Shown here: piece after piece, positions 1 to 42,882 of the stretch
Layout: each line of letters starts with the position of its first letter
How positions within the stretch are numbered: the first letter of the stretch is position 1
Virus record (IMG/VR): IMGVR_UViG_3300033521_000722
Location: 1 to 42,882 of that record
Direction: 5' to 3' (one strand)
Length of the DNA: 42,882 nucleotides
Source of the DNA: a virus
Lineage: Duplodnaviria; Caudoviricetes
Program-made: the position numbers and the translations under genes
Notes under the pieces: model-generated
What the model saw: the letters and a program-made list of their open reading frames with translations, nothing else
Told to the model about the DNA's origin: nothing
Databases searched by the model: none

Positions 1-198
1 CTATTCTTTTGTGCGGTCAAACTGTGCTTTCAGCACGTCAAGCGGAATCTCTTTGAGAAGGATCTCGAGAGCTACAGTGTAAGGCATTTGCTTAGGCATC
101 TCTTTGAGATAAAAGTGTTCGTATGCCATGCGAATCTGATAAAGGTTCACTGAGAAGCCATTCCCTACGCCCTCATGATAAGCTGTTCCGATATTCAT
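1..198 (-). CDS. hypothetical protein (65 aa), leftward transcription unit
   Basis: ATG at 198 preceded on the minus strand by GGGAGGG; complete ORF; no recognisable motif. Confidence 0.6.
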   Translation of the reverse strand: MNIGTAYHEGVGNGFSVNLYQIRMAYEHFYLKEMPKQMPYTVALEILLKEIPLDVLKAQFDRTKE

Positions 199-213
199 TG
201 CAGTCCCTCCCTT

Positions 214-456
214 TTACGATCTCATGAATTTGTTCAGGGCCATGTTGACCAGCCTGTTTCCCGGAATAAGGCCGTTAACCATCCTGGTGATGGAGAACCT
301 CGGATTAGAGGCAATCAACATGGGAAGCAGTCCATTCAGCAAGCCATCCAGGTCAACAGCGTACCTCTGAATGCCACAGTCATCCACCTTCGTCTCTATA
401 ATGTTGTCTCGTATCACGTTGTACAGCTGGTCAAAGTCTTGTCTTGTTGCTTTCAT
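214..456 (-). CDS. hypothetical protein (80 aa)
   Basis: Start moved to ATG 456 (MKATRQDF...) because AAAGGAG lies just upstream on the minus strand; co-oriented with 1..198. Confidence 0.65.
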   Translation of the reverse strand: MKATRQDFDQLYNVIRDNIIETKVDDCGIQRYAVDLDGLLNGLLPMLIASNPRFSITRMVNGLIPGNRLVNMALNKFMRS

Positions 457-890
457 CTTTTTGATCTCCTTTTCTTTTTTGTTTGTGGTCACACTTGAAC
501 GTGCACCATGTACACGCTCAAACCTGACCACAAAGTCAGGTCTATCTGCACTCCACAACCATCAGCCTGAGACCTCTACTATGTAGCTTCGAGGCTGTTT
601 GCCCGGTACTCATCGGCTCTCGCTCATCAGACCGTCACTGTTTGACATTATCTCGCTTCACGGTCTACGCTTTCCCGGATTTCGGCTTGCAAGCTGGTAG
701 GCTCTTCAGGCCAGCTTTAGGTTAGTGCGCCATCTATATTCAAGGTGAGGCCAGTGAAGTCCGTCTCTGGCTGTCCTTTGTGTCACCGTGGAGGAAGGTC
801 AGATTTCTTTGTGCCTTTGATTGAGCCCACTAAGTGGCTTTGGGCACCTTCCTCAGTTTTCAACCGCTGGCAATCTCCAGCGTTACAACA

Positions 891-918
891 ATTATAATCC
901 TCTTTTCAGCAAATGCAA
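891..918 (-). promoter_or_regulatory. candidate sigma70-type leftward promoter
   Basis: Minus strand TTGCAT-N16-TATAAT pointing toward the leftward genes. Confidence 0.5.
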
Positions 919-1089
919 GAGGTAAATCACATTTTCTTTCAACAATCGTAAAGCCTAAATGGTATCAGGTGCTTACAGCTCGTATCAACATAGTATGTCG
1001 ATCAGATCTCGACTTACCAGGACGATTATACCTGATTTGCAGCTGAGCTGCAATCAATATTGATACGCCTGTAGCATGCTACGCACAGC

Positions 1090-1106
1090 TGTAAAGAAAC
1101 TTTACA
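1090..1106. promoter_or_regulatory. palindromic operator-like site, copy 1
   Basis: TGTAAA-GAAAC-TTTACA; two further copies in the same region. Confidence 0.55.
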
Positions 1107-1184
1107 ACATGGCAAGGGTATTGAGCTGTACTGAGTATGGCTGAGCTGTAATGATGATGATGCAGATCACCAGGACTACAGAGC

Positions 1185-1201
1185 TGTAAAGAAAGTTTAC
1201 A
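1185..1201. promoter_or_regulatory. palindromic operator-like site, copy 2
   Basis: TGTAAA-GAAAG-TTTACA. Confidence 0.55.
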
Positions 1202-1630
1202 CTTTACGTCTGAAGAACGCACGTGCCTCGAGAGTATTTCTGTCCAGGCACTCGAGTGAGCAGGACAACAACAATGAATGATCATCGCATCATCATGCAC
1301 TGCATCATCAGGGCTGAGCTGTTAGAAGCCCTGTTAGAAAGCAGGGCTAAGTGCCTGATATGCTTGGGCTCTCAATGACTCTACATAGGTCATGAATGCG
1401 CTCATTCAGGCACGATAGGGGGGGGCTAGGGGGGCACCCCGGCACCCGGCTCCTGGGTGCACGGGCACCCGTGAAAAAATATATACCTTGACACACAACA
1501 TTTTCCAGAATTTTTTTTGCACAAATTTTAGGGCATGCCCGTTGCCGGGGGGTGAGCATGCCCAAGATCTTGATCATCCCTTCCCCCGGCTTTGAGGCCG
1601 GGGATGATATCATCTCATATATAATATATA

Positions 1631-1662
1631 ATATATAAGACCCGAAGGGTCTTCTTATATAT
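1631..1662. other. hairpin/cruciform within an AT-rich tract (possible origin or packaging/promoter signal)
   Basis: AAGACCC-GAA-GGGTCTT (1637-1653), extendable with ATATATAAGA/TCTTATATAT; flanked by TA-rich sequence ~1615-1765. Confidence 0.45.
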
Positions 1663-1892
1663 AATCTAATATATATAACCTAATATTACAAAGACCCTAT
1701 TACTAATACCCTTTCTTTCCCTAAGAAAGAAAGGGAAGATAAATAATATATAATATATAATATAGGGTACAAGAATACTTGCATGAGTACACACCCTTTT
1801 GGAGGGTGTAAAGCATGCACTCTCTTCTCCCTGACAAAAGACCGAAGGGTCTGTACCCACAGAATGGCAAAGCTCCCACCCCAGCCCCAAAG

Positions 1893-1909
1893 TGTAAAAA
1901 AACTTTACA
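1893..1909. promoter_or_regulatory. palindromic operator-like site, copy 3
   Basis: TGTAAA-AAAAC-TTTACA, 6 nt upstream of a perfect TTGACA. Confidence 0.6.
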
Positions 1910-1915
1910 ACCCCC

Positions 1916-1943
1916 TTGACATTTTGCCGGGAGTGATTATCTT
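1916..1943 (+). promoter_or_regulatory. candidate sigma70-type rightward promoter
   Basis: TTGACA-N16-TATCTT, ~55 nt upstream of the first rightward gene. Confidence 0.55.
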
Positions 1944-1997
1944 GTCTTCCAGTGCTGAGCTGTGTTGTCAGCACAAACCAACCTGGAGGGGGAGAGT

Positions 1998-2312
1998 ATG
2001 GCAGCTCTGAAGAATGTGGTGATCGAAAGGGTGAATGGGATGTTCGCAAAGAAAGCTAAGAAACCTTTAGCTGCGATCAGGATGTTTTGCTGTGAATGCA
2101 TGGGAATGAGCAGGACTGTCCCAACCCTGGTAATTCCCCAGGAAGACATCAAGGGCTGTACCGATTTGATGTGTCCGCTGTACGAGTGGAGGTTCGGTAA
2201 AAATGCGTACCCGAGCAAAGCGAAGGCTGAGATGGCCCGTGAACGGTTCCTAAAACACCACAGGACAGCGCAAAAACGGGTCAAGGATCAACGATCTCAC
2301 CTCGATTCATAG
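1998..2312 (+). CDS. small Cys-rich, probably Zn-binding phage protein (104 aa)
   Basis: GGAGGGGGAGAG before ATG 1998; motif AIRMFCCECMG...CTDLMCPLYEWRFGKN. Confidence 0.75.
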   Translation: MAALKNVVIERVNGMFAKKAKKPLAAIRMFCCECMGMSRTVPTLVIPQEDIKGCTDLMCPLYEWRFGKNAYPSKAKAEMARERFLKHHRTAQKRVKDQRSHLDS

Positions 2313-2383
2313 CAGGGTATGGGTTGTTTTTGCTGAGCTGTGACCATTACAGCTCTGAAATCCAATGATTAGAGGGGGTTATC

Positions 2384-2677
2384 ATGGTTAGATTTTGGAT
2401 GTGGTTAATGAGTGTCGTTTTAGGTGCGATTTCTGTGTACGGATTGTACCAAATCGTACAAGCAATTGTAGGGAATGCCGACATTATTGTACCATGCCCG
2501 GCTCCAGACGTGGTGACGAAGTCCCACGAGGTCTTGGCATCGAACAAGAGTGCGGGGATGGTGTTCGTTGTAGCAGGTGACACGATGCTTCAGAAGGTGG
2601 TCGATGGAGCCATGACCACGATTGGCAGCACAGTGGCTCTAATCTTGATGGGAAGGTGGAAACATGGGAAACAGTAA
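2384..2677 (+). CDS. small membrane protein (97 aa), holin-like size
   Basis: AGAGGGGG RBS; hydrophobic N-terminal and C-terminal segments and a basic tail; no endolysin seen nearby. Confidence 0.6.
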   Translation: MVRFWMWLMSVVLGAISVYGLYQIVQAIVGNADIIVPCPAPDVVTKSHEVLASNKSAGMVFVVAGDTMLQKVVDGAMTTIGSTVALILMGRWKHGKQ

Positions 2678-3002
2678 CGAAAACCACAACTTGTGTCAGA
2701 GCTGTAACAAGAGAGACCTGTGTAAGGTGCTGTGTCCAGAGGCAGAGCTGTTCGTAAACCAGGACGAAAGGGATTGGGGGGAGACTCCGACCACGTATAT
2801 TGACCCGGACAACCAGGAATTACGGGTGTTTGACCCAGTGAAAAACACTGATATTTCCTTCCTTACAGCTCGGGAAAAGGGCATTCTGGACGGTATTTCC
2901 GAGGGTAAATCGAGGGCTCAGATAGCCAAAAACCTTGGTATTTCAATGAGTACACTGCGTAGCCACATCCAAAATATGCGTGAAAAAGCGTCTAGGCTGT
3001 GA
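2664..3002 (+). CDS. LuxR/GerE-type HTH transcriptional regulator with N-terminal Cys cluster (candidate late-gene regulator)
   Basis: LTAREKGILDGISEGKSRAQIAKNLGISMSTLRSHIQNMREK fits the LuxR C-terminal HTH pattern; N-terminal CxxC-x5-CxxxC. Confidence 0.8.
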   Translation: MGNSNENHNLCQSCNKRDLCKVLCPEAELFVNQDERDWGETPTTYIDPDNQELRVFDPVKNTDISFLTAREKGILDGISEGKSRAQIAKNLGISMSTLRSHIQNMREKASRL

Positions 3003-3013
3003 CCATAAGTAGA

Positions 3014-3092
3014 GGGGTGTGCTGTCTCACGGGAAAATATGAAAAACGGGTGAGACCTCCCGACAGCAATGACAGCCACCCCGCTCCTTTTT
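3014..3092 (+). promoter_or_regulatory. structured intergenic element (terminator or attenuator-like)
   Basis: GGGGTG/CACCCC, GCTGTC/GACAGC (two partner copies) and GTCTCAC/GTGAGAC pairings, followed by TTTTT. Confidence 0.4.
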
Positions 3093-3123
3093 CAACACTT
3101 ACAGCTCTGAGGATTTATGCCTG

Positions 3124-3201
3124 ATGTCTCTGGACTTGAAATTGTACATTGCCCTGCTGATTTCATTGCTTGTCTGTTTGATCTCGGAGAACCTGAAATG
3201 A
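3124..3201 (+). CDS. tiny single-TM peptide (25 aa)
   Basis: MSLDLKLYIALLISLLVCLISENLK; GAGGA upstream; stop overlaps the next start (ATGA). Confidence 0.4.
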   Translation: MSLDLKLYIALLISLLVCLISENLK

Positions 3202-3296
3202 AAGACGCTTACTTTTGGGGAGTGCTCGCATTCCTGTTTGTTTGCATGGCAATCTTTGCTGGGCTGAGCTGTATCGTTTACATGCTCTTGTCCTAA
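3198..3296 (+). CDS. tiny single-TM peptide (32 aa)
   Basis: MKDAYFWGVLAFLFVCMAIFAGLSCIVYMLLS; GGAGA 7 nt upstream of ATG. Confidence 0.5.
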   Translation: MKDAYFWGVLAFLFVCMAIFAGLSCIVYMLLS

Positions 3297-3317
3297 CACA
3301 CACAAGGAGATTTAGAA

Positions 3318-3665
3318 ATGGGTGAACAAGCTGTCACGATCACACAGATAGACACTGGTGCGCTGTACGTTTCTTGGGCAGCGATGGGAACTGGAGACAC
3401 GGGTGCTGCTTTTCATGTCCCAGCTGGGGCAAAGGGCATAGCTGTCCAGTGTAGGTCAGCTTCATGGGCTGGTACCTGCACCTGGCAAGCGTCCCTGGAC
3501 GGATCGAATTGGGGAACGCTGGTTGACTATGCCGGGACGGGGATCACGTTCACGGCTGACGGGGTGAAGTTCTCCCCCGTGGTCCCGATGTGGCTGAGGC
3601 CCAGTATGTCCTCGAATGCGATCACGCTGTACTGCTATGCGTATGTCACGAACTATGGTGCGTAA
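3318..3665 (+). CDS. small beta-rich putative virion protein (115 aa)
   Basis: AAGGAG RBS; WQASLDGSNW...ITFTADG...WLRP pattern typical of small phage jelly-roll structural proteins. Confidence 0.7.
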   Translation: MGEQAVTITQIDTGALYVSWAAMGTGDTGAAFHVPAGAKGIAVQCRSASWAGTCTWQASLDGSNWGTLVDYAGTGITFTADGVKFSPVVPMWLRPSMSSNAITLYCYAYVTNYGA

Positions 3666-3778
3666 CCCGAGCCTTTGCTCGGCCTCGTATTGGCTTGGAG
3701 GGAAACCTGACAACCGTCATTCTGTCTTAACTTTTTCATGCAGGTGCTTGACGGTCAACCTGCGAAGGAGATTTAACG

Positions 3779-4492
3779 ATGGCAAGTTTGAATGATTGGA
3801 CGAAGAAATTTGGTCACAGTGTGCTTCAGAATCTGGTGAGCTATCTGCTTACCCACAACACCGCAACCCAAAGCTTTACCGTTGATTCCAATGCCAATGA
3901 TGTTGAGACCGACAATGCTGGTCTCGTGTTCATCAGTGGCATCCCGTATGTCACCGCTGCCGACACAGCATATGACATCAGTGGGGAATCACCCTATGCG
4001 GATTGGGCTGTGTCAACCTCTTACACCACGATGGGAACTGCGTCTGAGGTGACCGTGGACGGTAGGCACTTTGCTTGTATCTCCGCTCACACCTCTTCCT
4101 CTACCTCGAGTGGGTCTGCCAGTGACAAACCACTGTACGGCTCCAACTGGAGAACGTACTGGAGAGAGCTTGACTTTTGGGCTGAGAAGGCGGTTGGTGA
4201 CACGCTCACCAGCGGTGAGGTTGCTTACTACCTCGCTTGCTGCCTCTACGATGGGACGCTTCGGCTTTTCAAAGCGTACCAGTACGGTGGAGTGTTTGGC
4301 ACTGCTCATGCGTCTGCCACGGTGTGTATCCCTGCGTATGATGCTACCCGGTACTGCCCGGTTGGTCTTCTGAAGATCACCTCGGCTGGTGGTGGGTTTA
4401 TTGTTGGGACCACATCTACCGCTGGAGTATCTGTGTTCTCCGACATCATCGGCCCGGTCCTTCCCGATCCGATCTGCTTGGACAAAAACTAA
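3779..4492 (+). CDS. putative virion decoration protein with CBM5/12-like insert, paralog A
   Basis: AAGGAG RBS; W-x4-Y...DGRHFACISAHTS...W motif; alignable end to end with 4522..5214. Confidence 0.7.
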   Translation: MASLNDWTKKFGHSVLQNLVSYLLTHNTATQSFTVDSNANDVETDNAGLVFISGIPYVTAADTAYDISGESPYADWAVSTSYTTMGTASEVTVDGRHFACISAHTSSSTSSGSASDKPLYGSNWRTYWRELDFWAEKAVGDTLTSGEVAYYLACCLYDGTLRLFKAYQYGGVFGTAHASATVCIPAYDATRYCPVGLLKITSAGGGFIVGTTSTAGVSVFSDIIGPVLPDPICLDKN

Positions 4493-4521
4493 GGGCTAAT
4501 GGGTGAAAGGAGAAAATAACC

Positions 4522-5214
4522 ATGGCAAGTGTAAACAATTGGGAGAAGTTGTTCAGTTATAGATCGATGCAGAACCTGATGAGCTACCTGCTCACGCAGA
4601 ACTGTGCGTCTCAGGTTATTGCTGCTGATGTTGCTACCAACGACATTCAGAGCACTGGGACCAAGAGTGCGATCATCAACGGTATTCCGTATGTCCTCGC
4701 AGTTGACGATGCGTTTGATATCAGCGCAGAGGCTGCTTACAGCTTGTGGGCTACTGGTCAATCGTACACGACCAACTCGGAAGTGTACCATGTTGACCCT
4801 GATGGTGAAACTCGGCACTATGTCTGCATCCTGGCGCATACCTCGGCTGCTGCTGACGAGATCGAGGTTGGTGCGAACTGGGAAACGTACTGGAGATTGC
4901 TGCCTGTGTGGGCTACCACGGGAGATCTTGACAGCGTTGCTGATGGAGCTACCAAGTACTACCTTGTGTGTGCCCTGTCTGATGGTACGCTGAGAATCTT
5001 CAAAGCGTACAATGCTACCACGTTGGCTGTTGAAATCCCGGCATATGACCCCACTCGGTACGTTGCTGTTGCGCTTCTGAAGTATGCTAACAGCACGGGT
5101 GACACAGCTGCTGACGTGATTGGTGCAGCTACCTGTGATTGGGGCACTTATGGATCTTTTTACCAGCTTACGGGCTTTGTTATTCCTGACGTATCGCTGC
5201 TTGACAAGAACTAA
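4522..5214 (+). CDS. putative virion decoration protein with CBM5/12-like insert, paralog B
   Basis: AAGGAG RBS; WATGQSY...HYVCILAHTS...NWETYW; shares SYLLT, DGTLRxFKAY and LDKN with paralog A. Confidence 0.7.
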   Translation: MASVNNWEKLFSYRSMQNLMSYLLTQNCASQVIAADVATNDIQSTGTKSAIINGIPYVLAVDDAFDISAEAAYSLWATGQSYTTNSEVYHVDPDGETRHYVCILAHTSAAADEIEVGANWETYWRLLPVWATTGDLDSVADGATKYYLVCALSDGTLRIFKAYNATTLAVEIPAYDPTRYVAVALLKYANSTGDTAADVIGAATCDWGTYGSFYQLTGFVIPDVSLLDKN

Positions 5215-5229
5215 CAGGGAGGATTTGAC

Positions 5230-8200
5230 ATGGCAGATATGGAAACCTATTTGAGTCACCTCCCTTCAGCCATTGCCGACCCGCTGCGGAAATTGTTCCG
5301 CAGCGGAGCAACACTGGAGATCAGTGTTACTGGTACGGCAGCGGGAGGCACGGCAGCTACGGCTGCTGTTGCAACCACGGTGACCGTTGCAGACACTGCC
5401 TCGACTACGGCAAAGGTCTTGCTCGCTGAGGGCTCCACCGGGAACCTCGGTGTGAAGACGGATGCTGGGATCAGCTACAATGCCAACACGGGTGTGCTGA
5501 CCGCAACCGGGTTTTCTGGACCACTCACTGGTAATGTTACTGGTGATTGTTCTGGCAGCGCAGCTACGGCATCAAGTGCGTCAACTGCGTCTACAGCGAG
5601 TGTTGCTAGTACCATTGCAGTTGCGGACACAACGGACACCTCCTGTGTTGTCCTCCTTGCTGAGGATGCGACAGGAAATGTGGCAGCTAAGAGTGATGCT
5701 GGTCTGACATATAACGCCAGCACTGGTGTTCTTACAGCCACTGGTTTTTCTGGACCGCTGTCTGGAGCTGTAACCGGGAACGTAACCGGGGACTGTTCTG
5801 GAAATGCTGGGACCGCAACGTCTGCTACGAGTGCTGGAACAGCAGCTGTAGCGACAACGGTTACAGTAGCGGATACTACTGACACGAGCTGCTCAGTTAT
5901 TCTTGCTGAGGACTCAACTGGAAACGTTGGCATGAAGAGTGATGCAGGTATCACTTACAATGCTGGCACTGGAGTACTGACTGCGACAGGCTTTGCTGGA
6001 CCATTGACAGGGAATGTCACTGGGAAAGCGTCAGCTATCAATGAGGGCACAGTAGTTACAGCTGTGGCAGCTGCTGGTGTTATCACACCTCCTGCCAACC
6101 TCACTGAGGGTCACACTGTAGTCATAACCAATGGTGTTCTTACGGACACCTATGAGATCGTGTGTGATGGTGGTGGTGTTACCACTCCGGGGAACATAGA
6201 GCTGGATACGAAAGCCACCGCAGCTGCTGCTGCGGGTAGCGTAACTCCTCCTGCGAACCCGGTCAAAGGTGACACGTTCACTGTTGATGACGGGACCAAT
6301 GATGACACTTACGAGATCATCCCTGATGGCACAGCTCCGTCTGCTGGGAACATTGCTGTGGACACTTCTGGCTCAGCTGTTGCTGCGAGCAAGAACCTCA
6401 CAGTAGATGGTGTTGTTGTAGATGGTGAGACCGTCACTATCAATGGTGAAGTTTTTGAGGTTGATACTGACAGCTCAGTAACGGGTGGCAATACCGCTGT
6501 GGATGTGTCTGGTGGTTCAGCAGTGGCAGCTCAGGGTACATTGACTATTTCCGACAGCAGCACTGATGATGTTATAGACGGGGAGACTGTGACCCTTGGG
6601 TCTGGTGGTGCTGAGGAAGTGTACGAGTTTGATTGGGACAACTCTATAACTGGTGGGAACATCAAGGTTGATATCTCTGGCAAAGCGAGTATCGCAAAGG
6701 CCAAGGGTACATTGACTGTTTCCGCTGAACCTGTTCACGATGACACGTTTGATGTGGACAGTGACACTTATACTTTTACATTTGATGCAACGGAAACGGG
6801 TTCTGGATGGATAGAGCTGCATTCATGTGCCACTGCAACCCAGGCATATGCAGACTACCAGCTCATTGGGCTCCCCGCTGACGGTGACACAATCACCATC
6901 AACGGAAGGGATTATGAGTTTGACCCGAGCAATGATGGGATCGCTGGTGACGTTGAGTTTGACACGAATGGTGTCTCAACGGTTGACGGTGTACTCACGG
7001 TTATGGAAACGGCAATCAACGGTGATGGTTCTGCCGTTGTTACAGCTGCGAAAGACCTTGTGAACAACAAGATCCGTGTTACCTCAAAGCTGTACGGTAC
7101 GATTGGGAACTATGCTGTTTCTGACAGCTGTGCGAATGGTCAATGGACTCCAGAGACTGTTAGTGGTGGAAACATTACCACAGGTGTGGCTCCAACGACT
7201 GAGGAGATTGTTGACCAGATCGTGTCTGATTTTGATGGTACGACATGCACCTGTACGAAGAAGGATGCGGACCAAGTGTACTTTGAGTACGATGCTTATG
7301 GTACCGCTGGGAACGCAATTGTATTCACAGAGACTGCAACGGGTATCGGGGTGGACGGTGCTGGAACATTGGGCACAACTACGGCTGGTGCGGACTGCTC
7401 AAAAGAGGATGCAGCCACGGCACTCACAGCCAAGATAAACACGACTACAGCCAACCCCATTTCTGCAACGGACAACCTGGACGGGACCATGACAGTGGAG
7501 TACGATGTTCCCGGTGTACTCGGTGATTCTTTTGTTGCCACTGAGACGATGTCCAATGGTGCGTGGGATGGTGGTGGTACTCTTGGTGGGACTCAGGCAG
7601 GTGTGGATGCTACGAAGAGCGATTTCAAAACTGCGTTCCTTCTCATGACACCAACCGGGGTTACCCTCAGTGACGGTGGTGGGGATGTTATCACAGCGAC
7701 TGCGTCAACTGCTGGCACGGCTGGGAACAACATTTCGATTGCCGAGGCCATGGCGAATGGTGCTTGGGCTGGTGCTGCAACAAAGTTGTCTGGTGGCATT
7801 GATGCTACTCGGGCTGATGCTTGTGCTGCGATTGCGACAGCGTCAGCAGCTGGGACTGCCGATGTGGTGCTGGCAGATAATGCCGGGGCAAGTGTCACAG
7901 TAACCGCAGGTACGAAGGGTGTCATTGGCAATTCGTACACGCTGGCTGTTTCGGATGCAGTAAACTGGGCGAAGGTTGATCCATCAGGTGGACACGCTGG
8001 TACTTGTGCAGAAGCGTGTAGCACGTTGGAGACCGCAATAAATGGGTCTGGTACGCTGGCTATTACAGCGACTGACCACGGCAGCACTCACGTTGATATT
8101 GCGTCAGACGTGAAGGGTGTGATTGGAAACAGTATTGACACAACGGTGGCTACTGGTTGGACCAGGACTGATCTGACAGGTGGGGTTGATGGCACGGTTG

Positions 8201-8301
8201 GTACCAAGGGAGATATCCTACAGGATGCCAACTTTATTTACATCTGTACAGCCAACAACACGACTGCGGATAACAACTGGAAGAAGGTTGCCATTGCGTA
8301 A
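5230..8301 (+). CDS. long fibre/appendage protein (1023 aa) with tandem N-terminal repeats and nested domains
   Basis: G/T/A/D-rich; three copies of VADT..LAE..TGN..K(T/S)DAG..YNA.TGVLTATGF.GPL; C-terminal GDILQDANFIYIC...NWKKVA motif typical of phage fibres. Confidence 0.75.
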   Translation: MADMETYLSHLPSAIADPLRKLFRSGATLEISVTGTAAGGTAATAAVATTVTVADTASTTAKVLLAEGSTGNLGVKTDAGISYNANTGVLTATGFSGPLTGNVTGDCSGSAATASSASTASTASVASTIAVADTTDTSCVVLLAEDATGNVAAKSDAGLTYNASTGVLTATGFSGPLSGAVTGNVTGDCSGNAGTATSATSAGTAAVATTVTVADTTDTSCSVILAEDSTGNVGMKSDAGITYNAGTGVLTATGFAGPLTGNVTGKASAINEGTVVTAVAAAGVITPPANLTEGHTVVITNGVLTDTYEIVCDGGGVTTPGNIELDTKATAAAAAGSVTPPANPVKGDTFTVDDGTNDDTYEIIPDGTAPSAGNIAVDTSGSAVAASKNLTVDGVVVDGETVTINGEVFEVDTDSSVTGGNTAVDVSGGSAVAAQGTLTISDSSTDDVIDGETVTLGSGGAEEVYEFDWDNSITGGNIKVDISGKASIAKAKGTLTVSAEPVHDDTFDVDSDTYTFTFDATETGSGWIELHSCATATQAYADYQLIGLPADGDTITINGRDYEFDPSNDGIAGDVEFDTNGVSTVDGVLTVMETAINGDGSAVVTAAKDLVNNKIRVTSKLYGTIGNYAVSDSCANGQWTPETVSGGNITTGVAPTTEEIVDQIVSDFDGTTCTCTKKDADQVYFEYDAYGTAGNAIVFTETATGIGVDGAGTLGTTTAGADCSKEDAATALTAKINTTTANPISATDNLDGTMTVEYDVPGVLGDSFVATETMSNGAWDGGGTLGGTQAGVDATKSDFKTAFLLMTPTGVTLSDGGGDVITATASTAGTAGNNISIAEAMANGAWAGAATKLSGGIDATRADACAAIATASAAGTADVVLADNAGASVTVTAGTKGVIGNSYTLAVSDAVNWAKVDPSGGHAGTCAEACSTLETAINGSGTLAITATDHGSTHVDIASDVKGVIGNSIDTTVATGWTRTDLTGGVDGTVGTKGDILQDANFIYICTANNTTADNNWKKVAIA

Positions 8302-8309
8302 CACTTAGC

Positions 8310-8340
8310 AGGTGAGGGGCTTCGGTCCCTCACCTTTTTT
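8310..8340 (+). terminator. Rho-independent terminator
   Basis: AGGTGAGGGGC-TTCG-GTCCCTCACCT followed by a T-run, directly after the 8301 stop. Confidence 0.9.
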
Positions 8341-8350
8341 GAAGGTGCAT

Positions 8351-8821
8351 ATGTTTAAAGACGGGAGCAAGTCAGGGGGAAGACCGAAGGGCACTGAGAA
8401 CAAGAGATCTACTCATGTTCTGTATAAGCTTGAGCATGAGCATGACTTCAGTGTGATCGGAAAGATTGTGCAATTGTACAACGAGACTGAGCAGATCTAC
8501 AAACCCCTGTTTGAAAAAGTGCTAGATCTCATGGAGAGGAAGCAGCCCATCCAAGCTGTGTACAGCAGGGAGGACCGCAACTGGTCCGAAGGGCTGCGCC
8601 CAGCGGACTTTGAGCTGTTCAACAAAGTGAGAGGAGACCTTTGGGTCATCCTGGCAAAACTCCTTGGGTACACTTATCCGAAGCTGAAGACCCTCGAGGT
8701 TGACACTGGAAATTCTGATAAGGTCATTTTCAACATCAGCATTCCCAAGACAGGCTCACGGGGTATAGAGCTGAAGGACGTGGAACTGAGTGAGGACAAC
8801 TCTGAGGAAGTGATTCACTGA
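8351..8821 (+). CDS. terS: probable terminase small subunit (156 aa)
   Basis: Start moved to ATG 8351 (the track's 8312 start lies in the terminator); N-terminal SGGRPKGTENKRST and C-terminal LLGYTYPKLKTLEV are typical of TerS-like proteins. Confidence 0.65.
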   Translation: MFKDGSKSGGRPKGTENKRSTHVLYKLEHEHDFSVIGKIVQLYNETEQIYKPLFEKVLDLMERKQPIQAVYSREDRNWSEGLRPADFELFNKVRGDLWVILAKLLGYTYPKLKTLEVDTGNSDKVIFNISIPKTGSRGIELKDVELSEDNSEEVIH

Positions 8822-9861
8822 TGGGAGTTTCATTCAGGAGCCAAGCAGGGGTAAGGTACAGCGTACCGAGCACGGGTGTGTTTTGGTACGGTAATCTTAT
8901 TTCTCTATCTGCCAGCTCTGCGTGGAAGATTCTGAATGATGTAGACAAAGATACAGCCTGGAAGATCCTAAATGCTTATGGCAAAGACACGGCCTGGAGA
9001 ATTCTAGCGGGGTACGACAAAGACTTCAGCTGGAGTATCCTGAATGATTTAGCGAAAGACTTTGCATGGAGAATTCTCGGGGCAGTAACCCAGGACACTT
9101 CTTGGCGCATCAAGGCTGAGACAGCAGATGACTTCGCATGGAAAATCCTTGGTGGTTTAGCAAAAGATTTCTCCTGGAAGATTTTTGTAAGGGACGACAC
9201 AAATACCAGCTGGCGCATTCTGGATGCCATTACAAATGATACTGCCTGGAAGATACTAGGAGCCAGCACCAAGGACATCGCATGGAGAATCAAGACTGAC
9301 AGCTCTGATGATTTTGCGTGGAAGATACTCGCAGGTCTTGCTCAGTCCTATGCCTGGAAAATTTTAGGGAAGAGTGACACCGATACCGCTTGGAGAATCC
9401 TACGTGGATTAGGTAAGGACACCGCATGGAAGATTCTCGGTGGAGGTACCCTGGACACCAGCTGGAGGATTTTAGATCAGCTCCAGAAAGATTCTGCATG
9501 GAAGATTTTAACCGCTGGTACACAAGATGTTGCCTGGAGAATTGTTGCAGGTCTGATCAAGGATTCGTCCTGGAAGATACTCAATGCTGACGGGACAGAT
9601 ATCAGCTGGAGAATCAAAACAGATCTTGATAAGGATTCGGCTTGGAAGATTTTGAATTCCAGCCCTCTGAGTACTTCTTGGTATGTTGTTGGAGAGGGTG
9701 CAGACGATGAGGCTGGACGATATATAGCATTTGTTATTGAGTTCACAAAGACGGGATACACAGTGTACAGCACCTTCGATGCTTTGACTAAGGTGCTGAG
9801 TTTTACGGCTGATGAAATCCCAACATCATTTACTTCTTTGGACAATGATTATCAGGTGTAA
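8821..9861 (+). CDS. 12-aa Trp-repeat protein (346 aa), putative fibre/solenoid
   Basis: 21 tandem units of D-x-(A/S)-W-(K/R)-I-L-x5 plus one degenerate copy; TGATG coupling to terS. Confidence 0.75.
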   Translation: MGVSFRSQAGVRYSVPSTGVFWYGNLISLSASSAWKILNDVDKDTAWKILNAYGKDTAWRILAGYDKDFSWSILNDLAKDFAWRILGAVTQDTSWRIKAETADDFAWKILGGLAKDFSWKIFVRDDTNTSWRILDAITNDTAWKILGASTKDIAWRIKTDSSDDFAWKILAGLAQSYAWKILGKSDTDTAWRILRGLGKDTAWKILGGGTLDTSWRILDQLQKDSAWKILTAGTQDVAWRIVAGLIKDSSWKILNADGTDISWRIKTDLDKDSAWKILNSSPLSTSWYVVGEGADDEAGRYIAFVIEFTKTGYTVYSTFDALTKVLSFTADEIPTSFTSLDNDYQV

Positions 9862-9872
9862 GGAGAGATAAC

Positions 9873-10349
9873 ATGGCAGCGACCCTTGTATGGAGATTGA
9901 CGGGTGGAGCAGCGAACAGTGACCCTGCTGCGAGTTTAGGTGGAACGGCAAGTTCTGAGGCAGTGAGTGGAACTGCCATGAACAATGTCTTTGATAACGT
10001 GAGTGTTGCGGAAGCATCAGCGGGTGACACGGAGTACCGTGCACTTTCTCTGCACAACTCGGGTGATGCCACTGCGGAGAACATCGAACTCTACATCTCC
10101 ACGGTATCCCCAAGCACAGACACAACCGTTACAGTTGCATTGGACTCTGGTGTGCAGAGTGTCATAAATGAGAGCACTGCACCGAGTGCTCCATCGCTTT
10201 CCTTCTCGGAGCCACTGACAGGTTCGAGGCTGAGCATCAGTAACATCGCAGCAGCTGGAGCACAGAGGGTGTGGCTGAAGCGGGTGACTTCTGCTTCCGC
10301 TGGAAACTATGCCAATGACCTGATGACCATCACGGTTGAGTATGCATAA
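9873..10349 (+). CDS. putative virion structural protein (158 aa)
   Basis: AAGGAG RBS; GGAANSDPAASLGG...FDNVS..E...GDTEYR...VWLKR pattern recalled from phage structural regions. Confidence 0.7.
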   Translation: MAATLVWRLTGGAANSDPAASLGGTASSEAVSGTAMNNVFDNVSVAEASAGDTEYRALSLHNSGDATAENIELYISTVSPSTDTTVTVALDSGVQSVINESTAPSAPSLSFSEPLTGSRLSISNIAAAGAQRVWLKRVTSASAGNYANDLMTITVEYA

Positions 10350-11128
10350 TGTCTGACAATATTTTTTACCCGGCTACAGCTCTGACAGGTGGTGGTGACC
10401 ATGCCCTTGATGGGTATGATGGTGCCTCCCTTGTTGATGGTGATAGATCTCTCACAATCACTACAACTGAGATTTACATCCATCTCTTGGATGATGACTC
10501 TGGTGCTGCTGAATCTTCCCCGGCTGTTATTGCTCCAGATACCAACGCTGGAACAAAGCGATGGATATTGATCTCGAAGTTCAGGGTCAGTGAAACATCA
10601 TCTACCACATTCAAGATTGGTTCCTCTGGAACTATTGAATACAACCAATCGAGCCCTTCAGGGACAGATGTTCTCGGGTATAATGGATATCTCTATGCAA
10701 CCAGAGTATATAATCCTGTGTTTGCTGACTATGCAGACTTTAGGGACGTTGCAGACTTTGCACACTCTGGTCTTGTGTATATTGATAGCCAGCTGGGTGC
10801 TAAGATAGCAACCGAGAACTGTCAGAAGGGGATCATTGGTGTTGCGTCTGATACGTATGGTCACGCAGTGGGGATCAACCCGAAACACGACCAGGTACCC
10901 ATAGCCGTGTCAGGCTGGGTACTCGCATACGTTGACCGAGAGTACACACCGGGGACTGCTCTCACGTCACGCTCTTCGGGTATGCTCACCAAGATGAAAT
11001 GGTGGCAGAAGATCCTGTTCCCGGAACGAATTGTCGCAACGTACTCACGGAGAGAACCCATGGGGACGCTGCTTTACAATGATAAGTCTATCGTTGTTGA
11101 CGGTAGACATTGGGTCAAAGTTAACTAG
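10349..11128 (+). CDS. short fibre/spike-like protein with C-terminal peptidase G2/intramolecular-chaperone-like domain
   Basis: N-terminal LTGG..ALDG.DG..L.DGD...SGAAESSP..IAPD...KRWIL anchor-like module; RVYNPVFADYADF...GIIGVASD...VPIAVSGWV. Confidence 0.6.
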   Translation: MSDNIFYPATALTGGGDHALDGYDGASLVDGDRSLTITTTEIYIHLLDDDSGAAESSPAVIAPDTNAGTKRWILISKFRVSETSSTTFKIGSSGTIEYNQSSPSGTDVLGYNGYLYATRVYNPVFADYADFRDVADFAHSGLVYIDSQLGAKIATENCQKGIIGVASDTYGHAVGINPKHDQVPIAVSGWVLAYVDREYTPGTALTSRSSGMLTKMKWWQKILFPERIVATYSRREPMGTLLYNDKSIVVDGRHWVKVN

Positions 11129-11140
11129 GAGGGGGACATC

Positions 11141-12151
11141 ATGAATTTCTGGAGGGAGAAATCGTTGTGGTTGCCGTTGGCTCTGATTATTTTTTTCGAG
11201 TACATGATTCAGCGTGGGTTTGCAACGTTTGCTAAAGCACCACAGCTTGCAAGCCTCAACATCACGGATGCTCTGTCCGTCTATTTTCTAACGATGTCAT
11301 CTGTTGTCCTGATCGGTGGGATTCTTCTGGATAATTTTTCCTCAAGGAAACTACTGCTGGGTGCGACACTGATGGCGACCATAGGTCTGATAACCATACC
11401 CTATACCATTTGGGGATTTGGTTTGATCTTTGGTTCAGCATCTGCCTTACTCAAACTTGCACCCTTTACAGCTCCGTTGAAGCTGAAGGACGGTGAGGAT
11501 GCGTACAGGATAGCACCGCAAGCGAGTGCTAAGAACTTTGGTGGCGCATTCTTTTCTATTGTAATGGGCACACTCCTTCTCAGCTCCGGGCTGGCCTTGA
11601 GTATGACAGTGCTCGGGTTTATGTTTCTCGCAGTAGGCTTGTGGGCATATTACTCCTTACCTGATGACAAGGTTCAAGGCTGGAAGTGGAGCATCTTCAA
11701 AGATCTCGCCAAGGATAAGCTGTTCTGGTTGTTCATGCTCTACTTCTTTTTCATGAATGCGATCTACTATGTGGCTGTTGCCCAGCTGTACCCCTCGTTG
11801 GTTAAGACGGGTTGGAGCAAGCAGGGAGCCATATACCTTATCGCTGGGAGTTATGTGCTGGCTGGCATTCTGAGGTTCCAGTGGGGGAAAGCGATTGACG
11901 CTTCAAGCCAACGGCTCAAGATGATCTTGATGTTTGCTGGGAACGTCTGCATGGCAGCTCCGATCTTTTTTGCCAACACATACCCGATGGGCTCTTTGAT
12001 TATCTTCACGATCTTCTCTGCGATGAACACCCCGATCTATTGGGCGTATGCGAAAGCGCAGTGGGGTAGCAAGTATATATCCACAGTTATTGGCCTTGGC
12101 TTCGTTTCGATGTACCTTGGTGCCGGGTTGCTCTACGGGAAGTGGGTATGA
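11141..12151 (+). CDS. MFS-like membrane transporter (336 aa, compact)
   Basis: GGAGG RBS; about 11-12 hydrophobic segments; motif-A-like GILLDNFSSRKL and its second-half echo WGKAIDASSQR. Confidence 0.75.
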   Translation: MNFWREKSLWLPLALIIFFEYMIQRGFATFAKAPQLASLNITDALSVYFLTMSSVVLIGGILLDNFSSRKLLLGATLMATIGLITIPYTIWGFGLIFGSASALLKLAPFTAPLKLKDGEDAYRIAPQASAKNFGGAFFSIVMGTLLLSSGLALSMTVLGFMFLAVGLWAYYSLPDDKVQGWKWSIFKDLAKDKLFWLFMLYFFFMNAIYYVAVAQLYPSLVKTGWSKQGAIYLIAGSYVLAGILRFQWGKAIDASSQRLKMILMFAGNVCMAAPIFFANTYPMGSLIIFTIFSAMNTPIYWAYAKAQWGSKYISTVIGLGFVSMYLGAGLLYGKWV

Positions 12152-12930
12152 TTGTCAGCAATAACCTTGCAGAGATAGGACGGTTGGCACGGGAACTGCC
12201 ACAGCCTCTTGGGATATGGACAGTCCACACAAAGATTCATGCTGGGCACAGATATCTCTATGACAAGATTTCCAGAAGGTGCAACAGCATGGTGGGTGTG
12301 TACTTTCTGAACTGGCAGTATTGCAGGGCAATTATTGGTGGGGCAGAGCATATTGATCAGCTCCCCATTGATCTCGAGACAGTTCATGAGCTATGGGAGA
12401 AGTGTGATCTTGTCTGGATTATGGAAGGGACAGATCTCGGGCTTCCTCATGATGAGATACCAGAGAGACTTGCTAGAGCGATTGACCAGCTTCCAGACGA
12501 GAACATTCCAGAGTTTGTGAGGAATGACAAAGGGCAGATGGCAACACTCAGAACCTCCCAGGTTACCAGGGTGCCTCTTCTCACACACATCCCTGTTAGT
12601 GTCTGCGGGGGATCATTGAAGGATGCGTGGAGACCTGTTTATAATGTGTGGCACAGAGAGCAGTTTCCAAAGATAGTGTTGTTATGGGTTGACCCACTAA
12701 CAGATAAGTATGGCAATAGTTACTGCTCAAGCATGCCAGCGGAGATGGTAGCTCGGATAACCAAGCCCTTGCTGCTTCCCCACTTCAGAAGCATTGAAGA
12801 GGTTAGGGAGAACATTAAAGACATAGAGGGTCTGAGTGTCACTTACTTTGTGTATGACCCGATGATGGAGTATCTGTACGCACAGTTCACTGTTGGTGAC
12901 AGGTACTGGAACTTTGGAATTCCCTTATGA
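12148..12930 (+). CDS. divergent PanC-fold (pantoate--beta-alanine ligase-like) HIGH-motif adenylating enzyme 1
   Basis: IHAGH, VGVYFLNWQY, CDLVW, GSLKDAW and DPLTDKYGNSYCSS are collinear with PanC LHDGH, VSIFVNPMQF, VDLVF, GEKDFQ and [13 protein letters not shown]; ATGA-coupled start at 12148. Confidence 0.65.
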   Translation: MIVSNNLAEIGRLARELPQPLGIWTVHTKIHAGHRYLYDKISRRCNSMVGVYFLNWQYCRAIIGGAEHIDQLPIDLETVHELWEKCDLVWIMEGTDLGLPHDEIPERLARAIDQLPDENIPEFVRNDKGQMATLRTSQVTRVPLLTHIPVSVCGGSLKDAWRPVYNVWHREQFPKIVLLWVDPLTDKYGNSYCSSMPAEMVARITKPLLLPHFRSIEEVRENIKDIEGLSVTYFVYDPMMEYLYAQFTVGDRYWNFGIPL

Positions 12931-13838
12931 TTGTTACAACCACCTTATCACAGTTTGTGAGCAGTCTCCCACAGAACAAGCTTATTGGTAGCTGTGGGTA
13001 CTATCGTAAGAACACGGGTGGGCACACACCCGCACACGAGACTGTTATCACAGCTCAGCGCAATGCTGGTGCGGATTATCTATATGCGAGCTACTACGAG
13101 TTCCAGCCGTTGAAGAAAGCCATGGCTCAGGCACTGGGGTATTCTGATGATGACACAAGGACGGATGGTCCCTTTGATCAACAGTACTGTCTTGATTGGT
13201 GTGAGACCCACGGGATAGACTTGGTGCTTGTCCCGGACAGAGCGGACATGTTGAGCGTTTGGGCAAGCCTGGATAAGGCTGCTGCCAAAGCATGGATTGA
13301 AGGATGGTTTGGGAACACGGGGTATAGCCATCCTGATGCAGGTCGATTGATTTCGCTCAAGTACCAGATCTTCACAAACTATGTGTTCAAAGAGATCCTT
13401 GGTGTGCACATAAGTTTCAAGGCACAGAGTATTGTAAATGGGTACCTGGACTTTGCCTTCCTGGACTTCCTGCGGAGGGCTGGCTGGGTGGACAATGTGA
13501 TTACACTCCCGATTGTGTACAGACCTGATGGTCTTCCAGAGCAGTCACACTGGAGCAATTACTCAGCAGCACAGCTTGCGGTATTGGCTCAAGTGGTTCC
13601 CGCAATGGACACTGTTGGGTACAACAACATGGTAGATTTTCAGGCATGGTCTCAGGCCGTGAAAGCAGCTGTGGATGCCACGGGAGCTACGGTGAAAGAG
13701 TTACCAGGCCAAAAAAAGAACAGCCCCCCAATGACCCATATCTATAGCTTTTCATATGGGGCTCAAACACTGATTGAGTTGTACGTGATTCTTCCTGGCT
13801 CAACACAGGCTATTCTATTGACAAAGGTGCTGGCATGA
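12927..13838 (+). CDS. divergent PanC-fold protein 2
   Basis: Degenerate HIGH-like HTPAH, GIDLVLVP, and VITLPIVYRPDGLPEQSHWSNYSAAQ resembling PanC [26 protein letters not shown]. Confidence 0.6.
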   Translation: MIVTTTLSQFVSSLPQNKLIGSCGYYRKNTGGHTPAHETVITAQRNAGADYLYASYYEFQPLKKAMAQALGYSDDDTRTDGPFDQQYCLDWCETHGIDLVLVPDRADMLSVWASLDKAAAKAWIEGWFGNTGYSHPDAGRLISLKYQIFTNYVFKEILGVHISFKAQSIVNGYLDFAFLDFLRRAGWVDNVITLPIVYRPDGLPEQSHWSNYSAAQLAVLAQVVPAMDTVGYNNMVDFQAWSQAVKAAVDATGATVKELPGQKKNSPPMTHIYSFSYGAQTLIELYVILPGSTQAILLTKVLA

Positions 13839-15196
13839 GAGGATTGCTGAACGAATTTTTCAAGAATGATGAGAATGTTTCCATAGAGCTGTTTTCCGCT
13901 GGCTGGTGCAATCTCAACTGCAAGTACTGCTACATTCCAAAGGGGGACTACACCAAGGACGTTCACGCAAAGGTTCTCAAGAGAATCAAAGATGGTTCTC
14001 TGATAACAGAGATGAAGGAGCTGTTTGGTACCACACTCACACGCATATCCCATTGGGGTACCGAGCCAACCCTCACTGTCACACAGTTTGGAGATTTCTA
14101 TAAGCAGGTGGTTGAGGAGTTCCCTAACTTTGAAGGAATAATGTTGTCTTCAAATTTTATGACCAACCCGCAGAACATCATCACCTTTATCCGGGACATT
14201 TTCCCGAGGACGAAACCACTAGAGATAAAGGTTCAGATCTCTATTGATGGCCCAAGCTGGCTAACTGACAACAACAGAACGGGGGGATCGACTGAGCTGA
14301 TCATAAAAAATGCGACTGCGTTTCTTCAGGCTATCAAGGAGATGGACACTCCGCACACAGTACTCACCAATGTTAAATCGACAATGAGTGCTGAGGGAAT
14401 GAATATTCTGTCAGACCTTGAGAAGTGCCGTGAGTATTACCAGTTCTTTGATGATCTGCTTCGGTCTTGGGAGCCTCTAGCAAGAAAGGGACTTGTTATT
14501 CCGAACATGATCAACCCGACCATTGTTGTTCCCTACGCTTATACCAAGCAAGATGGTATCAACTTTGATAAGGTGTTTGTAAACCAACTTGCTCTTGATG
14601 GGGAATATGAGTTTGCAAAGCCATACTGTTATTATGATGGGATGTTCCGCAAAAGAATGGTTACGTCCCAGGAATACTTTGTGAAGGCAAGAATGTTTCT
14701 TTGTTCTGCCGGGAGAAACTCTCATGCACTGACAGAGACACCCGGTAAGCTCGCAACATGTCACCGGGGATTCTACATGGACAGCCAGGAATACTATGAT
14801 GCTCTCGGGAACAGCCCGGATGAGATCACTAAAGAAGGGCTGGATGCAAAGAGAACACAGTTACTTGGTGAGAAGGTCATGTGTGATTACACGGACAGAA
14901 AAGAGCGAGTGAAGTTTGTGTACAGGAACAGAATGATTCATGACTTTGCAAAGATGCAGTCAACTTATGGTGTGAGCCTCTCACGGGAGTTAGCTGAAGC
15001 AGGACAGATCTCAGCATGCTACAAAGACCCAAGGTGGGCACAGCTTCTCCACATGATGACCCAGTTGCCAAGGTGTCATTTAGATGATGTTGTTATTTCT
15101 GGAAGTGGTCTTGTTCAAGGTTCATTTTACTACAGGTTGTTTGGAAACGGGTTTGTTGAAAGAATAATTGAAAGGTATGTCAATGGACTTCAATGA
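13835..15196 (+). CDS. radical SAM enzyme 1 with partial SPASM/twitch-like extension
   Basis: CNLNCKYC; WGTEPT; ISIDGP; CSAG...TCHR; lacks the CxxC-x5-C-x3-C block. Confidence 0.9.
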   Translation: MRGLLNEFFKNDENVSIELFSAGWCNLNCKYCYIPKGDYTKDVHAKVLKRIKDGSLITEMKELFGTTLTRISHWGTEPTLTVTQFGDFYKQVVEEFPNFEGIMLSSNFMTNPQNIITFIRDIFPRTKPLEIKVQISIDGPSWLTDNNRTGGSTELIIKNATAFLQAIKEMDTPHTVLTNVKSTMSAEGMNILSDLEKCREYYQFFDDLLRSWEPLARKGLVIPNMINPTIVVPYAYTKQDGINFDKVFVNQLALDGEYEFAKPYCYYDGMFRKRMVTSQEYFVKARMFLCSAGRNSHALTETPGKLATCHRGFYMDSQEYYDALGNSPDEITKEGLDAKRTQLLGEKVMCDYTDRKERVKFVYRNRMIHDFAKMQSTYGVSLSRELAEAGQISACYKDPRWAQLLHMMTQLPRCHLDDVVISGSGLVQGSFYYRLFGNGFVERIIERYVNGLQ

Positions 15197-15635
15197 GCAT
15201 TTTGTAAAAGCAAGAAAGTATTTTGATGACACGGAGTCTCTTTACACTGTAGGGGACAAGGCGAAGAAAATTTTTCTTACAGCTCTGAAGTCAATGGAGA
15301 TTGATCTGAGCAAGGAGAGCACCTGTGGTGATCGGAAAGAGATTGGCAAAGCCCTCCAGATCATGAGAGAGATTGTTTTGTTCAAAAAACACGGGGAGCT
15401 ATTTCTGGATTTCTGTCGCACATTTCTGGATATTACCTGGAACTGGAATAGCTGTGTAGGTAAGAAGGAAAATTTGAATCTGTCAATTCACTTGCTCCTT
15501 CGGCACATCAACAGCGTTCTATCATATGATGATCTTCTCAATGCCGTAGAGACGGTTGCCAATAAGCTTGATGGGACAAAGTGGGAACCACCATCATTTG
15601 AATTGGCTGGGCATTATTTTGAAATGGTGAAGTAA
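15183..15635 (+). CDS. small helical rSAM-associated protein 1 (150 aa)
   Basis: Likely start ATG 15183 (GAAAGG upstream); TWNWN and WEPPSF motifs shared with 19227..19700. Confidence 0.75.
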   Translation: MDFNEHFVKARKYFDDTESLYTVGDKAKKIFLTALKSMEIDLSKESTCGDRKEIGKALQIMREIVLFKKHGELFLDFCRTFLDITWNWNSCVGKKENLNLSIHLLLRHINSVLSYDDLLNAVETVANKLDGTKWEPPSFELAGHYFEMVK

Positions 15636-16807
15636 TGGGATACGTCTGGACTACCCCTCCCGATAGCGCAGCAGATCCTATCACAGCTGTCTCCATCAAC
15701 GAGATCAAGACGAATGAGGACGACATAGCTGGTGATCTGTCTGTTGTCCTTACGTGGAATGAACTTGATGTCACGCAGGGGACAACGAAAATCTCAAAAG
15801 CCCAATTTGACGAGATGCGGGATAACGCTGACACGCTGGATGACAACAACACTTGCACGTCAGACAACGCTGTTCAAGATCTTGCGGTTGACACGGGGGA
15901 CGACACCGCTGTGAATGCGGGGGAGGATTCAACCGTTGATGCTGGGAATGACCTCACCGTTAACGCTGATGATGATACCACAGTTGACTCAGGTGACGAT
16001 GTGACAGTCTATGCGGACAAGGACACTACAGTGGATTCTGGAGACGATGTTACAGTTAACGCAGACCAAGACTCCTCTGTAGATTCCGCAGATGACGTGA
16101 CTGTCTACGCAGACAAAGACACAACAGTGGACTCAAGTGATGATGTTACTGTCAATGCTGATGAGGACTCCTCTGTGGAATCAGCAGATGATGTGTCTGT
16201 ATATGCAGACAAGGATACAACAGTAGATTCGGGAGATGATGTCACCGTCAACGCAGATGATGACACAGCAGTGGACTCGGGAAATGATGTGACAGTCAAT
16301 AACCCAGCAGACACGACATATAATGCTGATGATGATACAACCATCAATGCAGATGATGATACAACTGTGGATGCAGACAAGGACAACACAATAAACGCTG
16401 ATGATGATACGACTGTGGATGCAGGGGATGATGTCACAGTGTACGCAGACAAGGATACCACGGTTGATTCAGGGGACGATGTTACAGTAAATGCAGATGA
16501 GTACACCTCTGTCGATACCGGGGATGACAATACTGTTTGGGCAGACAAAGATACTACCGTTGACACAGGGGATGATGTGACGGTGAATGCAGATGATGAC
16601 ACTACGGTTGACAGCGGAGAAAACACCACAGCGGATACAACGGATGACTCCTCAAACAACGCTGACGATGATGGAACCGTAGACGCAGATAAAGACAACA
16701 CGATTGACGCTGACAAAGATAATACGATCAATGCCACCAACCAGACAGGGTACGATAGTGACCAGCATGGCACGTATAATTCTTCGCAGAACTCAGGGGT
16801 GAAGTAA
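15635..16807 (+). CDS. Asp-rich repeat protein 1 (390 aa), candidate modification substrate
   Basis: Two copies of a leader-like motif, then 8/16-aa repeats such as DDVTVYADKDTTVDSG; TAATG-coupled at both ends. Confidence 0.8.
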   Translation: MGYVWTTPPDSAADPITAVSINEIKTNEDDIAGDLSVVLTWNELDVTQGTTKISKAQFDEMRDNADTLDDNNTCTSDNAVQDLAVDTGDDTAVNAGEDSTVDAGNDLTVNADDDTTVDSGDDVTVYADKDTTVDSGDDVTVNADQDSSVDSADDVTVYADKDTTVDSSDDVTVNADEDSSVESADDVSVYADKDTTVDSGDDVTVNADDDTAVDSGNDVTVNNPADTTYNADDDTTINADDDTTVDADKDNTINADDDTTVDAGDDVTVYADKDTTVDSGDDVTVNADEYTSVDTGDDNTVWADKDTTVDTGDDVTVNADDDTTVDSGENTTADTTDDSSNNADDDGTVDADKDNTIDADKDNTINATNQTGYDSDQHGTYNSSQNSGVK

Positions 16808-17913
16808 TGGCTTTTATCTGGTCTTCACTATCTCAAGGTGACAAAATCACGTTTGCTTTCCTGGACGAAATCAGGGACAACGTGGATTCTATCAAGGACA
16901 CCCTTGCAAACAAAACGTACCACGCATCTGTGGACAACACAGCAGATGCATCCATGGACTCAGGGGAAGACAGCTCAGCGGACTCTTCGGAAGATGATAC
17001 AGCAGATGCTACGCAGGACAATACTGTTGATGTTGCGCAGGACGACACTGCTGACGCAACAAAGAACGTCACTGTTGATGCAAGCCAAGATGACACCGCA
17101 GACGCTACAAAAAACGTGTCTGTAGATGCCTCTCAAGATGACACCGCAGATGCAACTAAAAACGTGACAGTGGACGCAAGCCAAGATGACACTGCTGATG
17201 CTACAAATAATGTATCAGTAGAGGCAGCAGAAGATGACACAGCTGACGCTACAAAGAATGTAACAGTGGATGCATCTCAGGACGATACGGCTGACGCAAC
17301 ACAAGATAATACTGTGGACGCTACTCAGAATGATACTGCTGATGCAACCAAGGACAATGCGGTTGACCTTGCTGAGGATGACACAGTTGATGCAACCCAA
17401 GACAATACAGTAGATGCTGATGAAGACGTTACTATTGATTTAGCAAAGGACAACACGGTAGATGCTGCTGAGAATGACACTGCTGATGCGACCAAGAACA
17501 ACACCGTGGACGCTGCGCAGGATGATACGGCAGATGTATCCAATGATGAGACAGTAAATGCTTCTGATAATTTCCTGGCAGAAACAACCAGGAATGTAAG
17601 TGTGGACGCATCTCAGAACATTACAGCTGATGGTGCTAACGATGTTACTGTTGATGCAGCTCAGGATGATTCACAGAATGCATCAGACGATGTGACAGTT
17701 GACACGGGGGAAAACAACACCAACGATGCGGACAAAGACAACACCGTTGATGCCGATAAAGACAATACCATTGATGCGACAAAGAACAATACTGCTGAGG
17801 CAGCGAATGATGTAGGGTATGATGGTACTCTCCATGGTTCGGATAATGCTGCTAATTACTCAAACAACACAAACAACGCAAATAATGCGGACTTTGCGGT
17901 TTGCTACAAGTAA
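16807..17913 (+). CDS. Asp/Asn-rich repeat protein 2 (368 aa), candidate modification substrate
   Basis: One leader-like motif, then 8/16-aa repeats such as DDTADATKNVTVDASQ. Confidence 0.8.
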   Translation: MAFIWSSLSQGDKITFAFLDEIRDNVDSIKDTLANKTYHASVDNTADASMDSGEDSSADSSEDDTADATQDNTVDVAQDDTADATKNVTVDASQDDTADATKNVSVDASQDDTADATKNVTVDASQDDTADATNNVSVEAAEDDTADATKNVTVDASQDDTADATQDNTVDATQNDTADATKDNAVDLAEDDTVDATQDNTVDADEDVTIDLAKDNTVDAAENDTADATKNNTVDAAQDDTADVSNDETVNASDNFLAETTRNVSVDASQNITADGANDVTVDAAQDDSQNASDDVTVDTGENNTNDADKDNTVDADKDNTIDATKNNTAEAANDVGYDGTLHGSDNAANYSNNTNNANNADFAVCYK

Positions 17914-17922
17914 AGGAACACG

Positions 17923-19230
17923 ATGAATCAGAACGATCTCTTAGTTGAAAGTTTCTTGAATCGCACTTTTTTCAAGGCTTGGAAAAGCCCTACTGACGAG
18001 GCTTTCAACAACTACAGCCACCTAGAGGTTCAGCTCAGTGGTGAGTGTGATCTTCGGTGCAAGTACTGTTACTTAGCAAAATTCAAGAAGGATTTGTACC
18101 CGGCTACGATTGGGCACAAGGAAGATGTGCTGCATAACCTGGACATCCTAATGGCTTGGCTTGAAGAGAACAAGATGTACCCTGTCTTCGAGATCTTTTC
18201 TGGTGAGCCTTTTGCTAAGGACGTAGGGTATGAGGCTGCGGATAAGATCCTTGACTTCTATGGGAGGAATGGATTGAAGCCAATGCTGTCCACTCCAACA
18301 AACATGTCATTCCTTTTCGATGAGGAAAAGACAGAGAGGATGGAGGGACTCCTGGCAAAGGCAGAGAATTTGGGTATTGGCTTTCATCTCAGTGCATCTG
18401 TAGATGGAAAGTTTTGTGAGGAGAATCGACCTTTCAGGGATGGGAGAAAATATACTGATGATTACTACGACAAACTTTTTAACTTTGCTCAGAAGCATTC
18501 TGTTGGCTTCCATCCTATGGTCTATAGCAATAACATTGAGAGGTGGAAAGAAAATTTTCTGTGGTTTCAGGAGATGTTCAAGAGATACGGAATCAGTCCG
18601 TTGAAGCTTTATCTTCTGGAAGTTCGCAATAAAGAGTGGTCCAGGCAACAGCTGAAGGACTTCTATGATTTCTGGAAGTTTGTGATGAGGTGGATAGTTG
18701 ACTTTGCTCCTGTCAAGAAAGAAGATCTACCCAAGTGGTGTCACCAGCATAAGCCCTTCAATGTTACTACCTTGTGGGGGACGGTAGGTAGAGGGATGGG
18801 TTGCTCAGTACAGTCAACAGTACAGCTCAGGGTTGGAGACCTGACAGCCTCTGTTTGTCATCGTTGTGCGTACAAGTCAACCAACCTCTGGAAGTTTGCA
18901 GTGGAGAACGACAAGATAGTGGGCATCAAGGCAATTAACCCGGAGCTGTTGATTGCTATGGAGACTATCCACACAAGAACAATGCCACAGTGTGAGAGCT
19001 GCTTTGTTGGTCACTTCTGCACAGGGCAGTGCCTTGGGTCAATGTTTGAAGTGAACCAAGATCCGTTTATGGTAATACCAACTGTGTGCGCCTTGGAGCA
19101 TATCAAGGTTGCAGCAACATTTGATGGGCTAAAGGAGAAGGGTGTGCTGGCTTACTTTTATGATTGGTGCAACCCGGAGAAGAAGATTGTGGTTGACCAG
19201 TATCTGGAAAGATTCATGGGGGGAAAATGA
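17923..19230 (+). CDS. radical SAM/SPASM enzyme 2
   Basis: CDLRCKYC; FSGEPF; ASVDG; GCSVQ...VCHR...CESC-x5-C-x3-C...C, a full SPASM cysteine pattern. Confidence 0.92.
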   Translation: MNQNDLLVESFLNRTFFKAWKSPTDEAFNNYSHLEVQLSGECDLRCKYCYLAKFKKDLYPATIGHKEDVLHNLDILMAWLEENKMYPVFEIFSGEPFAKDVGYEAADKILDFYGRNGLKPMLSTPTNMSFLFDEEKTERMEGLLAKAENLGIGFHLSASVDGKFCEENRPFRDGRKYTDDYYDKLFNFAQKHSVGFHPMVYSNNIERWKENFLWFQEMFKRYGISPLKLYLLEVRNKEWSRQQLKDFYDFWKFVMRWIVDFAPVKKEDLPKWCHQHKPFNVTTLWGTVGRGMGCSVQSTVQLRVGDLTASVCHRCAYKSTNLWKFAVENDKIVGIKAINPELLIAMETIHTRTMPQCESCFVGHFCTGQCLGSMFEVNQDPFMVIPTVCALEHIKVAATFDGLKEKGVLAYFYDWCNPEKKIVVDQYLERFMGGK

Positions 19231-19700
19231 ACTTTGAAACTGTGAAGAAAGTTCTTAGCAAGGGTAATGGGAATATTCTTTCTCCTGGTGTAGCCACTCA
19301 GGTGGAAGTGATATCCAAGGTAATGATAGAGGATCTCGAATTGAGCCCACCTTCTCAGCTTGCTTCTGAGGACAGGGTCTTCGAGGCACTCACAGCTGTG
19401 TCTGATGCATTCATGAGCAAGGGGTTCGACAAGAATGGTGAGGCTGTGATTGAGGCTTTTGTGCTCCTTACGTATAACTGGAATGAGAATGTTTACAAGT
19501 CAGACATACTCGGTACCTTTGCTAGGAGCATGAAGAAACTGATCGACAGCTACAAAGTCAACAGGAAAGTGTTCCGGGTTATGAGAGAGACACTCATAAG
19601 AGACATGTCCCTCAAGAATTGGGTTCAACCATCAATCAATATCACCAAGGAATACTTGAGCCAACTCCTAGAGGAGACAAACAATGGCAATGGATTTTGA
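19227..19700 (+). CDS. small helical rSAM-associated protein 2 (157 aa)
   Basis: ATGA-coupled to rSAM2; TYNWN and WVQPSI motifs; paralog of 15183..15635. Confidence 0.75.
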   Translation: MNFETVKKVLSKGNGNILSPGVATQVEVISKVMIEDLELSPPSQLASEDRVFEALTAVSDAFMSKGFDKNGEAVIEAFVLLTYNWNENVYKSDILGTFARSMKKLIDSYKVNRKVFRVMRETLIRDMSLKNWVQPSINITKEYLSQLLEETNNGNGF

Positions 19701-20046
19701 CAAAACCAAAATTGAAATTCGTTACAACTCTACGGACTACGGTCCATTCAAGTTTGACTTTACGAATGCCATTCCGTCTGGAACAACTCTCTCCAGCGTG
19801 ACCGTCAAGTCCTATCTTGGGAAAGTCAATCCAGAGGATGCTCTTGCTTCGGAGACAGACACATCGAGTGAGCTAGTGGATACGGTAAAGACCGTGGTCT
19901 CATCCTCATACATTGTGTCTGTGTATTTCAATTATCCGACTACGGCTGCGTACAAGAGTGATGTTGCTCACACACTTATTTTTGAGATAACGCTAAGCAA
20001 CAGCGCAAAGCATGCATACTACTTTTATGAAGTACGTGTGATGTAA
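19684..20046 (+). CDS. putative fibre-tail adaptor-like structural protein (120 aa)
   Basis: GAGGAG RBS; DYGPFKFDFTNAIPSGTTLSSVTV resembles the DYxFDF/W..L..G.TI.S..V pattern of small phage fibre adaptors. Confidence 0.55.
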   Translation: MAMDFDKTKIEIRYNSTDYGPFKFDFTNAIPSGTTLSSVTVKSYLGKVNPEDALASETDTSSELVDTVKTVVSSSYIVSVYFNYPTTAAYKSDVAHTLIFEITLSNSAKHAYYFYEVRVM

Positions 20047-20048
20047 GT

Positions 20049-21521
20049 ATGGAACTAAACTATACCAGTGTTCCAACATTTGCACAGATTCACCTAGACC
20101 CGAACAAGTACATCTTCTGCATGGGACCAGTTGGTTCGGGGAAGTCTTCAGGGTGCATCTGGCACATTGTGCTCAACGGGCTGATGCAGGTTCCGCAGTA
20201 CGATGGTGTGAGACGGTCCAGGTACGGGGTGCTCAGGGCAACGTACCCAGCTCTGAAGTCCACGGTTGTAAAGTCCTGGCAGAACTGGTTCAAGAACCTG
20301 ATCACGATTACGTATGATGTACCAATCAGGGGCATGATAAGGTTGCCACACCCTGATGGGCAGACGAGTGTTGAGATCGAGATCGTCTTCATAGCTCTGG
20401 ACCGGGAAGAGGACGTGAACAAATTGCAGTCACTCGAACTGACAGGAGCGCACCTCAACGAAGCAGCCGAGATTCCGAAGGCTGTGCATCAGATGCTGAA
20501 GTCTCGTACCAATCGGTATCCTGACATGGCTTCTGGTGGTCCGAGGGCTCCGTTCATCATCTGTGACTACAACGCTGTACCGTCCAACCACTGGCTGTAC
20601 AATCTGGCTGAGGAAGAGAAACCTCCGAAGCACAGCTTCTACAGGCAACCTCCAGCTCTGCTGCGGGTTGACCAGGGAGAGAGCAGCATTGTTGATGGTG
20701 GTGGAAACTGTTATATTGTCAACCCCAAAGCGGACAACATCACAAACCTTCCAGCTGATTACTACGAGGAAATGGTTTACGGTGCTGACCCTGAGTGGGT
20801 CAATGTCATGGTGCTCAACAACTATGGCATGGTGAGATCTGGAAGACCTGTGTATCCAGAGTACATTGACAGTGTCCACTACAGTGAGAAGTTGACACAG
20901 CCGATCATGGGGGTACCGATCATCATAGGAATGGACCTCGGGCTTACCCCGGCAGCAGCGTTCACACAGCTGACACCTATGGGCAACTTCCTGGTCCTTG
21001 ACGAATTGGTGACAGAGGATTGCAGCATTGAGAAGTTTTGTCAGGATATCCTGAAGCCACACATTGCAATCCACTACCCGAAGCACAGCTTTGAGCTGGT
21101 CATAGACCCGGCAGCTGTGAACAGATCACAGAATGATGCTAAGGCAGCAGCTGAGATCATCAAGAATTGTGGGCTGAATTTCAGGCTGGGAAAGACAAAC
21201 AACCAGCTGAGGCGTAAAGAATCGGTAGTGTACTTCCTGAGAAAACGTGATGGTCTGGTCCTCGGGAACAAATGTCAGTATCTGCGGAAGGGCTTCATCA
21301 GCGACTTCAAGTTTGAGAAGAAGAGAACCAGCGCAATGCAAGTCACTGATGATATGGTAGGGCTGTTTAAGGACAAGTGGGAAAAGAATATCTACAGCCA
21401 TATTCATGAAGCTTTGCAGTACGCAGCTCTCGAGTGCTCAGAAGGTCGAACAGGCAAGAAGAGAAAGAAGATGAGACCAGCATCATACAACAACCCAGCT
21501 GATCAATCTGCTGGGTACTAA
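20049..21521 (+). CDS. terL: terminase large subunit
   Basis: Walker A GPVGSGKS, Walker B-like AHLNEA, nuclease motifs GMDLGLTPAA and SHIHEALQY; directly upstream of the portal. Confidence 0.95.
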   Translation: MELNYTSVPTFAQIHLDPNKYIFCMGPVGSGKSSGCIWHIVLNGLMQVPQYDGVRRSRYGVLRATYPALKSTVVKSWQNWFKNLITITYDVPIRGMIRLPHPDGQTSVEIEIVFIALDREEDVNKLQSLELTGAHLNEAAEIPKAVHQMLKSRTNRYPDMASGGPRAPFIICDYNAVPSNHWLYNLAEEEKPPKHSFYRQPPALLRVDQGESSIVDGGGNCYIVNPKADNITNLPADYYEEMVYGADPEWVNVMVLNNYGMVRSGRPVYPEYIDSVHYSEKLTQPIMGVPIIIGMDLGLTPAAAFTQLTPMGNFLVLDELVTEDCSIEKFCQDILKPHIAIHYPKHSFELVIDPAAVNRSQNDAKAAAEIIKNCGLNFRLGKTNNQLRRKESVVYFLRKRDGLVLGNKCQYLRKGFISDFKFEKKRTSAMQVTDDMVGLFKDKWEKNIYSHIHEALQYAALECSEGRTGKKRKKMRPASYNNPADQSAGY

Positions 21522-21531
21522 GGGGTAAACA

Positions 21532-23664
21532 GTGGACCAGAACGACCTCAAGAAACAAGAGCAGGATCAACAGTTGTACACAGAAACCTTTCAGGCAGCT
21601 GCAAGGGCAGAGAAGATTGCAACGGATGATGACTACACAAAGTACATGACACCGCTTGCGCTTACCTTGAAGGGGCTTTTCAATGAGTACGAGATCGACA
21701 GACGTGAGCTGGAAGAGAGATGGCTGCAAGATCTCAGACAGTGGAGAGGTGAGTACGACCCGGCTGTGCTGAAGAACTTCCACCCTAAAAGATCGAAGGC
21801 TTTCCTGTCAATCACCAGAACAAAGGTGAATGCAGTCTCAGCTCGTGAAACGGACCTGCTCTTCCCTGCTAACGGGGAAAAGAACTGGGGCATTGAACCT
21901 ACCCCTGTTCCTGAGATGAACCCACAGCTTGTCCAGGGTCTTGTTGAGCAGTACATAGCACAGACAGGTCAGGAGATCTCAGAGGAGTTTATCAAGCAGG
22001 AGATCAACAAGGAAGCGAAGAAACGCTGTGAAGCCATGGAGATGGATATGGCTGACCAGCTCGTAGAACTGAAGTACAGGCAGACCATTCGCAACACCAT
22101 CAAAGATGGAAACCTTTATGGGACGGGTGTTCTCAAGGGACCGCTGGTCAAGAGACAGATAGTCAAGAGGTGGTTGCCGAATGAGCAAACTGGAGAGTGG
22201 GTCACCGTGTCCATGGAGCGGTACAGCCCCTGGTGCGAGCACGTGTCCGTGTGGGACTTCTATCCTGACATGAGTGCGAGGACCATGGCTAATGCCCGTG
22301 GTGTGTTTCAGAGACACGTCATGTCCAGACACAAGGTGTGGGATTTGGCAAAGAGGGCAGACTTCAACAAAGCTGCAATCACAGCGTACATCAAGAACCA
22401 GAAGGAAGGTGATGCTCCCCTGAAGAACTGGGAGCAGGATCTCAACACACTCAACCGTGCTGGCTCAGGCTCGAGCACTACTGGCTATAAGGAAACAACG
22501 AGTGCTGGGACATCCACGCTGGGCACGGGAACGGGTGCAATAAAGCGCAGACAGAAATACGAGATTCTGGAATATTGGGGATATGTCAATTCAGCAGATC
22601 TCATTGAGGCTGGTGTTGATATAGACGAAGAGACACTCGGTCCTGAAGTTGCCGTGAACATCTGGCTCCTTGGTCCTATAATCATCAAAGCTGTGGTGTC
22701 TGGCATTGACGGTGTCGAGATTCCGTACCACGTGTACTACTACGAGAAAGATGACACGAGCATCTTCGGTGAAGGCATCCCCACGATCATGAGAGATGTG
22801 CAGAAGCTGTTCAACGCCAGTGTGAGAGCCATGCTTGACAACGCTGCCATTGCAGCTGGGCCAATCATTGAAGCCAACACTGACCTTCTTGACACCTCAG
22901 AAGACCCGAGGGACATCTATCCCTTCAGGGTGTTCGCAAGAGATGGGATGGGAATGGAAGCAGCGTCTCCCGCTATCCGTGTGTACAATGTGACGAGCTA
23001 CACGGGAGAGTACATGAACATGATCAACTTCTTCCTGAACTCCGCTGATGACATCACCACGATTCCTCGGTTCATGTATGGTGATAGTAATCAGGTGCAG
23101 GGTGCAGGGAAGACAGCCACTGGTTTGTCGATGCTCATGGGTGCTGCCAACGTTACGCTGAAAGAACAGATCAAGAACTTTGATGATGGTATCACCAAGC
23201 CCTTCATCAAAGCTTTGTATCATTGGAACATGGAGTTCAACCCGAAGGAACATGTCAAGGGCGACTTCAGCATTACAGCTGTTGGGTCTTCTTCCCTGAT
23301 TGCACGAGAGGTGAGGATGGAGAGTTTGATGCAGTTCTTGAACTACACCAACAACCCCACTGACCTGATGTACACAAACCGTGGCAACGTGCTGAAGGAG
23401 ATGGCTAAAGCCATGGACCTTGGAGAGCTGGGCCTGATCAAGGATTCCAACACTATCAAGATGGAAGAGGATGCTAGAGCACAGGCTCAAGCAGAGGAGA
23501 AGGCATTCGCAATGAAGCTTGCAGAGATGAAGGCTTCATCTGGTGGGCATGTCAATCCACAGGAAGAAGGTGGGATGCGTCCTACCATGGAATCTACTAC
23601 ACCTGCGGAATTGCAGGGGGGCAAAGTCCCGGAGGTGATTAGTGCAGAAGGACAACCTATATAA
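21532..23664 (+). CDS. portal protein (710 aa)
   Basis: Position after terL; LYGTGVLKGP, DFYPD, FGEGIP..MRD.Q...N...R...DN and TATGLSML motifs of podovirus portals. Confidence 0.92.
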   Translation: MDQNDLKKQEQDQQLYTETFQAAARAEKIATDDDYTKYMTPLALTLKGLFNEYEIDRRELEERWLQDLRQWRGEYDPAVLKNFHPKRSKAFLSITRTKVNAVSARETDLLFPANGEKNWGIEPTPVPEMNPQLVQGLVEQYIAQTGQEISEEFIKQEINKEAKKRCEAMEMDMADQLVELKYRQTIRNTIKDGNLYGTGVLKGPLVKRQIVKRWLPNEQTGEWVTVSMERYSPWCEHVSVWDFYPDMSARTMANARGVFQRHVMSRHKVWDLAKRADFNKAAITAYIKNQKEGDAPLKNWEQDLNTLNRAGSGSSTTGYKETTSAGTSTLGTGTGAIKRRQKYEILEYWGYVNSADLIEAGVDIDEETLGPEVAVNIWLLGPIIIKAVVSGIDGVEIPYHVYYYEKDDTSIFGEGIPTIMRDVQKLFNASVRAMLDNAAIAAGPIIEANTDLLDTSEDPRDIYPFRVFARDGMGMEAASPAIRVYNVTSYTGEYMNMINFFLNSADDITTIPRFMYGDSNQVQGAGKTATGLSMLMGAANVTLKEQIKNFDDGITKPFIKALYHWNMEFNPKEHVKGDFSITAVGSSSLIAREVRMESLMQFLNYTNNPTDLMYTNRGNVLKEMAKAMDLGELGLIKDSNTIKMEEDARAQAQAEEKAFAMKLAEMKASSGGHVNPQEEGGMRPTMESTTPAELQGGKVPEVISAEGQPI

Positions 23665-23875
23665 CAAGATAAAGGAGTTTGAGGGGACTGAGTGTTTCAT
23701 GCTATTCAGGACTCTCTTCTCCAGGGAGATTGAATCGTACAGAGAAGCAAACGATTCAGCGAAGCAGGAAGACGTAGTCCGCAACCAGGGTGCAATTGCA
23801 GCACTGAGAAAGATTCTGAAGTTTACTGCACCCGGTGAGCCCAAAGAGGTTTACAGCGGATCGATAGGAGACTAA
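23642..23875 (+). CDS. small helical head-region protein (77 aa, Bbp19-like position)
   Basis: GGAGGTG RBS; R.QGAIAALR motif; lies between portal and scaffold. Confidence 0.65.
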   Translation: MQKDNLYNKIKEFEGTECFMLFRTLFSREIESYREANDSAKQEDVVRNQGAIAALRKILKFTAPGEPKEVYSGSIGD

Positions 23876-23927
23876 CATGTTATTCGGCCCGAGCAGGGAA
23901 GATTGTCTCGGATACCAGGAGGGGAAC

Positions 23928-24890
23928 ATGGCTGACGAAGAGAAGAAGGAAGAGGAAAAGAAAGAGGAAGCTGCTGAAGAGAAGACCGATCAAGAAGTGT
24001 TTGATGAGGCATTCAAGGAAGCAGTAGCTGAGCCAGAACCTGCCAAGGAAGAAGTAAAAGAGGACAAGCCTGAAGAGGAAGTGCAGGAAGAGAAGCCAGC
24101 TGAAGAAGAGAAAAAGGAAGAACCGAAGGAAGAAGAAAAGTCTGAAGCCCAAGAGGAGATCGATTGGAAAGCCAAGGCAGAGGCTGCGGAAGCAGAGAGA
24201 GCCAAGGTTGAACAGAAGATGAAATCTTGGGAAGGCAGAATCTCTGCTGCCAACAAGAGGGCAGAGGATGAGGCAGCTGCGAGAGCAGCCCTCGAAAAGA
24301 AGCTCCAAGAACGAGACTCAACTCAGGCCAAGAGCGGGGAAGCTCTCCCTGGTGGGGAGGAAGATGACCAAGTTCTGAAGGACTTCGTGGAAGAATTCCC
24401 GTCACTCGAGAAGCCTATCAAGGCACTGGCGAGAAGGATCGCCAGCAAGATTGTTGATGACAAGATCAAGGACATTGAGCCCAAGATCACTCAGGTAGCA
24501 AAGAAGATCGAGCCGATTGAGCAGAGCATCAAGCAGAGCAATGACGATGCACATTTTGAAACTATCGGCAAGGCACATTCAGATTGGAAGGACATTGTAA
24601 AGTCTGGAAAGCTAACTGAGTGGATTGAGACACAACCCAAGATCATGCAGCAAAGTCTTGACAGAGTGGTGAAGGAAGGTTCAACAGAAGAGGTTATAGA
24701 GATGTTCGACTTGTACAAGAAGTCGAGCACCACCAAAGAGACACCAACCCCGTCACGGACTAAACCTTCTACCAAGAAAGCACAAGACCTCCTTGCAGTT
24801 GATTCCAGCGCAAGCGGGAGCCCGAAAGGGAAAGGACGAACTGACAAGGACGATTTTGATGCAGGGTGGGATGACGCAATCCGTGGCTAA
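23928..24890 (+). CDS. capsid scaffolding protein (320 aa)
   Basis: GGAGGGG RBS before ATG 23928; E/K-rich coiled-coil, AHSDW..IV.S....WI motif; immediately before the capsid gene. Confidence 0.8.
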   Translation: MADEEKKEEEKKEEAAEEKTDQEVFDEAFKEAVAEPEPAKEEVKEDKPEEEVQEEKPAEEEKKEEPKEEEKSEAQEEIDWKAKAEAAEAERAKVEQKMKSWEGRISAANKRAEDEAAARAALEKKLQERDSTQAKSGEALPGGEEDDQVLKDFVEEFPSLEKPIKALARRIASKIVDDKIKDIEPKITQVAKKIEPIEQSIKQSNDDAHFETIGKAHSDWKDIVKSGKLTEWIETQPKIMQQSLDRVVKEGSTEEVIEMFDLYKKSSTTKETPTPSRTKPSTKKAQDLLAVDSSASGSPKGKGRTDKDDFDAGWDDAIRG

Positions 24891-24910
24891 CACAACCATG
24901 GAGAATTACG

Positions 24911-25972
24911 ATGAATACCGTTTATGGTGATATCAGTCCCAGGACTGCTGCATATGTTGTGAAAGAACTCCTCACCAGAGGAATGCCTTTCATGGTCTTC
25001 GAGAAGTACGGGCAGAGCAAACCCCTTCCGAAGAATAGTTCCAAAACCATCAAATTCAGACGCTACTTTCTGAAACACTCTAGCGTCACCACGTTCACCC
25101 CGAAGGACTATTTTGCGACCTCGAATTTCGACCCCACGCAAAAGCAGCTCTCGGAAGGTGTGACCCCTGATGCCACCCAGCTGGACAAGCAGGACATCGA
25201 TGCTACTCTGGTCCAGTACGGTGACAGGACCGTGATCACTGACGTGATCATGGATACCCATGAAGACCCCATCCTCTCTGAGGCTACTGAAGTCCTCGGG
25301 GAACAGGCTGCGATCATCATGGAGAAAGCCCGTTTCAACGTTCTCAAGGCCGGGACCAACGTGGTCTACGCTGCGGTTGCCAATACCCAGCGGTCTGACG
25401 TGAATGCTGTGTTCTCCGCTACCGTGCAGAGGACCGCTGTCAGGACGCTCAAGAGGCAGCTTGCTCGGCCTATTACCTCCATCGTGAAGTCAACCCCGTC
25501 CTATGGAACGGAAGCGATCAGCCCTGCTTTCATCGCCATCTGTCACCCTGACTTGGAATACAATATTCGCAAAGCCAGTGGTTTCGTTGCGAGTGAAAAG
25601 TACGGCACGGTTGCCCCGCTGGAAGGCGAGATTGGCAAGATCGGTGATTGCCGTTACATCGTGTCCACCATTGTGGAGCCCTGGAAGTCTGCGGGTGCTA
25701 CTGGTGGAACCAACGTGGTTCAGACCAATGGGACTAACGCTGACGTGTATCCCATTCTTTACTTCGCCAAGGATGCGTATGGCCTCGTTCCCCTCAAAGG
25801 GAAAGAGAGCATCGTGCCCATGGTGGTTAACCCCAAACCCTCTGATTCTGACCCGATGGCTCAAAGGGGACACGTTGCCTGGAAAACCATGGCTACGACT
25901 ATTATCCTCAATGACTCCTGGATGGTCCGGGTAGAGTGCGCAGCTCAGGCTGACGGTTACCTCACTGACTAA
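24911..25972 (+). CDS. major capsid protein, N4-gp56 family
   Basis: YGDISPRTAAY, LPKNSSKTIKFRRY, LSEGVTP, QYG...ITD, EGEIG, SDPMAQRGHVAWK. Confidence 0.93.
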   Translation: MNTVYGDISPRTAAYVVKELLTRGMPFMVFEKYGQSKPLPKNSSKTIKFRRYFLKHSSVTTFTPKDYFATSNFDPTQKQLSEGVTPDATQLDKQDIDATLVQYGDRTVITDVIMDTHEDPILSEATEVLGEQAAIIMEKARFNVLKAGTNVVYAAVANTQRSDVNAVFSATVQRTAVRTLKRQLARPITSIVKSTPSYGTEAISPAFIAICHPDLEYNIRKASGFVASEKYGTVAPLEGEIGKIGDCRYIVSTIVEPWKSAGATGGTNVVQTNGTNADVYPILYFAKDAYGLVPLKGKESIVPMVVNPKPSDSDPMAQRGHVAWKTMATTIILNDSWMVRVECAAQADGYLTD

Positions 25973-25991
25973 TCAGTGAGTTGGCTGTAAA

Positions 25992-26027
25992 CCAGGGAGG
26001 AGCCCCCTCCACTCCTCCCTGGATTTT
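25992..26027 (+). terminator. probable terminator after the capsid gene
   Basis: 11-bp stem CCAGGGAGGAG/CTCCTCCCTGG followed by ATTTT. Confidence 0.65.
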
Positions 26028-26064
26028 ATAACTGGAGGGATGAACACTGGAGGGAGAGAAGAAC

Positions 26065-26556
26065 ATGTCTAAGTCGATAAATTATTATTTGTGGAAAGAT
26101 TCGGAGATTCAGGCAGAGCTTGAAAAGTACGGTGTCAAGATTGAGCCCTTCGCCAGGAAGGAAGCAATTACAGCTCTGAAAGCTGCTGTGATGAAAGAAG
26201 AGAAAGCTGGAGAGATACTCACTGAGGACGAGGATGATGATGACAAAGTGAAGGCTCTTGGCATCGATGTTCTCAAGAAAGAGATCCCCAACCTTATGCT
26301 CACCCGTGTGGTCTTTCACAATACGTCAGAGCTGGACCTGCCGTATATCTTTGTTGGTCACAATGGAAGAGCGTTCTATCTTCCACGGGAAGTTGAGATT
26401 GATGTGCCCACGTACATTCTTGACAGCTGTATCAAGGATGCTGTTGAGGACAGGCTTGCCCAGGTAGTTGTTCAGAACGGGGACATCGAATGGAAAGTTC
26501 GGAAGGTTCAAAGGTTTCCGTACTCGATTGTTAAGGGACCGTTCCCTGCCCCATAA
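26065..26556 (+). CDS. conserved phage protein following N4-gp56-type capsid genes (163 aa)
   Basis: GGAGG RBS; FVGHNG...PREVEIDVP...RFPYSIV. Confidence 0.7.
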   Translation: MSKSINYYLWKDSEIQAELEKYGVKIEPFARKEAITALKAAVMKEEKAGEILTEDEDDDDKVKALGIDVLKKEIPNLMLTRVVFHNTSELDLPYIFVGHNGRAFYLPREVEIDVPTYILDSCIKDAVEDRLAQVVVQNGDIEWKVRKVQRFPYSIVKGPFPAP

Positions 26557-26565
26557 GGAGACACA

Positions 26566-27225
26566 ATGGCAAACATTTTAGCTTCAGCAATTGTAGACCA
26601 AGCAGAAGAGATTCTCCAGGATTCCTCCAATACCCGGTGGACTCAAGCAGAGCTGCTGGCTTGGTTGAATCAAGGGATGCGGGTGATCGTAAAAGAGAAG
26701 CCTGATGCTAACCCTTCTGTGTCATCTGTTCTTCTAGCCTCTGGCCTTTGGCAGACACTCCCGACAGGGGGAATCATTCTTCTTGATGCGTTCTGCAACA
26801 TGGGTACCACGGGGACCACGAGAGGGGCACCAGTGACTGTTGTGGATAGAAGGTGGATGGATACCTCGTTGCCCACTTGGACAACAGAGACCGCCAGCAC
26901 AACGGTCAAGCATGTGGTCTACGACCCCAAGACAACCCCGAAGAAGTTTATGGTCTATCCACAGTCTCCGGGGACCAACTATCTTGAGATCGTGGTTGCT
27001 ACCATGCCGACCAGTATTGCTATAGATGCGTCCATCACTCTCGGGGACGAACATGCTGACACTCTTCTGGACTACATTCTGTTCAGAGCGTTCAGCAGGG
27101 ATGCGGACTATGTCCAGAATGCGGAACGTGCTATCGCACATTATCAATCTTTTCTAACGAGCCTCGGCAAGCTAGACCAGATGGAGCTGCTGATAAATGC
27201 TAAACGTGGACAGGGAGGAAAGTAA
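26566..27225 (+). CDS. head-tail adaptor protein (DUF6682-like)
   Basis: LQD..NTRWT.AELL.WLN.G, F.VYP, LDYILFRAFSRDADY motifs; position after the capsid gene. Confidence 0.8.
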   Translation: MANILASAIVDQAEEILQDSSNTRWTQAELLAWLNQGMRVIVKEKPDANPSVSSVLLASGLWQTLPTGGIILLDAFCNMGTTGTTRGAPVTVVDRRWMDTSLPTWTTETASTTVKHVVYDPKTTPKKFMVYPQSPGTNYLEIVVATMPTSIAIDASITLGDEHADTLLDYILFRAFSRDADYVQNAERAIAHYQSFLTSLGKLDQMELLINAKRGQGGK

Positions 27226-27902
27226 TGTCTCAGGCGATTACAACTTTCAAGAAGTATGTTGCTGCTGATGTTCTTCCCTGTCCCGATCCAATAGTGGAAA
27301 GGGAGATACTCAGTGTGATCATTGACTTCTGTGACAAGACACACATCTTGACACGGGAGTTCAACGTGGAGCTGGACTCTGATGACATTGATGAAGACTA
27401 CCAGAACGCAATTGACATACCCCTCGGTGAGTGGCTTACAACGAGCAGACCCGTAACAGTTCTGGAATTCAACCTTGATGGGACAACCTACATTCCAAAG
27501 TACAGGGAGTTGCAGAACACAATTCCAGATGATGTGTGGGAAAGTCTCCACGATGACAACACAATCTATTTCAGTTTCCCATCAACGTCCACAATCAGAA
27601 TCTACGACAGGGAAACCACGGATGAGAACCTGTACATCAGAATGTCAGTGAAACCAACACGGGCAGCTACCACAGTTGACGATTGCTTGCTTGAAGATTG
27701 GGTGGACACCATCGCAGCTGGTGTGAAGTACAAGATCATGTCTATGCCTGGTAAGGAATGGACAGACCCTGCTGGTGCAGCCATGTATTATGTGGAGTAC
27801 AAACGTGGGGTAAGCCGAGCAAGGATGAAGGTACTCAAGGCATTCAGTGGTACACCACTTGAGGTAACTCCAAGACTATTTGGACAAGTTGATTGGGAGT
27901 AA
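27225..27902 (+). CDS. second adaptor / tail tubular protein
   Basis: CPDP......IDFCDKT, KPTRAAT, MPGKEWTDP..A motifs; TAATG-coupled. Confidence 0.7.
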   Translation: MSQAITTFKKYVAADVLPCPDPIVEREILSVIIDFCDKTHILTREFNVELDSDDIDEDYQNAIDIPLGEWLTTSRPVTVLEFNLDGTTYIPKYRELQNTIPDDVWESLHDDNTIYFSFPSTSTIRIYDRETTDENLYIRMSVKPTRAATTVDDCLLEDWVDTIAAGVKYKIMSMPGKEWTDPAGAAMYYVEYKRGVSRARMKVLKAFSGTPLEVTPRLFGQVDWE

Positions 27903-27904
27903 GC

Positions 27905-29518
27905 ATGCCAGCCATATCTGTTACCAACTTTGCGGGAACATTTCCAATAAAGAACCCCAAGAACTTGGAGGTCAATCAGGCTCAGACTGCAAGCAATGTT
28001 GATCTCTCAAGGGGTGATCTTAGGAGCATGTCAGGTATTACAGCTGTGTCTACTCTTGCTACCACTCTTCCGAAGACATTGTGGAGATGCGGGAGCAGCT
28101 GGATAACTCTTGGGACAGGTGTCACTGCGTATGTAGTTGACAGCTTCATTCAGGAATCACTCAACAGGTTTTATTTTTCAGACGGTACTTTTCCTAAACA
28201 GTCAAACAGTACTCTGTGGGGTACTGCAACATCATATAGACTTGGTGTCACCCCTCCAGCTGTGGCTCCTACTCTGACTATCACGGGCACGGGAGACGGA
28301 ACAACCCAAGCCACTGTGAGCTATGTGTTCACAATGGTTACAGCTTGGGGTGAGGAATCAGCTCCGTCACCTGCAACAGCTGTGATAGATGTTGAGAACG
28401 GAGAGGGTGTAAACCTCAGCGTCCTGACAACCCCGACAGACACTGCCAACAATTTTCAGTACAAGAGGATCTACAGGCTTGCTTCTGGAACAACAGGAGC
28501 GGAGTACTGCTACCTTGATCAGATTGCATTTGCCAACACAACGTACTCTGATTACAACGCAGGTTCCTTGAAGACTGTTAGCACAGATGTTCTCGAAACA
28601 ACGGATTGGGCTGTTCCACCCACAGCTCTGCTGTATTTGACACAGGCTCACAATGGTATGCTCATTGGTGCTTACGGGAAAGACATGTACGTTTCCGAGC
28701 CCTTTGTCCCTTATGCGTACCCGACAGACTATGTGGTCAGTGTTGACAGTGACATAACTGGAATAGGGGCAACAAAAGAGTTTATCCTGATTCTGTCTTC
28801 AAGCTTTCCTTACATCGTTACGGGGGCTACACCAGATTCGCTGGTCAGCACAGCTGTGCCAATCAGCACAAAGTGTATGTCACAGCGTGGGGTAGTGAGT
28901 ACCGCAGATGGGGTTTACTACCCAGCATCGGATGGGCTTTACTTCTGCAATGGCTCCTCTGTTGTTTGTGTCACAGCTAACACATACACAGGAGCACAGT
29001 GGACTGCTCTCGGTCCATCAAACTTTATAGCTGAGTGGTACGGGGATTGCTACACCGCATTCGTTGCTGGCTCAAACACAGGGATCAGTGTTGACCCTCA
29101 GACAGGAGAGGTCACAACTTTTACGATCCCCTCCACGATCACAGTGGTGAGGGACGTTTACCATTACTCAACAGACGACACGCTCTACGTGTTGGGAACT
29201 GACAACAGCGGTGTCAACTCGTACATCATTTCCTTTGACACCAATGCAACGGGGCTGACGTTCACCTGGAAGTCTAAGAAGTTTGTGAGCCCTGACAAGT
29301 TCAACTGCGCCAAGGTCAAGGGCAACTACGGAGCTGGTTCACTGACATTCAAATACTACCTCAATGGTTCTGAGAAGCTGAGCAAGTCACTCACAGCTGA
29401 GGGTATTTTCAGGTTGCCCTCTGACTGTGGTGCAACAGATAAAGAGTTCCAGCTGTCTGGAACGCTCACGTCTGTGGACTCTGTACAATTAGCAACAAGT
29501 GCTTCGGAGCTGGTATAA
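27905..29518 (+). CDS. tail nozzle / DNA-stabilisation protein (537 aa)
   Basis: GGGAG before ATG 27905; beta-rich, SEPF.PYAYP, YYPASDGL, FTWKSKKF; podovirus tail-gene order. Confidence 0.75.
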   Translation: MPAISVTNFAGTFPIKNPKNLEVNQAQTASNVDLSRGDLRSMSGITAVSTLATTLPKTLWRCGSSWITLGTGVTAYVVDSFIQESLNRFYFSDGTFPKQSNSTLWGTATSYRLGVTPPAVAPTLTITGTGDGTTQATVSYVFTMVTAWGEESAPSPATAVIDVENGEGVNLSVLTTPTDTANNFQYKRIYRLASGTTGAEYCYLDQIAFANTTYSDYNAGSLKTVSTDVLETTDWAVPPTALLYLTQAHNGMLIGAYGKDMYVSEPFVPYAYPTDYVVSVDSDITGIGATKEFILILSSSFPYIVTGATPDSLVSTAVPISTKCMSQRGVVSTADGVYYPASDGLYFCNGSSVVCVTANTYTGAQWTALGPSNFIAEWYGDCYTAFVAGSNTGISVDPQTGEVTTFTIPSTITVVRDVYHYSTDDTLYVLGTDNSGVNSYIISFDTNATGLTFTWKSKKFVSPDKFNCAKVKGNYGAGSLTFKYYLNGSEKLSKSLTAEGIFRLPSDCGATDKEFQLSGTLTSVDSVQLATSASELV

Positions 29519-30627
29519 TGGCAAGTTCAACTCCATCAAGTGCGTATCGTGGTTTACCCGCAGCTGATCATCCTGACTTCAACAGAGCTGTAAAGGAGAT
29601 CATCGAGACGATGCTTGGTCAGCGTGGGAACGAAGCTGACAGGATGGTCACGCTCCGTGACATGGCAAGTTCAAGTCTCGTAAATTATCTGCAAGAGTCT
29701 GGAGCTGAGATTCTCGGTGACACCCCGGACCTCACGGCTCCACCTCCTCCGACAGACTTGAAGCAGGTCATAGACACTGACGCAGGAAGGATAGGTGCAT
29801 TCAATCACCTTGTTACCTGGACAAATCCGACTTCTTCCACAGAGCTGATTTCCCATTACGAAGTATGGATAGCAACATCTGCCAGTAGAAGTGCAGCTGT
29901 TCAAACAGGCATTGTCACATACCCACAACATGAGTACCTGCACTCAAACGTAGACCCGACCAAGGATTACTGGTACTGGGTAAGGGCCATGTCTTGGGAC
30001 GGTGTTGCATCAACATGGGAGCCCACAAGCGCAGTCAACGGGTACTTGGTCTATGGTGTTGATAGTATACAGACCACCATTAACAATCTCATGACTGCTC
30101 TCAAGGGCACGTCTCCAGCTGCGTACAATGCTGGGACAACGTATCAGATTGATGACCGGGTAAGCTACACATGCACGGACAGTCAGATCAGGGTCTATCG
30201 CTGTATCCATGCTGACACGCTGGCGCAAGCACCATCCTCTGGAACACCACCCGTTACAAACTCTCACTACTGGGAGAGAAGTGGAATCCTCACAACTGGT
30301 GACGTTGGTGGTGAGGCGATGGTTGGGATTGATGGGAACATGGTTGTCGATGGGACGATAGTCACAGACAACCTTGATGCGAGCTGTGTCACAGCTGACA
30401 AGATTGCAGCTCTGGCTGTTACAGCCGGGAAGATAGATGCAGATGCAGTGACAGCAACGGAGATCAACGTTGCAACGCTGTCAGCAATAGCAGCTGACTT
30501 TGGGACTATCACAGCTGGGGTTGCACAGTCTAGTGATGCACAGTTCAAGATTGACCTGACAAACAAGTGGCTGAAGATTTGGGATGACGCTGACGTTCTC
30601 AGAGTGCATCTCGGTTACATTCCTTAG
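29518..30627 (+). CDS. tail tip/fibre protein with FN3-like and CBM-like modules
   Basis: YWYWVRA (FN3-like); YNAGTTYQIDDRVSY...YRCI...YWE (CBM-like); GIDGNMVVDGTI, VTADKI repeats, LSAI.ADFGTITAG. Confidence 0.7.
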   Translation: MASSTPSSAYRGLPAADHPDFNRAVKEIIETMLGQRGNEADRMVTLRDMASSSLVNYLQESGAEILGDTPDLTAPPPPTDLKQVIDTDAGRIGAFNHLVTWTNPTSSTELISHYEVWIATSASRSAAVQTGIVTYPQHEYLHSNVDPTKDYWYWVRAMSWDGVASTWEPTSAVNGYLVYGVDSIQTTINNLMTALKGTSPAAYNAGTTYQIDDRVSYTCTDSQIRVYRCIHADTLAQAPSSGTPPVTNSHYWERSGILTTGDVGGEAMVGIDGNMVVDGTIVTDNLDASCVTADKIAALAVTAGKIDADAVTATEINVATLSAIAADFGTITAGVAQSSDAQFKIDLTNKWLKIWDDADVLRVHLGYIP

Positions 30628-30639
30628 AGTGGGTGAAGC

Positions 30640-31017
30640 ATGGCTACAAAATATATTCCTGATGCTGGTCTCGAAGACATATTGGACTACATCGTTTCCA
30701 ATTGTGATCGACTTTGTCTGTGCAGTGCTGAGCCCGATACTTACACCAAGGCGACAGTAACGTATGTGCTTGGGGTCAAGTCAATCTCTAATTCAGACTT
30801 TGCTGCTTACCATGATGTCACTGGTGGAAGGAGAACCTACTTACTACCTCTCACTGCAATACCAATTGACACAGCAGGAACAATCACCTATCTAGCAATC
30901 GTGGACACCTCCACATCAACCCTGCTTGCTTATTGGGCTTGTACTTCGACAGCGGTTACTGCTGATGACAGTGTGACAACAACGGCAGCATATATACAAG
31001 TGAATGATCCTGTGTAA
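30640..31017 (+). CDS. putative tail-associated structural protein (125 aa)
   Basis: LD.I....D.L.LCSAEP.TY...DF......GRR pattern; lies in the tail block. Confidence 0.6.
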   Translation: MATKYIPDAGLEDILDYIVSNCDRLCLCSAEPDTYTKATVTYVLGVKSISNSDFAAYHDVTGGRRTYLLPLTAIPIDTAGTITYLAIVDTSTSTLLAYWACTSTAVTADDSVTTTAAYIQVNDPV

Positions 31018-31026
31018 GGAAAAGCA

Positions 31027-32097
31027 ATGGCAGCTCCGTCAATTGTTCAATACAAAGATACAACAGCAGCAGCCACAACCTCTATAACACAAGGGGCTTG
31101 GGGTACAACACCCACTGAGGGTAACCTGCTCATTCAATTTGCAGTGCTTGATTGGCCTACGTCTTCCTTTGCAAGGGACGCAACTGTAGGTGAAAATTGG
31201 ACACTGGCATGGGGCAGTGTTGTTGTCACCGTTTACGGTTTAGCCACAGCTGTGTATTGGAAGGTTGCTGAGGGTGGGACCAAGGATGCCTTCAAGATGA
31301 CTTGGACAGGCAGTCATAATGCCAGCCTCAAATCTTATGAGGTAAGCGGTGCAATATATCTGGATGCTACAAGGTATTACAATGCCAACAGCAGCACATG
31401 GACAGTGGCTTCACATACCACAATTACCTCGGGAGACCAGAAATGGTTTGCAGTAGCTTTTTTGTTGGATGAAAACCCAACTGTCAGCACAAAGCCAACT
31501 GACTTTGATTGGACCTCAGAGGCTGAGGGGACACTCGATGGTCCTGATGCAACTAATGGACCATCAATTGTCATAACACACCATGACCATAATGCTGAAT
31601 CGTTCAACCCATCTGAGTACACGGGTGGGACAAACTGTGCCTGGGTAACGTACACCTGTGCATGCAGTGCTACAATACCGATCTCGCTTCCATCCGGGTT
31701 ACCAGAAGAATCCCCACTTCTGGTCACAACCTCAATAACAGGGGGTGACATTACAAAGGATAAAAAGTACGGACTCAAATGCTGGGACTCAGTTGGTAAT
31801 GTGACTCTTGACTTGACAGGGTCTTACCCATCCTTTGCATTTCATAAAATAATTACAGCTGGGGATGAAGACAGTGAAGACCATCCTGAGCTGGAGGGGT
31901 ACAAAAAGATTACGATAGGCATTCCGATAGAAACAGCTGGGCAGCACACGCTAGGTGCTCCAGTGTATTGCCATTGGCACAGCGAAACAGAATTCGATTG
32001 GCACCCATATCCAACTGGGTTCGGAGAGGGGGACATACCAGACTGTGACACACTGGTTTATGTTTTTATCTACGGAGGCGCATACGTTGGGTCATGA
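31027..32097 (+). CDS. putative receptor-binding/tail-tip accessory protein (356 aa)
   Basis: AAGGA RBS; beta-rich N-domain and a C-domain starting YGLKCWDSVGNVTLD. Confidence 0.6.
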   Translation: MAAPSIVQYKDTTAAATTSITQGAWGTTPTEGNLLIQFAVLDWPTSSFARDATVGENWTLAWGSVVVTVYGLATAVYWKVAEGGTKDAFKMTWTGSHNASLKSYEVSGAIYLDATRYYNANSSTWTVASHTTITSGDQKWFAVAFLLDENPTVSTKPTDFDWTSEAEGTLDGPDATNGPSIVITHHDHNAESFNPSEYTGGTNCAWVTYTCACSATIPISLPSGLPEESPLLVTTSITGGDITKDKKYGLKCWDSVGNVTLDLTGSYPSFAFHKIITAGDEDSEDHPELEGYKKITIGIPIETAGQHTLGAPVYCHWHSETEFDWHPYPTGFGEGDIPDCDTLVYVFIYGGAYVGS

Positions 32098-32804
32098 GTA
32101 GCTGGGGATTGGAAGTTCATAATGTATCTGGTGATGCGACTATCAGTACCATCAGACCACAGTTCAAGGTGTACGAGGAAGGTGACTTCACAGCAACCGG
32201 GGTAGGTACACAGATTGGTGTGGAGTACATAGAATTCTCTAGCTCTACGACAAAGGTTCCGCTTGTTGCCCTCAACTTTCCAGAGGACTCAGGGGAAGAA
32301 ATGTTTGCTGGTGTCAAGAGCATAGTGATGAGTGGTTCTGATTTTATAGGATTTAACCTGGCATACATGTCTGCACCTAGTGGGTCTCACCAGCCAGTAA
32401 ACTGGAGGGTGTATACCCCAATGGAAAACAGCGATGCTGTTTCTGGTTCGTATGGTCTCAACCTCTATGGGGCAGATGGTAACTTGACCTGGAGCAGCTC
32501 TGCTAATATGATGCGTATTGTCGCAACGGACTACGATGTTGGCAGCTCTGGTATTTGGGGTTGGAAGCAGCCCTGTGTGAATTCTTGGAGCAATTATTTT
32601 GTTATTCGGGGTACTGAGTATAAGTGTAGGTATGGTGTAAATCAAGCTTCCGTAATGACGATAAGCAGTCATGGGACTGATTCAAAGTATGTGTGGACTG
32701 CAACCTATATGACTGACGATGATGCGTCTCTGGCAGGTCTAACAGGTGAGCTGTGGAGCTGGCAGTCTTACAGAAATGTTTGGGAGCTATCCACAGTACA
32801 CTAA
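32094..32804 (+). CDS. putative tail-tip accessory protein (236 aa)
   Basis: WGLEVHN.SG and YGLNLYGADG....SS internal repeat typical of tail-tip proteins; ATGA-coupled. Confidence 0.65.
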   Translation: MSSWGLEVHNVSGDATISTIRPQFKVYEEGDFTATGVGTQIGVEYIEFSSSTTKVPLVALNFPEDSGEEMFAGVKSIVMSGSDFIGFNLAYMSAPSGSHQPVNWRVYTPMENSDAVSGSYGLNLYGADGNLTWSSSANMMRIVATDYDVGSSGIWGWKQPCVNSWSNYFVIRGTEYKCRYGVNQASVMTISSHGTDSKYVWTATYMTDDDASLAGLTGELWSWQSYRNVWELSTVH

Positions 32805-32821
32805 GATTTGGAGGGGGGAGA

Positions 32822-33379
32822 ATGAAGTACAGGTTTGTGCCGTACACTACGGTTGATGGTATTCCGACATTCAAAGATTCAGACATTCTCGGTTTGTACA
32901 GAAGAGTATATGAAGAGGGGCTAGGTGATCAGCTGTTCTATGATGGATCGATCAAAGACGAACAGCAGTTCTTACAGCTCATGAAAAGTCCAGGCGCAAT
33001 CTTGCACGTTGTCCTGGCTCCTGATGACCACCCCGTTGCAATGTGGTGGTTGAATAGACTTGAGAGAACACATGCCACATGTCACTTCACTTTATTTGTA
33101 GAGCTGTTCGGAACGAAGGACCGAGTGCCAATTGGCAAAGAGGCAATGAGAATTTGTTTCGACCACCTTGGCTACGAGGTGATCATGGGCATGACACCGA
33201 GTGATAACAAGTTTGCACTCGGGTATGCGAGAAAGGTTGGCTTCAAAGAAGTTGGTGAGGTGCCTCACTACCTTTGGAGCAAGGAAGGTCACAGTATCAC
33301 ATGCACTATGCAATACATTACAAGGAAGGATCTGAGAGATGAGAGTTCACCAAGTGATGATGAACAGCTTGACGGGTGA
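32822..33379 (+). CDS. GNAT-fold (N-acetyltransferase-like) protein (185 aa)
   Basis: GGAGGGGGGAG before ATG 32822; GMTP.DN..A..YA.KVGF..VG motif; sits before ejection genes as in other podoviruses. Confidence 0.7.
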   Translation: MKYRFVPYTTVDGIPTFKDSDILGLYRRVYEEGLGDQLFYDGSIKDEQQFLQLMKSPGAILHVVLAPDDHPVAMWWLNRLERTHATCHFTLFVELFGTKDRVPIGKEAMRICFDHLGYEVIMGMTPSDNKFALGYARKVGFKEVGEVPHYLWSKEGHSITCTMQYITRKDLRDESSPSDDEQLDG

Positions 33380-33998
33380 GATTCTGGAAGGCGAGGTGTT
33401 CGGGCCTTGTGTGCGGTTCAAGGGTGGTGGGAGTTCCACCTCAACAACGGTGAACACACCTGACTACGCATACAATGCGAGGATGGCAACGGTTGCTGAG
33501 AAGGAGCAGAACATCGCTGACGAGTACTTCAAGTTTTATGAGAGCTACTATCAGCCGATGGAGAAGGAACAGATTGCGTCCAACCGTGCACTCATCCCAG
33601 CGCAGACAGAGACAGAGCTGCAAAAGTTGAACACAGCTCAGGGCATTCTTGGCAACATCAGGGAAGAGACACAGCTGGCTAAGCCTGTGATGGCTGAGTA
33701 CTACAAGCAAGCACTGAAGGGGATCAACCCCGAGGAGAAAGTGCAGCAAGCCAGAGCTGACATTGCCAGTTCCTTCGCTGACGAAGAGGCAGGTCTCAGG
33801 AGAGAAGCGGGTAGGCTTGGCATAGACCCGAACAGCAACAGGTTCATGGGAGCTATGGCTAACAGGGGCATAGAGAAAGCAAAGGCAATTGGTACTGCAT
33901 CCAACCAAGCAAGGAATCAGGTTGAGCAGATCAACTTCGCAAGGCTGTCCGAAGCTAACCAGATGAACAAACGAAACATCGGAATAGGGGGTGTGTAA
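33339..33998 (+). CDS. probable ejection (internal virion) protein
   Basis: FKGGGSSTSTT motif followed by A/Q/E-rich helices, RLGIDPNS.RF; position. Confidence 0.65.
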   Translation: MRVHQVMMNSLTGEILEGEVFGPCVRFKGGGSSTSTTVNTPDYAYNARMATVAEKEQNIADEYFKFYESYYQPMEKEQIASNRALIPAQTETELQKLNTAQGILGNIREETQLAKPVMAEYYKQALKGINPEEKVQQARADIASSFADEEAGLRREAGRLGIDPNSNRFMGAMANRGIEKAKAIGTASNQARNQVEQINFARLSEANQMNKRNIGIGGV

Positions 33999-34366
33999 TG
34001 GCACTTGGACTTTACAATGTCAGCAACCCGTTGGACAAGGCTGCGACAGTACAGCACGGTGTTGGGCAGACAATGGCTGCGATGTCAAAGGGTGGCTCTT
34101 CCACTACAAACACACAGACTAAGTCTTCTGGTAGTGGAATCATGGGCATCATTGGTGCGGGTCTCGCAGTAGGTAGTGCCCTCATAAGTGGTGGCTCAAC
34201 TCTTGGGTTGGTTCTCGGCACAGCTGGGAAAGCTATCGGCAGTGCAATTGGTGGGAACAAAGACGAGAGCATTGCTGCTTCTGGTGGTGGGGGGATGGTT
34301 GATGAAAGCACGGGCTGGTTCGGTTTGTCCAAACTGAAGAACCAACGTCCCGGTGATATGAGATAA
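33998..34366 (+). CDS. probable small ejection protein with Gly-zipper hydrophobic segment
   Basis: GIMGIIGAGLAVGSALISGG...IGSAIGG; TAATG-coupled. Confidence 0.65.
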   Translation: MALGLYNVSNPLDKAATVQHGVGQTMAAMSKGGSSTTNTQTKSSGSGIMGIIGAGLAVGSALISGGSTLGLVLGTAGKAIGSAIGGNKDESIAASGGGGMVDESTGWFGLSKLKNQRPGDMR

Positions 34367-34377
34367 GGGGGAAGATC

Positions 34378-35709
34378 ATGGGCAACTCTCACGATGACAG
34401 CAGCGAGATCAGAGATTGGCAGATCATAGGTCAGATGGCTACAGGTCTGTTCGACCAAGTAAAGAAGAACAGAGATGAGGCTGACGTAAAGACGTACTCA
34501 CAAGAGTTTGGGAAAGACCCCAACTTCAGGCCAGACTACAATGACCCAGGATTCAATCCCAAGGCTTTCAGCTTGGCAAGAGCCGAGCACATCAACCAGC
34601 TCACTCAAGACGAGAACATAAAGAAGGCTCGTCACGAGACCTGGAAGCAGGACATTGATAAGAAGATGGTCCTTGCACACGAGACCTTTGCGAAAGCACT
34701 GTCACTGTTTGACGAGGACAATCCTGATGAAGCTCTCCCATATGTTGAGAAAGCATTTGAGTTTGTGAACACAAACAGTGACATCAAGTTTGGCGCAGAC
34801 AAGAAAAGTTATATTGAGGTTAACAACCTCACAGGAGAAGAGACACCTCATAACTTCAAGAGCACTCGTGACATGTTCAGCAAGTTTCAAAACTATGCCT
34901 TGGGTCTCAAAGACCCGAAGGTGTTTGCAGCAAATCATGTCATGTCTTCTGACGAGGCAACGAAACATAACATCGCAGCGATCTCTGCTGCAACTGAGGT
35001 GTTCGACAAGAGCGGAAATCGTGCTCTGCTTGTCAAGAACATGGTGGACGTTGACACCGGGAAACCCCTTGGAGACATGATTGATCTCGGTAACGAGAAC
35101 TATATACCAGCCAACAGCGATGAGGGACGTGCATTCAGGTCACTGAAGTCCACGGGTGATGAACTCAAGAATCAGGAAACCAAAGCAGGTATCGGATTGA
35201 AGGAAGCTGAGAGATTCAAAACTATACAGGAAGGTCTCAAAGAATCTAGAACATCTCCAGAGGACAAGAACCTAAGTCCAGAGGACAAGCTTGCTCGTGG
35301 GCTTGCAAGAGACCACGGGGTTAGCAAACAGGCTGCTGATGAGTATGTCATGGCGATGAAAGAGAACAACCCGAAGCTCAGGATAATTACTGATGCTCTC
35401 AAAGAAGATTCAGATCTCACACTCAGCAGCCCTTCGATTCAACAGAAAATCAAAGAGGCTGGGCTGGAAGACTACTTCAGCAGTGCATCACTTGGTGATC
35501 ATCTCAAAAAGATAGATGAGAAATACAAGAAGGGGAAGGGGAAGGGAATCCAAGCTGACCCCAAGGCACCAAAACCACAACCGCTGAGCAAAGATGAACA
35601 GGCTGGCATCAAGAAAATGATGGCTGACCTGAAGGCACAGGGGAAGGGTAAGACTGAGGCAATAAAGATTATTCTGGAAAAGAATCCTAACCTGAAAGGT
35701 CGAATCTAA
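34378..35709 (+). CDS. probable ejection protein (443 aa)
   Basis: Charged helical protein between the small ejection protein and the giant ORF; GGGGGA RBS. Confidence 0.6.
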   Translation: MGNSHDDSSEIRDWQIIGQMATGLFDQVKKNRDEADVKTYSQEFGKDPNFRPDYNDPGFNPKAFSLARAEHINQLTQDENIKKARHETWKQDIDKKMVLAHETFAKALSLFDEDNPDEALPYVEKAFEFVNTNSDIKFGADKKSYIEVNNLTGEETPHNFKSTRDMFSKFQNYALGLKDPKVFAANHVMSSDEATKHNIAAISAATEVFDKSGNRALLVKNMVDVDTGKPLGDMIDLGNENYIPANSDEGRAFRSLKSTGDELKNQETKAGIGLKEAERFKTIQEGLKESRTSPEDKNLSPEDKLARGLARDHGVSKQAADEYVMAMKENNPKLRIITDALKEDSDLTLSSPSIQQKIKEAGLEDYFSSASLGDHLKKIDEKYKKGKGKGIQADPKAPKPQPLSKDEQAGIKKMMADLKAQGKGKTEAIKIILEKNPNLKGRI

Positions 35710-35721
35710 CGAGGTGACAGC

Positions 35722-38700
35722 GTGGGGATACTTGATCAACTGTGGGATGAAACCACTGGAGAACAGACTGAAGAACCAGAGGTAGAATCCGAAGACAAAG
35801 TAGACTCAGATCAAACAGACCTGCTTAGCAAGATGTGGGACGAAGTCGATTCTTCCAAGAAAGAAGACATGAGTGACGAGTCCACAATGCTACAGCTCGC
35901 TCAAGCGGAGAAGCGTATTGGTCAGGGTATTATTGGCAGTCCCGGTTCTATGCTTCGGGGTGCTGCCGGGATGGTTGAAAGTCAGGATTGGAAAGAGGCT
36001 GACATTGCTGATTGGCAGAGAGAGGAAGCTCTCCGCAGATATTTTGAAAAACATCCTGGTGCAGATTATACCAAGCCTGGTAAGGTTCCAACAGAACCTA
36101 TTGACCCTGTTGAGAAGAGAATAATCCTAGAGCAGGTACTGGCAGAAACTGCTGACCAAAGGGAACAGCAGCTTGAAACTCAGACGGGATTCAATAAAGA
36201 GAAGAGAGCAGAGTTAAGAAAAGAGCAGCATGATGTGCTCCCTCCACTGCTTCGTAAAGCAGCTGAAGCTTTCCCCAAGGTTGACGAGAAACGTGGTTTC
36301 AAGGAAGGCACTGTAGCGGGGTGGTTTGAAGATGTTGGCGTAGCACTTGGTGAGTCTGCTCTTCCTATGGCTGCGACCATGGTAAGCGGTCCCGGTGGGT
36401 TTTCCCTGATGTACGCTCAGATGTACGGGGATGACTACGACAAGTTTAGAAAGAAGGGACTGTCTGAGATAGACGCTGGTCAAGCAGCAATGGTCAGTGC
36501 GCTGCCACAAGCTATAATGGAATCTGGTGGTACCATTGTTGAACTCAAGGCAGCTTGGAAGATGCTTGAGAAAGCTGCTGCAAAAAGCCCAGCACTGTCA
36601 CGTGTTGTCACGACAATGCAGGGGGTACTCACTGGTGCAGCAGGTGAAACAGTTGAAGAAGTATCACAGGGCAGGTGGTCAGTTGTCGCTGAGACAATGG
36701 CTCTGTACCCGAATGATACTCCAGAACAACTTGCAAAAAAGGTCAGGGAAGTATGGGCATCTCCAGAGTTTCAAGCCCAAGAAAATAAGTCAATGTCTGT
36801 TGCAGCTGGTGTTGGTGGTCTAATCCCAGGAGCAGCAGCAGCAGCTAGAACTGCATTCGATGTCAATGCGTACTTCAAGAACAAAGCGGAGAAGAGCGCA
36901 TCCGATTCCGCAGCTGGGAAACCCACAGTCAAACCTAGCTCAGATGTAGACGCTGCCTTTGCAGAAGAAGAGGAGACACCCACTGTCTCCGAGAAGGATC
37001 TCGCTGGGACAGAGAAGGAAGTTGAAACCCCAGCACCTGGACGTGGCATCCTTGAGCTGCCAGTGGACAAGGTTACAGCAGAGGAACGAGCAAAGGAAGC
37101 AGACATTGCCAGGAGAGAACAGCTCGCTGAAAGGGACAGGGTAACAGGTCTCCAGAAAGAGCTGCCACAAGAGCCCGAGCCTCGTGAGATCTTCCCTCAG
37201 ATGGAGATTGCTGATCCTAACTTAGAGCTGGAAGACGAGAGGGAAGAACGTGAAGCAAGAGAGAAAGCTGAAGCACTCAGGAAATCGAAAGAAGCCGAGC
37301 TGGGAGAAGCACCCGAGCCCACAAAGGCTGAGGACCGAGCTGCTGAGGACAGAGAATTTGAAGCCTTCCAAAGGCAAGCTGCGAACAAGACGTACACTGA
37401 TGAAGAAGCTGCCAAGGGAAGGGGTATCTTAGAGCGGGAAGCTGAAGACAAAGAGATAGCAGAGTTTGAGCGGAAAGCAACAACAGCTGTCTACACAGAG
37501 CCCTCACAGCTCAGCTCTGGCATGCCTGACACAGCTGTGGCTATTGCCCAGGACGAGACGAAGCAGGACACAGAGCTGAAAGCACAGGCACAGGCTCAAG
37601 TCCAACAGGTCCAACAGGAACGTGCTCAGGCCCAGGAAGAGGCACAAGTCCAGGCGCAGGAACAGGCTCAGGCTCAGGTAGCTCAGGCGCAGCAAGCCCA
37701 GCTCCGGGCACAGCAAGTTGAGAACCTTCGCTTCAACCAGGCCATGTCTACCCCCGAAGGGGCTATGACTGAAACCTCCAATGTTCTCAACTTCTTAGAG
37801 AAGACCGGGGACAAGACCATCACCCGTGTGTCAAAACCCATCCGTGACCTCCACAAAGCCCTCGCCACAAACGAGGAGAACCCCAAGAAACTCAACTCCT
37901 TGAAGTATGAAGTTAATGAGAAATCTAGGGATGCTGGTAAACTCGACCCCAAATTGAGCACGGTGATCTCTGCCCTCACCAGGATGGCAGACAAGAGAAT
38001 CACGGACCTCAACATAGCAGCTGCCAAGGAACAGAAGGCCAAAGAAGCAGCCAAGGCAAAGCCAAATCAAGCCCAGGATCAACGATCTCCCGGAGAGAAG
38101 GGCGTTGATGCCCTTATTGCCCAGGAACGCAGCAAGGCCAAGCCCAAGCAGCCAGAGAAGACAAGCACAGCCAAGGCTGAGCTGGAAAAAGCAAGGGCCA
38201 AAACCTCAGAGCCTACCCCAAAGAAACCCAGCAAAGCTGTTATCAAAGACGAAGAAACTGGCAAAACAATTGCCGGGAAGTGGGCTGATGCCGATCTGTA
38301 TACTCAGGCCGAGGAGCCAGAGGAAGTCCTGGAGAAGGAAGCAGCGAAGAAGGAAACCAAAGAAGAGCGTATAAAAAAGGATACAGCTGCATCTCAGGTG
38401 GACCTGACCGAAATCGAAGACATGATCCTGGCGAACAGTCCAGAACTTTCCACAGCGATGGCAGAGATTGCCGAGATCGGTGGACGTGAGAACTACCAGG
38501 ATTGGCTAAACCCTGGAAAGATGTATGCCCGGTTGATCAAGAGAAGGACCAGCCAAGGAACACCCCTGTACAAGGCGAAGGAAGAAGTCCTTCCAATAGT
38601 CCAACGCTATGGTGAGCTGTACGAAGCAATCCTGGAAGAGCTGCCCAGCGAAGAGAAGAAGGTTCAGAAAGAAGAGCCGAAGAGTACCAAGGGTAAGGAA

Positions 38701-41700
38701 ACCAAGGCTCCCGCTAAACCAGAATCGAAGCTCAGGAAGAAGTCCCCGCAGTACATGACAGGTGAAGGGCTCTCGGTAAAGGATGTCAACCGTGTTGTTG
38801 AGCGAGCCAAGATCGGTCTTGCGAAAATCGCAAAAATTGTTGTGTTAAAGGCAAATGAAGATCTGGAAGGGGAGAATGATCACCTGTATAATTCGATGAA
38901 GAGAGAGGGTGCTCTTGGTCATGTGGCAGGTCTCTTCGACCCGAACACAAAAACGATCTATCTCTTTTCAGATGTGATTCAAGACAAGGATTCTGTTGGC
39001 TACACAGTGATGCACGAGCTGGGACACTTCAGCCTCGATGAACTTCTCGGTGATAGTCTCAACCCACTGCTTGACAGAATAAAATCAAAGTACCAAAGTG
39101 AGATCAAAGCAAGGATCAAACAGTATGAGTGGGCAGACACCATTGAGAACAGGAGACGCATCGCCAACGAGATCTTGATCGACAAATTCATGGACGGATC
39201 TGACCCAACCCTGAAGCAAAGATTGGTAGACCTTATCAATCAGTTCATGAAGAAGTTGGGATTCAATGCGATCACTGAGGAAGACGTTAATGACCTTGTC
39301 AAAGCCATAAAAGAAAACCTGACCAAGGGGCATGCCGAAGTTCCTGCCAACATCTCCACAGCTCTGAGTAAGGGCTCACCATGGGTGCAACCAAACTATA
39401 TGCTGAAGAGTGTACAAAAGAAAGTTCATATCAGGGATAACACACCTGACGAGATGCGAACCTATGAAGTCTCTGTGTATCCTGGAGAGATGGCGAAGAT
39501 CAAGGATAAGAAGAGTGATGCCGAGCTGCCAACGCTGAAGGCTGCGAGAGCTATCAACACCAACCCTGAGCGTGTCAAGGATTGGCAAAAGATTTATGAC
39601 ACAGCTGCCAAGATGGACAAGTGGGCTGACGTTAAGAAGACAAACAAGGATGGGAAGCTGAAGGATATCCTTGTAGTGTCCCTCACCAAGGGCTGTCAAA
39701 GGACACGCACCATCATTGAACGTGTTGAGAATGGTATCCTCCCACTGGAGACCCGCATCGAAGCTTGCTTTGGTGGTGACTGCTGGGTCAACAAACAATT
39801 CAACAGGCTGTTCTCCAGCTTTGAGAACATGGAGACAAGAGATCTCAAGCTTGCAACCAAAGAACAGATCAAAGTCTGGTTCAAGTCCAAGAAGGTTATT
39901 GAGTCCCTGAAGAAGACACCCTTCATCAGGCAAGGGCAGCAAGGGGATGACAGCCACTTGTTTGCTTCTGGTGTTGCACTCGAATGGCTCAAGCAAAAGA
40001 AAGCAGCGGGTATCACAACGAAGGATATCTTCATCTCAGCCAGCTATGCACCTGTAACCAAAGAGCAGTACGAGGAGTTGGCAGAATACAAAGATCTCTT
40101 TGAGATACACTTTAGTAACTCGGGCTGGTTCCACAAGAACGAAGTTATGATCAGGCTTGCTGAGTTTCAAGCTGCCAAGGATGCAGGTTTGAATGCATCT
40201 ATTCGTTTGATCACAAATGAAAACAAGATCTCTGGTATTGAGATGGTGAACGAGGACTTCATTCGCCAGCAAATGAAAGAGATAGGTGTGCAGCAGAGTG
40301 AAGTACTAGAGACTCCGTTCCATGATGACGCTGCCAAAGGTCAGAAGAGATCTAAGCCTTCCGGGGATTTCAAATTCATTTGTTGTGAAACCGGGAACTG
40401 CCGTACCTGTGGTGTGCACTGTATGACAGCTGTCCACAACGGAAGTGTTGCAGCTTCATACTCCAGAACAGACATAGGTGAGGGGACTGTTGGGAAAGAA
40501 AAGAAACCTGAAACCAAGAAGACTGTAGAGGCAACGCTGGAAGCACTGAAGAAGCCTGACCTAGACAAAATTGCTGAGCCTCAGTATCACATTATCACCA
40601 AACCTCCGAAGAAAACAAAGAAGGGCTACAAGCTGTGCAAGGTAAACAAGGCTGGCAAGATCTTCCCTCCGATCATAGAGGGGAAACAGCCAGAGCTGCC
40701 GATAGGGGTGTGGCTGGAAGCTGAAGATCTCACAGGTCAAGCCAAGAAGCAGGGGCTTGCTCCACGGCTCGGCTGGCACCTTGGTATGTACCCCATCACA
40801 AAGCACCTGACAGAGAAGGGACGTGTATGGACTGAGGTTGAGATTGCTGATGATGTTGATTGGCAAGACAAGGCCGAGGAAACAGACACACTTGACATCA
40901 GGTCAGAGGTACCCCTTGGTGGTCACTACAAGTACCCTGTTCCAGAGGAACGGGGATACGCCTGGTACATTGCCGGGGCTATGAAGATAAACAAGATCCT
41001 CACTCCTGAAGAGGTTGAACAGATTCGCAAGGAGACAGAGGACGAGAAGAACCAGGCAATGAAGGAGCTGAAGGAGTGGTCAAAGAAACAGCTCGCAGTT
41101 GTCAAGGAGCGACAGGACGCAAAGAAGAAAGCACTCAAAGCTGGGAAACCTGCTCCTCAGTACCAGCTCAAGACAAGGCGAGAGTTTGCAAAAGACCAGG
41201 AAGCTGAGCTGTCCAAGTACAGACCCACCAAGGCAGAAGTCGCAGCTCGCAGAGAGAAGTTTGAGAAAGAGAACAAAGTCCGTGAGCAGATAAGGAACGA
41301 GAACCCACCTCCAGCTGTAGACCCGAAGCTGTCCATGTCCGAGCAGCACGAGAAGATGAAGGCTTGGCGTGACGATCTCAATGAGAAAGTATCTGCTGCC
41401 ATAGCTGAGCTGCATGGAGAGAAGGCTTCACCTCAGTACATGTTGAGCACCAACACCAAGAGGTGGAAGGAATCGTTTGCCCGTGCCCAGGACATATACA
41501 GGGATACACTTGACGAGACAGTCAAGGCAATCAGAAATGCTGACATAGAGAATGGTGAGAAGCAACCCTGGTCTGTCCTGCCCAAGATGAAGGTCATGAA
41601 GATCTGGAGAGACTTCATGGACGCTGGGTACGTCAAAGACGAGAAGGGCATTGACAAGATAGCCGACAGGGTAGCCAGAAATATCATTGGCATTGTTGTG

Positions 41701-42882
41701 AACACTGACCTTATCCCGAGCAGTGCAAGGAATGCACCTCGCAGCGCAGACACACTACATATCTACAATGAGTACATGTCCTCACTGGAGGAATCAGGAC
41801 AGACACTTCTGTGGGAGAACGTCAGGGACTACCTGGAGATGGAAGGTGTTGAGGATGAAGTCTTCGGAAGGGACAATGCTCTGAGGACATCTGACTTTGG
41901 TCTTCACCTGAAGGATGCAGTAGAAGTTCTCAACGCAGCCACAGCTGAAGAGAAGCTGCTTGCAGTTGACCGCACATTCAATAAGGTGCACCAGAGGTAC
42001 GACCTTGCGTCCCTCTTCATAGAGGGTGGGGTAAGAACCCTTGACGAAATAGCTGGCAAGGAATCGGAAGCGCACCTCACCCAGCGTGAGATGAAGCAGC
42101 AGCGCACACTCATGGGTGAATTCAGAGACGCTCAGAAACGAGCTGCTGAAGAGGCACTGAGGAATGAAGAGACTCCTGCACAGCTCAAGAAGTGGGCAGA
42201 TGAAGTCATAAAAAAGATTACTTCTGATGAGGATACAGAAAATATCTCCAGAATCGAAAGAGACCTGGATAACACCAAGAGAGCAATTGAGGCTGACATA
42301 CGAGCACAGCGAGGTGATTTCAGGTCACTGTCCAGAAGCCTACCAATAAAGTGGGTAGAGAAAAAACCAGAGACAGAGAAGCAGACTGTCAAGAGAAGGC
42401 TCCAGGATATTCAGTACCTCACAGTTGACCAGCTGGCAAAGCAGCTGATTGACACAGGTGCAAAGGAAAGCAAGGTAGAGAAGCTGAAGGTGTTCCTGGA
42501 GAAGGTGAACAAGAAGTACGCTGGGCTCCTGGACATCATCAAGTCTGTCACACATGCGAAGCTCAAGGGCATGCACGGTGAGACCACTGGCAAGAGCATC
42601 AGGCTCGATACCCTTGACGAGATGACCCTTGGTCATGAGATAGGAGAGGTACTCAGTGGTGGGCTTACCATAGCTCGTGGACAGCTGCGCCAGAACCAGG
42701 GAATGGAAGACGTGGCTGACGCTGTAGCGTTCAGGCTTATGGAAGATGCTGGCATGAAGGTCAAGTGGACTGACGGTGCCCTCTTTGCACAGGAACGAGC
42801 TGACGAACTGCTCAGGCCATACGAGACAGCTCAGAAGTTGGAAGAGCTGGAAGAGATCCTGGACCTGATCTATGAGAACGAG
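35722..42882 (+). CDS. giant multidomain internal virion/polyvalent protein, truncated by the window end (at least 2387 codons)
   Basis: GAGGTG RBS then GTG 35722 (MGILDQLWDE...); no stop in the stretches I translated, and its absence from the ORF track fits a frame open to the end; zincin motif HELGH at 39013-39027. Confidence 0.85.
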   Translation, partial: MGILDQLWDETTGEQTEEPEVESEDKVDSDQTDLLSKMWDEVDSSKKEDMSDESTMLQLAQAEKRIGQGIIGSPGSMLRGAAGMVESQDWKEADIADWQREEALRRYFEKHPGADYTKPGKVPTEPIDPVEKRIILEQVLAETADQREQQLETQTGFNKEKRAELRKEQHDVLPPLLRKAAEAFPKVDEKRGFKEGTVAGWFEDVGVALGESALPMAATMVSGPGGFSLMYAQMYGDDYDKFRKKGLSEIDAGQAAMVSALPQAIMESGGTIVELKAAWKMLEKAAAKSPALSRVVTTMQGVLTGAAGETVEEVSQGRWSVVAETMALYPNDTPEQLAKKVREVWASPEFQAQENKSMSVAAGVGGLIPGAAAAARTAFDVNAYFKNKAEKSASDSAAGKPTVKPSSDVDAAFAEEEETPTVSEKDLAGTEKEVETPAPGRGILELPVDKVTAEERAKEADIARREQLAERDRVTGLQKELPQEPEPREIFPQMEIADPNLELEDEREEREAREKAEALRKSKEAELGEAPEPTKAEDRAAEDREFEAFQRQAANKTYTDEEAAKGRGILEREAEDKEIAEFERKATTAVYTEPSQLSSGMPDTAVAIAQDETKQDTELKAQAQAQVQQVQQERAQAQEEAQVQAQEQAQAQVAQAQQAQLRAQQVENLRFNQAMSTPEGAMTETSNVLNFLEKTGDKTITRVSKPIRDLHKALATNEENPKKLNSLKYEVNEKSRDAGKLDPKLSTVISALTRMADKRITDLNIAAAKEQKAKEAAKAKPNQAQDQRSPGEKGVDALIAQERSKAKPKQPEKTSTAKAELEKARAKTSEPTPKKPSKAVIKDEETGKTIAGKWADADLYTQAEEPEEVLEKEAAKKETKEERIKKDTAASQVDLTEIEDMILANSPELSTAMAEIAEIGGRENYQDWLNPGKMYARLIKRRTSQGTPLYKAKEEVLPIVQRYGELYEAILEELPSEEKKVQKEEPKSTKGKETKAPAKPESKLRKKSPQYMTGEGLSVKDVNRVVERAKIGLAKIAKIVVLKANEDLEGENDHLYNSMKREGALGHVAGLFDPNTKTIYLFSDVIQDKDSVGYTVMHELGHFSLDELLGDSLNPLLDRIKSKYQSEIKARIKQYEWADTIENRRRIANEILIDKFMDGSDPTLKQRLVDLINQFMKKLGFNAITEEDVNDLVKAIKENLTKGHAEVPANISTALSKGSPWVQPNYMLKSVQKKVHIRDNTPDEMRTYEVSVYPGEMAKIKDKKSDAELPTLKAARAINTNPERVKDWQKIYDTAAKMDKWADVKKTNKDGKLKDILVVSLTKGCQRTRTIIERVENGILPLETRIEACFGGDCWVNKQFNRLFSSFENMETRDLKLATKEQIKVWFKSKKVIESLKKTPFIRQGQQGDDSHLFASGVALEWLKQKKAAGITTKDIFISASYAPVTKEQYEELAEYKDLFEIHFSNSGWFHKNEVMIRLAEFQAAKDAGLNASIRLITNENKISGIEMVNEDFIRQQMKEIGVQQSEVLETPFHDDAAKGQKRSKPSGDFKFICCETGNCRTCGVHCMTAVHNGSVAASYSRTDIGEGTVGKEKKPETKKTVEATLEALKKPDLDKIAEPQYHIITKPPKKTKKGYKLCKVNKAGKIFPPIIEGKQPELPIGVWLEAEDLTGQAKKQGLAPRLGWHLGMYPITKHLTEKGRVWTEVEIADDVDWQDKAEETDTLDIRSEVPLGGHYKYPVPEERGYAWYIAGAMKINKILTPEEVEQIRKETEDEKNQAMKELKEWSKKQLAVVKERQDAKKKALKAGKPAPQYQLKTRREFAKDQEAELSKYRPTKAEVAARREKFEKENKVREQIRNENPPPAVDPKLSMSEQHEKMKAWRDDLNEKVSAAIAELHGEKASPQYMLSTNTKRWKESFARAQDIYRDTLDETVKAIRNADIENGEKQPWSVLPKMKVMKIWRDFMDAGYVKDEKGIDKIADRVARNIIGIVVNTDLIPSSARNAPRSADTLHIYNEYMSSLEESGQTLLWENVRDYLEMEGVEDEVFGRDNALRTSDFGLHLKDAVEVLNAATAEEKLLAVDRTFNKVHQRYDLASLFIEGGVRTLDEIAGKESEAHLTQREMKQQRTLMGEFRDAQKRAAEEALRNEETPAQLKKWADEVIKKITSDEDTENISRIERDLDNTKRAIEADIRAQRGDFRSLSRSLPIKWVEKKPETEKQTVKRRLQDIQYLTVDQLAKQLIDTGAKESKVEKLKVFLEKVNKKYAGLLDIIKSVTHAKLKGMHGETTGKSIRLDTLDEMTLGHEIGEVLSGGLTIARGQLRQNQGMEDVADAVAFRLMEDAGMKVKWTDGALFAQERADELLRPYETAQKLEELEEILDLIYENE

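Follow-up and report, generated by a model that had tools for sequence, protein, structure and literature searches.

The window, the whole 42,882-nucleotide stretch of DNA from an uncultured phage that was analysed, carries on its plus strand a cassette in which two radical-SAM (rSAM) enzymes flank a pair of long repeat proteins, R1 and R2. The upstream enzyme, rSAM1 (453 aa, 13835..15196), has a CxxxCxxC motif at residues 25-32 with no N-terminal extension, and keeps only three invariant C-terminal cysteines (290, 309 and 414). The downstream enzyme, rSAM2 (435 aa, 17923..19230), combines CxxxCxxC at residues 42-49 with seven invariant cysteines in SPASM spacing (294, 312, 357, 360, 366, 370 and 389), and thus has both marks of a radical SAM/SPASM protein. 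Since the CxxxCxxC motifs already stand at residues 25 and 42, there is no room for an N-terminal RRE. The best structural relative of the window enzymes by sequence is PDB 5wgg. Each enzyme gene is directly followed by the gene of a helical helper, H1 (~155 aa, 15168..15635) or H2 (157 aa, 19227..19700); the two helpers are paralogues (22% identity, E 1e-5), neither has a family match, and the Atlas held no usable family for H2. None of the cassette genes matched a peptidase family.

The cassette sits in the phage tail module, within a morphogenesis operon with overlapping stop and start codons. The final VK of R1 overlaps a GGTGAAGTAATG stop/start junction, and the upstream helper gene has the same junction; a promoter and terminator scan gave nothing above the chance level. 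Terminase, portal and N4-gp56-type capsid genes follow downstream. On the upstream side lie a fibre-type gene (10349..11128), which ends in a phi29 gp12-like intramolecular chaperone domain (E 4e-4 to PDB 6qz9), an MFS transporter gene (11141..12151), a 262-aa ORF in which an HxGH-like motif was noticed by eye (12142..12930), and a pantoate-beta-alanine-ligase-like ORF (12927..13838, E 7e-6 to PDB 3mxt), all on the plus strand. Of 87 loci with the cassette, 19 have a gp12-type chaperone gene nearby. The last two ORFs are occasional accessories, the ligase-like ORF being present in 4 of the 87 loci and the 262-aa ORF having one homologue, in locus L004, which is also the only one of loci L001-L114 with a homologue of the transporter.

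R1 (chain A, 390 aa, 15635..16807) consists of two head repeats, a junction cysteine (Cys74) and a core of ~317 residues in a four-residue register, and R2 (chain B, 368 aa, 16807..17913) of one head repeat, Asn35 and a core of ~334 residues; at the site of Asn35, homologues usually have Cys. The R1 core, counted from Cys74 (15854..16804), contains 96 D+E, 76 S+T and 1 Cys. Each chain has a single Cys and almost no aromatic residues, His occurs once in R1 and twice in R2, and the acidic share of the cores is about 30% and 26%, respectively. From Cys74 and Asn35 onwards, the register sites are Asp or Asn in 69 of 80 cases for R1 and 75 of 84 for R2, with zero phase slips across ~320 residues; these fractions (0.86 and 0.89) compare with 0.56 and 0.53 for the best phase out of 10,000 shuffles per chain. 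The initial annotation had described this D/N register as strict. It is real and unbroken, but because Y, E, W, Q and H also fill some positions, it is better called strong. The 8- and 16-residue super-periods reported with it were recovered, the autocorrelation being highest at 16 and 32 (0.57-0.61) and next at 8 (0.35-0.38), and the pattern is indeed kept at the protein level, since codons differ among all 8 copies of DDVTV and all 9 copies of DTADAT. Compared with a contig of another run, R2 has three differences, all third-position and synonymous, and 15599-17332 is identical in the contig of a second run; both runs belong to the same study and are possibly the window's own source. The shared tail is a different case. 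DADKDNTI and GYDxxxHG are present in both proteins as had been proposed, but none of 76 homologous chains contains GYDxxxHG or DADKDN and just 3 of the 76 have a C-terminal K, and the tail was rejected as a family signal because it is private to the window phage.

Three copies of a conserved motif are found where the initial annotation had placed a leader-like element (15647-15727, 15755-15838 and 16819-16893). In profile searches they correspond to head repeat 1 (R1 residues 4-34, 15644..15736, E 1.4e-7 among the locus ORFs), head repeat 2 (R1 residues 40-71, 15752..15847, E 1.6e-10) and head repeat 3 (R2 residues 4-32, 16816..16902, E 3.5e-9). R1 and R2 begin directly with the head and have no signal-like stretch. 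On the predicted models, the motif more plausibly represents a third of a folded domain with three helices. A triple copy is predicted as three helices (pLDDT 89, pTM 0.81), to which R1-type heads align at 98.4% probability and single-chain heads of gut phages at 83%. The repeats are distributed as 2+1 (the window), as three in one chain, or as 1+1+1; the last arrangement is seen in locus L015, where three tandem genes have one copy each, and two whole records (G001 and G004) contain exactly three head matches each. Among the best 150 of 3,223 library matches, 110 proteins have three copies, 36 have two and 4 have more, one-copy proteins being under-counted because the library ranking favours multi-copy proteins. 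In 79 of the 110 three-copy proteins no core follows the head, and the triple head forms the end of many exported bacterial proteins (Ig, FN3, BACON, RHS and S8) without a core. One further candidate, P0128, was rejected as a HAMP-domain false positive. In a separate search for core-less triple heads, a protein scan found none and genome samples gave 0 of 301, 1 of 401 and 1 of 401; the single new match of this type was a short frame with no rSAM gene within the 2.4 kb read.

The 3,223 library matches place this three-repeat head, which has no name as a domain, on thousands of proteins. A fold search with the triple head gave no clear match (best Z 6.7, BARA 5.9, SLH 4.0), its scores against SLH chains (Z 4.0 and 3.8) lie within background, and no SLH Pfam match was found in 83 proteins. 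PDB sequences gave no relevant match, the best hits in the viral library (E 0.065) were unnamed proteins including rudivirus ORFs, no PHROG was common to more than 7 of 37 heads, and neither the triple head nor rSAM2 matched any cultured phage record. Among named Atlas clusters, a PF27846-rich viral cluster comes nearest to the head (score 0.75), which is a lead only. The head motif also stands N-terminal to Cys-rich cores beside other rSAM sets. Cys-rich sister proteins carry Peptidase_S74 or stand just before Peptidase_S74, and a C-terminal motif resembling the start of S74 was seen by eye in the B chain of locus L005.

The cassette was found in 87 non-redundant loci. Its family spans environmental and stop-codon-recoded phages, and rSAM2 has at least 673 relatives. 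Both enzymes and a repeat-bearing partner are present in 47 of 47 loci with full flanks (in 39 loci a script identified head-bearing repeat proteins, and in the other 8 a repeat partner was recognised by eye), rSAM1 in 67 of 67 loci having at least 1.5 kb upstream of rSAM2, and the H1 family in 65 of the 87. The initial annotation had suggested searching with the motif itself and looking at the neighbours. A motif-only DNA scan gave 34 matches, of which 15 were true and 19 were rejected as chance; two rSAM genes lay within 7 kb of 14 of the 15, the fifteenth being truncated by the contig end, and 7 of these 14 loci had been found by no enzyme search. In the motif-scan loci, no core of the R1/R2 type was found without the enzymes. 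Across the family, a conserved N-terminus is followed by a core that is hypervariable and ranges from 20 to over 500 residues in length. The junction Cys is present in 68 of 78 chains, and 195 of 219 segments are in phase with it. The position profile has a 4-residue period and shows little contrast at 8 residues (two large, two small), and the register position is occupied by D (24%), N (22%) and Y (15%), also by K, H, L and R, and by Cys in 2.7%. These varied residues fit side-chain-blind chemistry, or a purely structural role, as well. In the window chains, with one Cys each and almost no aromatics, thioether or cyclophane chemistry cannot extend over the whole core.

The two chains are also matched in size. 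Over 39 pairs, core lengths correlate with r=0.93, and 23 pairs agree within 8 residues, compared with a mean of 4.6 and a maximum of 13 in shuffles; nearest-neighbour length contrasts have the same sign in 13 of 14 cases. The remaining 16 pairs differ by more than 8 residues, by up to 69, and the window pair by 17, while the tail landmarks shared by R1 and R2 lie at the same offset to within 4 residues. This match points to a two-chain filament, and the similarity could stem in part from concerted evolution of neighbouring repeats. Complex predictions of R1(1-138) with R2(1-99) scored 0.31, 0.31 and 0.20 against a mark of 0.32 and were counted neither for nor against binding.

Judged from sequence, R1 and R2 are very probably substrates of the flanking rSAM enzymes. 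The reading we prefer, with a probability of about 0.6, is that R1 and R2 pair 1:1 into a thin two-chain fibre on the phage particle, which both enzymes modify along the register. The two head repeats of R1 and the one of R2 would complete a single pseudo-threefold three-helix domain, and the completed head would place both cores alongside each other, in register, and likely anchor the fibre. Starting from the Cys or Asn at the head-core junction, rSAM1, rSAM2 and the helper or helpers would then work along the core. The chemistry is the weakest step of this scheme; most likely it would be oxidative cross-linking that follows the register, opening with a PapB-like link from Cys to Asx(i+4) and continuing as heteroatom or carbon links at Cys-free positions, and such cross-links would stiffen the filament. 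Within this model, register-wide oxidative links are the leading candidate, if a tentative one; periodic C-alpha epimerisation is doubtful, modification of the junction Cys only appears unlikely, and some other chemistry rather more so. The fuller picture, a phage two-chain filament with a 2+1 head in which the rSAM pair, nearly blind to side chains, alters the backbone or introduces cross-links at dozens of Cys-free positions, one at every fourth residue, and whose enzyme trio is re-used by bacteria on other leaders, is offered only tentatively.

It is conceivable that R1 and R2 serve in the fibre without modification, as beta-helical or Ca2+-binding components, with the enzymes acting elsewhere or on the junction Cys only, and such an unmodified T4 gp5/VgrG-like helix (PF22178, PF10106) had been named initially as the alternative. 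Like those proteins, R1 has an 8-residue strand repeat with Val, and it exceeds the cut-offs of both DUF2345 (52.8 bits) and Gp5_trimer_C (41.2 bits), scores that low-complexity Val/Asp repeats can reach by composition; it also matches PHROG 9992 'baseplate'. The unmodified R1 monomer is predicted by AlphaFold2 as a beta-solenoid with 8-residue strand repeats (pLDDT 80-91 over ~110-220), resembling CsgA (Z 23.6, rmsd 8.0), UspA1 (Z 18.7) and a Ca2+-dependent antifreeze solenoid (Z 18.3), while Foldseek against the PDB returned nothing at E≤0.001; the acidic cores would likewise suit this reading. On the other hand, R2 has no gp5/VgrG Pfam match, there is no OB-fold or VgrG body, the family profile repeats at 4 rather than 8, and two different chains with constant enzyme neighbours are involved. 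The matching chain lengths and the enzyme linkage would be left unexplained, no such core was found without the enzymes, and in the bacterial locus L174 the core stays with them although its head has been replaced. An unmodified fibre is thus considered improbable.

The conserved N-terminus and hypervariable core beside a maturase are equally what a classic RiPP would show, in which an N-terminal leader is cleaved off once modification is complete and the core diffuses away as the product. The best family matches of both enzymes are peptide maturases, an MFS transporter gene lies upstream, and in three bacterial loci (L162, L171 and L174) the trio stands behind a His-Xaa-Ser (HxsA-type) precursor without the head, the L174 core having the same four-residue register. 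The leader-plus-core precursor of the initial annotation survives in so far as the proteins are probable rSAM substrates in which a variable core follows a conserved N-terminal motif; its cleavable leader found no support, since the motif comes in threes as a folded domain that ends exported core-less proteins, and head-less precursors stand beside the trio. A released peptide would have no need for co-varying core lengths, the cassette has no peptidase family of its own (a host protease may still act), and the MFS gene recurs in one other locus only, which leaves release of a diffusible product quite improbable. The exported proteins ending in the triple head point in another direction, namely to action of the modified pair on or within the host envelope, for example in superinfection exclusion or as a surface filament, like HxsA and not on the virion. 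The weak fold similarity of the head to SLH anchors, the chimeras with Hxs systems and the description of HxsA as a periplasmic anti-phage effector in the accessible part of its report (PMC13128918) would agree with this, as would copies of the cassette among housekeeping genes beside tatC on Parcubacteria-labelled contigs, because of which the virion is not always involved. However, R1 and R2 lack a signal-like stretch, the cassette is embedded in the morphogenesis operon, and copies in cellular genomes are rare (none in 400 further genomes from a sample of the same phylum); an envelope role therefore appears unlikely.

The modified two-chain fibre that we prefer can be compared with several known systems. 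The substrate motif of PapB is CX3D, which the junction Cys in register with an Asp/Asn four residues on resembles. PapB (NF047865) is also the best NCBIfam match of both window enzymes, but with scores of 52.3 and 38.7 against a cut-off of 340 membership was rejected, and one Cys per window chain makes repeated PapB thioethers impossible. The CXXX-repeat system (TIGR04115, TIGR04119; PF27846) shares a four-residue register starting at Cys; its register differs from the D/N/Y/H residues of the window family, and membership was rejected (TIGR04115 scores of 23 and 14.3 against 350, Cys at 2.7% of register positions). In TvgA/TvgB, as far as the accessible text describes it (PMC9062424), a SPASM-type rSAM enzyme carries out repeated modification of a tetrapeptide repeat (TVGG). 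R1 and R2 also contain many TV pairs; valine cyclopropanation of the TvgB type was rejected as the family-wide reaction, Val making up only 14% of that position. The Thermus 'rSAM module' was also set aside, being a different gene set with one rSAM and DUF483 in the part of the report available (PMC11437467). A literature search, covering the main text of mostly open-access papers, found no description of this cassette or of rSAM chemistry on virus particles; the Crp supplementary data set could list related clusters.

The closest parallels are whole-protein maturations, of which few cases are known, CrpA and HxsA among them in the portions available (PMC13692751, PMC13128918). In HxsABCD (PMC13128918, accessible part), maturation of a repeat protein that keeps a folded anchoring domain takes two rSAM enzymes plus a small partner, whereas the repeats are three-residue HxS units, the role is bacterial defence and there is a single chain; the window enzymes score at most 22 bits on the HxsB/HxsC models, no Hxs model came near its cut-off, and membership was rejected. 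In CrpA/CrpC of Methanococcus voltae, according to the available sections (PMC13692751), a seven-Cys SPASM enzyme cross-links a 29-kDa protein; similarly to the window, the neighbours of this enzyme are large repeat proteins sharing an N-terminal region, the substrate is a predicted beta-helix and the product is the modified protein. Unlike the nearly Cys-free window cores, CrpA is Cys-rich there, and CrpC has an RRE, while the window is a phage with two enzymes lacking an N-terminal extension plus a helper (TIGR04463 score 21.6 against a cut-off of 525). The natural short pairs of loci L082 and L093, with cores of 30-40 residues, make the system testable in E. coli. If the fuller picture given above is correct, virus particles would undergo RiPP-type maturation, and the processive chemistry that modifies the proteins would be new. 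As the window substrates lack the Cys and aromatic residues that the characterised enzymes compared here require, the reaction is probably new and side-chain-tolerant, which would be useful for peptide engineering.

In the window, a virus record of 42,882 bases, the repeat proteins R1 (15635-16807, + strand) and R2 (16807-17913, + strand) are genuine open reading frames, and each motif quoted for them in the initial annotation was located where it had been placed. The register described there, Asp or Asn at every fourth residue, is found at 69 of 80 positions of R1 (counted from C74) and 75 of 84 positions of R2 (from N35); the phase never slips, and shuffled R1 and R2 sequences give a register fraction of at most 0.56. 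Codon usage varies freely, as had been noted: each copy of the repeated peptides is coded differently, and a variant contig differs from R2 at synonymous third positions only. The repeat-protein observation is real. The tail with GYDxxxHG is common to R1 and R2 but is present in none of 76 homologous chains.

A fibre gene that carries a gp12-type chaperone domain is followed by an MFS gene, by two accessory ORFs, of which one is PanC-like, and then by the cassette rSAM1-H1-R1-R2-rSAM2-H2, in which each radical-SAM enzyme is followed by a helper; 3' of H2 lie a 120-aa ORF and then terminase, portal and N4-gp56-type capsid. H1 and H2 are paralogues of each other, and the two enzymes are distant paralogues. 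Seven SPASM-spaced Cys residues are kept in rSAM2 and three in rSAM1, and both enzymes score far below every cut-off of the named maturase families. Elsewhere on the + strand, two look-alike ORFs (237 and 230 aa) and a 1023-aa Ala/Thr/Gly-rich repeat protein (3779-8301) have no family match and are probably additional fibre or decoration proteins; a 346-aa ORF (8821-9861) with a 12-residue Trp repeat (D-x-A/S-W-K/R-I-L) across ~250 residues has no convincing family and no homologue among loci L001-L114; and a frame that continues past the contig end (35722-42882) is at least 2387 aa long.

The cassette recurs as a family. rSAM2 has 673 relatives, and searching viral, metagenome and genome collections gave at least 103 loci above 250 bits, or at least 87 once 16 duplicates had been taken out by hand. 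rSAM1 was found in 67/67 listed loci having enough upstream DNA. Among the 47 listed loci with full flanks, head-bearing repeat proteins were found by script in 39 and identified by eye in the remaining 8, namely divergent or truncated pairs (L002, L018, L091), a repeat partner readable under code 15 (L028), three genes (L015) and Hxs-type precursors (L162, L171, L174). In the reverse test, which used a DNA pattern of the head motif alone and not the enzymes, 34 matches comprised 15 true ones and 19 discarded as chance. Two rSAM genes lie within 7 kb of 14 of the 15 true matches, the last being cut off by a contig end; because the pattern was derived from enzyme-linked loci, this result is skewed toward one subfamily. 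Variable accessories in the 87 listed loci, some of which are truncated, include a GT4-type glycosyltransferase (at least about 21) and a PanC-like ligase (at least 4). Fusion of rSAM1 to the GT4 glycosyltransferase in two loci (L076:399-2894 and L151:2466-4877) hints that Ser/Thr-rich tetrad positions may be glycosylated in some members. A Hint-like module stands behind the short core of one R2-type (B) chain (L080:69-929), and in one phage a single enzyme set is flanked by two separate A/B pairs (L123:6150-13572).

In 68 of 78 chains, the last head repeat is followed by a Cys (junction Cys) at which the register starts, and 195 of 219 segments are in phase with this Cys; R2 carries Asn where other chains carry this Cys. 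Across the family, the tetrad opens with a large residue (D 24, N 22, Y 15%), continues with two small ones and closes with another large one (Y, H, D, V), and the same pattern occurs in 31 two-copy library proteins, which partly overlap the loci. A second phage clade has additional periods of 5, 8, 9 and 11. In four single-chain precursors (L022, L031, L095, L100), the C-terminus by eye echoes the head-core junction sequence, suggesting that these chains may form an out-and-back hairpin.

The N-terminal motif had been read as a leader; instead, it is one third of a three-repeat domain. A head profile of 33 positions matched 3,223 library proteins, and among the best 150 of these, three copies are present in 110, two in 36 and a higher number in 4, a false positive among them; the ranking is biased toward multi-copy proteins, and copy number nonetheless stops at three. 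Most of these three-copy matches are core-less, 79 of the 110 ending after the third copy. Other domains in the 83 longer proteins scanned (mostly Ig, FN3, BACON, cadherin-like, FG-GAP, RHS or peptidase) are typical for exported bacterial proteins. The intact triple head is predicted as three helices (pLDDT 89), with no clear match to its fold among solved structures. This ~105-aa domain, for which there is no Pfam family, is C-terminal on exported bacterial proteins (P0123, P0140, P0152, P0188, P0257 and ~75 more), has Acidobacteriota and Myxococcota hypotheticals as its nearest Atlas clusters, and appears to be employed like an anchor.

In enzyme-linked loci, head copies again sum to three: 2+1 in A/B pairs, 1+1+1 over three genes in L015, and three within a single chain in the second phage clade and, as judged by eye, also in sister systems with Cys-rich cores. 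We infer that R1 and R2 jointly complete one head. In the sister phage systems (L046, L050, L051, L054, L063, L065, L066, L069, L070, L101), Cys-rich repeats come after the three-repeat head, two or three other rSAM genes lie alongside, and several of the proteins end in, or directly precede, a Peptidase_S74 chaperone.

The two chains are also matched in length. A and B core lengths correlate with r = 0.93 in 39 complete pairs (cores of 20-334 residues), with a few head ends placed by hand and with duplicates and pairs containing a truncated, Hint-inserted or fused chain left out. The cores differ by at most 8 residues in 23 of the 39 pairs (shuffle maximum 13) and by more, up to 69, in 16. 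Close relatives shift both lengths jointly (e.g., +23/+24, -8/-8, +8/+9), and in 13 of the 14 contrasts that are informative the two lengths move in the same direction. The window's cores measure 317 (R1) and 334 (R2) residues, and the offsets of their common tail landmarks agree to within 4 residues.

In three Patescibacteria-labelled loci (L162:7137-10837, L171:6794-10867, L174:6907-10768), a His-Xaa-Ser cluster has the enzyme trio inserted in it, after an HxsA-type precursor among HxsD/HxsB/HxsC-like genes. These precursors are chimeric, joining an HxsA-type leader to HxS repeats and/or a four-residue-register tail. In the L174 precursor, the Hxs leader precedes a core with the register of the R1/R2 family, which is the best indication that the enzymes travel with the core rather than the head. 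On two Parcubacteria-labelled contigs (L154:4033-10939, L158:4224-10931), a complete A/B, rSAM and helper cassette sits amid housekeeping genes behind tatC and a twin-arginine-like ORF, and is possibly a domesticated surface filament; a sample of 400 additional genomes of that phylum contained no such cassette.

Our favoured reading, with a probability of roughly 0.6, is that R1 and R2 form a two-chain, enzyme-modified virion appendage. The junction Cys, with an Asx four residues on, resembles the PapB motif, a Cys with an Asp four residues later. SPASM-type maturases perform oxidative chemistry; for a seven-Cys member, it is described in PMC13692751. Each core contains one Cys and 8-10 aromatic residues, so the rest of the register would need chemistry not yet described, epimerisation, or no change at all.

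Two observations count against a modified appendage. Because the copies on the Parcubacteria-labelled contigs are cellular and adjoin tatC, the virion is not always the destination of the cassette, which would fit a modified pair acting as a host-envelope effector, a role that we consider unlikely. R1 is predicted as a beta-solenoid without modification and passes the gp5/VgrG cut-offs, which would fit an unmodified fibre, a reading that seems slightly more improbable still. A classic RiPP with cleavage is the most doubtful reading for this pair. The modified appendage remains the reading that we prefer.

The literature searched contained no description of a two-enzyme cassette with R1 and R2. 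The cassette works in a manner like the CrpA/CrpC, HXS and CXXX-repeat systems, but it fails the membership tests of all three.
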